A DNA stretch of 64,000 bases, taken from sequence record OR062946.1; one strand, given 5' to 3'. Of this stretch, positions 1-64,000 are shown one piece after another (the first letter of the stretch is position 1; every line of letters begins with the position of its first letter). The notes below the pieces were generated by a model. That model was not told the DNA's origin, did not search any database, and worked only from the letters and a program-made list of their open reading frames with translations. A program made the position numbers and the translations under genes. The DNA is from Escherichia phage 310Ecol104PP.

Positions 1-983
1 CGTTGCTTCGTGAGATTTTTGACTTTTTCTTGTGCTTTTTCTAGCATCTTTTCAGCTTCTAACACTTCATTGGTCGCTTTAACGAGTTCATCATCTACTG
101 CCTTAAGAGACTTCTCAATCGCATCCGCGTGCCATTTTTCAACAGGTTTAAGACTCGGATTTTCAATAGGAAGAAAATTCGCTTTATTAAATTTCCATGC
201 ATCTTTATTACCTGAGCTATACATCCAAAATTTAGGATCGTTTGATGAGCAATTAGATAAATTTAAGTTATCTTGCACTTCCTGCTTTTTCTCTTGCGTG
301 ACTTCGTCTTTTCTCAAAAAATCATATTTAAATGAAACGATCATATCAAGTTCATATGTTGTTGTATGTTCCCAATTTCGCTCAAAACGAGGTAAAATCT
401 TAGACTGAACAGCGGCAACAACATCCATATACTTAAATGCTTCTGTCAACTGTGATTTAAGGCATTCACAAATTGAAAGAGAATTTTTTGTATTAGGTTT
501 AAAGCTAATTCGTGCAGTTCTATTATTTTCTTTTAACGGTCTTACTTCCATCTGAAGAGTATAACCATCAAATTTCAGATTCTTTAAGTTAATATCAGAG
601 CCTTTTAATCGACTAGCAGTAGACAAAATTTGCTTTAATTGTTTACGAAATAGAGCAATAAATCTCCATTCAATACGATAATGATTTGGATTAAAAAATC
701 CTGTTGATAAATCAACCTTACTCTGACCAACGCCTTGAACAAATAGAGGATTTTTATAATCAATAGTTTTACAGAAATCGGTGAGCTGCTCACGAGCAGT
801 CATTTGTGTAATATATCCCGCTTTACTAAAATGACGTAACCATTCACTGCTATTCATATACTTAAAGTGAATATCACGATTAACTTTATCAGGGTCTAAA
901 TTATTTTGGCACAAAAATGTCATAACATTACGGGTATAGCTGGCATTACGAACCATATCTTCGATTTGAGAACGAGTTTTCAT
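1..983 (-). CDS. hypothetical protein, partial (C-terminus lies beyond window start)
   Basis: ATG at 981-983 preceded by AAGGA; I checked every in-frame triplet down to position 3 and found no stop. Absent from ORF track because incomplete. N-terminus MKTRSQIEDMVRNASYTRNV. Confidence 0.5.
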   Translation of the reverse strand, partial: MKTRSQIEDMVRNASYTRNVMTFLCQNNLDPDKVNRDIHFKYMNSSEWLRHFSKAGYITQMTAREQLTDFCKTIDYKNPLFVQGVGQSKVDLSTGFFNPNHYRIEWRFIALFRKQLKQILSTASRLKGSDINLKNLKFDGYTLQMEVRPLKENNRTARISFKPNTKNSLSICECLKSQLTEAFKYMDVVAAVQSKILPRFERNWEHTTTYELDMIVSFKYDFLRKDEVTQEKKQEVQDNLNLSNCSSNDPKFWMYSSGNKDAWKFNKANFLPIENPSLKPVEKWHADAIEKSLKAVDDELVKATNEVLEAEKMLEKAQEKVKNLTKQ

Positions 984-991
984 GGTGTTCC

Positions 992-1900
992 TTAAGATTT
1001 AAGTAAATCAACAATTTTAATTAATTTTTCACGCTCAGATTTAGCTTTACTACTCAATCCAGATAGTCTGAAAATTTCATCGTCATACTGTTGAATAGAA
1101 ATATTCAGCTCTTCAATTTGCTTATTAAAATAATCAATTTGCTCAGAATGTTTTTCATTACTGCGAACTGGTACAGGTTTTGTAGGCAATTTAGTTAAAC
1201 TGGATTCATCCGGGCGATAAATTAAAATACAACTTGAACCAATCGGGCATTTAGCACCAGACACATATTCTAATGTTCCGGCTTCTTTTAAAACTTCAAA
1301 AGCTAAACAGAGATGATGCCCCATATTAACATAATCTGTAGAGCGAGCTCTGACGTAATAATCATCGCCGCGAATACTAAATTTAAAGCATTTAAGGTCT
1401 TCTGTATTATTGGTCTTAAAAATCATTTGTTTATCTAGACCTTTAGCTAATCGAGCGCCTAATGCTAATAATCGTCGTTGATTTTCCCACAAATCCGCAA
1501 TCATTTGATCGAATGATAATTTCGGCATTAGTCGACCATAAAGGTCATATCCTTTATTATAATTGCGAAGGATTTCACTCGCGTTAATACGAGACAACGC
1601 TCCAATTTTATTAAGGGCTTTCATGATGCGATTAGATAAACCCATTCCAGACCCGTTTGTTCGTTGTAAATGTTTATCTAATCCAAACCCAATATCAACT
1701 TTAAATTTATCTAAAATTTCAGCATGAACATCTCTGTCAATAACATTCAAATCCAAAGTTGGGTTAAATCTATGAAAAAATTTATCTGGCTCTCCACGAC
1801 GAAGTATAGTCCATTCATTCAATTTTTTATTAACTAAAGATTTAATTACTGCATTGACATTATTAATTACTACTGACATATTTTCCTCACTCAATTTCAA
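992..1900 (-). CDS. hypothetical early protein (302 aa)
   Basis: Long ORF in the co-oriented early gene array; tightly packed with neighbours; no motif recognised. Confidence 0.6.
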   Translation of the reverse strand: MKLSEENMSVVINNVNAVIKSLVNKKLNEWTILRRGEPDKFFHRFNPTLDLNVIDRDVHAEILDKFKVDIGFGLDKHLQRTNGSGMGLSNRIMKALNKIGALSRINASEILRNYNKGYDLYGRLMPKLSFDQMIADLWENQRRLLALGARLAKGLDKQMIFKTNNTEDLKCFKFSIRGDDYYVRARSTDYVNMGHHLCLAFEVLKEAGTLEYVSGAKCPIGSSCILIYRPDESSLTKLPTKPVPVRSNEKHSEQIDYFNKQIEELNISIQQYDDEIFRLSGLSSKAKSEREKLIKIVDLLKS

Positions 1901-2294
1901 TTTTACTAAATATACAGAATAAGATGGAACAGACTATATAAGCACCACACACAGATTGAACTAATACCATTCCAAAGAACCAAACAATATTATCAAACAA
2001 TGTCTGTTTTACGTCGAAAGGACGTAAACTTACAGTAATATTATCGCCTTTTTCTATTGATGAATACATCTCTGGTGAAATATATTCGCTAAATCTATAA
2101 CCGTCTTTGAGTTCATATACAGCAATAAACGATAAACTAGACCCCTTTCCTTGAGTTCCTGTAAAGGTATTAACTACAGTAACATCATAATCTTTATAAT
2201 GCATATAATCATTAATTGCGTAATAACTATATGCAACTACTACGCATAAACAACATATCAATAAATTCAATCTTTTAATTATCAACTGTTTCAT
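1887..2294 (-). CDS. small membrane protein (hydrophobic segments at N- and C-terminus)
   Basis: ORF with hydrophobic stretches LLICCLCVVVAYSYYAI and WFFGMVLVQSVCGAYIVCSILFCIF. Confidence 0.5.
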   Translation of the reverse strand: MKQLIIKRLNLLICCLCVVVAYSYYAINDYMHYKDYDVTVVNTFTGTQGKGSSLSFIAVYELKDGYRFSEYISPEMYSSIEKGDNITVSLRPFDVKQTLFDNIVWFFGMVLVQSVCGAYIVCSILFCIFSKIEIE

Positions 2295-2349
2295 AATAAT
2301 CTCAATTAAAAGGGCTTAGAACCATTATACCATCCTTGGTATAAAGCGG

Positions 2350-2877
2350 TTATGCGAGTACCGTCTTTAACCGTTCTTCAAACTTCCGAAGAGTATTTTG
2401 GCGTTCAGCTCTTTGCTTTTTGTAAGTTTCAATACGCTCTGAAATGAGAGTGTATCGTTCATTTACTGATTCTTTCATAAAATCAGGAATTTCACGAGAA
2501 GCTTTAATCTCATCAAATTTATCAATAACAGCTTGCTCTTCAGCAATTAAGTTATCATACATCAAAATATCTTTCTTGATGAACTCAATATCTTCTTGAG
2601 TTACACGAGATAATTTAGATGCTTTATCCTTTTTGTACTGTTCGTTAGTATCACGAGACCAGTGTAATGTACGATTTTTATTCGTATTCTTGTAAATTTC
2701 TACAATACCAATCTCATCGATAATAACGATCCAATTCCAACGAGATTTGTAAATTTGTCCTCCGTCAACCGTGATTTCACCTCCGATTGAGATGTCATTA
2801 AAGAACTTGCTTTGCGCTTCAGATTTAAATTTACCATCGTTGTAATTTACCAGGTTGAAAATATCTTTAGCGTTCAT
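2350..2877 (-). CDS. hypothetical early protein (175 aa)
   Basis: ATG at 2875-2877 (MNAKDIF) preceded by GGAGGAACAC; the longer track ORF translates the promoter leader. Confidence 0.55.
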   Translation of the reverse strand: MNAKDIFNLVNYNDGKFKSEAQSKFFNDISIGGEITVDGGQIYKSRWNWIVIIDEIGIVEIYKNTNKNRTLHWSRDTNEQYKKDKASKLSRVTQEDIEFIKKDILMYDNLIAEEQAVIDKFDEIKASREIPDFMKESVNERYTLISERIETYKKQRAERQNTLRKFEERLKTVLA

Positions 2878-2902
2878 TTTGTGTTCCTCCGTAGTTGATA
2901 GT

Positions 2903-2936
2903 TGTATAGTACCACAGAGGAACGGTCTTGTAAACA
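2903..2936 (-). promoter_or_regulatory. T4-type early promoter (minus strand; -35 GTTTAC, extended -10 TGnTACTAT) with conserved leader
   Basis: Plus-strand gtaaac near 2930 and tatagtacc near 2905; same module recurs upstream of many minus-strand genes. Confidence 0.5.
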
Positions 2937-2937
2937 A

Positions 2938-3252
2938 CTAAAAGAAACTTCTTTCACAATTTTTTCCACTGAACCACGCACTCACTGCTTTCTTAGTCTC
3001 AGGAGCAGTGTTATCCATAAACCATTCAAAGGCAGCCTTTTTATGATTCTGGAGGGCTTCTCGGGCTTTAATCTGCTCACGGTCTATTAACACTAACATA
3101 TGAGCCTTTCTTGTCACCAGGGGCTTCTTATGATTTTTTGAATACTCCCAATCATTTGTCCATCGCATCGTTGTTGCGAATTGAAGTACAGCTTCCTTAA
3201 TCTTAGTTTCGTAAATTTCACGAGCCTTTGAGTATAACATCACTACCTCCAT
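2938..3252 (-). CDS. hypothetical protein (104 aa)
   Basis: ORF in early array; no motif recognised. Confidence 0.45.
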   Translation of the reverse strand: MEVVMLYSKAREIYETKIKEAVLQFATTMRWTNDWEYSKNHKKPLVTRKAHMLVLIDREQIKAREALQNHKKAAFEWFMDNTAPETKKAVSAWFSGKNCERSFF

Positions 3253-3341
3253 TTACCAGTTTAATTCTAGTCATCTTTTTGATGGCAGTCCATATAATCT
3301 ATTTCTGAACTGCCTTTTTGTCATAGAAGTCCTCTTATGAA

Positions 3342-4310
3342 TTATTTCAGAAGAGTAACCTCAGCGATTTCTTCCCAACCGTTTTTGTCGGTCATAATAA
3401 AGTCAGCAAGATAAAGAGCAGTACGCAGTGAAACATTGCGTAAACGATTAACATTGAATTTCATCCATGATAATGCTTTATAAGTTTCTTCATCAGAAAG
3501 ACCGCGTTTTTGCATCATGTCAGTTGAAAGAATAACATCTTCAACCCTGACCATAATTTCTTCATTAGTGTGAACACCCAAATCCAAATAAACTGAGCGG
3601 GACACTAGCGCTTGTAAATGTGGAGCAAGTTTAGTACCACGGTCTAATTCGCGGTCAATGTCAACGTTTGTGATAAAAACAATCGTTCCTTTAAATTCAA
3701 ACTCACGGTCAATGCCTTTTTCTTCTAAGTAAGAAGATGCAGTGCTCCAGCAGACTTTACGGGTCTCTCCAGTGTCCAGAGCAGCTTTCAGAAGATTAAG
3801 AATGTCCATATCAGAGAAAACATCCACATCATCAATCAAAAGGACAGAATTCTCTTCACGATTATTCCAAAGCTGCTCATAAAGACCGATACCAGAGATT
3901 TTACCATTAATGCTTTTATACTCAATGTATCCAATATCATTTGCTTTATTCAAAGCTTTATCTAAAGAATACGTTTTACCAATACCTGCCGCACCAGAGA
4001 TAATTAATGAACGAATATTTCCGTTAATAATACCATTCGTCATCATTCCCATAACATTAAATCTTTTATTAATGCGGGTTTTCATATCTTCATATGATTC
4101 TTTAACTTCTTCAACTTTTACACCATCATATGAAATGTCTGATTTGTAAACCCAAACACCACGACGTTTACCATCAATTTCAACAAAAACTTTACCATCT
4201 CCTTGTGCATCTACCGGAGCATTATCTGGGAACCATTCGCCTAAGAGCTCAAAAGTTCCAGAGATTTCTTTACCGAAGTAGATACCCTTATTGATAGTTA
4301 CAGTTTTCAT
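3342..4310 (-). CDS. P-loop NTPase (AAA-like ATPase)
   Basis: Walker A SGAAGIGKT and Walker B-like VLLIDDVD in the 322 aa translation; ATG at 4308-4310 preceded by GGAG. Confidence 0.7.
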   Translation of the reverse strand: MKTVTINKGIYFGKEISGTFELLGEWFPDNAPVDAQGDGKVFVEIDGKRRGVWVYKSDISYDGVKVEEVKESYEDMKTRINKRFNVMGMMTNGIINGNIRSLIISGAAGIGKTYSLDKALNKANDIGYIEYKSINGKISGIGLYEQLWNNREENSVLLIDDVDVFSDMDILNLLKAALDTGETRKVCWSTASSYLEEKGIDREFEFKGTIVFITNVDIDRELDRGTKLAPHLQALVSRSVYLDLGVHTNEEIMVRVEDVILSTDMMQKRGLSDEETYKALSWMKFNVNRLRNVSLRTALYLADFIMTDKNGWEEIAEVTLLK

Positions 4311-4367
4311 TTTATTCTCCTTTGATTTGATAGGACTACTATAACATAGTCCTATCAGTTTGTATAC

Positions 4368-4568
4368 TTATTTTGACATTTCTTCGATGTCACGACGATA
4401 CCCGTCACGAACTTCACGAAGAGCTTCAAGGCCACACATAGGCTCGATACCAGTAATGTGAACTTGATTAATCTGATACTCTACATCTTCTAACTGAGCG
4501 AAAACATAACGACGTTCAGCTGCACAACCAGATTTAGCTTTACCGAAACGTTTATTCAAAGTAGTCAT
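4368..4568 (-). CDS. small hypothetical protein (66 aa)
   Basis: ORF directly downstream of an early promoter module. Confidence 0.4.
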   Translation of the reverse strand: MTTLNKRFGKAKSGCAAERRYVFAQLEDVEYQINQVHITGIEPMCGLEALREVRDGYRRDIEEMSK

Positions 4569-4605
4569 TTTGTATCTCCAATTTACTCATTTGTTTTGAT
4601 AGGTC

Positions 4606-4637
4606 TATAGTATCAACAACTACAGACCATGTAAACC
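4606..4637 (-). promoter_or_regulatory. T4-type early promoter (minus strand)
   Basis: gtaaac at 4631-4636 and tatagtatc near 4608 on plus strand. Confidence 0.5.
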
Positions 4638-4654
4638 GTTTTGTGAAAAATTTT

Positions 4655-4684
4655 TGAAATAAAAAAGGGAGCCCGAAGGCTCCC
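4655..4684 (-). terminator. rho-independent terminator (minus strand)
   Basis: GC hairpin gggagcccgaaggctccc followed on the minus strand by a T-run; immediately 3' of the nucleotidyltransferase gene. Confidence 0.6.
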
Positions 4685-4686
4685 TA

Positions 4687-5700
4687 TCATTTATAATAAC
4701 TTCGGTGGTTTTCAAGATAGACCTTCTCAAGGAAGTCATCCCAGAAACTCATGTCTACTGTTTTAGGCATACCGTTCTTAGAAGCTTCAGTAGATGCTGC
4801 TTCTACTTGATCGACCACATCTTCCAAAAACTCTTGAACTGTTTTAAATGGATGTTTACCCAACTTCACGTCGAGAATAAATGGAGCATCTTGAAGTGGA
4901 TAGACTAAGTCACCAGTTTTGTAAATTTCCAATAGTTGGAGTCCACCACGACAAGCATGACTTAGTGCTTTCCAATCAATGCCTTCATTGGCTTCGGCCT
5001 TACGAGCACGTTCACCGTATTCAGCATCTAATTTGTTCAGTGACTGCTTAAGCTCAATAAGAGAAAGCGTTGTCTGATATTTACGACCCAACACAGTGTA
5101 GAACGTTTGTGGGCCTGTTTTCTCATGATTATGGAACACCCATTCACAGAATTCGTTTTCTGGAAGACGATGCTTAATATCTTCAACTTTAGTACGACGC
5201 TGCTTAATGGAACCGTCTTCTTGGTAATCAACCCATTGCTCAGGGATTTGATTAACTACTTTCAATACATCACGTAATGCAGCCAAACGAGAACCCTTGA
5301 CGCCGTATTTAGAAGCTTGCTTGCGGACATATCCTAAATATGATTTCATGTTAGTCGTATAAAAACGAGAACGGTTGTCTTGAATAAACTTCCACACATC
5401 AGGCAAATCGGATTTAACCACTAGTTCAGGTGGAGTGTGAAGCATATCCAACGCTACAGTTTCACCATCTGCTGCTAATTTAAAGAAATATTTAAGACTG
5501 TATAGTTCATGGTCAATATCATCTTTAGTGTTTTTAGATGATGTATTGTTAGTATTTTTACTCATATGCTCTTTAACATTTCCGATAAGAATATCACGAG
5601 CAGGAGGAACAAAGATTTCTTTAAAATCTACATCAGATTCTGGGGTAGAAGTTCCATAAAGATGACTACCAAAATAGCTTTTCATTACTGTTTTCATCAT
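4687..5700 (-). CDS. Pol-beta superfamily nucleotidyltransferase-fold protein
   Basis: N-terminal motif YFGSHLYGTSTPESDVDFKEIF (GS ... DxD) with a downstream acidic residue (ALDML); 337 aa. Confidence 0.6.
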   Translation of the reverse strand: MMKTVMKSYFGSHLYGTSTPESDVDFKEIFVPPARDILIGNVKEHMSKNTNNTSSKNTKDDIDHELYSLKYFFKLAADGETVALDMLHTPPELVVKSDLPDVWKFIQDNRSRFYTTNMKSYLGYVRKQASKYGVKGSRLAALRDVLKVVNQIPEQWVDYQEDGSIKQRRTKVEDIKHRLPENEFCEWVFHNHEKTGPQTFYTVLGRKYQTTLSLIELKQSLNKLDAEYGERARKAEANEGIDWKALSHACRGGLQLLEIYKTGDLVYPLQDAPFILDVKLGKHPFKTVQEFLEDVVDQVEAASTEASKNGMPKTVDMSFWDDFLEKVYLENHRSYYK

Positions 5701-6158
5701 TCAGCCTTATATTCAATAACAGGACATACTTTAGCTTTACGAGCTTTTAAAAATTCAACGATAACCGATTTCTTGGGTTGAATAGGAGGTAAACCTTTAT
5801 ACGCCCTATCAATATTTTCTACGTGTAAAGCATAATCCTTTTTCCATTTATAATCTTTATATTTTTCACGCAAATGTGCAGGAATAACAAATGAACCGAT
5901 AATAAGTAAAACAACCAAAAGCGCAAGTATAAATGCTGATGGAAGCAAAGTCCATAAACTACCAAAAATAATCCAACGTTGTAGGCTTTCTGCACAAATA
6001 ATTGTTAGCCCTACGAGTATAGCACATCCAAAAATAGAAACGAAAAATGTAGGAATGGCAATAGACCAAAAATATGCGCACAGTGTCTTAGGTCGTTGCC
6101 ATTCATCGTTAAACAATTTGAATAATTTATAGTGCCAAGAGTTTTCATTAATAATCAT
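5697..6158 (-). CDS. two-pass transmembrane protein (153 aa)
   Basis: Two long hydrophobic helices (FWSIAIPTFFVSIFGCAILVGLTIICA; LLPSAFILALLVVLLIIGSFVIP); stop overlaps start of the nucleotidyltransferase gene. Confidence 0.55.
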   Translation of the reverse strand: MIINENSWHYKLFKLFNDEWQRPKTLCAYFWSIAIPTFFVSIFGCAILVGLTIICAESLQRWIIFGSLWTLLPSAFILALLVVLLIIGSFVIPAHLREKYKDYKWKKDYALHVENIDRAYKGLPPIQPKKSVIVEFLKARKAKVCPVIEYKAE

Positions 6159-6160
6159 AA

Positions 6161-6682
6161 TTATCCTTTCATTGAAGGCGTAACGGTTGTTAAATACTTA
6201 ATCATAGCTTCAGCTTCTGATTTTGATAGTGAAATTTCTTCACCGTTTTGGCGAATAGAAACAAAATCTGGATGACGATCACCACCAGCTTTTAAAACAC
6301 ACATATAAGTATCAGCTTCGCCTTCAATATTTGAAATGATTGAAGCAGTTCCACATGAATGCGGTTTTTGATAAATCAATACAGCTTTTCTTCCACCATT
6401 TGACTGTTCATAGGCTTTTAATACATCAAGCAAATCAGTTCTTTTATCAATAGCTAAGATGTTATTTTCATCTTCAATATTAAATCCTTCGGATACTTCA
6501 TAAAGAGTTACCCATAAATCACCGATGTCAATAACAGCATTTACTTTTCCACGGCTTTCAAGAGTATGACAAATTTTCTTGATTTCGTCATAACTCATTT
6601 TAATAATATCATCTCCTTGACTAAGGAAGATGTCATTTTTAAATTCAACACGAATTAAACCGCTTCCACTTGAAATAAACAT
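6161..6682 (-). CDS. hypothetical protein, paralog A (173 aa)
   Basis: C-terminus SKSEAEAMIKYLTTVTPSM resembles C-terminus of the adjacent ORF. Confidence 0.5.
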   Translation of the reverse strand: MFISSGSGLIRVEFKNDIFLSQGDDIIKMSYDEIKKICHTLESRGKVNAVIDIGDLWVTLYEVSEGFNIEDENNILAIDKRTDLLDVLKAYEQSNGGRKAVLIYQKPHSCGTASIISNIEGEADTYMCVLKAGGDRHPDFVSIRQNGEEISLSKSEAEAMIKYLTTVTPSMKG

Positions 6683-6688
6683 ATTTCC

Positions 6689-7243
6689 TCACTTTGAAAT
6701 CATAGTTGGAATAACAGAATCAAGATAAGTCTTTAGTGCAATAGCTTCGTCTTTGGTAAATGTGACAATATGTGCTCGAGAATCATCAATTTGACGAATA
6801 GTTAAGACATCTCCATCTTCATAACATTTTGATACGTTTAAAACAGTTTCATCATTCTGATTGCAAGCGTTAGTAATAATAGCATTGCAATTTTTAAACC
6901 ATTTTAAACTATGTTTTCTTTCATTAGAATAATAAAAATATTTAATCTTATCTATAAAACTATCCCAATGGATAACTGATAAGCATATTGACTCGCTTTC
7001 AATATTAAATCCTGGGCATGAAGAATAAAAATGAATTTTATGCTCATCATTAATGCTTACAATTTTATCAGTATAAGGATTTTCAATTTGGGTTAAATGA
7101 ATGATTTCACTAGGCGTAAAATATAACATATCGTCTTCTTGTGTCAAACGATACATATTATTTACTTTTTCTATAGCCAATTCACCAAAAAGTGAACTAA
7201 CTTCTAATACTAATCGTTTCATATTAATCCTTTTTATTGGCAC
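6689..7243 (-). CDS. hypothetical protein, paralog B (184 aa)
   Basis: C-terminus TKDEAIALKTYLDSVIPTM resembles the adjacent 173 aa ORF. Confidence 0.5.
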   Translation of the reverse strand: MPIKRINMKRLVLEVSSLFGELAIEKVNNMYRLTQEDDMLYFTPSEIIHLTQIENPYTDKIVSINDEHKIHFYSSCPGFNIESESICLSVIHWDSFIDKIKYFYYSNERKHSLKWFKNCNAIITNACNQNDETVLNVSKCYEDGDVLTIRQIDDSRAHIVTFTKDEAIALKTYLDSVIPTMISK

Positions 7244-7502
7244 GAATTTGTTCTAAAATTTTAGAGTATTCCTTTGTATCAGATTTACGTACAATCGATA
7301 CACTATACGGCATACTATCGGTGTCTTTTATAAAGCGTTCCAAATGACACTCTAATAAAATTTCTGGATTATAAATCGTGTACATCAAATTACCTGTTGC
7401 TCCACGATATTGACAGATTTCTACTGATTGAACACCATTCCATAATTTTGTTAAGACCAAATCACCTACTTCTAATTTAGGAAAGCCCATGTTATTCACC
7501 AA
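7224..7502 (-). CDS. hypothetical protein (92 aa)
   Basis: ORF in early array. Confidence 0.4.
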   Translation of the reverse strand: MVNNMGFPKLEVGDLVLTKLWNGVQSVEICQYRGATGNLMYTIYNPEILLECHLERFIKDTDSMPYSVSIVRKSDTKEYSKILEQIRANKKD

Positions 7503-7677
7503 TTAAAGTTTCAATATAAGAATCAAGATTTACTTTAGCTTCTTCCATAAGAGTTTTGTATTTAATCTTGTTAGCATGTCCGGAGAAAGCTGATTCATCA
7601 ATAACTGTTGATGTATGAACAGCTCTACTATACGTCTCAATTAATTCTCTTAATTTAAAAGCCTGCTCACTTGTCAT
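7492..7677 (-). CDS. small hypothetical protein (61 aa)
   Basis: ORF downstream of an early promoter module. Confidence 0.35.
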   Translation of the reverse strand: MTSEQAFKLRELIETYSRAVHTSTVIDESAFSGHANKIKYKTLMEEAKVNLDSYIETLIGE

Positions 7678-7808
7678 TACATACTCCTTTGAATCATATC
7701 AATAATATTGTTCACCAGATTATAGGTAAACATTGGGTAATTATATTGAATCATCACATATATAACAAACAAAACTTTCATTCTCTTCTCCTTGACAGTT
7801 GACAAGAT

Positions 7809-7840
7809 TACTATACCATAACCTTGCCAACTTGTAAACC
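7809..7840 (-). promoter_or_regulatory. T4-type early promoter (minus strand)
   Basis: gtaaac at about 7834-7839 and ctatacc near 7811. Confidence 0.45.
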
Positions 7841-8004
7841 GTTAAATGTTGTTTTCAATAAAATTCTGAAGCTTTGTGTGAGCATCAACCATGATTTTCA
7901 TTTCTTCCTTTGCGAAAGCTGTACCTCTTTCCCGAGCAGAATACTCATAGTCAGAAACTGCATTAGCATATTCTTCAATTAGCTTCATTAAAAACATCTG
8001 CTTT

Positions 8005-8199
8005 TCAGTTTTCATTATTCCACCTAATCATTTCAAGATATTGAACTAACTTAGCTTTAGATTTATCCAAATCCTTTTTAGCTGCTTCTATACCGTCGTA
8101 TGAATATCCTTCACAATGCTCAACTGCTAATTGATATGAATCTATTTCAATATCACGTGCTAATTTAATGATTTTTTCAAACTGTTCGCGTGTTAGCAT
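8005..8199 (-). CDS. small hypothetical protein (64 aa)
   Basis: ORF in early array. Confidence 0.4.
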   Translation of the reverse strand: MLTREQFEKIIKLARDIEIDSYQLAVEHCEGYSYDGIEAAKKDLDKSKAKLVQYLEMIRWNNEN

Positions 8200-8201
8200 A
8201 A

Positions 8202-8405
8202 TTAAACTCTCGTATTATGATCGATAATTTCATCAAGAAACATATCTAACGCTTCTAAAGCATTATCAACTTTAGTTTCAAAGTCTTTAATGCCTTTATT
8301 CGAAATACCCGATGAATACCAAGCAAAGTCAATCAGCTCTTCATCTGCTTTACGAATTGAAGCCACTAATTCCTTGATTTTATCTGCTTGCTCTATACTA
8401 ATCAT
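8202..8405 (-). CDS. small hypothetical protein (67 aa)
   Basis: ATG at 8403-8405 (MISIEQ) preceded by GGTGGAA. Confidence 0.4.
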   Translation of the reverse strand: MISIEQADKIKELVASIRKADEELIDFAWYSSGISNKGIKDFETKVDNALEALDMFLDEIIDHNTRV

Positions 8406-8593
8406 TATTCCACCACATATGACAGAGAGAATATTGCACACGCCATATGCGTTGCAGCTTCATCACACATATTATAACGTTTCTTCAAAACTTCAACAAG
8501 TTCTTCACTAGTAACTTCATCCATGTCGACGAAAAAATCACCATTAATGATGACGTAGATATTTCCTTCTTGATTGAGTGCTTCAATTTTCAT
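8405..8593 (-). CDS. small hypothetical protein (62 aa)
   Basis: ATG at 8591-8593 (MKIEALNQ) preceded by AGAGGAGAA; the longer track ORF translates the promoter leader. Confidence 0.4.
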
Positions 8594-8618
8594 GATGTTC
8601 TCCTCTTTATTCGATAGT

Positions 8619-8652
8619 TGTATAGTACCACAACTCAAACGGAAAGTAAACC
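8619..8652 (-). promoter_or_regulatory. T4-type early promoter (minus strand)
   Basis: gtaaac at about 8646-8651 and tatagtacc at 8621-8629. Confidence 0.5.
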
Positions 8653-8659
8653 GGTAAAA

Positions 8660-8684
8660 TGAAAAAAGTCTCCCGAAGGAGACT
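8660..8684 (-). terminator. rho-independent terminator (minus strand)
   Basis: Hairpin agtctcccgaaggagact followed on the minus strand by a T-run; 3' of the 128 aa ORF. Confidence 0.55.
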
Positions 8685-8688
8685 AATG

Positions 8689-9075
8689 TTATTCGAGGGA
8701 AAGAAGATACTTACTCTGGTAAAACATTCCAGTAATATCATCTATCGTGCTTTGAATGGCTGGAGGCATTTCTTTATAAATGCTGTTAGATTGGTCTAGT
8801 ATGCGATCAATCATTTTAATTGTGTCGGTAGGAAGTTTACTGGCATCTGGAATTGAAGGTGTGTATTTTCTACCAGAATACCCCAAATATTGCTCACCAA
8901 ATTTATCAATCAAATCTGGCAACTCGGAGAAAATAAAATCGTATGCTTTGTGTCTAGCATAACTTTTAGTTTCAAAATGTGCAGAATGAAAATAAGCTTG
9001 TGCAGCCATTAATAAACCTAAGTATTCATCTGCCTTTGAAGGTTTTCCACTTTGTGAAAAGTCGCTGAATTTCAT
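8689..9075 (-). CDS. hypothetical protein at the position of T4 rI.-1 (128 aa)
   Basis: Directly downstream of rI in transcription order; assignment by synteny only. Confidence 0.55.
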
Positions 9076-9365
9076 TCAGTCTCCAATTTAATGTTCATAA
9101 TTCTAGCGTATGATTGTGCCATCTCCGCGCCTCGTTCTATACATTCAAAATCAGAAGAGCACGGGTCATTTTTATAGGTCGTTCTCATAAAACTATAGAA
9201 TTGTTCAGACGATTCTACGCTTTTATTTTCAAAAAGCATATAAACATGTCTAATACCAGATTCCATAAATTTATCAAAATGAGGATCGACATTCGCTTCA
9301 ATCGATGGAGATAAAACAAATGACAATCCTAGCATGGCAAATAGTGCCGTTGCTTTTAAGGCCAT
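9072..9365 (-). CDS. rI: lysis inhibition regulator RI (membrane-anchored periplasmic protein)
   Basis: 97 aa with N-terminal signal-anchor MALKATALFAMLGLSFVLSPSIEA; adjacent to tk as in T4. Confidence 0.8.
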   Translation of the reverse strand: MALKATALFAMLGLSFVLSPSIEANVDPHFDKFMESGIRHVYMLFENKSVESSEQFYSFMRTTYKNDPCSSDFECIERGAEMAQSYARIMNIKLETE

Positions 9366-9377
9366 AAAGGCCTCCTA

Positions 9378-9590
9378 TCATTTTTGTCCTGTATTTACTT
9401 TATGCCGATGCACGGCCTTAACTTTATCAAGGTATTTTTCAAAATTTCGCAATCTAGTATAGTCTGCCGGAGATTGGTTGAGTGATACTTCTCGACGCAA
9501 AGCTGAAATAACATTTCCAACTTCCCTACGAATTTCATCTAATTGAAGCACAGTAAGATTGCGAAGTTGCTTTTCAGTTAATTGTAGCAT
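9378..9590 (-). CDS. small hypothetical protein at the position of T4 rI.1 (70 aa)
   Basis: ORF between rI and tk; synteny only. Confidence 0.45.
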
Positions 9591-9632
9591 ATATACCCCT
9601 TTAGTTAGATAAACCTATTTATAACTTTTGCA

Positions 9633-10214
9633 CTAACCGAGCTTTTTAGTTAATTCATTCCAATGTTTTCTACACAAAGAAACATAAATTTCATCACCAA
9701 TACAGATTTGATTACCTTCTTTAACTGGTGTTCCATCTTCCATTAATCGAGCTGTCATAATCGCTTTTTTGCCGCAATGACAAACTGCCTTTAGTTCAAT
9801 AAGTTTATCTGCAATCGCTAAAAGTTCTTTAGAACCTTCAAACAATTTTCCAGCGAAATCAGTCCTTAATCCATAAGCCATAACAGGAACATTATATGTA
9901 TCAACAATTCGGCTCAATTGATGTACTTGTTCAGTTTTTAAAAATTGGGCTTCATCTACAAATACGCAATGAATATCTTTTTGTGCTTCAGCCCATTTAT
10001 AGAACTCGAAAATATCCATATCATCTGTAATAATATTCGCTTCCTGTTTAATTCCAATGCGAGAAACGACTTCGCAGACAGAATCGCGAGTATCAATAGC
10101 AGGCTTAAGAACTAATACACTCATTCCACGTTCTTTATAATTATGTGCAGCAGTCAAAAGAGAAGCAGATTTTCCAGCATTCATTGCTGCATAAGTAAAA
10201 ATTAAACTCGCCAT
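9633..10214 (-). CDS. tk: thymidine kinase
   Basis: 193 aa with P-loop NAGKSASLL; recognised as T4 Tk-like. Confidence 0.95.
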   Translation of the reverse strand: MASLIFTYAAMNAGKSASLLTAAHNYKERGMSVLVLKPAIDTRDSVCEVVSRIGIKQEANIITDDMDIFEFYKWAEAQKDIHCVFVDEAQFLKTEQVHQLSRIVDTYNVPVMAYGLRTDFAGKLFEGSKELLAIADKLIELKAVCHCGKKAIMTARLMEDGTPVKEGNQICIGDEIYVSLCRKHWNELTKKLG

Positions 10215-10223
10215 ATCACCTTC

Positions 10224-10409
10224 TTAAAGCGTATTCACATAAGCTATTAATTCATTTTCTTTCTTATCAAACCGATCAGCAAATTCTTCCTGCTGTTCGG
10301 GAGATAGCGGGCCGTATTCATCATAAAAGGTGTTTGCTTCTATATGCTCATCTAGAAGTTCATGGATAAGCTCAAACAATTTATCTTTTTGTTCTTTACT
10401 CAGACTCAT
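10224..10409 (-). CDS. small acidic hypothetical protein (61 aa)
   Basis: ORF immediately downstream of tk. Confidence 0.4.
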   Translation of the reverse strand: MSLSKEQKDKLFELIHELLDEHIEANTFYDEYGPLSPEQQEEFADRFDKKENELIAYVNTL

Positions 10410-10575
10410 ATATTAATTTCCAGGAGTTTTAAAATAATTCGCTTTTGCTTAAATATTTCCATAGTTAAATGACCAGTATCTTTTTGACCGATTCCAATGG
10501 CAAAACCTTTATTAACAGCGAGTTCAATTAAATTATCAAGCTCACGTAACACTTCGTATTGTAACTCAAAACTAT

Positions 10576-10803
10576 TCATTTTGGTTTACCTTCTTTAACG
10601 AAATCAGGATAAGGATAAAATCCTGAATAAAATCCTTCACCTTTATGATTGATGCATCCTTTATTAGAACAATAGCACCAATAATCGAAATCACAAGCCA
10701 TTTCATCATTACATAAAGCAAAAACAACAGGCCATTTACACTTTTCACAATGGGCATGTTTAAGAATACTAGTTTGGCTCATAACCATGTAACCTTTAAG
10801 CAA
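10576..10803 (-). CDS. small Cys-rich protein, possible zinc-binding (75 aa)
   Basis: Eight-plus cysteines in CxxC-type spacing (CEKCKW ... CDFDYWCYCSNKGC). Confidence 0.45.
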   Translation of the reverse strand: MLKGYMVMSQTSILKHAHCEKCKWPVVFALCNDEMACDFDYWCYCSNKGCINHKGEGFYSGFYPYPDFVKEGKPK

Positions 10804-10991
10804 TATTCTTCTACATGTTGTTTACGACCTTTCTTATCAATAAAGGTATATTCAACGAATGTTCCAATGTAGTCTTTATCTACATCATGTGGACTATTAA
10901 TTGGACATTTAGTACGGCAAATGCGTTCCCATTGACGAATAATTTCCACTTTGTTTTTAGGATCAAACGGATGTGGGTAATGTACTTTCAT
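10779..10991 (-). CDS. small hypothetical protein (70 aa)
   Basis: ORF in tk-downstream array. Confidence 0.4.
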   Translation of the reverse strand: MKVHYPHPFDPKNKVEIIRQWERICRTKCPINSPHDVDKDYIGTFVEYTFIDKKGRKQHVEEYCLKVTWL

Positions 10992-11442
10992 AATCCACCA
11001 CTATTAAATCAATATCAGGAGTAAACATGTCGATTAATTTAGAAACCTTATCCCAATCGCCGCCAGCAATACCACAACCTATGCGTGGAATGTAAATTAC
11101 TGGTTTAAACAAAAGGGTTTCTGCCTGTAGATTTAATTCTATCATGCAGTTTACTAAAGCACCATAATCAAGATTAGGACCTGGTTCGTATTGCGTATAC
11201 AGGTTATAGCATATACCAAAACCATTAGGTTTATGTTTAAAAACAATAGACATATCGCCTAATTTATCACGAGAACCGTACTCAGTAGTGGTTTTATCTA
11301 TTTCTAAAATTTTGGGATAGGCTCTTGCTAATTGACCAGCTACACCTGAACCCATAGTATGAAAACAATTGCACCCGTGCGCAATAATATTACCTTGAAG
11401 AAATAGGGCGACAATATCGCCCTTGATATATTTTACAATCAT
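10963..11442 (-). CDS. macro domain protein, TARG1/OARD1-like (putative ADP-ribose hydrolase)
   Basis: Motifs KGDI, IIAHGCNCFHTMGSGVAG and IPRIGCGIAGGDWDKV parallel the TARG1 motifs LAHCISEDCRMGAGIA and MPRIGCGLDRLQWENV as I recall them; ATG at 11440-11442. Confidence 0.7.
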   Translation of the reverse strand: MIVKYIKGDIVALFLQGNIIAHGCNCFHTMGSGVAGQLARAYPKILEIDKTTTEYGSRDKLGDMSIVFKHKPNGFGICYNLYTQYEPGPNLDYGALVNCMIELNLQAETLLFKPVIYIPRIGCGIAGGDWDKVSKLIDMFTPDIDLIVVDYESTLPTSV

Positions 11443-11780
11443 CTAGTACTCAATCCTCGATTATAAGAATCTACCAAACGGTCAACCATTGAATGACAAG
11501 CGGCTTTATCTTTCTCCTCCGCAACTGAACATTCTAAGGTATTCCACTTTTTAGCATATCGTTTTAACAATGTATCATTTTTGTATCTGCTTGATTTATC
11601 TCTTTCTCCGTCTTTATATGCATATATTAATTTCTGCGCAAATTCAGCTTGGCATGCTTTATTTTTCCCGCAATAATCCGCTGCAGTACGGTTTACATAC
11701 TCTCTAATTTCAGTATATGATGTATCTGCTAACGCAGAAAATGAAATTAATCCTATACATAAAACCAAAATTTTAGTCAT
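11439..11780 (-). CDS. small secreted protein with signal peptide (113 aa)
   Basis: N-terminal MTKILVLCIGLISFSALA signal-like sequence; four Cys. Confidence 0.5.
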   Translation of the reverse strand: MTKILVLCIGLISFSALADTSYTEIREYVNRTAADYCGKNKACQAEFAQKLIYAYKDGERDKSSRYKNDTLLKRYAKKWNTLECSVAEEKDKAACHSMVDRLVDSYNRGLSTR

Positions 11781-12318
11781 TTACTATTTCCAAAAGTTTA
11801 TTATTTTTAAGGTAATTAGCCTTTTCTAGGACTTCAGAAGCATATTTAGAACCTGCTTTAACATTCCATCCCGAATTATAAGAGGATATTGCTTTTCTTA
11901 TATCGCCCTTATGTATATTTAACCAATAAGAAAGTTCAATGTACGCCCAGGAAGCTGAATTGGACCGTTTATTCAACATTCTTTTTATTTCAGCATCGGT
12001 CATATTATAACCAAGTTCCTTAACTCTTGCTCGCATAGTAGGCAAATAATTTTGGAACATTCCGTAGGCGTGATGCTTTGGTTTAGATTTTAAATTAACT
12101 CCGCCAGAGCTTTCTTGCCATAAAATAGCAGCCATTATATGACCTAATCCGCTCTTGTGGATATTTTTGTGTGTTTTATATTTTCCATCCTTAGAAAATT
12201 GTTCCCCGAATTGATACGCGTAACGCATGTTATCGAGTTGGACATTACTGAAAGTATGCTCGGAGCTATGTGCCATCATTGAAATGGCCAATAGACCAGC
12301 GAGTAGTGCTTTTCTCAT
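11773..12318 (-). CDS. periplasmic lytic transglycosylase-like (SLT domain) protein
   Basis: Signal peptide MRKALLAGLLAISMMAHS, then AILWQESSGG ... YGMFQ and SYNSG resembling SLT catalytic motifs. Confidence 0.55.
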   Translation of the reverse strand: MRKALLAGLLAISMMAHSSEHTFSNVQLDNMRYAYQFGEQFSKDGKYKTHKNIHKSGLGHIMAAILWQESSGGVNLKSKPKHHAYGMFQNYLPTMRARVKELGYNMTDAEIKRMLNKRSNSASWAYIELSYWLNIHKGDIRKAISSYNSGWNVKAGSKYASEVLEKANYLKNNKLLEIVND

Positions 12319-12325
12319 GCTTACC

Positions 12326-12787
12326 TCATTGAGTTTTAATTACTGCTTTAGAAGCCTTTCCTGGTAAACGACGACTGTTGATAATTGCCATCCTACATTG
12401 AAGTGACGGGTCTTTGAATTTCGCATTAGGTTTACAAACTGTAAATCCAAGCCAAAGATTTCCATCTGTGATTTCTAAACGTCCAGGACGATATTCAACC
12501 CCATCAATAAAATCCTCGTCAATGTCAGGACGCGGAGGCATACTCAGGAATTCATTAACTTCTAAAACATGGTCTTTTATTTTATGGAATAATTCAAAAA
12601 CATATGTCTCATCAATCTCCCGTTGAATTGCGCGATCAAGAAGATGCTGAGAATATTTTAGATGAAACGATGAGACCCCTGCTGCTTTTGATGCCTCACG
12701 AATCTCATTGTTAATTTGACGAAACTCCGACTCAAAGTGACGACGAAGCTTATTTCGACGGATAAAAACTTCTGTATTGATAGTCAT
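12326..12787 (-). CDS. regB: RegB site-specific endoribonuclease
   Basis: 153 aa starting MTINTEVFIRRNKLRRHFESEF, recognised as T4 RegB. Confidence 0.9.
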   Translation of the reverse strand: MTINTEVFIRRNKLRRHFESEFRQINNEIREASKAAGVSSFHLKYSQHLLDRAIQREIDETYVFELFHKIKDHVLEVNEFLSMPPRPDIDEDFIDGVEYRPGRLEITDGNLWLGFTVCKPNAKFKDPSLQCRMAIINSRRLPGKASKAVIKTQ

Positions 12788-12812
12788 GTTATTCTCCTCT
12801 TAACTGATAGAA

Positions 12813-12845
12813 AAATTATACCACAGTCAAGAGGAAAAGTAAACA
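12813..12845 (-). promoter_or_regulatory. T4-type early promoter upstream of regB (minus strand)
   Basis: gtaaac at about 12839-12844 and attatacc near 12815. Confidence 0.5.
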
Positions 12846-12846
12846 G

Positions 12847-13125
12847 TTATTCTTTAAATCTAATCAATTTATTCATAGACTTTGAAACTTCTGCATGAAC
12901 CTCATGTAAGTTTTTAAGCTGTTCAAGACGCTGTTCATAGTAAGCAATTTCATCTTCTTCGAGACAGTCCTGTGAATCTTCTTTAAGATAACGTGCATAG
13001 TCCTGAAAAGCTTTACGGACTACTTCCTGGAAGTCATCAAGACTTTGAATTTTCTTAGGAGCGGCAGATACACGACGAGGTGCAGTATAATACTCATAAC
13101 CAAACCCTGCGCTTAATTGAGCCAT
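12847..13125 (-). CDS. small hypothetical protein (92 aa)
   Basis: ATG at 13123-13125 overlapping stop of upstream gene. Confidence 0.45.
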
Positions 13126-13391
13126 TAGTATTTTTCCTCTGGTTGGAACACAGCACGGCAAGCCCACATACTTGCTTCTTTGAGTTTCGTTTTAGCAATA
13201 GTTAACTGATCGAGGCTTTCGGCGTAATTCTTCGCGAGTTCATCATCTTCACAGCTATCAAATGCTTCCCAAAATTCATCGTATAAAGCGTCAAAGATAA
13301 GTCCTAAACGAACTTCAGCGTCTTTGATAGCATTCACTTTACCGATTTTCTCTTCAGTATGCGGCTTATAACCCTTAATATCTTCAATCAT
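13125..13391 (-). CDS. small acidic protein (88 aa) at a position compatible with T4 vs.4 (Acb2); identity unverified
   Basis: Synteny only (second ORF after regB); sequence not independently recognised. Confidence 0.4.
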
Positions 13392-13605
13392 ATTTTACTT
13401 CCTCACCAGTACCTAAATCATATTCAACTAAACGAATAGGTTCATGAATGCCATATCCCTGAACAGAAATTTCTGTCGTAGGATAAATTCCATCAATATC
13501 ACCCATATTCCATGCTTCATTAAATTGCTGTTCGCCTGAATTACTAAACCATTCGGCGAAAGCATTTAGCACATCTTCAGAACCTTCAATAATTATCTTT
13601 GCCAT
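13384..13605 (-). CDS. small hypothetical protein (73 aa)
   Basis: ORF in the post-regB array. Confidence 0.4.
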   Translation of the reverse strand: MAKIIIEGSEDVLNAFAEWFSNSGEQQFNEAWNMGDIDGIYPTTEISVQGYGIHEPIRLVEYDLGTGEEVKYD

Positions 13606-13967
13606 TACAGACTCTCGGTAAAGGTACGAGCGATAACGTCGCGCTGCTGTTCCGGAGTCAGAGAGTTAAAGCGAACTGCATAACCGGATACACGGATGGT
13701 CAGCTGCGGATATTTTTCCGGATGCTTAACTGCATCTTCCAGAGTTTCACGACGCAGAACGTTTACGTTCAGGTGTTGACCACCTTCAATTTTAACTGTA
13801 GGTTGTGTTTCAATTTCAATTTCACGGGCATGTAAACCGTAGAAAATTTCTGGGTCTACAAAAGAGTCCTCTTTAAAGGTTTTAGAGACAATAATTCGTG
13901 CTTGAATACCGTCTTCAAAATAAATAGTACCTTTATGTGTGCCTTCAAGAATTTGATATGCTTTCAT
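13605..13967 (-). CDS. autonomous glycyl radical cofactor (GrcA/YfiD-like)
   Basis: C-terminal half ([60 protein letters not shown]) matches E. coli GrcA as I recall it, including the RVSGY glycyl-radical motif; host-like GC-rich codons. Confidence 0.9.
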
Positions 13968-13974
13968 ATAAACC

Positions 13975-14304
13975 TCAATTAGAAAATAAATTTATCCAAG
14001 ATTGTTCTTTAATTAAAAATGGCTCAGAATCATATGCCATTAAACTCTGTGTGATTAGTCCTTTAAAAGGCCCATCAATAAATTCCATGGTAAAATATGG
14101 AATTTTATTCATTAGCCGTGCATTAGGAGCAGTACATAAAACTCTGCATCCTTTGAATACACCTTTTTGTAATTTGTATTGCTTGGGATAAAATTCGCTC
14201 AAAATGTTGTTATTTGCCAAAATTTCAAAATGATTCACCAATTTATTTTTAATAGTTTTTGGCGAAAAATAAAGATATTCGAAAAGCTGTGTGTCTGTCA
14301 TCAT
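13975..14304 (-). CDS. hypothetical protein (about 109 aa)
   Basis: ATG at 14302-14304 overlapping stop of upstream gene. Confidence 0.4.
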
Positions 14305-14840
14305 TGCATTCCGATTACGAAAAACTGCGGACGAGTAATACCACCAATGCAACATTTACTATTACAGCAGTAGTGTACAGTGTCAATATGGACGCTATAA
14401 ATCTTATCCATATCAGGAGATTTGACAGGCTCATCGATTATATACAAAATTCGCGAAAGCGATAAACCTCTGAACTTACTTCCTTTATTACCAATAAAAC
14501 TGCGCACAGAATCAGTAAATAAACGAAAACGTATATCATCATTAGAATAACGCGAAAATTCCTTTTTAATGTTATTTGCAGAAATTTTAGCGTAAGCTGA
14601 AGTATTAGAAAGAACAATAACTGTTCCGCCATCATACAGCCAATTAGCAGCAAAGTTAGTCACAGCAATTGATTTACCGGATTGACGTCCACCATCTATA
14701 CGAAGTGTGCAGTACTGTTTAAGTAATTCTTCAAATGGCGGGATATATTCGTTTTTACAAATTTCTTCTACTCTAGCATCAGAATGGTGTGTAAAAGCAT
14801 TCATCAGGGATAGATACGGGCCAGTTAAAAATGTTCTCAT
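14301..14840 (-). CDS. small P-loop protein (about 179 aa)
   Basis: Walker A-like GGRQSGKS; ATG at 14838-14840 (MRTFLTGPY). Confidence 0.45.
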   Translation of the reverse strand: MRTFLTGPYLSLMNAFTHHSDARVEEICKNEYIPPFEELLKQYCTLRIDGGRQSGKSIAVTNFAANWLYDGGTVIVLSNTSAYAKISANNIKKEFSRYSNDDIRFRLFTDSVRSFIGNKGSKFRGLSLSRILYIIDEPVKSPDMDKIYSVHIDTVHYCCNSKCCIGGITRPQFFVIGMQ

Positions 14841-14981
14841 TTTATTCTCTCTAAATTTGGGCCATTCCATGGCGCATGAATTGTCCATTTCTGTATTTAC
14901 CCATTACCGCACTCAGGCTCGACCTTATTACAGGTTGGCGGGAATCCCTTATAGAATCATAAGGTCCAGGTTGTTCCCATA

Positions 14982-15455
14982 TTATTTGAATGATTTGACG
15001 TACTGAATAGAACCTTTACTATTCACAAAGGCAATTTTACCATTTTTGTTATACATGGTAGCAGTACGTTGATAACCATAAGTTTGTTTACCAGATTGAT
15101 AACCAACTAATGCAAAATTATCTTCACCCATTTTATTCTGCTTAGCGCGAATGCGTTCATGGCCATGTGCCATAAGAACCTTAGCATCACCCGTTGCAAT
15201 GGATCTACGAGTTTTTTCATCTTCAACTGTATTAACAAAGTCGTCAAATGAATCAAATTTAGCATGAGATTTATTATACAGTTTTCCATCTACTGCATAA
15301 TTATATCCTTGTACATCCATCTCAACTTCTGTACCGTCATCCAATACAGCAGTGATTTTCTGTCCTTTTTTAAATTTCAAAAGATCAGTAAAAGATTCAG
15401 CAATAATTTGAGAATTAATAGCTGCTTCAGTAATAAATTCTTGATATGTTTTCAT
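14982..15455 (-). CDS. internal protein candidate with capsid targeting sequence (157 aa)
   Basis: N-terminus MKTYQEFITEA matches the T4 internal-protein CTS (MKTYQEFIAEA-type); sits at the T4 ipII/ipIII position next to e. Confidence 0.65.
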   Translation of the reverse strand: MKTYQEFITEAAINSQIIAESFTDLLKFKKGQKITAVLDDGTEVEMDVQGYNYAVDGKLYNKSHAKFDSFDDFVNTVEDEKTRRSIATGDAKVLMAHGHERIRAKQNKMGEDNFALVGYQSGKQTYGYQRTATMYNKNGKIAFVNSKGSIQYVKSFK

Positions 15456-15471
15456 GTGTATCCTTTAATTT

Positions 15472-15789
15472 TTATTCTTTAGGGAAGTTTTTAGAATATG
15501 CATCATAAAGCTTATTTCCAATACGGCGGAAAACTCTAGCCGCAAAACGATTTTCTGGGTTTTTAATCATGATTTGCATCATATAAGTACCCGCGTCAGA
15601 AAGAGCTTCTTCATAGTACCCGTTAATTTCTTTAAGAGTCCTACGTTTACCACCAGGACCATCAACAGTGATTTTCCATTTACCTGTAGAAGTGCGACTT
15701 GGCGGCTCAACTTGTTCAATCCAGATATAACCACCTTCTACACGTTGTCCTGCAGCAGATTCTGCAATAAATTCTTTATACGTTTTCAT
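15472..15789 (-). CDS. internal protein candidate with capsid targeting sequence (105 aa)
   Basis: N-terminus MKTYKEFIAES; adjacent to the other CTS gene and to e. Confidence 0.65.
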   Translation of the reverse strand: MKTYKEFIAESAAGQRVEGGYIWIEQVEPPSRTSTGKWKITVDGPGGKRRTLKEINGYYEEALSDAGTYMMQIMIKNPENRFAARVFRRIGNKLYDAYSKNFPKE

Positions 15790-15823
15790 GTGTTTCCTTT
15801 AAATATTTTAATTAGTAACTGTG

Positions 15824-15857
15824 AATATACTATCACAGTTCTAGGAGAAAGTAAACA
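15824..15857 (-). promoter_or_regulatory. T4-type early promoter upstream of the CTS genes (minus strand)
   Basis: gtaaac at 15851-15856 and atatactatc near 15825. Confidence 0.5.
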
Positions 15858-15860
15858 ACT

Positions 15861-16391
<531 letters not shown>

Positions 16392-16847
16392 TTAAAAGAG
16401 GTTGTTCATTATTCGGTAAAGTGAAGGACCCATCACATATTGCCACTGAGTGCGAGGAATAAGAGCAAAAGCATCCATCTCTGGAATCATAACGCCATCT
16501 TTATTTTCAAAATAAGACTCGCAATGGCAATTTCTGAACATCTCATGCTCTACTGGAATCGTATAATAAAACAACTGTAGGTCTTTATTACTAGAATATT
16601 TAAATACACCTAGGTCTTCTAGAAGGTCTGGATTATAATTGCTAAAACCGGTCTCTTCTAAGCATTCTCTTCGTGCTGCATCTAATGCGCTTAAATCAGA
16701 ATTTTCTACACGGCCCTTTGGAATATCCCAACGATGTGCCATCATTCCAGGCTTACGAGAACCAGTAACCCGACCCATAAATAAATCTTTATCTTCTGTC
16801 ATAAAAATAATACCAGCTGATAATGTTTTCATTTTAATTTCCTGCAT
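16392..16847 (-). CDS. nudE: Nudix hydrolase
   Basis: Nudix box GRVENSDLSALDAARRECLEETGF; 151 aa adjacent to e as in T4. Confidence 0.8.
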   Translation of the reverse strand: MQEIKMKTLSAGIIFMTEDKDLFMGRVTGSRKPGMMAHRWDIPKGRVENSDLSALDAARRECLEETGFSNYNPDLLEDLGVFKYSSNKDLQLFYYTIPVEHEMFRNCHCESYFENKDGVMIPEMDAFALIPRTQWQYVMGPSLYRIMNNLF

Positions 16848-17317
16848 TCAGTGATAAAGTTATTTAAATTTTGAGTATATTTCTTTTCATCAAAAATCTT
16901 TTGCTGCCTACGTAACCGCCATGGCATTTCAATGAACACGCACCATATTCCTGATAGTACTGCTGCTGTAAAAATATTAACAAGTATAATTAAAAGAATC
17001 CAATCTTCCGTTCTGCCTACTGGACTTTCTCCAAAGAAGCAAAATACAAATGATGTCACAGGAAGACTAATGATATACCACAGAAGAACCTTCTTATCTG
17101 TGAACCAATCAGCATTCGTTAACTTAGCGCGACCATTTTGAATACACACGAATTTATCATCTGTTACAGTAAATGGCTTAGCTGCTTGATATCCCATTCT
17201 AAACTCCCTAATTAATCGCTTCTTTGTATCTTCAGAACAACCATTCCAGTCAACTCTATCAACTGGAATGCCATCATCCCCATCATCTAAATCATACCAG
17301 CGAGTTTTTAAAATCAT
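16829..17317 (-). CDS. membrane protein (about 162 aa)
   Basis: Hydrophobic segments (LLWYIISLPVTSFVFCFF; ILLIILVNIFTAAVLSGIWCVFI); track start is TTG, ATG at 17315-17317. Confidence 0.5.
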   Translation of the reverse strand: MILKTRWYDLDDGDDGIPVDRVDWNGCSEDTKKRLIREFRMGYQAAKPFTVTDDKFVCIQNGRAKLTNADWFTDKKVLLWYIISLPVTSFVFCFFGESPVGRTEDWILLIILVNIFTAAVLSGIWCVFIEMPWRLRRQQKIFDEKKYTQNLNNFITECRKLK

Positions 17318-17676
17318 CTGATTTTCCTGCAATCACTCACAAACTCTTTCATTGCTTCATTTTCAATATAAGAAATGTAGCTATTATATTCCTTTAATTG
17401 TATTTTGTAATCCTTTTTTCTTTGCCAATTTATTTTAAAATTATCATAATGAAAATATAAAATGATACCAAAGAATGAAAATAATGAAATAATTTTAGTA
17501 TAACAAAGCTCATTCCAAACTTCTGTTATATTTACTGTGCCGTCGATGTTTAAAATAAGACAGTCAATTAACAATCCAAAAAGACTACCCGCAAGAGCTG
17601 CAGCCAACGCCACAGCAAAAATTAAAAATGACTCAGAAAACGAATATTTGACTTTATTTAGTTTTGGCTTTTGCAT
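17314..17676 (-). CDS. membrane protein (120 aa)
   Basis: Two hydrophobic segments (FLIFAVALAAALAGSLFGLLIDCLIL; IISLFSFFGIILYF). Confidence 0.5.
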   Translation of the reverse strand: MQKPKLNKVKYSFSESFLIFAVALAAALAGSLFGLLIDCLILNIDGTVNITEVWNELCYTKIISLFSFFGIILYFHYDNFKINWQRKKDYKIQLKEYNSYISYIENEAMKEFVSDCRKIR

Positions 17677-18050
17677 CGTGATTCCTTAACAAATTTCATA
17701 ATTTCATTAAATTCATACTCAGCAAGTTTAAGCTGGTGTTCCTTTTTAATCTTTTTACACTGAGCTTTCCAATCGTGTACACGTTTACGATAATGTCTTC
17801 CTTGATACCAGTATCCTACCCAATTTACGGGTACTAATAAAAGTGGAACTACCAATGGAAGAATTAGCATTAACACAAGTATTTCGCCAGAATCAATATC
17901 AGTCATAACATCTAAAACACCTCCAATAATCAATAGAATTACAAATGATATAAGTATAACAGGACCTATTAATACATCAGTAGAAATTATCTGGTGCTTT
18001 GATTCATACTTCAAAGGTTTACTTGGAAGGTATAGTGATGGTTTTGACAT
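17658..18050 (-). CDS. membrane protein (about 130 aa)
   Basis: Hydrophobic segments (LIGPVILISFVILLIIGGVL; LVLMLILPLVVPLLLVPV); ATG at 18048-18050. Confidence 0.5.
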   Translation of the reverse strand: MSKPSLYLPSKPLKYESKHQIISTDVLIGPVILISFVILLIIGGVLDVMTDIDSGEILVLMLILPLVVPLLLVPVNWVGYWYQGRHYRKRVHDWKAQCKKIKKEHQLKLAEYEFNEIMKFVKESRCKSQN

Positions 18051-18624
18051 ATTCTCTACATTCCTTAACAAATTTTTCTAATAATAAATCGCTTTCAAAA
18101 TTGGGATTTTCCACGAATTTATCAAAAAGATCATCAACAATAGTTAAGATATTCTTTTTACTAAGAATACGTTTATTTTCATGCTTTGTTTCAGAATCAA
18201 CTATAAGAGTAAAGAAATATTTCTTTCCCTGAAATTTTACCGTAGTATCAATATAAAATAAATTTGACTTTTGTAAATTACGTTTAAACCATGCGTCACT
18301 TAAACTATAAACGCCAAGATAATCATAATCGTCGTTTAAATAACAAACCGTCCATTCAGGAGAAATGAAATCAGTAAATTCAACATCAAAATCACATGTC
18401 AATGAATGAATTGATTCAATACTTTTAATGAGTATTCCAGGACGTATTAAAGACTTTTTACCTTTATAAAATCCAGAAAGACTTTCATCAGTTTCATATG
18501 AAGACCCCCAATAGTAATTACGTCCTTCTGCCATGCGTTTAAGAGCATTTAGTAATTGGTCTGGAACATCAACCTGTCTTTGGAACTCTTCAAACATTGA
18601 ATTGAAATCACTTTGCATTTTCAT
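18019..18624 (-). CDS. hypothetical protein (201 aa)
   Basis: ORF in array between nudE and tRNA cluster. Confidence 0.5.
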   Translation of the reverse strand: MKMQSDFNSMFEEFQRQVDVPDQLLNALKRMAEGRNYYWGSSYETDESLSGFYKGKKSLIRPGILIKSIESIHSLTCDFDVEFTDFISPEWTVCYLNDDYDYLGVYSLSDAWFKRNLQKSNLFYIDTTVKFQGKKYFFTLIVDSETKHENKRILSKKNILTIVDDLFDKFVENPNFESDLLLEKFVKECREYVKTITIPSK

Positions 18625-18665
18625 TCCTATTTACTCCAAGTAATAGGGGCCGAAGCCCCTTATCA

Positions 18666-19259
18666 TTATTTCAGAGAATTAATATATTCCTGGACATCGG
18701 CAGAGGTAGTTTCAACCCCGGAAATATTACCGTTAAAGGTTTCAACTCGAGCAAGGGTATCTTCAATATCAACCTTAGTCAGTGCTGCAATTTCAACTAC
18801 ATCATCGGCAGTACTAATTCCAAGGGCATTTGCCGCACGAGTTTCACGGATATATTCCAATTTAACTGCAAGTTCTTGACGAGCATCATCTAACTCAACT
18901 ACTTTCTTGGCGATTTCAATTCGCATTTCAGCATAACCGTCAGCTTTAGTAGTCAATTGCTCAGATGTTCGACGATATAGTAAACCGAGTTTAGCATGCA
19001 TTGTTACATCTTGACCTTCGGAAAGAAGTTTACGAATTTCACGCTCTTTTGATTCGGCCTGTCGATTCTTTTCGATAACAAGTTCACGAATACGTTTTTC
19101 TTCATTAATAGATTTAACAGAAGCAGTTTTTAGATCTTTAATTTTATCAAGTAGTTTTGCTGCTGCAACAGTATACTGTTCTTCAACAGATAGATTTTTA
19201 GCCATAGCAGAACCAAGTTTAGTGCGAATAAACTCAACAATTTTCTTCAGTGTGTTCAT
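18666..19259 (-). CDS. alpha-helical coiled-coil protein (197 aa), PspA-like in composition only
   Basis: Charged heptad-like sequence throughout; homology not established. Confidence 0.45.
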
Positions 19260-19302
19260 AGTATTTCCTTAGGTTGATTAAGATTTAAAATCTGTGGAAG
19301 AA

Positions 19303-19833
19303 TTATATCCCATTATTTGAGAGATGTAAACTATTTTTAATTTTACAAATTCGTTCAGCTTCATCGATAGCAGCATTAATAATGCTTTTAGCTATAGGAG
19401 TACTAATACTAGTAGCTTTTACACTTAACACGATTTCTTTATTTTTACCAGGCCAACCCCACGATTTTTCACCGTGAGTGCCTTTAATTACAGCAGACAC
19501 CTCAAGTGAGCATCCATTATCACATGTTTTTACATTAACAACCCAAGGGTCACTTTTCTCAATCGGTTTCTCAATCGGTTTATCCCAGTAAATATTAAGA
19601 ATACGTGGAACATCAAATTTGGCAGGACAAATCTTAACCGTAAGACCTTCGCTTTCTAGCCAATTAATAAGAGGGCGTTCATACAGGCGACGATGTGGGC
19701 TTGGGATTCGACAAGCCTTATGTCCGTTGCTTGCGGCTTCACTAAGCTGTTCTAATACCTGCTTTTGCATTATTGATAAAATACCATCAAAAGATCTTTC
19801 GGAAGTTTCATTCAGTTCAGTATAAAGAGACAT
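19303..19833 (-). CDS. hypothetical protein (176 aa)
   Basis: ORF in early array. Confidence 0.5.
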   Translation of the reverse strand: MSLYTELNETSERSFDGILSIMQKQVLEQLSEAASNGHKACRIPSPHRRLYERPLINWLESEGLTVKICPAKFDVPRILNIYWDKPIEKPIEKSDPWVVNVKTCDNGCSLEVSAVIKGTHGEKSWGWPGKNKEIVLSVKATSISTPIAKSIINAAIDEAERICKIKNSLHLSNNGI

Positions 19834-19895
19834 AACAGTTTCCTCATGTCGGTATAATTAGATAATATCACGTTTCTAATAGATAGATTGTATAC

Positions 19896-20234
19896 TTATT
19901 CTTCATCTGAATTCAGCGTAATAAAGTCATCGATGGCCTCTATAATAGCATCGTTAATAGCCAGTAAAATAAAATCGTCGTCAGTACCTTTATAAGATTC
20001 TGAAGCATTGATATATGCTTGATTGACGAGTTCCCAAGCCTTTTTAAAATAAGGAGCTTCATCATCAGGACAAATATCCCGCACACCTTCAAAGATACGA
20101 TTGGCATAATCTAACACCCATTGTACAGGCATGTTTTGAGAACGTTCGTTAAACTCTTTAAATTCCTTAGATTCAAAAAGCTCTTCAGGATAATAATTTC
20201 GATTACAAAAAGCTTTACTAAAGTTACGTTTCAT
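19896..20234 (-). CDS. hypothetical acidic protein (112 aa)
   Basis: ORF in early array. Confidence 0.45.
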   Translation of the reverse strand: MKRNFSKAFCNRNYYPEELFESKEFKEFNERSQNMPVQWVLDYANRIFEGVRDICPDDEAPYFKKAWELVNQAYINASESYKGTDDDFILLAINDAIIEAIDDFITLNSDEE

Positions 20235-20289
20235 AATGTTCTCCTCAAGTTACAGGCTCATAATATCTCAATCATGAGCCTGTGTAAAC

Positions 20290-20553
20290 TTATTTCATAT
20301 TATTGAAATATTCTTCTGCGATTTCGTCGTTATCATGGTAAACTTTAGAAGACAGTTTAACATAACCTTCTGCTGTGAACATGTTAATCACAACCTTTAC
20401 AGTATACCACTGACCGTCTTCATTACCCATTACTGCGTAAGTTTCAAACATCGGATGATCAGGACCGATAACTTTAATATCATTCACTGTACGACCGAAA
20501 TCTTCTGAAACACATTTCATAAAGAAGTTGAACAGTTCGCCGTAATTATCCAT
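20290..20553 (-). CDS. hypothetical protein (about 87 aa)
   Basis: ATG at 20551-20553 (MDNYGELF) preceded by GGAGAACGAA. Confidence 0.45.
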   Translation of the reverse strand: MDNYGELFNFFMKCVSEDFGRTVNDIKVIGPDHPMFETYAVMGNEDGQWYTVKVVINMFTAEGYVKLSSKVYHDNDEIAEEYFNNMK

Positions 20554-20593
20554 TTCGTTCTCCAAGTTGTTTTCTGTATCAGTAGTTGATAGT

Positions 20594-20627
20594 TGTATAG
20601 TACCACGGAAAGACAAGGATGTAAACT
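20594..20627 (-). promoter_or_regulatory. T4-type early promoter (minus strand)
   Basis: gtaaac at 20621-20626 and tatagtacc at 20596-20604. Confidence 0.5.
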
Positions 20628-20754
20628 GTTTTGTGAAAATTTTTTAAAAAGTTTTGGGGAATTCTAGGGCAGGGAGGGGAAATCAAAGGATAGGATAATA
20701 TATTATAAAGGGTAGAAACTAAATGATGTCTAGAGAGGCCTGGAAAGGCCTAGA

Positions 20755-20786
20755 TGCCAAAAAGCCCCAACCTTTTGGTTAGGGCT
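20755..20786 (-). terminator. rho-independent terminator (minus strand), copy 2 of a duplicated hairpin
   Basis: ccaaaaagccccaaccttttggttagggct; near-identical to the hairpin at 21314-21344. Confidence 0.5.
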
Positions 20787-20793
20787 AAGAATG

Positions 20794-21267
20794 TTATTTG
20801 ATTTGTTTAGCAGACCAAATGCGGTCTTTAATAATCTTTTGGATGTCTTCAACATACTCTAGGTCATGAGCATGTGGATTATCTTTGAAACTATAGGCAC
20901 GGGCTAACTTTTGGCCTTCGGTTTTGATTACTAAAAGCTCTTTAAGGATAGCTTCATATTTAGCGATAATTCCTTTAACAATATTTTTTTCTTGTGCAGC
21001 TTTATGATCTGCTTTAGGAGCAGGTTTACCCGAAGCCTTTGCAAAAGCAGCGCCAGTAGCAACTAAACTTTTCCAGGCCATACTAACTGCATTTCCCGTA
21101 AATCCTTCTGCTTTCATGTCGCGAGCAAACTGGAATCGTGATTCGTCAGAAGCATCTTTATAGGAATATTTACCCGCTGCAATGGCTGCTTTTGCGACAG
21201 CTTGAATTTCGGTGCTAGATGCTTCATTTAACACCGCTTCATTTAAAAATTGAGCATATGATTTCAT
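20794..21267 (-). CDS. internal-protein-like gene with CTS-like N-terminus (157 aa)
   Basis: N-terminus MKSYAQFLNEA resembles the CTS; Ala/Lys-rich; ATG at 21265-21267. Confidence 0.55.
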   Translation of the reverse strand: MKSYAQFLNEAVLNEASSTEIQAVAKAAIAAGKYSYKDASDESRFQFARDMKAEGFTGNAVSMAWKSLVATGAAFAKASGKPAPKADHKAAQEKNIVKGIIAKYEAILKELLVIKTEGQKLARAYSFKDNPHAHDLEYVEDIQKIIKDRIWSAKQIK

Positions 21268-21306
21268 CTTATTTCCTGTTTTAATTCGTGATTTAATATA
21301 CTACTA

Positions 21307-21314
21307 TATTTATA
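21307..21314 (-). promoter_or_regulatory. T4 late promoter (TATAAATA on minus strand) for the CTS-like gene
   Basis: Plus-strand tatttata about 40 nt upstream of the ATG. Confidence 0.5.
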
Positions 21315-21317
21315 CCA

Positions 21318-21344
21318 AAAAGCCCCAACCTTTCGGTCGGGGCT
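21318..21344 (-). terminator. rho-independent terminator (minus strand), copy 1 of a duplicated hairpin
   Basis: ccaaaaagccccaacctttcggtcggggct; minus-strand hairpin followed by TTTTT. Confidence 0.5.
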
Positions 21345-21394
21345 AAGCCTTGCGGCAACCTTGTCGGGGTTCCACCTGCTAAGGCAAGTGTTTG

Positions 21395-21556
21395 TACGAA
21401 ACGCCGGGATTCGAACCCGGTTATTAAGTAGTTGACGCTACTTAATATTTTTAAAAGGCCATATCTCGACCATATCCGAACGTTCCGTCAAAAACGCTAC
21501 TCGGCTTACGGCAAAGATATTTCCTCGAATCGATAATTCGGTGCGCCGTTTCTGCT
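21395..21556 (-). ncRNA. candidate tRNA-like stable RNA (possibly analogous to T4 rnaC/rnaD)
   Basis: Canonical T-arm CCGGGTTCGAATCCCGG and acceptor-like pairing, but no standard cloverleaf or anticodon arm; lies just 3' of tRNA-Arg. Confidence 0.3.
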
Positions 21557-21655
21557 GTGATGTAAGAGGGCATCAACAAATCATAAAGATTTATTAACAC
21601 GATTCCTTACCCAGGGAACATCAGTCCGACGACTTACCGGTAGCGACCCGGTTTC

Positions 21656-22006
21656 TTAATATTCTTTTAAAGCATCAATCTGTTCACGGCGTAAACGCCA
21701 TAAATCAATTGCTTCATACGCAGATTCAGCATTTCGAATTAGCCGACATTTATATAAAGACTTATGATTTTGATATTGTGTAGATAACGGAATTTTATCT
21801 AAAAGGTCTTTACGTTCAAAATATTCGTAACCATCTAAACCAAATGAACGATTTTTAAGAAATTGCCAATGTCCAAATTCGTTTTCAACATAAACATAAT
21901 CTGCATGCTGATAAAGTAAATTAATTACACGTTCAGAAATAACAGTATCATTATGATTAAAATAGAATGTTAAATCATGAACTACTAAATAAACATTACC
22001 TTTCAT
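21656..22006 (-). CDS. hypothetical protein (about 116 aa) inside the tRNA region
   Basis: ATG at 22004-22006 (MKGNVYLVV) preceded by GAGGAAAA; the longer track ORF overlaps tRNA-Arg. Confidence 0.45.
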   Translation of the reverse strand: MKGNVYLVVHDLTFYFNHNDTVISERVINLLYQHADYVYVENEFGHWQFLKNRSFGLDGYEYFERKDLLDKIPLSTQYQNHKSLYKCRLIRNAESAYEAIDLWRLRREQIDALKEY

Positions 22007-22024
22007 ATTTTCCTCACTTATAAT

Positions 22025-22100
<76 letters not shown>

Positions 22101-22104
22101 GTAT

Positions 22105-22179
22105 TTGGCGGACGTGATAGGATTCGAACCTATAACCAATCGCTTAACAGGCGATCGCTCTGCCATTGAGCTACACATC
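22105..22179 (-). tRNA. tRNA-Asn (anticodon GTT)
   Basis: Cloverleaf GGATGTG-TA-GCTCAATGGCAGAGC; anticodon loop CTGTTAA; T-loop TTCGAAT; CCA encoded. Confidence 0.8.
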
Positions 22180-22183
22180 CAAA

Positions 22184-22270
22184 TTGGTGGGGAGTGATGG
22201 AGTCGAACCACCCGAGTCGCAATGACAATGGATTTACAGTCCACACCGCTACCTCTACGGGATAACTCCC
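22184..22270 (-). tRNA. tRNA-Tyr (anticodon GTA), long variable arm
   Basis: Acceptor GGGGAGT/ACTCCCC; anticodon loop CTGTAAA; T-arm GGTGG-TTCGACT-CCATC; D-stem imperfect; CCA encoded. Confidence 0.7.
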
Positions 22271-22279
22271 CAAATTAAT

Positions 22280-22354
22280 TTGGTGGCCCTGGGTGGAATT
22301 GAACCACCATCTGGCGATTATGAGTCGCTTGCTTGAACCTTCCAGCTACAGGGC
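22280..22354 (-). tRNA. tRNA with CAT anticodon (Ile2-type or elongator Met)
   Basis: Acceptor GGCCCTG/CAGGGCC; anticodon loop CTCATAA; at the position of T4 tRNA-Ile. Confidence 0.7.
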
Positions 22355-22355
22355 C

Positions 22356-22431
22356 TTGGTGCTGATTGACGGAATCGAACCGCCGACCTTCTCATTACAA
22401 GTGAGTTGCTCTACCTACTGAGCTAAATCAG
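22356..22431 (-). tRNA. tRNA-Thr (anticodon TGT)
   Basis: Acceptor GCTGATT/AATCAGC; D-arm AGCTCAGTAGGTAGAGC; anticodon loop CTTGTAA; CCA encoded. Confidence 0.8.
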
Positions 22432-22436
22432 CAAAA

Positions 22437-22526
22437 CTGGCGGAGGCGATAGGATTTGAACCTATGAGTCGCCGGAGCGACTGCCGGTTTTCAAGACCGG
22501 TGCATTAAACCACTCTGCCACGCCTC
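22437..22526 (-). tRNA. tRNA-Ser (anticodon TGA), long variable arm
   Basis: Acceptor GGAGGCG/CGCCTCC; anticodon stem CCGGT/ACCGG with loop CTTGAAA; CCA encoded. Confidence 0.8.
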
Positions 22527-22528
22527 CA

Positions 22529-22602
22529 GTCTCCATACAAGGATTTGAACCTTGGACCTCCTGATCCCAAATCAGGCGCTCTACCAAACTGAGCTACACG
22601 GA
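22529..22602 (-). tRNA. tRNA-Pro (anticodon TGG)
   Basis: Acceptor CTCCGTG/TATGGAG; anticodon loop TTTGGGA; T-loop TTCAAAT; CCA not encoded. Confidence 0.75.
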
Positions 22603-22612
22603 GTAAATTAAA

Positions 22613-22687
<75 letters not shown>

Positions 22688-22691
22688 AAAT

Positions 22692-22778
22692 TTGGTGCGA
22701 GAAGTGGGACTCGAACCCACAAGGAAATCATTCCGCAGCATTTTAAGTGCTGTGCCTTTACCAATTTGACCATTCTCG
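22692..22778 (-). tRNA. tRNA-Leu (anticodon TAA), long variable arm
   Basis: Acceptor GCGAGAA; anticodon stem CAGCA/TGCTG with loop CTTAAAA; T-loop TTCGAGT; CCA encoded. Confidence 0.8.
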
Positions 22779-22779
22779 C

Positions 22780-22852
22780 GCTGGGAATAAAGGACTCGAA
22801 CCTTTGCATCCTGGAATCAAAATCCAGTGCCTTACCAACTTGGCTAATTCCC
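22780..22852 (-). tRNA. tRNA-Gln (anticodon TTG)
   Basis: Acceptor TGGGAAT/ATTCCCA; anticodon stem CTGGA/TCCAG with loop TTTTGAT; CCA not encoded. Confidence 0.75.
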
Positions 22853-22950
22853 AATTATTAACAAAGGCTCTCTAACAAGAACCCTTGATGATAGAGGGTA
22901 TTAATCAGTGCGGTATGAGTTAATAATAACAAATAATTCTTAAAGCATAT

Positions 22951-23244
22951 TTACCATTTATGATGATACATACTTACGATGCATTCAAGACCCAAAGGAT
23001 TCTTGAAAATATCATATTCAAGAGGACCTTTTTCTGTTTCAATAAAGAAATCAAAATTTACTGTATTAAATTTACGGTCTTCCTTTACTAATTTAACTTG
23101 AGAAGATGAACGATCAATGTAAACCTTTTCAACTTCAAAACACGTTAAAATGCCATAATCATCGATCAAGGCTTTAGCTGCATCTTGATCATATTTATAT
23201 CCATTTTCAATGGATGATACTTTAGCATAAAGAATCATTATCAA
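22951..23244 (-). CDS. hypothetical protein (97 aa)
   Basis: ORF directly upstream of the tRNA cluster. Confidence 0.45.
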   Translation of the reverse strand: MIMILYAKVSSIENGYKYDQDAAKALIDDYGILTCFEVEKVYIDRSSSQVKLVKEDRKFNTVNFDFFIETEKGPLEYDIFKNPLGLECIVSMYHHKW

Positions 23245-23651
23245 CCTCTATCAACAATAGCATGAGTATGGGCATTTACGATTTGCCACCAGTCGAAACG
23301 ATTGGAACCATAATCTGGTTTATTTTCATTTTCTTTAATGATATCACGCAGCTTATCTTCTGTTTCAGCATACGCAATTAAATCATCATACCCACCACAA
23401 GGATAATAATTATCACCTGCGAATAAAAGAAAATTTACCTTAGATGGATTTACGTAATAATGGTCTTTAGGATATTTAGTTCCTCTCCAATCAGTTACTT
23501 CAACATAACGGTAAGAAAATCCATTTTTACTTTCAATCCAACTCCACGCTTCAAAAGGAGTATTAAAAACTTTATCAGGTATTAAATTACCTTCAAAATG
23601 AGAAGGATTTGCATAATCCCCGGCATAAACATAATATTCGTTAATACTCAT
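23241..23651 (-). CDS. hypothetical protein (136 aa), Tyr/Trp-rich
   Basis: ORF with overlapping stop/start to neighbours. Confidence 0.5.
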   Translation of the reverse strand: MSINEYYVYAGDYANPSHFEGNLIPDKVFNTPFEAWSWIESKNGFSYRYVEVTDWRGTKYPKDHYYVNPSKVNFLLFAGDNYYPCGGYDDLIAYAETEDKLRDIIKENENKPDYGSNRFDWWQIVNAHTHAIVDRG

Positions 23652-23837
23652 TTATTCACCTTTAGAAATTTTATCCATAACGATAGCGATTAAACCAATT
23701 AAAAATGCTACTACAAGTGAAAACACATTTTCTGCTGTAGTTAATAATCCGCATATAAATCCAGCAAACATTGAAAAACTAAAAGCGGAAGCAGAAATTG
23801 CAATAGCAACATTTCGAATTAATTCACAGCGTTTCAT
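23652..23837 (-). CDS. small two-TM membrane protein (about 61 aa)
   Basis: ATG at 23835-23837 (MKRCELIR); hydrophobic segments; the longer track ORF translates the promoter leader. Confidence 0.45.
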   Translation of the reverse strand: MKRCELIRNVAIAISASAFSFSMFAGFICGLLTTAENVFSLVVAFLIGLIAIVMDKISKGE

Positions 23838-23858
23838 TTTATTCTCCTCAGTAGTTGA

Positions 23859-23893
23859 TAGTGTAATAGTATCACAACTAAAACCGCATGTAA
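23859..23893 (-). promoter_or_regulatory. T4-type early promoter (minus strand)
   Basis: gtaaac at 23887-23892 and taatagtatc near 23861; near-identical to the module at 24868-24902. Confidence 0.5.
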
Positions 23894-23898
23894 ACAAT

Positions 23899-24123
23899 TT
23901 ATTCAACACCAGCGGCTTTCAAAAGTTTCTTAAGATTGGCAACACCTTGAGCAGAAAATGTGACCTTTCCACCTTTTTCACTGATAGAACCAACCAATTT
24001 AGCAAGTTTATCATTAGGAATTTTTTTAAAATCAGCCAATGTTCCATCAAAGGTTTTTGAAACAAAAGGCAGTTCATCTTCATGTCTTTTAGCTTCTACA
24101 ATAAATTTTTGATATGTTTTCAT
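23899..24123 (-). CDS. internal protein candidate with CTS (about 74 aa)
   Basis: ATG at 24121-24123 gives MKTYQKFIVEAK; Lys-rich small protein. Confidence 0.6.
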   Translation of the reverse strand: MKTYQKFIVEAKRHEDELPFVSKTFDGTLADFKKIPNDKLAKLVGSISEKGGKVTFSAQGVANLKKLLKAAGVE

Positions 24124-24156
24124 TTTAGTTTCCATTTAGATGTTTTGTTTTGATAG

Positions 24157-24191
24157 GGTAATAATATCACTACCCCATCTAAAAGTAAACA
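24157..24191 (-). promoter_or_regulatory. T4-type early promoter (minus strand)
   Basis: gtaaac at 24185-24190 and taataatatc near 24159. Confidence 0.5.
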
Positions 24192-24200
24192 GTTTATAAA

Positions 24201-24509
24201 CTATTTTATTCCGCGTGATGCAATTGTGTTCTGCCGTTTAACGCCAGTTTGTTTAAAGTCATGATTGTCGATTTGATCGGTACGAGCAACTCCGAATGAT
24301 GATTTGATTTTAGCCTTAGATCCTTTAGTTATAGAAATAAACATCTCGGAAGCCCCTTTCTTAAAGTCCGAGGCGATTACTTCAACGCCGTTCTTAGCAA
24401 GTGACTTCAGAATTGCCTCTGCATACTCATCGTCAAGACTCGTCTGAGTATTAATAACGAATGTCTTTGGCGCAGCCGCTTCATTGATAAATTCTTTAAA
24501 TGTTTTCAT
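24201..24509 (-). CDS. internal protein candidate with CTS (102 aa)
   Basis: N-terminus MKTFKEFINEA. Confidence 0.6.
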   Translation of the reverse strand: MKTFKEFINEAAAPKTFVINTQTSLDDEYAEAILKSLAKNGVEVIASDFKKGASEMFISITKGSKAKIKSSFGVARTDQIDNHDFKQTGVKRQNTIASRGIK

Positions 24510-24535
24510 TTTATTTTCCTAATTAATTTTGATGA

Positions 24536-24570
24536 GATAATAGTACCACAACCCTATTTAAAAGTAAACT
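24536..24570 (-). promoter_or_regulatory. T4-type early promoter (minus strand)
   Basis: gtaaac at 24564-24569 and taatagtacc near 24538. Confidence 0.5.
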
Positions 24571-24842
24571 CATTTTAAATAAATTGCGTATTTTTTATAA
24601 CCCGCTGACTCATGACGAAGACCCTTATCATTAGCAAAACGCTCAATGTTGTTAATTTGATTCTGGTCAAGTTCAGAGATGTCAAACACGAAAAAGTTAC
24701 GTTTGTTACCAACTGTTACATAGTCAGTTAAATCAATATCATATAGGTAATTGATGTCAGCAATCAAAGTCTTGACAGCTTTGCTAATTTTTACTTTTTC
24801 GTTAAAAGCAGCTTCAGCAATAAATTCTTGATACGTTTTCAT
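24570..24842 (-). CDS. internal protein candidate with CTS (90 aa)
   Basis: N-terminus MKTYQEFIAEA (canonical CTS); coordinates from ORF track. Confidence 0.6.
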   Translation of the reverse strand: MKTYQEFIAEAAFNEKVKISKAVKTLIADINYLYDIDLTDYVTVGNKRNFFVFDISELDQNQINNIERFANDKGLRHESAGYKKYAIYLK

Positions 24843-24867
24843 TTTATTCTCCTCAGTAGTTGATAGT

Positions 24868-24902
24868 GTAATAGTATCACTACCTCATCAGCATGTAAAC
24901 AA
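24868..24902 (-). promoter_or_regulatory. T4-type early promoter (minus strand)
   Basis: gtaaac at about 24896-24901 and taatagtatc near 24870. Confidence 0.5.
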
Positions 24903-24912
24903 CTTTGTGAAA

Positions 24913-25609
<697 letters not shown>

Positions 25610-25610
<1 letters not shown>

Positions 25611-26335
25611 TATAGTACCTTTAGTGTATTTTTAATTTTAGAAAAAAGTTCTTCAAGAGAACCATCGTTTGTAATTACTAAATCGCCATCACGAATTGGC
25701 AATCCAGCTTCTGTAATATGAGTATCATTGGATTTTTGACCAGGACGAACTACATGAATTACTGTAGCACCCATCGCCCTAGCCGCATCCATTTCATGAT
25801 CTTGACGAGTATCAGGAACGATATAATAATCATAACCTGAGTTAAATTTATCAAGATAATCTAAAGCAAATAATTTTACCCAGTACATGCGATCGAAGTT
25901 ATTAACAATCAAATCCGTACCTAGGGCTTGCATCAGACGACGGACTGACCATTGATCTTCAATATTATTTATAACGTCAATAATCTTGTTAAATGCTACG
26001 GAATTAACTGATTCTTGTCCTTCGTCATCAAAAACAAACACGCCTTTAATTGGGCTTTTACTATTAAGATAGCAAAATGCTTGTTCCATAATCGTGATTA
26101 CTTCTAATTTAGTCAGATTCAAATTAGTCTCACGATCATAGTCAATTCCTTCAAACTCTTTACGAGTTAAGCAAGAATAGTCAGTGTTTGCTGCGAATAC
26201 GCCCCATGCATAAGCCAATGCATCTTTAATAGGACCAGCAAGTTGATATTTAACTGCAGAATAATTATTCATGATAAAATCTGCGGTAGTATCTTTTCCA
26301 CTACGCTTTACACCACTTAAAAAGATTAGTTTCAT
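25610..26335 (-). CDS. 1: deoxynucleoside monophosphate kinase
   Basis: 241 aa with P-loop SGVKRSGKDT; recognised as T4 gp1. Confidence 0.95.
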
Positions 26336-26384
26336 ATGTTTCTCCTCAAATTTAGTTAAGATTATAACACATGAAACTTAAGCA

Positions 26385-26915
26385 TTAAACTTCTGCTATA
26401 ATTTTACCATCTTTTTCTACTTGAAAATACGTATAAGGAATCGTTGCTGTACATACTAAAGCTGGGTCTGAATCTTCAGTGTAGCTAAATTCTACTTCGG
26501 ACAGGTCAGAAACCCAAGGCTTATAAAAATTTATTGACATCACGATTTCAGTTTTACTATTATCTAAAATGTAAAGCGTAATGTATTCAGGACCTGTTTT
26601 TTGGGCAGTATTTTCGCCTGTAAGATAGTTACTAGTTCCTAGCATCCATTCATACATTCCTATCCATGACTTAAGCTCTTCATCAACTATAAATCTCACG
26701 ATGAGTGGGTCGTACTCAAATGTAACTCCTGGACGTTGTGCTCGGCCTAGTCCAAACGGCCCAGTCACGGTATCAGTAACAGGTATCCTAATTCCCGGAA
26801 TAGGAACTGACTGAGCATTTAAAGTAAAAGCAGATGTAGTATTACTATGCGGTATTGATACTACAAAGTTAGTTGTATTTGCTTGGTTAAAAATTTGTTG
26901 TAGCGCTTGCGACAT
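26385..26915 (-). CDS. 3: tail completion and sheath stabilizer protein gp3
   Basis: ATG at 26913-26915 (MSQALQQIFNQ) gives 176 aa, the T4 gp3 length. Confidence 0.85.
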   Translation of the reverse strand: MSQALQQIFNQANTTNFVVSIPHSNTTSAFTLNAQSVPIPGIRIPVTDTVTGPFGLGRAQRPGVTFEYDPLIVRFIVDEELKSWIGMYEWMLGTSNYLTGENTAQKTGPEYITLYILDNSKTEIVMSINFYKPWVSDLSEVEFSYTEDSDPALVCTATIPYTYFQVEKDGKIIAEV

Positions 26916-27021
26916 ATATTCCTCATAATGCTTTATAAGTGTTGGTGGTATAATGGGTCTAAGTCCCTTCCATTCAATTCCAATTAGAACAAACAATAGA
27001 AAAGAATGGAAGATAATAGAA

Positions 27022-27846
27022 TTAGATATTTGACCAGACTTTGTTTGCAGAGAAACGTTTTCCTTTTGAAACGAACTGCTGAAGTGGCATTAACACAACG
27101 TTCGCCCAGTCTTTCGGGGCGATTTCAACAAGGCTACCCATAATATTACCAGGTATATATGCCTTAATCATTTGGTCTGCACCCCTAAATCCTTTCACTT
27201 GACTCCAATCAATTTTTAATTTCGTTTTATTAGTAATAGTAGGTGTATTTGAATATTGCTTTAAAAGCTCTTCTAGAAATTGCTGACGAGCTTTAGGTGG
27301 AATATAGTGCAAGTTCAATCCGTACATTAAATTATGTTTACCTAAACCGAGGTAAATTATCAAAGGAAATTTATCCCAATAAGGAAGAGTTTCTTTGTGT
27401 TTAGCATCATAAGCAAAAGCATATATTCGTCCCGGCTGCGGGCGAACAACTTTATGTCCTTTTACTTGCTTAATAGTTTCAGCAAACCACTTTCTGGTTT
27501 TATTATTAATTGCTGCACCTTCATTACGAATTTTATCACGCAACGTTTGCCTGAATGAATTTATCATAAGCAGTTGTCTTTCTTGCTTATTGAGTTTATT
27601 CATTGGTTTTGATTCAAGCTTTTGAATCTTTTCAGCCGTTTTAATTCCTGAAGCATATTTTGACATTGCCGAAGTAAACGTAGAATATTTAATTCCTCTT
27701 TTTTCAGCAAATTGCTTTCCTGTCATTCCTTTTGCTTTGGCCTTTTTGTATTCAAGACCTATCTGAATCCATTTCTTTTCGTTTAATGATTGCTTAACCT
27801 TTGGAACTTGGGGAGTGCTTTCATTAATTATTTGAAAAATAGCCAT
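27022..27846 (-). CDS. 2: DNA end protector protein gp2
   Basis: 274 aa between genes 3 and 4, T4 order and length. Confidence 0.9.
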
Positions 27847-28298
27847 TATGCCCCCTTAAAGCCAAGAGCTCGTAATCCATCTTCTGTTAGAATTCTAAAT
27901 TTTATTCCACGCTTTTCAGCTAAAGCTTGAGCTGCTTTCCATTTATCAGTATTAACGGAATATGTATAAATTTCATTCATAAATCTTTTCTTCGCTGCAG
28001 TTGTTAGATGTGCCGGTTTAACTGGTGGTTGTGTTTCTTTTTTAGGTTTTATTTCAATAAAAAATTCTTGCCCAGAAGAATCTTTCATCCAAATATCCAT
28101 GAAGTATCTACGTTTTTTCCCTTCTGCATTACAAAAATAAGGAATTACTGCTGTTTCACTACCCCATGCAATAATTTCTGGATTTTTATCTAACCATTCA
28201 AAAAAGAATTTTTCCCAATTTGATCTATACGTAATTTTTTTAGGGTCACCTCTATATTTTGATATATTTTTAGGAACCCATTTTCCAGAATATGCCAT
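27846..28298 (-). CDS. 4: head completion protein gp4
   Basis: 150 aa divergent from gene 53, as in T4. Confidence 0.9.
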
Positions 28299-28309
28299 TG
28301 GATTCTCCT

Positions 28310-28317
28310 TATAAATA
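28310..28317 (+). promoter_or_regulatory. T4 late promoter (TATAAATA) for gene 53
   Basis: Exact TATAAATA about 29 nt upstream of the gene 53 ATG. Confidence 0.6.
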
Positions 28318-28345
28318 TATTATCTATTTATAAACAGGAGGGCCC

Positions 28346-28936
28346 ATGCTCTTTACATTTTTTGATCCGATTGAATATGCGGCCAAAACGGTGAATAAAA
28401 ACGCGCCGACTATTCCTATGACAGATATTTTTAGAAACTATAAAGACTATTTTAAACGCGCTCTTGCGGGATACCGCTTACGTACTTATTATATTAAAGG
28501 TTCACCACGCCCAGAAGAATTAGCAAATGCTATATATGGAAATCCGCAGTTGTATTGGGTTTTATTGATGTGTAATGATAATTATGATCCGTATTATGGA
28601 TGGATTACTTCGCAAGAAGCTGCTTATCAAGCATCTATACAAAAATACAAAAACGTAGGTGGAGACCAAATAGTATATCATGTGAATGAGAACGGTGAAA
28701 AATTTTATAATTTAATATCATACGATGATAATCCATATGTTTGGTATGACAAAGGCGATAAAGCTAGAAAATATCCTCAATATGAAGGAGCACTTGCTGC
28801 GGTCGATACGTATGAAGCTGCTGTTCTTGAAAATGAAAAACTTCGTCAAATAAAAATAATAGCAAAATCAGACATCAATTCATTTATGAACGACCTTATA
28901 CGTATAATGGAGAAATCTTATGGAAATGATAAGTAA
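28346..28936 (+). CDS. 53: baseplate wedge protein gp53
   Basis: 196 aa, first gene of the plus-strand baseplate block. Confidence 0.9.
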   Translation: MLFTFFDPIEYAAKTVNKNAPTIPMTDIFRNYKDYFKRALAGYRLRTYYIKGSPRPEELANAIYGNPQLYWVLLMCNDNYDPYYGWITSQEAAYQASIQKYKNVGGDQIVYHVNENGEKFYNLISYDDNPYVWYDKGDKARKYPQYEGALAAVDTYEAAVLENEKLRQIKIIAKSDINSFMNDLIRIMEKSYGNDK

Positions 28937-30647
28937 TAACCTTAATTGGTTTGTTGGTGTTGTTGAAGATAGAATGGACCCATTAAAATTAGGTCGTGTT
29001 CGTGTTCGTGTGGTTGGTCTGCATCCACCTCAAAGAGCGCAAGGCGACGTAATGGGTATTCCAACAGATAAATTACCATGGATGTCAGTTATTCAACCTA
29101 TAACTTCTGCAGCAATGTCTGGAATTGGAGGCTCCGTTACTGGTCCGGTAGAAGGAACTAGAGTTTATGGTCATTTTTTAGACAAATGGAAAACTAATGG
29201 AATTGTCCTTGGCACGTATGGTGGAATAGTTCGCGAAAAGCCTAATAGACTTGAAGGATTTTCTGACCCGACTGGACAGTATCCTAGACGTCTAGGAAAT
29301 GATACTAACGTATTAAACCAAGGCGGAGAAGTAGGATATGATTCGTCTTCTAATATTATCCAAGATAGTAATTTAGATACTGCGATAAATCCTGATGATA
29401 GACCACTATCAGAGATTCCAACTGATGATAATCCAAATATGTCAATGACTGAAATGCTTCGCCGTGACGAAGGATTAAGACTAAAAGTTTATTGGGATAC
29501 TGGAGGATATCCGACAATTGGTATTGGTCATCTTATCATGAAGCAGCCAGTTCGTGATATGACCCAAATTAATAAAGTTTTATCAAAACAAGTTGGTCGT
29601 GAAATTACCGGAAATCCAGGTTCTATTACAATGGAAGAAGCGGTAACTTTATTTGAACGTGATTTAGCTGATATGCAACGTGACATTAAATCACATTCTA
29701 AAGTTGGCCCAGTTTGGAAAGCAGTTAATCGTTCTCGTCAAATGGCATTAGAAAATATGGCATTTCAGATGGGCGTTGGCGGTGTAGCTAAATTTAACAC
29801 AATGTTAACAGCTATGTTAGCCGGAGATTGGGAAAAAGCATATAAAGCTGGTCGTGATTCATTGTGGTATCAACAAACAAAAGGCCGTGCATCCCGTGTT
29901 ACCATGATTATTCTTACAGGTAATTTGGAATCATACGGTATTGAAGTTAAAACACCAGCTAGGTCTTTGTCAGCAATGGCTGCTACTGTAGCAAAGTCTT
30001 CTGATCCAGCTGACCCTCCTATTCCGAATGATTCGAGAATTTTATTCAAAGAACCTGTTTCTTCATATAAAGGTGAATATCCGTATGTTCACACAATGGA
30101 AACTGAAAGCGGTCATATTCAGGAATTTGACGATACCCCGGGACAAGAACGATACAGATTAGTTCATCCGACTGGAACATATGAGGAAGTATCACCGTCA
30201 GGAAGAAGAACAAGAAAAACTGTTGACAATTTGTATGATATAACAAATGCTGATGGTAATTTTTTGGTAGCTGGCGATAAAAAGACTAACGTCGGTGGAT
30301 CAGAAATTTATTACAACATGGATAATCGTCTCCACCAAATAGATGGAAGCAATACAATATTTGTGCGTGGCGATGAAACTAAGACGGTTGAAGGTAATGG
30401 AACTATCCTAGTCAAAGGTAATGTTACTATTGTAGTTGAAGGTAATGCTGACATTACAGTTAAAGGGGATGCTACCACTTTAGTTGAAGGAAATCAGACT
30501 AATACAGTAAATGGAAATCTTTCTTGGAAAGTTGCTGGGACAGTTGATTGGGACGTTGGTGGTGATTGGACAGAAAAAATGGCATCTATGAGTTCTATTT
30601 CATCTGGTCAATACACAATTGATGGATCGAGGATTGACATTGGCTAA
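28920..30647 (+). CDS. 5: baseplate hub subunit and tail lysozyme gp5
   Basis: 575 aa starting MEMISNNLNWFVGVVED; internal lysozyme domain (EMLRRDEGLRLKVYWDTGGYPTIGIGHL) and C-terminal VxGxxxV beta-helix repeats. Confidence 0.95.
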   Translation: MEMISNNLNWFVGVVEDRMDPLKLGRVRVRVVGLHPPQRAQGDVMGIPTDKLPWMSVIQPITSAAMSGIGGSVTGPVEGTRVYGHFLDKWKTNGIVLGTYGGIVREKPNRLEGFSDPTGQYPRRLGNDTNVLNQGGEVGYDSSSNIIQDSNLDTAINPDDRPLSEIPTDDNPNMSMTEMLRRDEGLRLKVYWDTGGYPTIGIGHLIMKQPVRDMTQINKVLSKQVGREITGNPGSITMEEAVTLFERDLADMQRDIKSHSKVGPVWKAVNRSRQMALENMAFQMGVGGVAKFNTMLTAMLAGDWEKAYKAGRDSLWYQQTKGRASRVTMIILTGNLESYGIEVKTPARSLSAMAATVAKSSDPADPPIPNDSRILFKEPVSSYKGEYPYVHTMETESGHIQEFDDTPGQERYRLVHPTGTYEEVSPSGRRTRKTVDNLYDITNADGNFLVAGDKKTNVGGSEIYYNMDNRLHQIDGSNTIFVRGDETKTVEGNGTILVKGNVTIVVEGNADITVKGDATTLVEGNQTNTVNGNLSWKVAGTVDWDVGGDWTEKMASMSSISSGQYTIDGSRIDIG

Positions 30648-30657
30648 TATACTTCCA

Positions 30658-31176
30658 ATGAGCGCTGATTTAGGAGAATCCATGGAAGGTTCTTCTATCG
30701 ACGTCACCTTTACCGCTCAATTAGAAACAGGTGAAACGTTAGTATCTATAAATATAACTAGTTACGAAGAAACTCCTGGGGTTTTAGTAGAAGAAAATCG
30801 TTTATATGGAACGTATGAATCTGTATTTGGATTTGGAAATGATGCGTTGAAATATCGTTTAGATAATGAATTTAAAACCGCTGCTTCATGGGAAGACCTT
30901 CCAACTGATTCTAATACTCAGTTATATCTATGGAAAGCTCCTCAAAACCTCCAGAAGACATTCACTTACGAAGTAACATTAATATATGACTACCAAGAAC
31001 AAAGTGAATCTGGAGGTTCTGGCAGTAATTCTAGGTCATCTTCTGATACTACTGAACCAACGAATCCTCCAGCTCCAATAAGAAAAACTCTTGTTAAAAA
31101 TTACACAAAAACTATAGTTGGAAATTGGAGTCGTTGGGCTAATAAATTGAGAAGCTACGTGTATGAGAGGCCATAA
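30658..31176 (+). CDS. 5.1: hypothetical protein gp5.1
   Basis: ATG at 30658 after gp5 stop (track ORF starts at TTG inside gene 5); acidic Ser-rich. Confidence 0.6.
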
Positions 31177-31470
31177 ATGTCAGGATTAAGTTATGATAAA
31201 TGTGTTACTGCCGGCCATGAAGCATGGCCTCCAACAGTTGTGAATGCTACACAAAGTAAAGTATTCACTGGAGGAATTGCTGTTCTCGTAGCAGGTGATC
31301 CAATTACAGAACATACAGAAATTAAAAAGCCATATGAAACACATGGCGGAGTGACACAACCTAGAACTTCTAAGGTATATGTCACTGGAAAGAAAGCTGT
31401 TCAAATGGCTGATCCAATATCATGCGGTGATACAGTGGCTCAGGCATCATCTAAAGTATTCATTAAATAG
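31177..31470 (+). CDS. 5.4: PAAR-repeat spike tip protein gp5.4
   Basis: 97 aa between genes 5.1 and 6 with PAAR-like Gly/Val repeats ([12 protein letters not shown]). Confidence 0.85.
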
Positions 31471-31478
31471 GATTTAAA

Positions 31479-33461
31479 ATGGCAAATACCCCTGTAAATT
31501 ATCAATTAACAAGAACAGCAAATGCTATTCCCGAGATATTCGTCGGGGGTACATTTGCTGAAATAAAACAAAACCTCATTGAATGGCTTAATGGTCAAAA
31601 TGAATTTTTGGATTATGATTTTGAAGGCTCAAGATTAAACGTTTTGTGTGACCTTTTGGCTTATAATACATTGTACATTCAGCAGTTTGGTAATGCTGCC
31701 TTGTATGAAAGCTTTATGCGTACTGCTAATTTGCGTAGTTCAGTAGTTCAAGCTGCACAAGATAATGGATATTTACCTACTTCAAAATCAGCTGCTCAAA
31801 CTGAAATTATGCTAACTTGTACAGATGCATTGAATAGAAATTACATTACTATTCCTCGTGGTACTCGCTTTTTAGCATATGCAAAGGATACTTCCGTTAA
31901 TCCTTACAACTTTGTATCTACCGAAGATGTTATTGCTATTCGCGATAAAAATAACCAATATTTTCCGCGTTTAAAATTAGCCCAGGGGCGTATAGTAAGA
32001 ACTGAAATCATTTATGATAAATTAACACCTATTATCATTTATGACAAAAATATAGATAGAAACCAAGTTAAACTATACGTTGATGGAGCAGAATGGATTA
32101 ACTGGACAAGAAAGTCAATGGTTCATGCTGGTTCTACATCAACAATTTACTACATGCGTGAAACTATTGATGGAAATACTGAGTTTTATTTTGGTGAAGG
32201 TGAGATTTCTGTTAACGCGGCAGAAGGAGCATTGACCGCTAATTATATTGGAGGTCTTAAACCTACTCAGAACTCTACGATTGTTATTGAGTACATCAGT
32301 ACTAATGGTGCAGATGCGAATGGCGCAGTCGGATTTTCATATGCAGATACATTAACAAATATAACTGTCATCAACATTAATGAAAATCCAAACGATGACC
32401 TAGATTTTGTTGGGGCAGATGGCGGCGGTGATCCAGAAGATATTGAGCGTATTCGCGAATTGGGTACTATTAAACGCGAAACCCAGCAACGCTGCGTAAC
32501 TGCGACTGACTATGATACATTCGTTTCAGAGAGATTTGGTTCTATTATTCAAGCAGTTCAGACTTTCACTGATTCTACTAAACCTGGTTATGCATTTATT
32601 GCTGCTAAACCTAAATCAGGGTTGTATTTAACTACTGTACAACGCGAAGATATTAAAAATTATCTCAAAGACTATAATTTAGCTCCTATTACGCCATCAA
32701 TTATTTCTCCTAATTATCTTTTTATTAAGACTAATTTAAAAGTCACATATGCTTTAAATAAGCTGCAAGAATCCGAACAGTGGCTCGAAGGTCAAATAAT
32801 TGATAAAATTGATCGTTATTATACCGAAGACGTAGAAATTTTTAACTCATCTTTCGCTAAATCTAAGATGTTGACATATGTAGATGATGCAGATCATTCT
32901 ATCATTGGCTCATCAGCGACAATTCAAATTGTTCGTGAAGTACAAAACTTCTATAAAACGCCTGAAGCAGGTATTAAATACAATAATCAAATAAAAGATC
33001 GTTCTATGGAATCTAATACGTTTTCATTTAATTCCGGACGAAAGGTTGTAAATCCTGATACTGGTTTAGAAGAAGATGTATTATATGACGTTCGCATAGT
33101 ATCAACAGACCGAGATTCTAAAGGAATTGGTAAAGTTATTATTGGTCCATTTGCTTCTGGCGATGTTACAGAAAATGAAAACATTCAGCCGTATACAGGC
33201 AACGATTTTAACAAATTAGCAAATTCTGATGGACGCGACAAATACTATGTTATCGGTGAAATAAATTATCCAGCTGATGTGATTTATTGGAATATCGCTA
33301 AAATTAATTTAACATCTGAAAAATTTGAAGTTCAGACTATTGAATTATATTCTGACCCAACCGATGATGTTATCTTTACTCGCGATGGTTCACTGATTGT
33401 ATTTGAAAATGACTTACGTCCACAATACTTAACTATCGATTTGGAGCCTATATCACAATGA
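31479..33461 (+). CDS. 6: baseplate wedge protein gp6
   Basis: 660 aa in T4 order. Confidence 0.95.
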   Translation: MANTPVNYQLTRTANAIPEIFVGGTFAEIKQNLIEWLNGQNEFLDYDFEGSRLNVLCDLLAYNTLYIQQFGNAALYESFMRTANLRSSVVQAAQDNGYLPTSKSAAQTEIMLTCTDALNRNYITIPRGTRFLAYAKDTSVNPYNFVSTEDVIAIRDKNNQYFPRLKLAQGRIVRTEIIYDKLTPIIIYDKNIDRNQVKLYVDGAEWINWTRKSMVHAGSTSTIYYMRETIDGNTEFYFGEGEISVNAAEGALTANYIGGLKPTQNSTIVIEYISTNGADANGAVGFSYADTLTNITVININENPNDDLDFVGADGGGDPEDIERIRELGTIKRETQQRCVTATDYDTFVSERFGSIIQAVQTFTDSTKPGYAFIAAKPKSGLYLTTVQREDIKNYLKDYNLAPITPSIISPNYLFIKTNLKVTYALNKLQESEQWLEGQIIDKIDRYYTEDVEIFNSSFAKSKMLTYVDDADHSIIGSSATIQIVREVQNFYKTPEAGIKYNNQIKDRSMESNTFSFNSGRKVVNPDTGLEEDVLYDVRIVSTDRDSKGIGKVIIGPFASGDVTENENIQPYTGNDFNKLANSDGRDKYYVIGEINYPADVIYWNIAKINLTSEKFEVQTIELYSDPTDDVIFTRDGSLIVFENDLRPQYLTIDLEPISQ

Positions 33462-36400
33462 CAGTAAAAGCACCTTCAGTCACTAGTCTCAGAATTTCCA
33501 AGTTATCCGCAAATCAGGTGCAAGTACGCTGGGATGACGTTGGTGCTAATTTCTACTATTTTGTAGAAATCGCTGAGACAAAAACAAACTCGGGGGAAAA
33601 TCTCCCGAGTGATCAATATCGTTGGATTAATTTAGGGTATACAGCAAATAATAGTTTCTTTTTTGATGATGCTGATCCACTAACATCATACATCATTAGA
33701 GTAGCTACAGCTGTACAAGATTTTGAGCAATCTGATTGGGTTTATACAGAAGAGTTTGAAACTTTTGCTACGAATGCTTACACATTTCAAAACATGATTG
33801 AAATGCAATTAGCCAATAAATTCATTCAGGAAAAATTTACTCTTAACAATTCTAATTATGTCAATTTTAATAATGACACTATAATGGCTGCATTGATGAA
33901 TGAATCGTTTCAATTCAGCCCATCATATGTTGATGTTTCATCAATCAGTAATTTTATTATTGGTGAAAATGAGTATCATGAAATACAAGGTTCTATTCAG
34001 CAAGTATGTAAGGATATTAACCGAGTTTATTTGATGGAATCAGAAGGGATTCTATATCTTTTTGAGCGCTATCAACCCGTAGTTAAAGTATCCAATGATA
34101 AAGGACAAACCTGGAAAGCTGTAAAGCTCTTCAATGACCGCGTAGGATATCCTTTATCTAAGACTGTATATTACCAATCTGCGAACACAACATACGTTCT
34201 AGGATACGACAAGGTCTTCTATGGCCGTAAATCTACTGATGTTAGATGGTCAGCTGATGATGTCAGATTTAGTTCACAGGATATAACATTTGCTAAATTA
34301 GGAGACCAACTTCATTTAGGATTCGATGTTGAAATCTTCGCTACTTATGCTACTTTACCAGCGAATGTATATCGCATTGCAGAAGCTATTACTTGCACCG
34401 ATGATTACATTTACGTTGTCGCCAGAGACAAAGTTAGATACATAAAAACGAGTAATGCACCTATAGATTCTGATCCATTATCTCCAACATATTCGGAAAG
34501 ACTTTTTGAACCTGATACCATGACTATAACTGGAAATCCTAAAGCAGTATGCTATAAAATGGATTCTATCGGTGATAAAGTTTTTGCTCTTATTATTGGT
34601 GAAGTTGAAACATTAAATGCTAATCCTAGAACATCAAAAATAATTGATTCCGCTGATAAAGGAATATATGTTTTAAATCATGACGAAAAAACATGGAAAA
34701 GAGTTTTTGGTAATACCGAAGAAGAAAGAAGACGTATTCAACCCGGATATGCGAATATGTCAACTGACGGTAAATTAGTTTCTCTATCATCGAGTAATTT
34801 TAAATTTTTAAGTGATAATGTTGTTAATGACCCTGAAACTACAGCAAAATATCAGTTAATCGGTGCTGTTAAATATGAATTTCCTCGTGAATGGTTAGCT
34901 GATAAGCATTATCATATGATGGCATTTATAGCAGATGAAAAGTCTGATTGGGAAACTTTTACTCCTCAGCCGATGAAATACTATGCAGAACCATTCTTTA
35001 ACTGGTCTAAAAAATCTAACACACGTTGTTGGATAAACAACTCTGATAGGGTTGTAGTAGTTTATGCTGATTTAAAATACACTAAAGTTATAGAAAATAT
35101 TCCGGAAACATCACCAGATAGATTAGTTCATGAATACTGGGACGATGGCGATTGCACTATAGTAATGCCAAATGTTAAATTCACTGGATTTAAAAAATAT
35201 GCATCTGGGATGCTTTTCTATAAAGCCTCTGGTGAAATAATTTCTTACTATGATTTTAACTATCGTGTTAGAGACACTGTCGAAATTATTTGGAAGCCAA
35301 CTGAAGTATTTTTAAAAGCATTTTTACAAAACCAAGAGCATGAAACTCCTTGGTCGCCTGAAGAAGAGCGTGGATTAGCTGACCCTGATTTAAGACCATT
35401 GATTGGCACAATGATGCCTGATTCTTATTTGTTACAGGATTCGAATTTTGAGGCATTTTGCGAAGCATATATTCAATATCTTTCTGATGGATATGGAACT
35501 CAGTATAACAATTTACGAAATTTAATTCGTAACAAATATCCACGAGAAGAGCATGCATGGGAATATTTGTGGTCAGAGATATATAAAAGAAACATTTATT
35601 TAAATGCTGACAAACGTGATGCTGTTACAAGATTTTTCGAATCACGTAGCTATGATTTTTATTCTACTAAAGGAATTGAAGCATCATATAAATTTCTTTT
35701 TAAAGTTCTTTATAATGAAGAAGTTGAAATTGAAATTGAATCTGGGGCTGGTACTGAATATGATATAATCGTTCAATCTGATTCTTTGACTGAAGACTTA
35801 GTAGGACAAACGATTTATACAGCTACAGGAAGATGTAATGTTACTTATATAGAAAGAAGTTATTCTAACGGTAAATTGCAATGGACCGTAACTATTCATA
35901 ATCTTTTGGGAAGATTAATTGCCGGTCAAGAAGTTAAAGCAGAAAGACTCCCTAGTTTTGAAGGCGAAATTATTCGCGGGGTTAAAGGGAAGGATTTGCT
36001 TCAAAATAATATAGACTATATTAATAGAAGTCGATCATATTATGTAATGAAAATTAAATCCAATTTACCTTCTTCCCGCTGGAAATCTGACGTTATTCGT
36101 TTTGTTCATCCAGTAGGATTTGGATTTATAGCAATTACTCTTTTAACAATGTTTATTAATGTTGGTTTAACTCTTAAACATACAGAGACTATAATTAATA
36201 AATACAAAAACTATAAATGGGATTCTGGATTGCCTACTGAATATGCTGATAGAGTAGCTAAATTAACTCCAGCTGGTGAAATTGAACATGATCCAGTAAC
36301 AGGCGAAGCAATTTATGAACCTGGTCCAAAGGCTGGTGTAAAATATCCTCTTCCTGATGACTATAATGCTGAAAATAATAATTCAATATTTCAAGGTCAA

Positions 36401-36556
36401 TTGCCGTCTGAACGACGTAAATTAATGAGTCCTTTATTTGATGCATCTGGAACAACATTTGCGCAATTTAGAGATTTAGTTAATAAACGTTTAAAAGATA
36501 ATATAGGAAATCCAAGAGACCCTGAAAATCCAACACAGGTTAAAATAGATGAATGA
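33458..36556 (+). CDS. 7: baseplate wedge initiator gp7
   Basis: 1032 aa in T4 order. Confidence 0.95.
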   Translation: MTVKAPSVTSLRISKLSANQVQVRWDDVGANFYYFVEIAETKTNSGENLPSDQYRWINLGYTANNSFFFDDADPLTSYIIRVATAVQDFEQSDWVYTEEFETFATNAYTFQNMIEMQLANKFIQEKFTLNNSNYVNFNNDTIMAALMNESFQFSPSYVDVSSISNFIIGENEYHEIQGSIQQVCKDINRVYLMESEGILYLFERYQPVVKVSNDKGQTWKAVKLFNDRVGYPLSKTVYYQSANTTYVLGYDKVFYGRKSTDVRWSADDVRFSSQDITFAKLGDQLHLGFDVEIFATYATLPANVYRIAEAITCTDDYIYVVARDKVRYIKTSNAPIDSDPLSPTYSERLFEPDTMTITGNPKAVCYKMDSIGDKVFALIIGEVETLNANPRTSKIIDSADKGIYVLNHDEKTWKRVFGNTEEERRRIQPGYANMSTDGKLVSLSSSNFKFLSDNVVNDPETTAKYQLIGAVKYEFPREWLADKHYHMMAFIADEKSDWETFTPQPMKYYAEPFFNWSKKSNTRCWINNSDRVVVVYADLKYTKVIENIPETSPDRLVHEYWDDGDCTIVMPNVKFTGFKKYASGMLFYKASGEIISYYDFNYRVRDTVEIIWKPTEVFLKAFLQNQEHETPWSPEEERGLADPDLRPLIGTMMPDSYLLQDSNFEAFCEAYIQYLSDGYGTQYNNLRNLIRNKYPREEHAWEYLWSEIYKRNIYLNADKRDAVTRFFESRSYDFYSTKGIEASYKFLFKVLYNEEVEIEIESGAGTEYDIIVQSDSLTEDLVGQTIYTATGRCNVTYIERSYSNGKLQWTVTIHNLLGRLIAGQEVKAERLPSFEGEIIRGVKGKDLLQNNIDYINRSRSYYVMKIKSNLPSSRWKSDVIRFVHPVGFGFIAITLLTMFINVGLTLKHTETIINKYKNYKWDSGLPTEYADRVAKLTPAGEIEHDPVTGEAIYEPGPKAGVKYPLPDDYNAENNNSIFQGQLPSERRKLMSPLFDASGTTFAQFRDLVNKRLKDNIGNPRDPENPTQVKIDE

Positions 36557-37553
36557 TTCAAGTGTTATCTATCGTGCGATAGTTACTTCAAAATTTAGAA
36601 CAGAAAAAATGTTGAATTTTTATAATTCAATTGGAAGTGGTCCGGATAAAAACACTATCTTTATCACATTTGGAAGATCAGAACCGTGGTCATCAAATGA
36701 AAATGAGGCGGGCTTTGCCCCGCCTTATCCCACTGATTCTGTATTAGGTGTAACTGACATGTGGACGCATATGATGGGAACCGTGAAGGTTCTTCCATCT
36801 ATGCTTGATGCAGTTATTCCTCGTCGAGATTGGGGAGATACTCGATATCCTGATCCATACACATTTAGAATTAATGACATTGTAGTGTGTAACTCAGCTC
36901 CTTACAACGCTACTGAATCAGGCGCAGGCTGGTTAGTATATCGTTGTTTAGATGTTCCTGATACCGGAATGTGTTCAATCGCATCTTTAACTGATAAAGA
37001 TGAATGCCTTAAGTTAGGTGGAAAATGGACTCCTTCTGCTAGGTCAATGACTCCTCCTGAAGGTCGAGGAGACGCGGAAGGAACAATTGAACCTGGAGAC
37101 GGATATGTTTGGGAATATCTTTTTGAGATTCCGCCTGATGTGTCTATAAATAGATGCACGAATGAATATATCGTGGTTCCTTGGCCTGAGGAATTAAAAG
37201 AAGACCCGACTAGATGGGGATATGAAGATAATCTCACATGGCAGCAAGATGATTTTGGATTAATTTACCGGGTTAAGGCAAATACTATTCGTTTTAAAGC
37301 ATATTTAGATTCAGTTTATTTTCCTGAAGCTGCATTGCCGGGAAATAAAGGATTTAGACAAATATCAATAATCACGAATCCTCTTGAAGCTAAAGCTCAT
37401 CCAAATGACCCAAACGTTAAAGCTGAAAAGGATTATTATGATCCGGAAGATTTAATGAGGCATTCGGGCGAAATGATTTATATGGAAAATAGGCCACCTA
37501 TTATCATGGCAATGGATCAAACAGAAGAAATCAATATTCTGTTTACATTTTAA
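36549..37553 (+). CDS. 8: baseplate wedge protein gp8
   Basis: 334 aa in T4 order. Confidence 0.95.
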   Translation: MNDSSVIYRAIVTSKFRTEKMLNFYNSIGSGPDKNTIFITFGRSEPWSSNENEAGFAPPYPTDSVLGVTDMWTHMMGTVKVLPSMLDAVIPRRDWGDTRYPDPYTFRINDIVVCNSAPYNATESGAGWLVYRCLDVPDTGMCSIASLTDKDECLKLGGKWTPSARSMTPPEGRGDAEGTIEPGDGYVWEYLFEIPPDVSINRCTNEYIVVPWPEELKEDPTRWGYEDNLTWQQDDFGLIYRVKANTIRFKAYLDSVYFPEAALPGNKGFRQISIITNPLEAKAHPNDPNVKAEKDYYDPEDLMRHSGEMIYMENRPPIIMAMDQTEEINILFTF

Positions 37554-37556
37554 CTT

Positions 37557-37583
37557 AAGGGAGCCCATGGGCTCCCTTTTTCT
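37557..37583 (+). terminator. rho-independent terminator after gene 8
   Basis: Hairpin gggagcccatgggctccc followed by TTTTT. Confidence 0.65.
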
Positions 37584-37584
37584 T

Positions 37585-37592
37585 TATAAATA
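37585..37592 (+). promoter_or_regulatory. T4 late promoter (TATAAATA) for gene 9
   Basis: Exact TATAAATA about 25 nt upstream of the gene 9 ATG. Confidence 0.6.
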
Positions 37593-37616
37593 CTATAAAC
37601 TCATAAGGAAACCGCT

Positions 37617-38483
37617 ATGTTCATTCAAGAACCAAAGAAATTGATTGATACCGGCGAAATTGGTAACGCTTCTACTGGTGATATCTTATTCGACGGTGGT
37701 AATAAAATTAATAGTGATTTTAACGCAATTTATAATGCGTTTGGCGATCAGCGCAAAATGGCAGTAGCAAATGGCACTGGAGCAGATGGTCAAATTATCC
37801 ACGCTACTGGATATTATCAAAAACACTCTATTGCGGAGTACGCAACTCCAGTAAAAGTTGGCACTAGACATGATATTGATACCTCTACTGTAGGTGTTAA
37901 AGTTATCATTGAAAGAGGTGAACTTGGTGATTGCGTTGAATTTATTAACTCAAATGGATCTATATCAGTTACTAATCCTTTAACGATTCAAGCGATTGAT
38001 TCAATTAAAGGTGTTTCTGGTAATTTAGTAGTAACTAGCCCATATAGTAAAGTAACTTTACGTTGTATTTCATCTGATAATTCTACATCAGTTTGGAATT
38101 ATTCTATTGAAAGTATGTTTGGACAAAAGGAATCACCTGCTGAAGGTACATGGAATATTTCTACATCCGGATCAGTTGATATTCCACTATTTCATCGTAC
38201 TGAATATAACATGGCTAAATTGTTAGTTACATGTCAATCGGTAGATGGAAGAAAAATTAAAACGGCAGAAATAAATATTCTTGTGGATACTGTTAATTCA
38301 GAGGTCATTTCTTCTGAATATGCTGTCATGCGAGTTGGGAATGAAACCGAAGAAGACGAAATCGCTAATATTGCATTTAGTATTAAAGAAAATTATGTAA
38401 CGGCGACTATAAGTTCTCCAACTGTCGGTATGAGAGCAGCAGTTAAAGTTATCGCTACGCAGAAAATCGGGGTGGCTCAATAA
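37617..38483 (+). CDS. 9: baseplate wedge / long tail fiber connector gp9
   Basis: 288 aa in T4 order. Confidence 0.95.
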   Translation: MFIQEPKKLIDTGEIGNASTGDILFDGGNKINSDFNAIYNAFGDQRKMAVANGTGADGQIIHATGYYQKHSIAEYATPVKVGTRHDIDTSTVGVKVIIERGELGDCVEFINSNGSISVTNPLTIQAIDSIKGVSGNLVVTSPYSKVTLRCISSDNSTSVWNYSIESMFGQKESPAEGTWNISTSGSVDIPLFHRTEYNMAKLLVTCQSVDGRKIKTAEINILVDTVNSEVISSEYAVMRVGNETEEDEIANIAFSIKENYVTATISSPTVGMRAAVKVIATQKIGVAQ

Positions 38484-40291
38484 TGAAACAAAATATTAAT
38501 ATCGGTAATGTTGTTGATGATGGTACCGGTGACTACCTGCGTAAAGGTGGTATAAAAATAAATGAAAACTTTGATGAGCTTTATTACGAGCTTGGTGATG
38601 GAGATGTTCCATATTCAGCCGGTGCCTGGAAAACTTATGATGCTTCATCTGGTCAAACATTAAAAGCTGAGTGGGGAAAATCATACGCTATTAATACCTC
38701 TTCTGGAAGAGTGACTATAAATCTTCCAAAAGGAACTGTCAATGATTACAACAAGGTAATTAGAGCTAGAGACGTATTTGCTACATGGAACGTCAACCCA
38801 GTTACATTAGTAGCTGCTTCCGGCGATACGATTAAAGGGTCTGCAGTACCAGTTGAAATTAATGTTCAATTCAGCGATTTGGAATTAGTGTATTGCGCCC
38901 CAGGACGTTGGGAATATGTCAAAAATAAACAAATTGACAAAATTACCAGTTCAGACATTAGTAATGTAGCTCGTAAAGAATTTTTAGTCGAAGTCCAAGG
39001 ACAAACAGACTTTTTAGATGTTTTCCGTGGAACTAGTTATAATGTAAATAACATCAGAGTAAAACATCGTGGTAACGAATTGTATTACGGCGATGTATTT
39101 AGTGAAAACAGTGATTTTGGCTCTCCGGGCGAAAATGAAGGCGAATTAGTTCCTCTTGATGGATTTAATATTCGATTAAGACAGCCTTGTAATATTGGTG
39201 ACACTGTTCAAATTGAAACATTTATGGACGGTGTATCACAGTGGAGAAGTTCATACACAAGACGCCAAATTAGACTGTTAGATTCAAAATTAACGTCAAA
39301 AACTTCTTTAGAAGGAAGCATTTACGTTACTGATTTATCAACAATGAAATCAATTCCATTTTCAGCTTTTGGATTAATTCCAGGTGAACCTATTAATCCT
39401 AATTCTCTCGAGGTTCGTTTTAATGGAATTTTACAAGAATTGGCCGGAACAGTTGGAATGCCATTATTTCATTGTGTTGGTGCTGATTCAGACGATGAAG
39501 TAGAATGCGCTGTTCTAGGTGGAACTTGGGAACAGTCTCATACCGATTACTCAGTTGAAACTGATGAAAACGGCATACCGGAAATTTTACATTTCGATAG
39601 AGTATTTGAGCATGGTGACATTATCAATATCACCTGGTTTAATAATGATTTAGGTACATTATTAACAAAAGATGAGATTATTGATGAAACTGATAATCTC
39701 TATGTATCACAAGGACCGGGAGTAGATATTTCTGGTGATGTAAATTTAACAGACTTCGATAAAATTGGTTGGCCAAATGTAGAAGCAGTTCAATCCTATC
39801 AACGCGAATTTAATGCTGTTTCAAATATCTTTGATACGATTTATCCTATCGGAACTATATATGAAAACGCTGTTAATCCAAATAACCCTGTTACATATAT
39901 GGGATTCGGCTCATGGAAATTATTTGGGCAAGGAAAAGTTTTAGTTGGATGGAATGAAGATATTTCGGACCCTAACTTTGCTCTAAATAACAACGATTTA
40001 GATTCTGGCGGAAATCCTTCGCATACTGCAGGTGGAACAGGTGGTTCTACTTCTGTTACATTGGAAAATGCTAATCTTCCTGCAACTGAAACAGATGAAG
40101 AAGTTCTAATAGTTGATGAAAATGGATCAGTCATTGTTGGTGGGTGTCAATACGATCCAGATGAATCCGGTCCAATTTACACTAAATACCGTGAAGCTAA
40201 AGCATCTACTAACTCTACTCACACTCCGCCAACATCAATAACTAACATTCAACCATATATTACAGTTTATCGTTGGATAAGGATTGCATAA
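38483..40291 (+). CDS. 10: baseplate wedge subunit and tail pin gp10
   Basis: 602 aa in T4 order. Confidence 0.95.
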
Positions 40292-40950
40292 TGAGTTTAC
40301 TTAATAATAAAGCGGGAGTTATTTCCCGCTTAGCCGATTTTCTTGGTTTTAGACCTAAAACTGGCGACATCGATGTAATGAATCGTCAATCAGTTGGGTC
40401 AGTGACAATTTCTCAATTAGCGAAAGGATTTTATGAACCAAACATAGAATCAGCTATTAATGATGTTCATAATTTTTCTATAAAAGACGTTGGTACAATT
40501 ATTACTAATAAAACTGGTGTTTCTCCTGAGGGTGTTTCTCAAACTGATTATTGGGCATTTTCAGGAACTGTGACAGATGATTCGCTTCCTCCTGGTTCTC
40601 CTGTTACTGTATTAGTATTTGGTCTTCCAGTTTCAGCAACAACTGGAATGACAGCTATTGAGTTTGTCGCCAAAGTTCGTGTTGCACTGCAAGAAGCTAT
40701 TTCGTCATTTACTGCTATCAATTCATATAAAGACCATCCAACCGATGGTAGTAAATTAGAAGTTACTTATTTAGATAATCAGAAACATGTATTAAGCACA
40801 TATTCTACATATGGAATAACTATTTCCCAAGAAATTATTTCCGAATCTAAGCCTGGATATGGCACATGGAATTTGCTTGGTGCACAAACTGTAACTTTAG
40901 ATAATCAGCAAACTCCAATAGTACTTTATCATTTTGAGAGAACAGCATGA
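40291..40950 (+). CDS. 11: baseplate wedge subunit and tail pin gp11
   Basis: ATG at 40291 ([20 protein letters not shown]) overlapping gp10 stop; 219 aa; track ORF begins at an upstream TTG. Confidence 0.95.
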
Positions 40951-42530
40951 GTAATAATACATACCAACACGTTTCTAATGAATCTCGCTATGTAAAATTT
41001 GATCCAACTGGCACAAATTTTCCAGCAGAGATTACTGATGTTCAGGCTGCTATAGCAGCCATTTCTCCTGCTGGTGTAAATGGAGTTCCTGATGCATCAT
41101 CAACAACAAAAGGAATTTTATTTCTTGCTACAGAACAGGAAGTTATCGATGGAACTGATAATACAAAGGCAGTTACACCAGCAACATTGGCAACAAGATT
41201 ATCTTATCCAAACGCAACTGAAACTGTTTATGGATTAACAAGATATTCAACCAATGACGAAGCAATTGCGGGAGTTAATAATGAATCTTCTATAACTCCT
41301 GCTAAATTTACTGTTGCCCTTAATAATGCCTTTGAAACTCGTGTTTCAACTGAATCGAAGAATGGAGTTATTAAAATTTCATCTCTACCGCAAGCATTAG
41401 CTGGCGCAGATGATACTACTGCAATGACTCCATTAAAAACGCAGCAGTTAGCTATTAAATTAATTGCGCAAATTGCTCCTTCTGAAACCACAGCTACCGA
41501 ATCGGACCAAGGTGTTGTTCAATTAGCAACAGTAGCGCAGGTTCGTCAGGGAACTTTAAGAGAAGGCTATGCAATTTCTCCTTATACGTTTATGAATTCA
41601 TCTGCTACTGAAGAATATAAAGGCGTAATTAAATTAGGAACACAATCAGAAGTTAACTCGAATAATGCTTCTGTTGCGGTTACTGGCGCAACTCTTAATG
41701 GTCGTGGTTCTACAACGTCAATGAGAGGCGTAGTTAGATTAACAACAACGGCCGGTTCACAGAGTGGAGGAGATGCTTCATCAGCCTTAGCTTGGAATGC
41801 TGACGTTATCCACCAAAGAGGCGGTCAAACTATCAATGGAACACTTCGCATTAATAACACGCTTACAATAGCTTCAGGTGGAGCAAATATTACCGGAACA
41901 GTTAACATGACCGGTGGTTATATTCAAGGTAAGCGTGTCGTAACACAAAATGAAATTGATAGAACTATTCCTGTCGGAGCTATTATGATGTGGGCCGCTG
42001 ATAGTCTTCCTAGTGATGCTTGGCGTTTTTGCCACGGTGGAACTGTTTCAGCGTCGGATTGCCCATTATATGCTTCTAGAATTGGAACAAGATACGGCGG
42101 AAGCTCATCAAATCCCGGATTGCCTGACATGCGTGGTCTTTTTGTTCGTGGTTCTGGTCGTGGCTCTCACTTAACAAATCCAAATGTTAATGGTAATGAC
42201 CAATTTGGTAAACCTAGATTAGGTGTAGGTTGTACTGGTGGATATGTTGGTGAAGTACAGAAACAGCAGATGTCTTATCATAAACATGCTGGTGGATTTG
42301 GTGAGCATGATGATTCTGGGGCATTCGGTAATACCCGTAGATCAAATTTTGTTGGTACACGTAAAGGACTTGACTGGGATAACCGTTCATACTTCACCAA
42401 TGATGGATATGAAATTGACCCGGCATCGCAGCGAAATTCCAAATATACGTTAAATCGCCCTGAATTAATTGGAAATGAAACACGTCCATGGAACATTTCT
42501 TTAAACTACATAATTAAGGTAAAAGAATGA
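40947..42530 (+). CDS. 12: short tail fiber protein gp12
   Basis: 527 aa in T4 order. Confidence 0.95.
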
Positions 42531-43990
42531 CAGATATTGTACTGAATGACTTACCATTCGTTGACGGCCCTCCTGCAGAGGGCCAGAGCCGCATTTCCTG
42601 GATTAAAAACGGCGAAGAAATATTAGGAGCTGACACACAGTATGGAAGCGAAGGTTCAATGAATAGACCTACAGTTTCTGTACTAAGAAATGTTGAAGTT
42701 CTTGATAAAAACATTGGAATACTTAAAACATCTTTAGAAACCGCAAATAGTGATATTAAAACAATTCAGGGCATCTTAGATGTATCTGGTGATATTGAAG
42801 CTTTGGCCCAAATAAGTATCAATAAAAATGATATTTCTGACCTTAAAACGCTAACCAGTGAACATACAGAAATATTAAATGGGACTAATAGTACAGTTGA
42901 CAGCATTCTTGCTGATATTGGTCCATTTAACTCCGAGGCCAACTCTGTATACAGAACGATCAGAAATGATTTACTATGGATAAAGCGTGAACTTGGACAA
43001 TACACAGGTCAAGATATTAATGGTCTTCCTGTTGTAGGAAATCCTAGTAGTGGAATGAAGCATCGCATTATTAATAATACTGATGTCATTACTTCACAGG
43101 GAATACGTTTAAGCGAATTAGAAACAAAATTTATTGAATCTGATGTAGGTTCTTTGACTATTGAAGTTGGTAATCTTCGCGAAGAGCTTGGACCAAAACC
43201 ACCGTCATTTTCACAGAACGTTTACAGTCGTTTAAATGAAATTGACACTAAACAGACAACAGTTGAGTCTGACATTAGTGCTATTAAGACCTCAATAGGA
43301 TATCCAGGAAATAATTCGATTATCACGAGTGTTAATACAAACACTGATAATATTGCATCTATTAATTTAGAGCTAAATCAAAGTGGAGGTATTAAACAAC
43401 GTTTAACCGTTATTGAAACTTCTATTGGTTCAGACGATATTCCTTCGAGTATTAAAGGCCAAATTAAAGATAATACAACTTCAATCGAATCTTTAAATGG
43501 AATCGTCGGTGAAAACACTTCATCTGGTTTAAGAGCGAATGTTTCATGGTTAAACCAAATTGTTGGAACTGATTCTAGTGGTGGACAACCTTCTCCTCCT
43601 GGGTCTCTTTTAAACCGAGTTTCTACAATTGAAACTTCTGTTTCAGGCTTGAATAATGATGTTCAAAACCTACAAGTAGAGATTGGTAATAACAGCACAG
43701 GAATTAAAGGGCAAGTTGTAGCGTTAAATACTTTAGTAAATGGAACTAATCCAAACGGTTCAACTGTTGAAGAACGCGGATTAACCAATTCAATAAAAGC
43801 TAACGAAACCAACATTGCATCAGTTACACAAGAAGTGAATGCAGCTAAAGGCAATATATCTTCTTTACAAGGCGATGTTCAAGCTCTCCAAGAAGCCGGT
43901 TATATTCCTGAAGCGCCAAGAGATGGGCAAGCTTACGTTCGTAAAGACGGCGAATGGGTATTGCTTTCTACCTTTTTATCACCAGCATAA
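42527..43990 (+). CDS. wac: fibritin (whisker antigen control)
   Basis: 487 aa; C-terminal foldon [27 protein letters not shown]. Confidence 0.97.
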
Positions 43991-44021
43991 CATGGGGCCG
44001 CAAGGCCCCAAAGGATTTTAA

Positions 44022-45723
<1,702 letters not shown>

Positions 45724-45764
45724 TAAATATTATAAACTAATTAAAGCCCAGATTAGGAGAAATC

Positions 45765-48905
<3,141 letters not shown>

Positions 48906-48933
48906 TATTAAAGCATATTAAAGAGGATTAAAA

Positions 48934-50913
48934 ATGACTTTATTATCTCCGGGCATTGAGCTCAAAGAAACTACGGTTCAAAGCACCGTGGTTAATAACT
49001 CTACTGGTACAGCAGCTTTGGCCGGTAAATTCCAGTGGGGTCCTGCTTTTCAGATTAAACAGGTTACAAATGAAGTAGATTTAGTTAATACTTTTGGTCA
49101 ACCAACCGCTGAAACTGCTGACTATTTTATGTCTGCAATGAATTTCTTGCAATACGGAAATGATTTGCGAGTTGTGCGTGCTGTCGATAGAGATACCGCT
49201 AAAAACTCATCTCCAATTGCCGGTAATATTGAATACACTATTTCTACCCCAGGTAGTAACTACGCGGTTGGAGATAAAATCACGGTCAAATATGTTTCAG
49301 ATGCTATTGAAACTGAAGGTAAAATTACTGAAGTAGACACAGATGGAAAAATTAAGAAAATTAATATTCCTACTGCAAAAATTATCGCTAAAGCTAAAGA
49401 AGTCGGTGAATATCCAGAATTAGGTTCTAACTGGACCGCGGAAATTTCTTCATCTTCCTCTGGTTTAGCTGCAGTAATAACTCTTGGAAAAATTATTACT
49501 GATTCTGGTATTTTATTAGCTGAAATTGAAAATGCTGAAGCTGCTATGACAGAGGTTGGCTTTCAAGCAAATCTCGAAAAATACGGAATTCCAGGAGTAG
49601 TAGCTCTTTATCCGGGCGAATTAGGCGATAAAATTGAAATTGAAATCGTATCTAAAGCTGACTACGCAAAAGGGGCTTCTGCATTACTGCCAATTTATCC
49701 AGGCGGTGGTACTCGTGCATCTACTGCTAAAGCTGTGTTTGGATATGGACCACAAACTGATTCACAGTACGCTATTATAGTTCGTCGCAATGATGCTATT
49801 GTTCAAAGTGTTGTTCTTTCAACTAAGCGTGGTGAAAAAGATATTTACGATAGTAACATCTATATCGATGACTTTTTCGCAAAAGGTGGTTCAGAATATA
49901 TTTTCGCAACTGCACAAAACTGGCCAGAAGGCTTCTCTGGAATTTTAACTCTGTCTGGCGGATTATCATCAAATGCTGAAGTAACAGCAGGAGATTTGAT
50001 GGAAGCTTGGGACTTCTTTGCTGACCGCGAATCTGTTGATGTTCAGTTGTTTATTGCGGGTTCTTGCGCCGGCGAATCTTTAGAAACAGCATCTACTGTC
50101 CAAAAACACGTCGTTTCAATTGGTGATGCTCGCCAAGATTGCTTAGTATTGTGCTCACCGCCGCGCGAAACTGTAGTTGGAATTCCTGTAACTCGTGCTG
50201 TTGATAACTTAGTCAATTGGAGAACTGCGACAGGTTCATACACTGATAATAACTTTAATATCAGTTCAACCTATGCAGCAATTGATGGTAACTACAAGTA
50301 TCAGTATGACAAATATAATGATGTGAATCGTTGGGTTCCATTAGCAGCTGATATTGCTGGTTTATGCGCAAGAACTGATAACGTTTCTCAGACTTGGATG
50401 TCTCCAGCTGGTTATAATCGTGGCCAGATTCTTAACGTTATTAAACTTGCTATTGAAACTCGCCAGGCGCAGCGCGACCGTTTATACCAAGAAGCTATCA
50501 ACCCGGTAACCGGTACAGGTGGTGATGGTTACGTATTGTATGGTGATAAAACAGCTACTTCTGTTCCTTCTCCATTTGATCGTATTAACGTTCGTCGTCT
50601 GTTTAATATGTTGAAAACGAATATCGGACGTAGTTCAAAATATCGTTTGTTCGAATTAAACAACGCGTTTACCCGTTCATCATTCCGCACAGAAACTGCC
50701 CAGTACTTACAGGGAATTAAAGCTCTCGGTGGAATTTATGAATATCGTGTAGTTTGCGATACAACAAATAACACTCCGTCAGTAATTGATAGAAATGAGT
50801 TTGTTGCAACATTCTACATCCAACCGGCTAGAAGCATTAACTACATTACCTTGAACTTCGTAGCAACTGCTACTGGTGCAGATTTCGATGAGTTAACTGG
50901 TCTTGCAGGTTAA
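48934..50913 (+). CDS. 18: tail sheath protein gp18
   Basis: 659 aa in T4 order. Confidence 0.95.
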   Translation: MTLLSPGIELKETTVQSTVVNNSTGTAALAGKFQWGPAFQIKQVTNEVDLVNTFGQPTAETADYFMSAMNFLQYGNDLRVVRAVDRDTAKNSSPIAGNIEYTISTPGSNYAVGDKITVKYVSDAIETEGKITEVDTDGKIKKINIPTAKIIAKAKEVGEYPELGSNWTAEISSSSSGLAAVITLGKIITDSGILLAEIENAEAAMTEVGFQANLEKYGIPGVVALYPGELGDKIEIEIVSKADYAKGASALLPIYPGGGTRASTAKAVFGYGPQTDSQYAIIVRRNDAIVQSVVLSTKRGEKDIYDSNIYIDDFFAKGGSEYIFATAQNWPEGFSGILTLSGGLSSNAEVTAGDLMEAWDFFADRESVDVQLFIAGSCAGESLETASTVQKHVVSIGDARQDCLVLCSPPRETVVGIPVTRAVDNLVNWRTATGSYTDNNFNISSTYAAIDGNYKYQYDKYNDVNRWVPLAADIAGLCARTDNVSQTWMSPAGYNRGQILNVIKLAIETRQAQRDRLYQEAINPVTGTGGDGYVLYGDKTATSVPSPFDRINVRRLFNMLKTNIGRSSKYRLFELNNAFTRSSFRTETAQYLQGIKALGGIYEYRVVCDTTNNTPSVIDRNEFVATFYIQPARSINYITLNFVATATGADFDELTGLAG

Positions 50914-50948
50914 TACAGTGCATTCTAAAGGCCTGTTTCGACAGGCCA

Positions 50949-50956
50949 TATAAATA
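50949..50956 (+). promoter_or_regulatory. T4 late promoter (TATAAATA), distal of two upstream of gene 19
   Basis: Exact TATAAATA in the 18-19 intergenic region. Confidence 0.5.
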
Positions 50957-51009
50957 CACTATATCCTTAATTCTTTAATTCTATATGCCCTAGGTTAAAC
51001 ATAGGGATA

Positions 51010-51017
51010 TATAAATA
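51010..51017 (+). promoter_or_regulatory. T4 late promoter (TATAAATA), proximal, for gene 19
   Basis: Exact TATAAATA about 15 nt upstream of the gene 19 ATG. Confidence 0.55.
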
Positions 51018-51031
51018 CTACAGAGGCTAAT

Positions 51032-51523
51032 ATGTTTGTAGATGATGTAACACGAGCGTTTGAATCTGGTGATTTTGCTCGACCTAACTTATTCCAAGTA
51101 GAAATTTCTTATCTTGGACAAAATTTTACGTTTCAATGTAAAGCCACTGCTTTACCAGCTGGTATTGTAGAAAAAATTCCAGTCGGATTCATGAACCGTA
51201 AAATTAACGTAGCAGGCGATCGTACATTCGATGACTGGACTGTTACAGTAATGAACGATGAGGCACATGATGCTCGTCAGAAGTTCGTTGATTGGCAAAG
51301 CATTGCTGCGGGGCAAGGAAACGAAATTACTGGTGGAAAACCTGCAGAGTATAAAAAGAGCGCTATCGTTCGTCAATATGCTCGTGACGCTAAAACAGTA
51401 ACAAAAGAAATTGAAATTAAAGGTCTGTGGCCTACTAACGTGGGTGAACTTCAATTAGATTGGGATTCAAACAATGAAATCCAAACATTTGAAGTAACTC
51501 TTGCTCTCGATTATTGGGAATAA
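51032..51523 (+). CDS. 19: tail tube protein gp19
   Basis: 163 aa MFVDDVTRAFESGDF in T4 order. Confidence 0.95.
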   Translation: MFVDDVTRAFESGDFARPNLFQVEISYLGQNFTFQCKATALPAGIVEKIPVGFMNRKINVAGDRTFDDWTVTVMNDEAHDARQKFVDWQSIAAGQGNEITGGKPAEYKKSAIVRQYARDAKTVTKEIEIKGLWPTNVGELQLDWDSNNEIQTFEVTLALDYWE

Positions 51524-51555
51524 AATGAATGGGGAGAAATCCCCATCCTGCTTAA

Positions 51556-53180
<1,625 letters not shown>

Positions 53181-53181
<1 letters not shown>

Positions 53182-53387
53182 TGGAAGGTTTAATTGAAGC
53201 TATTAAATCAAACGACCTCGTAGCCGCTCGTAAATTATTTGCTGAAGCCATGGCTACAAGAACGATTGATTTAATTAAAGAAGAAAAAATCGCTATCGCT
53301 CGTAATTTCTTAATCGAAGGTGAAGAACCTGAAGACGACGAAGATGATGACGAAGACGAAGATGACGAAGACGAGGATGATGAATAA
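53181..53387 (+). CDS. 67: prohead core protein gp67 with poly-acidic C-terminus
   Basis: 68 aa between genes 20 and 68; C-terminal [21 protein letters not shown] tail. Confidence 0.85.
53322..53384 (+). repeat. GA-rich low-complexity codon repeat (Asp/Glu codons) at the gene 67 3' end
   Basis: gaagacgacgaagatgatgacgaagacgaagatgacgaagacgaggatgatgaa. Confidence 0.8.
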
Positions 53388-53812
53388 TGCTTCTGATCCC
53401 TGAAACTCATGAATTAGTTCTCGAGAATGTCGAAGCACTTATTCCTGAAGCACAGGGTCGCTTTGACGAATTGTCTTCTGCTTTAAATAAAGACGATATA
53501 AATACAATTGTCGAGAATATGCTTGATGATGAAACTGATTTAGCGGTTGCATTAGCTTCTATTAATGAAAATATGCCGTTAAATGAATTCATCGTTAAAC
53601 ATGTTTCCGCCCGTGGTGAAATTACTCGCACTAAAGACCGCAAAACGCGTGAACGTAATGCATTTCAAACCACTGGGCTGTCTAAAGCAAAACGTAGACA
53701 AATTGCTCGTAAAGCTACCAAAACGAAGATTGCCAATCCAGCAGGTCAATCTCGTGCTCAGCGTAAGCGTAAAAAAGCTCTTAAACGCCGTAAAGCATTA
53801 GGATTAAGCTAA
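53387..53812 (+). CDS. 68: prohead core protein gp68
   Basis: 141 aa in T4 order. Confidence 0.85.
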
Positions 53813-54450
53813 TGAATGAACCCCAATTACTAATTGAAACTTGGGGTCAACCTGGCGAAATTATTGATGGCGTGCCAATGCTTGAATCTCACGATGGAAA
53901 AGACTTAGGTTTAAAACCGGGTTTATACATCGAAGGAATATTCATGCAAGCGGAAGTTGTCAATAGAAATAAACGTCTTTATCCAAAACGCATATTAGAA
54001 AAAGCGGTAAAAGACTATATTAATGAGCAAGTTTTAACTAAACAAGCTCTCGGAGAATTAAATCATCCTCCACGCGCTAATGTTGACCCAATGCAAGCCG
54101 CTATCATTATAGAAGATATGTGGTGGAAAGGAAATGACGTATACGGACGAGCTCGTGTTATTGAAGGTGACCATGGTCCTGGAGATAAATTAGCAGCTAA
54201 TATTCGTGCCGGATGGATTCCAGGAGTTTCTTCTCGTGGATTAGGTTCATTGACTGACACAAATAAAGGTTATCGTATCGTAAACGAAGGATTCAAATTA
54301 ACTGTAGGTGTTGATGCAGTATGGGGTCCAAGTGCTCCAGATGCATGGGTAACTCCTAAGGAAATTACCGAATCACAGACGGCGGAAGCCGATACAAGTG
54401 CCGATGACGCCTATATGGCTCTCGCAGAGGCCATGAAAAAAGCGTTATAA
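53812..54450 (+). CDS. 21: prohead core scaffold protein and protease gp21
   Basis: 212 aa in T4 order. Confidence 0.95.
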   Translation: MNEPQLLIETWGQPGEIIDGVPMLESHDGKDLGLKPGLYIEGIFMQAEVVNRNKRLYPKRILEKAVKDYINEQVLTKQALGELNHPPRANVDPMQAAIIIEDMWWKGNDVYGRARVIEGDHGPGDKLAANIRAGWIPGVSSRGLGSLTDTNKGYRIVNEGFKLTVGVDAVWGPSAPDAWVTPKEITESQTAEADTSADDAYMALAEAMKKAL

Positions 54451-54453
54451 ATA
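54446..54453 (+). promoter_or_regulatory. T4 late promoter (TATAAATA) for gene 22
   Basis: Exact TATAAATA overlapping the gene 21 stop. Confidence 0.6.
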
Positions 54454-54480
54454 TTATTATCTAAACAACAGGACTACAAA

Positions 54481-55290
54481 ATGCTTAAAGAACAACTGAT
54501 TGCCGAAGCGCAGAAAATTGATGCTTCCGTTGCTCTTGATAGTATTTTCGAATCAGTTAATATTTCTCCGGAAGCAAAAGAAACTTTCGGCACTGTATTC
54601 GAAGCTACCGTCAAGCAGCACGCCGTTAAATTAGCTGAATCTCATATCGCTAAAATTGCTGAAAAAGCAGAAGAAGAAGTAGAAAAAAATAAAGAAGAAG
54701 CCGAAGAAAAAGCTGAGAAGAAAATCGCTGAGCAAGCTTCTAAATTCATTGACCATCTTGCGAAAGAATGGCTCGCTGAAAATAAATTAGCAGTTGATAA
54801 AGGCATCAAAGCCGAACTGTTTGAATCCATGCTTGGTGGATTAAAAGAGCTCTTTGTTGAACACAACGTTGTTGTTCCAGAAGAATCAGTTGATGTTGTG
54901 GCTGAAATGGAAGAAGAGCTGCAAGAACATAAAGAAGAATCAGCTCGTCTGTTCGAAGAACTCAATATGCGCGACGCATATATCAATTATGTGCAGCGTG
55001 AAGTGGCATTGAGCGAAAGTACTAAAGATCTGACTGAGTCTCAAAAAGAAAAAGTCTCTGCTCTGGTCGAAGGTATGGATTATTCAGATGAATTCTCAAA
55101 TAAATTGAGTGCCATCGTAGAAATGGTGAAGAAGTCTAATAAAGATGAAAGCACTATTACTGAGGGTATAAATACTCCTGATACTGAAGCAGCCGGACTG
55201 AATTTCGTCACTGAAGCTGTAGAAGATAAAGCTGCACCTGGTGCAGAAGATATTGTAAGTGTATATGCGAAAGTCGCATCTCGTTTCTAA
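54481..55290 (+). CDS. 22: prohead core scaffold protein gp22
   Basis: 269 aa acidic coiled-coil in T4 order. Confidence 0.95.
   Translation: MLKEQLIAEAQKIDASVALDSIFESVNISPEAKETFGTVFEATVKQHAVKLAESHIAKIAEKAEEEVEKNKEEAEEKAEKKIAEQASKFIDHLAKEWLAENKLAVDKGIKAELFESMLGGLKELFVEHNVVVPEESVDVVAEMEEELQEHKEESARLFEELNMRDAYINYVQREVALSESTKDLTESQKEKVSALVEGMDYSDEFSNKLSAIVEMVKKSNKDESTITEGINTPDTEAAGLNFVTEAVEDKAAPGAEDIVSVYAKVASRF
55167..55174 (+). promoter_or_regulatory. T4 late promoter (TATAAATA) for gene 23, inside the 3' end of gene 22
   Basis: Exact TATAAATA about 135 nt upstream of the gene 23 ATG. Confidence 0.55.
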
Positions 55291-55308
55291 TTTTAAAGGT
55301 TAACACAA

Positions 55309-56874
55309 ATGACTATCAAAACTAAAGCTGAACTTTTGAACAAATGGAAGCCATTACTGGAAGGTGAAGGTTTACCGGAAATTGCTAATAGCAAACAAGC
55401 GATTATCGCTAAAATCTTTGAAAACCAGGAAAAAGATTTCCAGACAGCTCCAGAGTACAAAGACGAAAAAATTGCTCAGGCATTTGGTTCTTTCTTAACA
55501 GAAGCTGAAATCGGCGGTGACCACGGTTACAATGCTACTAACATCGCCGCAGGTCAGACTTCTGGCGCAGTAACTCAGATTGGCCCAGCTGTTATGGGTA
55601 TGGTACGTCGTGCTATTCCTAACCTGATTGCTTTCGATATTTGCGGTGTTCAGCCGATGAACAGCCCGACTGGCCAGGTATTCGCACTGCGCGCAGTATA
55701 TGGTAAAGACCCAATCGCTTCCGGTGCTAAAGAAGCATTCCACCCAATGTATGGTCCAGATGCAATGTTCTCTGGTCAGGGTGCTGCTAAGAAATTCACA
55801 GCTCTGGCTGCTAGCACACAAACTACAGTAGGTGATATCTATACTCACTTCTTCCAGGACACTGGTACTGTGTATCTGCAGGCTTCTGCTCAAGTAACAA
55901 TTAGTTCTACTGCAGATGATGCAGCTAAATTAGATGCTGAAATTAAGAAACAAATGGAAGCTGGTGTACTGGTAGAAATCGCTGAAGGTATGGCTACTTC
56001 TGTCGCTGAACTTCAGGAAAGTTTCAACGGTTCTACCGATAACCCATGGAATGAAATGGGCTTCCGTATCGATAAACAAGTTATCGAAGCTAAATCTCGT
56101 CAGCTGAAAGCTGCTTACTCTATCGAATTAGCACAAGACCTCCGCGCTGTTCACGGTATGGATGCTGATGCTGAACTGTCTGGTATTCTGGCTACCGAAA
56201 TCATGCTGGAAATTAACCGTGAAGTTGTTGATTGGATTAACTACTCAGCTCAGGTTGGTAAATCTGGTATGACCCTGACTCCGGGTTCTAAAGCTGGTGT
56301 ATTTGACTTCCAGGATCCGATTGATATTCGTGGTGCTCGCTGGGCGGGTGAATCCTTTAAAGCTCTGTTGTTCCAGATTGACAAAGAAGCAGTTGAAATT
56401 GCTCGTCAGACTGGTCGTGGTGAAGGTAACTTCATTATCGCTTCCCGTAACGTAGTTAACGTTCTGGCTTCAGTTGATACCGGCATTTCTTATGCTGCAC
56501 AGGGTCTGGCTACCGGCTTTAACACTGATACTACCAAGTCAGTATTTGCTGGTGTTCTGGGTGGTAAATACCGTGTATATATCGACCAGTATGCTAAACA
56601 GGATTATTTCACTGTAGGTTATAAAGGTCCGAACGAAATGGATGCTGGTATTTACTATGCTCCATATGTAGCTCTGACTCCGCTGCGCGGTTCCGATCCG
56701 AAGAACTTCCAACCAGTAATGGGATTCAAAACTCGTTACGGTATCGGTATCAACCCATTTGCAGAATCCGCTGCTCAGGCTCCGGCTTCTCGCATTCAAA
56801 GCGGTATGCCTTCTATTCTGAATAGCCTTGGTAAAAACGCTTACTTCCGCCGTGTATATGTTAAAGGTATCTAA
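55309..56874 (+). CDS. 23: major capsid protein gp23
   Basis: 521 aa MTIKTKAELLNKWKPLLEGEGLPEIANSKQAIIAKIFENQEKDF; recognised as T4 gp23. Confidence 0.98.
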   Translation: MTIKTKAELLNKWKPLLEGEGLPEIANSKQAIIAKIFENQEKDFQTAPEYKDEKIAQAFGSFLTEAEIGGDHGYNATNIAAGQTSGAVTQIGPAVMGMVRRAIPNLIAFDICGVQPMNSPTGQVFALRAVYGKDPIASGAKEAFHPMYGPDAMFSGQGAAKKFTALAASTQTTVGDIYTHFFQDTGTVYLQASAQVTISSTADDAAKLDAEIKKQMEAGVLVEIAEGMATSVAELQESFNGSTDNPWNEMGFRIDKQVIEAKSRQLKAAYSIELAQDLRAVHGMDADAELSGILATEIMLEINREVVDWINYSAQVGKSGMTLTPGSKAGVFDFQDPIDIRGARWAGESFKALLFQIDKEAVEIARQTGRGEGNFIIASRNVVNVLASVDTGISYAAQGLATGFNTDTTKSVFAGVLGGKYRVYIDQYAKQDYFTVGYKGPNEMDAGIYYAPYVALTPLRGSDPKNFQPVMGFKTRYGIGINPFAESAAQAPASRIQSGMPSILNSLGKNAYFRRVYVKGI

Positions 56875-56888
56875 GATATAACCTTATT

Positions 56889-56920
56889 ATGGGAGACTTC
56901 GGTCTCCCATTCTTGTTTCT
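56889..56920 (+). terminator. rho-independent terminator after gene 23
   Basis: Hairpin gggagacttcggtctccc followed by a T-rich run. Confidence 0.6.
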
Positions 56921-56970
56921 ATACTACGCAATCTTAACTCGACGGTTGATGATATCACGGAAGTCAATAC

Positions 56971-56997
56971 GATTTTCTTGGATTTTCTTGGATTTTC
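56971..56997. repeat. 10-bp tandem direct repeat (gattttcttg x 2.7)
   Basis: gattttcttggattttcttggattttc at the 3' end of the small minus-strand ORF. Confidence 0.9.
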
Positions 56998-57190
56998 AGC
57001 CAGTTACCAGATTTGTCTTTGGTATGGGTAGAATATTCACCATTCCACCAGAAGTCAGTATGGTTTCATATTTCTTAACTAACGCATTCACTGCATTACC
57101 GTTAGGATTGGAACCATATTTTTCTACCAGGGCTTTAATGTCTTTATCAAGAGCGGAAAGAGTAGTACGAATAAAGTTTAACTTGTTCAT
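56996..57190 (-). CDS. small early-strand protein in the 23-24 intergenic region (64 aa)
   Basis: ATG at 57188-57190 with SD GAGGAG 7 nt upstream and an early promoter module; Lys-rich helical. Confidence 0.55.
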   Translation of the reverse strand: MNKLNFIRTTLSALDKDIKALVEKYGSNPNGNAVNALVKKYETILTSGGMVNILPIPKTNLVTG

Positions 57191-57216
57191 TTTAATCTCC
57201 TCATGTTTTTGATAGG

Positions 57217-57250
57217 TCTATAGTAACATGTGATAACCTTGCTGTAAACA
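57217..57250 (-). promoter_or_regulatory. T4-type early promoter (minus strand) for the 64 aa ORF
   Basis: gtaaac at 57244-57249 and tatagtaac near 57219. Confidence 0.5.
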
Positions 57251-57255
57251 ACTTT

Positions 57256-57263
57256 TATAAATA
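57256..57263 (+). promoter_or_regulatory. T4 late promoter (TATAAATA) for gene 24
   Basis: Exact TATAAATA about 29 nt upstream of the gene 24 ATG; back-to-back with the minus-strand early promoter. Confidence 0.6.
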
Positions 57264-57291
57264 AACATATACCCTCAATAAGGAAAGCGCA

Positions 57292-58575
57292 ATGGCTAAA
57301 ATCAACGAACTTTTGCGCGAATCAACCACAACGAATAGCAACTCAATCGGTCGCCCAAATCTCGTTGCTTTGACTCGCGCTACCACTAAATTAATATATT
57401 CTGACATTGTAGCAACGCAAAGAACTAATCAACCTGTTGCTGCTTTTTATGGTATCAAATACCTTAACCCAGATAACGAATTTACATTTAAAACTGGTGC
57501 TACTTACGCTGGCGAAGCTGGGTACGTAGACCGAGAACAAATCACAGAATTAACAGAAGAGTCTAAATTAACTCTCAATAAAGGCGATTTATTCAAATAT
57601 AATAATATCGTTTATAAAGTATTAGAAGATACACCATTTGCTGATATTGAAGAAAGCGATTTAGAATTAGCTCTTCAGATTGCAATTGTTCTTTTAAAGG
57701 TTCGTCTATTTTCTGATGCTGCAGTAACAAGCAAATTTGAAAACTCTGATAGCGAAATTGCGGATGCTAGATTCCAGATTAATAAATGGCAAACCGCAGT
57801 TAAATCTCGTAAACTTAAAACTGGCATTACAGTTGAATTAGCACAAGATTTAGAAGCAAATGGATTCGATGCTCCTAATTTCTTGGAAGATTTGCTTGCA
57901 ACTGAAATGGCAGATGAAATCAATAAAGATATTCTGCAATCTTTGATTACAGTATCAAAACGCTATAAAGTTACAGGAATTACTGATAGTGGATTCATCG
58001 ATTTGAGTTATGCATCTGCTCCTGAAGCTGGTCGTTCATTATACCGAATGGTATGTGAAATGGTTTCGCATATCCAAAAAGAATCAACTTATACAGCAAC
58101 GTTCTGTGTTGCTTCTGCTCGTGCCGCTGCGATTCTTGCTGCATCAGGTTGGTTAAAACATAAACCAGAAGATGACAAATATCTTTCGCAAAATGCCTAT
58201 GGGTTCTTAGCTAATGGTTTACCGCTTTATTGCGATACTAACAGCCCATTAGATTATGTAATCGTTGGCGTAGTAGAAAATATTGGTGAAAAAGAAATTG
58301 TCGGATCAATTTTCTATGCTCCGTATACAGAAGGTCTTGACTTAGATGACCCTGAACATGTAGGTGCATTTAAAGTTGTAGTTGATCCAGAAAGCTTACA
58401 ACCATCTATCGGTTTATTGGTTAGATATGCTTTATCTGCAAATCCTTACACTGTAGCAAAAGATGAAAAAGAAGCAAGAATAATTGATGGTGGAGACATG
58501 GATAAAATGGCGGGTCGTTCAGATTTGTCTGTTTTATTAGGTGTTAAATTACCAAAAATTATCGTTGATGAATAA
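57292..58575 (+). CDS. 24: capsid vertex protein gp24
   Basis: 427 aa gp23 paralog in T4 order. Confidence 0.95.
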   Translation: MAKINELLRESTTTNSNSIGRPNLVALTRATTKLIYSDIVATQRTNQPVAAFYGIKYLNPDNEFTFKTGATYAGEAGYVDREQITELTEESKLTLNKGDLFKYNNIVYKVLEDTPFADIEESDLELALQIAIVLLKVRLFSDAAVTSKFENSDSEIADARFQINKWQTAVKSRKLKTGITVELAQDLEANGFDAPNFLEDLLATEMADEINKDILQSLITVSKRYKVTGITDSGFIDLSYASAPEAGRSLYRMVCEMVSHIQKESTYTATFCVASARAAAILAASGWLKHKPEDDKYLSQNAYGFLANGLPLYCDTNSPLDYVIVGVVENIGEKEIVGSIFYAPYTEGLDLDDPEHVGAFKVVVDPESLQPSIGLLVRYALSANPYTVAKDEKEARIIDGGDMDKMAGRSDLSVLLGVKLPKIIVDE

Positions 58576-58578
58576 AAC

Positions 58579-58606
58579 AAAGGGACCGAAAGGTCCCTTT
58601 TTATTT
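58579..58606. terminator. bidirectional rho-independent terminator between gene 24 and rnlB
   Basis: Hairpin agggaccgaaaggtccct flanked by A-run and T-run. Confidence 0.6.
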
Positions 58607-59609
58607 AACTTACCAGTTCAATCCAAGCCGGACGAAGTACATCTTGTACCATTTTAACTAATTCCTTTTTAATCAAAGAAGGATTATCCGCTTGAGTTAG
58701 AGTAATACCTTCACGAGAAGTTTCTTCCAAAATATCTTGAACAGTTAGTCCCATCACCTTTCCAAAATCTTTTGGACCAATTTCGCCAATTTTAGAAATA
58801 ACGTTATTTACTCGGTTCAGTGTAACGTAGCAAGCTAAAATTCCCAGCAATTTATTATCAGCTTCTGACAGTTCAACTTTAGCTTTAATAGGCTTATCAG
58901 ACTTTTTCTTTTCGCTAAATTTAGAGTTCTTGCATTTAATAGCTACACGATTGCCATTAGGCATCCAAGAAGGATAACAAGGTTTCAATACATATCCTTC
59001 AGCAGTAAATACTTCGCCTTTTGCTTCGGCATTCCAAACGCATTTATTTGCATCAACTAATCCAGCATGGTCTACTGTAAAATTATAATCCTGGACGACA
59101 GAATCTAAATCATTTGGCAATTTAATAAGCTCTTCAAATTTACCGCGACCTAAAAGTGGAGCCATTTTAAATTTGAATGTATTACAGAATGATTCCAACA
59201 TATAATCATCGACATAAGTCACATCACCACTTTCGGTAGTAACAATAATGTCAAATACATAAAAATCTTTATCACCATAATCAACATTCTTCTGAATGCC
59301 AGGTCCAGCGAATTCGCCAAAGACTTGATAAGATACAACTGCCGAAGTTTCCATAATATCTTGTACTGCTTTAATGGAATCAGCGTAATTCTTTAGAATA
59401 ATTTCATACCCAAAGAAATCTTCAGCAGGAAGAATCGGTCCAGTACGTTTAGCACAAGTTGCTTTATCGCGTTCAATAATCAGTGAGAAATTTGTGCCAT
59501 GAATCTTTTCACGAGCTACCCATTCGCCGCCAGTCAATCCTAAGCTGTAAAGTTTTTCAATGAATTTAGAATTATAATGATTTTCAAGACTGCTATACTT
59601 TTTAAACAT
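58605..59609 (-). CDS. rnlB: RNA ligase 2
   Basis: 334 aa [23 protein letters not shown] ... EKIHGTNFS (lysine nucleotidyltransferase motif KxHG); recognised as T4 Rnl2. Confidence 0.95.
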
Positions 59610-59618
59610 AATTAATCC

Positions 59619-59897
59619 TCAAAATGTAATTTCTAACCAATCACCATCACGCTGATCACTATTGACTTTAAAGCTAAATCCTTCTTTTCTCAGCCAATCA
59701 CCAATTTCTTCAGTAATCAATTTATCGCGAGCAGTACAATAATAACTAAAATATGTTTTACCTTGTTCAGCTGCTTTATTAGCAAGTTCCGAAAAATCTT
59801 TAATAAAACACTCTAGCTTGAACTGTTTGCTTTTAAGTGCTTTTTCGCGTAATTGATTAGCAAAAGATTCATTTTCATAAAGATCATACTGTTCCAT
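59619..59897 (-). CDS. hypothetical protein at the T4 24.2 position (92 aa)
   Basis: Small ORF between rnlB and hoc; synteny only. Confidence 0.5.
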   Translation of the reverse strand: MEQYDLYENESFANQLREKALKSKQFKLECFIKDFSELANKAAEQGKTYFSYYCTARDKLITEEIGDWLRKEGFSFKVNSDQRDGDWLEITF

Positions 59898-60099
59898 TTT
59901 TCACCTTTTTATTAATATGTCTTTTTCTATAGACAACTTTTTCTCGAGTCTCAAATTTATTCTTAGCAGTCATAGCTCGAGCCCATAATACAGCCACTTC
60001 CTTTGCCTGTAAGTTCAATTCACGAGCAATTTCAATGAATGACTTTCCAGACTCATGGAGTGTAAACACCACAACCTCAGTTCTCATAATCAATCTCAT
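59884..60099 (-). CDS. hypothetical protein at the T4 24.3 position (71 aa)
   Basis: Small ORF between rnlB and hoc; synteny only. Confidence 0.45.
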   Translation of the reverse strand: MRLIMRTEVVVFTLHESGKSFIEIARELNLQAKEVAVLWARAMTAKNKFETREKVVYRKRHINKKVKNGTV

Positions 60100-60154
60100 G
60101 TTATCGAGTTGGTGCCATTATATACATCATTTTCTGAGTGTGTTTTGTGTGCTT

Positions 60155-60183
60155 TCAAAATGAAGAAAGGGGCCGAAGCCCCT
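60155..60183 (-). terminator. rho-independent terminator (minus strand) after hoc
   Basis: Hairpin ggggccgaagcccc followed on the minus strand by a T-rich run. Confidence 0.55.
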
Positions 60184-60187
60184 GAGA

Positions 60188-61606
60188 TTATGGATAGGTA
60201 TAGATGATACCAGTTTCTAAAGCAGTTTTATGAATGATGTATCCATTACGCGATTCTTGAACATCAACTTCTGGATAGTCTTTCATCATCTTCTGAAGAG
60301 TGTAACGATGCAGGTAGTATTTACTATCTGGATCTTCAGTTTTCCAATCTTTACCTTCTTCAGTCATTTTTTGGATTTCATCCATAACCCACCAACCGCA
60401 CCAGATGTAAGCTGAGCTACGGTGTGGAAGAGGATGAACATAAGGTAATTCACCTTCTGGTTCTGGAGCAACTTTATCAGTTACCTGAACTTGACCTGTT
60501 GTTTTAACTGTTTTGCTATCATAATCAGTTGCTGTAACGACAGCAGTAACTTCAATAGTTTGACTTCCAACAGATGAAGTATCAACGGTGTATACATTAG
60601 TTGACCCTTCTACAGGAGAAGAATCTTTCTTCCATGAATATTCAATTTGCGCTTCTTCTGGAGCACCAGTAACATTAGCAGTAAATGTAGCCGAAGCATC
60701 TTGTTGAACGTTAATAGAAGGAGGAGTCAATGTAACCTGTGGATTCATTGTCTTCTTATTAACCGTTAATGATACTTCATTCGAAGTAACTTCCTTTTCA
60801 TTGTAATTTTCTGCAGTTACTTGGGCTACGCATTTAATTCTTTTTACTCCACTTGTAGTTGGAGTATAGCTAAATGTAGAGTTAGTTTCTCCACTAATTT
60901 GAGAATCATCTACATACCATTTATATGTAGCAGACGCTCCATCAGGTTGAGAAACTAAAGCAGCAGTAAATTGAACCGGGGTTCCAATTACTCCTGCTGG
61001 AGGACTATCAGGAGTTACTGCCAAAGTAGTTGTCTGCTCCTTTTTATTAACAGTCAGTGATACTTCATTAGAAGTAACGCTTAGTGCATCATAATCTGTC
61101 GCGGTTACTTGAGCTACACACTTAATTTTTTTAACTCCGCTTGTGGCAGGAGTGTAATTGAATGTAGCGCTAGTTGCTTCGTCCACAGGAGAACCGTCAA
61201 CGTACCATTGATACGTAGCAGATGCACCTGATGGCTGTGAAGCTAAAGCGGCAGTAAATTCAATAGCTGTTCCGATTACTCCAGCATCAGGGCTACCAGG
61301 AGTTACGGCTAAAGTAGTTGTTTGTGTCTTATTTTGAATTGTGATAGTTGTACTAATTTCAGCTGTTTCGGGACTACTATCGGCAACTTGATTTGTTGCA
61401 ACTACTTTAATAGTCTTTTGACCGGCAGGTCCTTTTAGTACATAACTAAAAGTTGCTGACGTTTCTTCCTGTTGAACATTATCTACAGTCCAAGCATATG
61501 TAATAGGTCCATCTCCAGTTTGACCACTGGGTGTAGCAGTAAACTGCTGAGTCTGATCTATAACTCCAGTAGGTGTTTTAGGAGTTATATCAACTGTAAA
61601 AGTCAT
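60188..61606 (-). CDS. hoc: highly immunogenic outer capsid protein Hoc with an extra tandem Ig-like domain
   Basis: 472 aa; N-terminus MTFTVDITPKTPTGVID and C-terminus GWWVMDEIQKM ... IIYTYP as in T4 Hoc (376 aa as recalled); two tandem ~96 aa Ig-like copies. Confidence 0.9.
   Translation of the reverse strand: MTFTVDITPKTPTGVIDQTQQFTATPSGQTGDGPITYAWTVDNVQQEETSATFSYVLKGPAGQKTIKVVATNQVADSSPETAEISTTITIQNKTQTTTLAVTPGSPDAGVIGTAIEFTAALASQPSGASATYQWYVDGSPVDEATSATFNYTPATSGVKKIKCVAQVTATDYDALSVTSNEVSLTVNKKEQTTTLAVTPDSPPAGVIGTPVQFTAALVSQPDGASATYKWYVDDSQISGETNSTFSYTPTTSGVKRIKCVAQVTAENYNEKEVTSNEVSLTVNKKTMNPQVTLTPPSINVQQDASATFTANVTGAPEEAQIEYSWKKDSSPVEGSTNVYTVDTSSVGSQTIEVTAVVTATDYDSKTVKTTGQVQVTDKVAPEPEGELPYVHPLPHRSSAYIWCGWWVMDEIQKMTEEGKDWKTEDPDSKYYLHRYTLQKMMKDYPEVDVQESRNGYIIHKTALETGIIYTYP
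60755..61330 (-). repeat. tandem in-frame duplication (2 x ~288 bp) encoding two Ig-like domains inside hoc
   Basis: Protein copies QTTTLAVTPGSPDAGVIGTAIEFTAAL ... SLTVNKK and QTTTLAVTPDSPPAGVIGTPVQFTAAL ... SLTVNKK, about 75 percent identical by eye. Confidence 0.85.
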
Positions 61607-61615
61607 AAGTTATCC

Positions 61616-62296
61616 TTATTTTAATGTTACGAAAGAAGAATTGCGTGTTTCACGAATTAAAACTGATCCGTCACGGTTAATGTAATAAATTAAGCTAAAT
61701 AAAGTTTGGTGTGCTGACGCATGCTCAAAACTTGTTGGGTGAGATTTCCAATCCGGAGTTTCAGCAATCCATTGATAAATCCACCAAGGAACAGTGCAGA
61801 ATCCTGGATTTTTTCCAATCAGCTGAAGATTCGGACTAAAGTTTTCCGGAAGAGTAAATACAGACGGCTTTTCAGATTCAATAATCTCAGCTACAGCCTG
61901 TTCAAACTTTTCTTCAACAAAGGGAGTATCTTCAATCAAAACATCGGTATTTTCAGGAATTTTATCCGTTTCTACTACTTCAATTTTAATGTCAGATTTA
62001 ACCGGAGAATCAATCAGAAGTGCTGCTTCTGGATTGACTTCTTCATCGTCATATTTTAACCCCTCTGCAGCATCAGCAGCATCAATTAAGTCTTTAATAG
62101 ATAACCCATCAGTCTCCGGCATAGGTTCACTAGCGAGCTTCTGGAGGGCTTCTTCAATATCAACAACGATATTATCAAAAGATTTATTCTTTTTGACCTT
62201 TATACCAAACTGTTCAGCGTATTCAGCTAATTTAGCTTTAGCTTCTTTATTATCATCAAGAGCCTTCAGCTCTGCAATATAATCTTTATCTATCAT
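61616..62296 (-). CDS. inh: inhibitor of prohead protease gp21
   Basis: 226 aa between hoc and uvsW, T4 order and length. Confidence 0.8.
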   Translation of the reverse strand: MIDKDYIAELKALDDNKEAKAKLAEYAEQFGIKVKKNKSFDNIVVDIEEALQKLASEPMPETDGLSIKDLIDAADAAEGLKYDDEEVNPEAALLIDSPVKSDIKIEVVETDKIPENTDVLIEDTPFVEEKFEQAVAEIIESEKPSVFTLPENFSPNLQLIGKNPGFCTVPWWIYQWIAETPDWKSHPTSFEHASAHQTLFSLIYYINRDGSVLIRETRNSSFVTLK

Positions 62297-62309
62297 AATA
62301 TTTCCTCAG

Positions 62310-62317
62310 TATAAATA
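62310..62317 (+). promoter_or_regulatory. T4 late promoter (TATAAATA) for uvsW
   Basis: Exact TATAAATA about 30 nt upstream of the uvsW ATG. Confidence 0.6.
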
Positions 62318-62346
62318 TAGATATATTTATTACATGGTATTTAGAC

Positions 62347-63858
62347 ATGACTGACATTAAAGTACATTTTTATGATTTTAGTCACGTGAGAATTGATTGT
62401 GAAGAAAGTACATTTCATGAACTCCGTGATTTCTTTAGCTTTGAAGCTGATGGGTATCGTTTTAATCCGAAATACAAATATGGTCACTGGGATGGACGAA
62501 TCCGTCTTTTAGATTATAATCGTCTTCTTCCATTTGGCTTAGTCGGGCAAATTAAAAAGTTCTGTGATAACTTTGGCTATAAAGCCTGGATTGACCCGCA
62601 AATTAACGAAAAAGAAGAATTATCAAGAAAAGATTTTGATGAATGGCTTTCTAAATTAGAAATCTATTCAGGAAATAAAAGAATTGAACCGCATTGGTAT
62701 CAAAAAGATGCAGTGTTCGAAGGATTAGTTAATCGTCGTAGAATTCTTAATCTTCCAACATCCGCTGGTAAATCTTTAATTCAAGCTTTGCTTGCGCGAT
62801 ATTATTTGGAAAATTATGAAGGTAAAATTCTTATCATTGTTCCAACAACTGCTCTGACAACTCAGATGGCTGATGACTTTGTTGACTATCGTTTATTCAG
62901 TCATGCAATGATAAAGAAAATTGGTGGCGGAGCATCAAAAGATGATAAATATAAAAATGATGCACCAGTCGTTGTTGGTACATGGCAAACTGTAGTTAAA
63001 CAACCGAAAGAATGGTTCTCACAGTTTGGAATGATGATGAATGATGAATGCCATCTTGCTACAGGAAAAAGTATTTCATCTATCATATCAGGTTTAAATA
63101 ACTGCATGTTCAAATTCGGTTTGTCTGGTTCATTACGTGATGGCAAAGCCAATATCATGCAGTATGTTGGAATGTTTGGTGAAATATTTAAGCCAGTAAC
63201 GACTTCTAAATTAATGGAAGATGGACAAGTAACTGAGCTAAAAATTAATAGTATTTTTCTTCGCTATCCCGATGAGTTCACTACTAAATTAAAGGGAAAA
63301 ACTTACCAAGAAGAAATAAAAATTATTACTGGGCTCAGTAAAAGAAATAAATGGATCGCTAAATTAGCTATTAAGCTTGCGCAAAAAGATGAAAACGCTT
63401 TTGTCATGTTTAAACATGTATCGCATGGTAAAGCTATTTTCGATTTAATTAAAAATGAGTACGATAAAGTTTATTACGTATCAGGGGAAGTTGATACCGA
63501 AACCCGCAATATAATGAAAACCTTAGCTGAAAATGGTAAAGGAATAATTATAGTAGCTAGTTATGGTGTATTTTCTACTGGTATTTCAGTTAAAAATCTG
63601 CATCACGTTGTTTTAGCGCACGGTGTTAAATCAAAAATCATTGTATTACAAACAATCGGTCGTGTATTACGTAAGCATGGTTCTAAAACAATCGCAACAG
63701 TCTGGGACCTCATAGATGATTGTGGCGTTAAGCCAAAATCTGCTAATACGAAAAAGAAATATGTTCATTTGAACTATCTTTTAAAACACGGCATTGATCG
63801 TATTCAGCGCTACGCAGATGAAAAATTTAATTACGTAATGAAAACAGTTAATTTATAA
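62347..63858 (+). CDS. uvsW: UvsW DNA/RNA helicase (SF2)
   Basis: 503 aa; Walker A PTSAGKS and DECH box; recognised as T4 UvsW. Confidence 0.97.
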   Translation: MTDIKVHFYDFSHVRIDCEESTFHELRDFFSFEADGYRFNPKYKYGHWDGRIRLLDYNRLLPFGLVGQIKKFCDNFGYKAWIDPQINEKEELSRKDFDEWLSKLEIYSGNKRIEPHWYQKDAVFEGLVNRRRILNLPTSAGKSLIQALLARYYLENYEGKILIIVPTTALTTQMADDFVDYRLFSHAMIKKIGGGASKDDKYKNDAPVVVGTWQTVVKQPKEWFSQFGMMMNDECHLATGKSISSIISGLNNCMFKFGLSGSLRDGKANIMQYVGMFGEIFKPVTTSKLMEDGQVTELKINSIFLRYPDEFTTKLKGKTYQEEIKIITGLSKRNKWIAKLAIKLAQKDENAFVMFKHVSHGKAIFDLIKNEYDKVYYVSGEVDTETRNIMKTLAENGKGIIIVASYGVFSTGISVKNLHHVVLAHGVKSKIIVLQTIGRVLRKHGSKTIATVWDLIDDCGVKPKSANTKKKYVHLNYLLKHGIDRIQRYADEKFNYVMKTVNL

Positions 63859-63883
63859 GGGCTTCGGCCCTTTGGAGAAAAAG

Positions 63884-64000
63884 ATGTTACTAGAATTTAA
63901 ACAATTTCTTTATGAAGCTTCTATTGATGAATTTATGGGTAAAATTGCCTCTTGTCAAACATTAGAAGGTTTAGAAGAACTTGAAGCTTATTATAAGAAA
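63884..64000 (+). CDS. uvsW.1: small protein UvsW.1, partial (runs off window end)
   Basis: ATG at 63884 after a hairpin; MLLEFKQFLYEASIDEFMGK; open to window end. Confidence 0.55.
   Translation, partial: MLLEFKQFLYEASIDEFMGKIASCQTLEGLEELEAYYKK

What the first reader, a model, noticed from the sequence alone, without database searches (positions are those of the whole stretch)
60755..61330. Hoc carries an in-frame tandem duplication of an Ig-like domain (472 aa versus about 376 aa in T4)
Two adjacent ~96 aa segments of Hoc are about 75 percent identical and each resembles the second Ig-like domain of T4 Hoc, while both termini match T4 Hoc. This would lengthen the capsid-surface fibre by one Ig module, which could alter mucin/glycan adherence and display-platform geometry. 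The divergence between copies implies the duplication is not recent.
Basis: partly seen in the sequence, partly recalled or inferred. Interest (0 to 1): 0.6.

Follow-up and report, generated by a model that had tools for sequence, protein, structure and literature searches.

The report
Four-Ig Hoc: common T4-like allele
The capsid fibre protein Hoc of this T4-like phage really does carry a second copy of its middle immunoglobulin-like domain, but about a third of sequenced T4-type phages carry the same longer form, so it is an ordinary variant.

Summary
The hoc gene (window 60188-61606, minus strand, 472 aa) contains two head-to-tail, in-frame 288-nt units: u1 at 61037-61324 and u2 at 60749-61036. 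They are 73% identical at both nucleotide and amino-acid level. T4 Hoc (376 aa) matches both ends and has one such unit.

It is not an artefact and not recent. The copies differ at 77 of 288 bases (dS about 1.1, dN/dS 0.16). The reading frame is intact, and the model shows four confident beta-sandwich domains.

It is also not unusual. The contiguous unit-unit junction occurs in 213 of the 656 phage genome records that match hoc, including PST, RB27, PP01, ime09 and HP3. Protein databases show three length classes, 376, 472 and 568 aa, corresponding to 1, 2 and 3 units. Published work already describes Hoc relatives with 1 to 10 Ig-like domains.

The added value is evolutionary. Units keep positional identity across phages but are mosaic. 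One 376-aa Hoc (teqhad) is a clean chimera of the first-unit head and last-unit tail of a 3-unit allele. T4's own unit carries a 34-nt patch of u1 type. The middle domain therefore behaves as a copy-number-variable cassette reshaped by recombination. Effects on fibre length and mucin binding are inferred, not shown.

The parts
60188..61606 (-). hoc coding sequence, 472 aa plus stop. [quoted passage not shown]
   Evidence: ORF list. phmmer against PDB hits T4 Hoc 5vf3_Z at E = 1.3e-215. PHROG phrog_1149 'Hoc-like head decoration' at E = 9.7e-141. Pfam PKD, Ig_2, Ig_3 and BiPBP_C hits.
61325..61606 (-). Ig-like domain 1 (aa 1-94).
   Evidence: 74/94 residues identical to T4 Hoc domain 1. AF2 beta-sandwich with pLDDT about 90. 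A more distant paralogue of the units, 37-41% identical.
61037..61324 (-). Repeat unit u1 (aa 95-190): first copy of the domain-2 module, the copy that T4 lacks.
   Evidence: At DNA level it is 98% identical to the first unit of 235Ecol030PP, 92% to UGKSEcP1 u1, 88% to mobillu u1, and only 80% to the T4 unit.
60749..61036 (-). Repeat unit u2 (aa 191-286): second copy of the domain-2 module, orthologous to most of T4 domain 2.
   Evidence: 100% identical to 235Ecol030PP u2, 91% to mobillu u2, 88% to the T4 unit (dS 0.31, compared with 0.88 for u1 against the T4 unit).
60473..60748 (-). Last Ig-like domain (aa 287-378), equivalent to T4 domain 3. It includes D342, the equivalent of T4 D246.
   Evidence: 81/92 residues identical to T4. 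Pfam Ig_3 and I-set hits at 289-356. AF2 strands 290-376.
60191..60472 (-). C-terminal capsid-binding domain (aa 379-472).
   Evidence: 93/94 residues identical to T4 Hoc 283-376. phrog_21694 hit. The model is low-confidence here, pLDDT 35-68.
60158..60183 (-). Intrinsic-terminator-like hairpin (AGGGGCTTCGGCCCCT followed by a T-rich tail), starting 5 nt after the hoc stop codon.
   Evidence: Terminator scan and sequence read. A terminator is annotated at the same place in KAW1E185.
61616..62296 (-). inh (inhibitor of prohead protease, 226 aa), immediately upstream of hoc. This is a synteny marker.
   Evidence: phrog_1051 at E = 2e-102. The same neighbour appears in the related loci.

Best explanation
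The window comes from a T4-type (Tequatrovirus) phage. Its hoc gene is the two-unit allele of a copy-number-variable Ig-domain cassette. Hoc is a string of paralogous Ig-like beta-sandwich domains attached to a C-terminal domain that binds the centre of the major-capsid-protein hexamers. In natural Tequatroviruses the middle domain (96 aa, 288 nt) is present once (376 aa, as in T4, T2, T6, RB14), twice (472 aa, as here) or three times (568 aa).

The two copies here are old paralogues. Both are kept under purifying selection, and each has its own positional orthologues in other phages. Copy number and unit content are reshuffled by unequal homologous recombination and short gene-conversion tracts, both between units and between alleles of co-infecting phages.

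Shown here: the repeat, its frame, its age, its frequency, the Ig-like fold prediction and the recombination footprints.

Inferred: the protein assembles on the capsid as T4 Hoc does; the fibre is about one Ig domain longer (roughly 45 A, taking the published 180 A for the four-domain T4 Hoc); and it displays one more surface-variable module. That module includes a second copy of the S-L-T motif reported as a MUC2 contact in another Hoc, which would alter reach, valency or antigenicity.
For: The repeat and its reading frame are established. The gene lies in T4 order, rnlB-24.2-24.3-hoc-inh-uvsW, and the window backbone is 97% identical to Tequatrovirus genomes.

Age and selection: u1 against u2 gives dS 1.13, dN 0.19 and dN/dS 0.16, with 43 of 77 differences at third codon positions. 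The hoc flanks among the phages compared differ by dS 0.03-0.40.

Positional orthology of u1 and u2 across 235Ecol030PP, mobillu and UGKSEcP1 is shown.

Frequency: the best 120 protein clusters comprise 81 of 376 aa, 30 of 472 or 468 aa, and 9 of 567-570 aa. In an evenly spaced sample, 19 of 60 records have a gene of about 1419 nt. The contiguous 60-nt unit-unit junction is found in 213 of 656 records.

Fold: the AF2 model has mean pLDDT 84.5, with four beta-sandwich domains at pLDDT about 90 or more. The best Foldseek matches in the PDB are four-Ig strings from Sidekick, Dscam and ICAM-5. Pfam gives PKD and Ig hits in both units.

Recombination: the single unit of teqhad matches UGKSEcP1 u1 at 45 of the informative sites over nt 3-201. 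It then matches UGKSEcP1 u3 at 16 of the last 17 informative sites (nt 213-288). The T4 unit has 15 consecutive u1-type informative sites (nt 222-255) in a u2-type background, permutation p < 5e-5. A PHI-type test on 128 distinct units gives p = 0.0005.

The closest backbone relative, KAW1E185, has a one-unit hoc. Against the window its domain 1 is 88% identical and its C-terminal domain 99.6% identical.

Sites that vary among units are enriched in predicted loops: 17 of 26 variable sites against 43 of 96 positions overall, p = 0.02.

Literature: Hoc homologues carry strings of 1-10 Ig-like domains (PMC10385173). A two-Ig Hoc binds MUC2 through S183, L184 and T185 of domain 2 (PMC11853027). 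That motif is present at 183-185 and again at 279-281 here.
Against: No experiment shows that the 472-aa protein is on this phage's capsid, or that its fibre is longer. The AF2 model gives no reliable inter-domain geometry (pTM 0.54), and its C-terminal domain is poorly modelled.

The functional role of the extra module is extrapolated from other Hoc proteins, whose key binding sites differ: domain 1 in PNJ-6, domain 2 in PNJ-9, domain 3 in evolved T4 (PMC11853027).

The order of events (gain or loss) is not resolved.

The unit-level analysis used the 120 best-scoring protein clusters, which is a biased sample, and DNA from only eight alleles.
Confidence: 0.9

Rival explanations
1. The T4-like three-Ig Hoc is ancestral, and one old duplication in a sub-lineage produced the four-Ig form. 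The copies then diverged in place.
For: All four Ig-like domains are paralogues (37-41% identity between domain 1 and the units, 36-38% between the units and domain 3), so Hoc has grown by serial duplication before. T4's unit is overall u2-type. RB49 Hoc also has three Ig domains (PMC10385173).
Against: Single-unit Hocs fall into u1-type, u2-type and chimeric classes. The teqhad unit is a precise chimera of the first-unit head and last-unit tail of a 3-unit allele, which requires a multi-unit parent. T4's own unit carries a u1-type tract. Copy number is uncoupled from backbone relatedness. A single gain with vertical descent does not fit these observations; repeated loss, gain and exchange does.
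Confidence: 0.15
2. The copies were divergent from the moment the duplication arose. The two-unit gene would have been created by unequal crossover between two already divergent single-unit alleles in a mixed infection, so the 27% divergence says nothing about the age of the arrangement.
For: Both u1-type and u2-type single-unit alleles exist in the population. T-even phages recombine very actively (established knowledge). The hoc N-terminal part has a different history from the backbone.
Against: Even if true, the arrangement itself is old and widespread. First units of different phages differ by dS 0.07-0.61 and second units by dS up to 0.38, comparable to the flanks. The u1-type single units could equally be deletion products. 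This is a variant of the main explanation rather than a contradiction of it.
Confidence: 0.25
3. The repeat is an assembly or sequencing artefact, a falsely expanded repeat.
For: Tandem repeats can be mis-assembled in general. No reads are available here.
Against: The copies differ at 77 of 288 positions, and the longest identical in-register run is 12 nt, so reads place unambiguously. The frame stays open through both copies. dN/dS is 0.16. The same junction is present in 213 independently deposited genomes.
Confidence: 0.01
4. The variable patches reflect targeted hypermutation by a diversity-generating retroelement, with one unit serving as template for the other.
For: Variation among units is patchy and concentrated in loops. 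Ig-like and C-type-lectin phage proteins can be targets of such retroelements (PMC10743442).
Against: Differences between u1 and u2 involve all four bases (u1: C 22, G 21, A 18, T 16) and fall mostly at third codon positions (43 of 77). Adenine-specific mutagenesis would not give this pattern. The patches recur as discrete shared haplotypes across phages, which is the signature of recombination. I did not search the window for a reverse transcriptase; from general knowledge T4-type genomes are not known to encode one.
Confidence: 0.01

Closest known systems
Bacteriophage T4 Hoc (P18056; PDB 5vf3, 8t1x; 376 aa)
   Same: Same gene in the same genomic position. [quoted passage not shown] It has the same domain types and presumably binds the capsid in the same way.
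   Different: The window protein has one extra 96-aa Ig-like module (u1) between domain 1 and the T4-type domain 2. It is 472 aa and about 51 kDa against 376 aa and about 40 kDa, and is more acidic (net charge -22 against -14).
472-aa Hoc of other Tequatroviruses (235Ecol030PP, G4500/G4507, teqskov, PST, RB27, PP01, ime09, HP3 and others)
   Same: Identical architecture and gene length (1419 nt), at 88-97% nucleotide identity. u2 is 100% identical to that of 235Ecol030PP.
   Different: Only allelic differences. The best match is 97.2%, so this exact sequence is not in the phage collection that was searched.
568-aa Hoc (UGKSEcP1, UGKSEcP2 and uncultured relatives)
   Same: Same cassette with the same flanks. 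u1 is 92% identical to the window's u1.
   Different: Three units instead of two, and the order of unit types varies between alleles.
Hoc-like decoration proteins with other numbers of Ig-like domains (RB49 Hoc with 3; PNJ-9 Hoc with 2; Serratia phage Muldoon with 10 and 2; Enterobacter phage PG7 with 1)
   Same: The same principle applies: a conserved capsid-binding domain carries a linear string of Ig-like domains whose number varies (PMC10385173, PMC11853027).
   Different: Those are distant homologues from other genera. Here the variation is between close relatives within one genus, and it involves repetition of one recognisable module.

Membership tests
Hoc (highly immunogenic outer capsid protein) family | C-terminal capsid-binding domain homologous to T4 Hoc residues about 281-376 | tested here: met
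   93/94 residues identical to T4. phrog_1149 and phrog_21694 'Hoc-like head decoration' hits.
Hoc (highly immunogenic outer capsid protein) family | N-terminal linear string of Ig-like (PKD/I-set type) beta-sandwich domains | tested here: met
   Pfam PKD, Ig_2, Ig_3, I-set and BiPBP_C hits. The AF2 model has four beta-sandwich domains at pLDDT about 90. The Foldseek top hits are four-Ig strings.
Hoc (highly immunogenic outer capsid protein) family | Conserved genomic position in T4-type genomes, between inh and 24.3/24.2/rnlB | tested here: met
   ORFs and PHROG hits of the neighbours. The order is the same in T4, KAW1E185, UGKSEcP1 and teqhad.
Hoc (highly immunogenic outer capsid protein) family | One molecule bound at the centre of each gp23 hexamer (155 per capsid); dispensable for infectivity | not testable with these tools
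   Needs virion proteomics, cryo-EM and a knockout. Known for T4 (PMC10385173).
In-frame tandem domain duplication | Head-to-tail copies with no spacer, period equal to one structural domain, reading frame kept | tested here: met
   The period is 288 nt (96 aa), with 2.0 copies and start-to-start spacing equal to the unit length. The two units have superimposable predicted strand patterns.
In-frame tandem domain duplication | Both copies maintained by selection, neither decaying | tested here: met
   dN/dS is 0.16 between the copies. Each copy is 88-100% identical to its positional counterpart in other phages.
Mucus-adherence (BAM) adhesin | Presence of residues reported to contact MUC2 or glycans (S183-L184-T185 of domain 2; D246 of T4 domain 3) | tested here: met
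   SLT is present at 183-185 and again at 279-281, and D342 is the equivalent of T4 D246. The residues come from PMC11853027. This is sequence presence only.
Mucus-adherence (BAM) adhesin | Measured binding to mucin or glycans | not testable with these tools
   Requires adherence assays, co-immunoprecipitation or glycan arrays.
Diversity-generating retroelement target | Adenine-specific differences between a template repeat and a variable repeat, with a nearby reverse transcriptase | tested here: not met
   Mismatches involve all four bases and are mostly at third codon positions. The presence of a reverse transcriptase was not searched for.

The most novel reading that the evidence does not exclude
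The middle domain of Tequatrovirus Hoc may be a recombination-driven cassette array rather than a fixed domain. It would hold 1-3 units, with unit-specific loop haplotypes that are swapped by unequal crossover and short conversion tracts. Natural populations would then continuously generate capsid fibres of different length, valency and antigenic surface. On this reading the laboratory T4 Hoc, the reference for structure, mucus-adherence and display work, is itself a one-unit derivative carrying a u1-type FG-loop patch. I found no paper describing this within-genus polymorphism or the footprint in T4. If copy number and patch type tune mucin or glycan binding, or escape from anti-Hoc antibodies, it would be a natural variation system for a phage-animal interface.
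Probability: 0.35. Interest if true: 0.45.

Novelty: already known. Interest (0 to 1): 0.2.

Why it matters
It matters little as a discovery. The longer Hoc is already deposited in over two hundred phage genomes, and variable Ig-domain number in Hoc relatives is published.

It has some practical interest. Hoc is the platform for T4 display and vaccine work and the model protein for phage adherence to mucus. Natural 2- and 3-unit alleles are ready-made tests of how fibre length and valency affect mucin binding, antibody recognition and display geometry. They also warn that T4's three-Ig Hoc does not represent about a third of its genus. The recombination footprints give a small, clean example of domain-cassette evolution in a virion surface protein.

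Tried and rejected
- **Assembly artefact:** rejected. The copies are 27% divergent, their longest shared in-register run is 12 nt, and the junction occurs in 213 records.
- **Hypermutation by a diversity-generating retroelement:** rejected, because the mismatches show no adenine bias.
- **Foreign origin of u1 judged from base composition:** GC3 is 0.24-0.31 in u1 against 0.17-0.22 in u2, but this lies within the range of the rest of hoc (C-terminal domain 0.28-0.33). The result is inconclusive and I dropped it.
- **Coverage counts from the full-gene megablast:** '596 of 656 cover at least 80%' is not usable for copy number, because single-unit genes are joined from two pieces and still reach 100% coverage. 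I replaced this with a junction-spanning 60-nt query at a strict E-value.
- **Literature:** five full-text searches and reading of the main Hoc papers found no description of the 472-aa Tequatrovirus form. Sathaliyawala et al. 2010 could not be opened. Two tool calls failed on term length. One search was irrelevant.
- **Simple rule for single-unit Hocs:** the idea that every single-unit Hoc is first-unit head plus last-unit tail holds for some (teqhad, and the 112 and 122 classes) but not all. Classes 111 and 222 and the T4-type 221 also occur.
- **Sigma-70 promoter scan:** gave fewer sites than shuffled sequence (3 against a mean of 7.5). No exact late-promoter TATAAATA lies on the hoc strand nearby.

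Full report
**What is there.** The window region 58.6-63.9 kb has the T4 gene order rnlB, 24.2, 24.3, hoc and inh on the minus strand, and uvsW on the plus strand. The 24 kb around it is 97% identical to Tequatrovirus genomes such as KAW1E185, PhiZZ23 and ime09. The hoc ORF runs 60188..61606 on the minus strand and encodes 472 aa. It starts 10 nt after inh and is followed 5 nt downstream by a GC-rich hairpin with a T-rich tail.

**The repeat.** Two independent repeat finders report a spacer-less 288-nt direct repeat at 60752-61327, with 73-75% identity and a Tandem Repeats Finder score of 644. In codon register the units are u1 (aa 95-190, window 61037-61324) and u2 (aa 191-286, window 60749-61036). 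They share 70 of 96 residues and 73% of nucleotides, and the alignment scores z = 30.6 against shuffled sequence.

**Comparison with T4.** T4 Hoc from the PDB (376 aa) aligns to residues 1-113 and 191-472. Identity to T4 is:
- 74/94 in domain 1
- 84/96 for u2 and 79/96 for u1 against T4 domain 2
- 81/92 in domain 3
- 93/94 in the capsid-binding domain

**Is it real, and is it a domain?** The copies differ at 77 of 288 bases, spread over all four bases, with 43 differences at third codon positions. The longest in-register identical run is 12 nt. A repeat this divergent cannot be produced or collapsed by an assembler.

Between the copies dS is 1.13 and dN is 0.19 (dN/dS 0.16), so both copies are under purifying selection. 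Pfam finds PKD and Ig-type matches in both units. An AlphaFold2 model built on 38 homologues has mean pLDDT 84.5. It shows four beta-sandwich domains at pLDDT about 90 or more, and the two units have superimposable strand patterns. The C-terminal domain is poorly modelled. The best Foldseek matches in the PDB are four-Ig strings from Sidekick, Dscam and ICAM-5. All four Ig-like domains are paralogues of each other (25-41% identity), and the u1/u2 pair is the most recent split.

**How unusual is it?** It is not unusual.
- Megablast of the gene finds 656 phage records, and the 40 best all carry a full 1419-nt gene at 93-97% identity.
- In an evenly spaced sample of the ranking, 19 of 60 records have a gene of about 1419 nt. 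The rest, including T4, T2, T6, RB14 and RB10, have about 1131 nt.
- A 60-nt query spanning the u1/u2 junction was searched at an E-value that half-matches cannot reach. It is contiguous in 213 records, about 32% of the 656. These include Yersinia phage PST, RB27, PP01, ime09, HP3, slur02 and slur14.
- In the protein database the 120 best clusters fall into three length classes: 376 aa (81 clusters), 472 or 468 aa (30) and 567-570 aa (9). These correspond to one, two and three units.
- The literature already states that Hoc homologues are strings of Ig-like domains numbering from 1 to 10 (PMC10385173). A two-Ig variant has been characterised (PMC11853027).
- I found no paper that describes the 472-aa Tequatrovirus class specifically.

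**History of the units.** At DNA level the units keep positional identity. The window's u1 is 98%, 92% and 88% identical to the first units of 235Ecol030PP, UGKSEcP1 and mobillu. Its u2 is 100% and 91% identical to the second units of 235Ecol030PP and mobillu, and 88% identical to T4's single unit. Any u1 against any u2 is 73-78% identical, with dS about 0.9-1.5. The rest of hoc differs among these phages by dS 0.03-0.40. The u1/u2 split is therefore much older than the divergence of the alleles compared.

The units are nevertheless mosaics. Short variable patches, mostly in predicted loops (17 of 26 variable sites, p = 0.02), recur in different combinations. Two-thirds of informative site pairs are incompatible, and a PHI-type test gives p = 0.0005.

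Two footprints are explicit.
- **teqhad.** This phage has a 376-aa Hoc. Its single unit follows UGKSEcP1 u1 over nt 3-201, matching it at 45 informative sites. It then follows UGKSEcP1 u3 over nt 213-288, matching it at 16 of the last 17 informative sites. The switch falls inside the conserved K-C-V-A-Q-V-T-A stretch. This is exactly the product of an unequal crossover that deletes units from a three-unit gene.
- **T4.** Its unit is u2-type except for 15 consecutive informative sites (nt 222-255, the T-A-T-D-Y-D-A-L-S loop) that are identical to u1 (permutation p < 5e-5). Apart from T4 itself, every unit in the sample with the A-L-S form of this patch is the first unit of a multi-unit protein.

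Copy number is also uncoupled from the backbone. The closest genome, KAW1E185, has a one-unit hoc whose C-terminal domain is 99.6% identical to the window's but whose domain 1 is only 88% identical. Another close relative, ime09, has the junction.

These data fit a copy-number-variable cassette with repeated loss, gain and exchange. They do not fit a single gain inherited vertically. They do not settle which state is ancestral. The two-unit gene could also have been born from two already divergent alleles.

**How it most likely works.** By homology, the C-terminal domain seats the protein at the centre of gp23 hexamers, and the Ig-like domains project as a fibre. Both points are established for T4 (PMC10385173). 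An extra 96-aa beta-sandwich should add about one domain length. That is about 45 A if the 180 A of the four-domain T4 Hoc is divided evenly, which is an inference.

The extra module makes the protein more acidic: net charge is -22 against -14, and calculated pI is 4.57 against 4.74. This could bear on the pH-dependent clustering proposed for Hoc (PMC10385173).

It also repeats the S-L-T motif, at 183-185 and 279-281. That motif was reported as the MUC2 contact in domain 2 of PNJ-9 Hoc (PMC11853027). Reported contact sites differ between Hoc proteins, so greater valency is only a hypothesis.

**Verdict.** The observation and interpretation are correct, and the feature is a real, old, selected domain repeat. 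It is a common, already deposited allele class of a protein family known to vary in Ig-domain number. Interest is low (0.2). The more novel reading is a recombining cassette array in which T4's own Hoc is a derived one-unit form with a u1-type patch. It is plausible and testable, but of moderate importance.

Noticed in passing
P0044 (protein; no window coordinates): This is a 567-aa Hoc. Its domain 1, first unit and C-terminal domain resemble the window's (C-terminal domain 89/94 identical), but its second and third middle domains and its last Ig domain are only 37-50% identical. It looks like a cassette-swapped five-Ig chimera drawn from a more distant Hoc lineage.
   Followed up: partly
L001 (T4 GT7 hoc), unit nt 222-255 = hoc codons about 168-179: T4's single domain-2 unit carries a 34-nt tract identical to the window's u1, inside an otherwise u2-type sequence. 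This suggests the reference T4 Hoc descends from, or recombined with, a multi-unit allele.
   Followed up: yes
L005 (Escherichia phage teqhad hoc) compared with L004 (UGKSEcP1 hoc): The teqhad 376-aa Hoc is a clean chimera of the first-unit head and third-unit tail of a UGKSEcP1-like three-unit gene. The breakpoint lies between unit nt 201 and 213.
   Followed up: yes
L008 (KAW1E185) compared with window 60188-61606: The closest backbone relative (97% over 24 kb) has a one-unit hoc. Identity to the window is 99.6% in the C-terminal domain but 88% in domain 1, so a recombination boundary lies inside hoc.
   Followed up: partly
MG010123.1 (hit H10): A 32-kb record named 'Staphylococcus phage SAJK-IND' contains a T4-type hoc 93.7% identical to the window's. 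The record is probably mislabelled or contaminated.
   Followed up: no
P0024 and P0060: Hoc clusters are named 'endonuclease' in Shigella sonnei and Bacillus cereus assemblies. This looks like misannotation, with T4-like phage contigs sitting inside bacterial assemblies.
   Followed up: no
MZ501066.1, MK327940.1, OR887633.1, KX452698.1: In several phages hoc is annotated in two parts or spans an odd length. FriedrichMiescher has 'Hoc part 1/part 2', G29 has two CDS over 1474 nt, and KNP5 spans 2072 nt. These may be frameshifts or insertions in this non-essential gene.
   Followed up: no
MN850622.1 (L003) and OZ035759.1: Phages labelled Mosigvirus (mobillu, mar005p1) carry a Tequatrovirus-type multi-unit hoc; mobillu's is 91% identical to the window's. 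This is either exchange between genera or a taxonomic label issue.
   Followed up: no
window 62310-62317 (+) and 60158-60183 (-): An exact T4 late-promoter motif TATAAATA lies 30 nt upstream of uvsW on the plus strand. No exact copy lies on the hoc/inh strand nearby. A strong terminator-like hairpin follows hoc.
   Followed up: no
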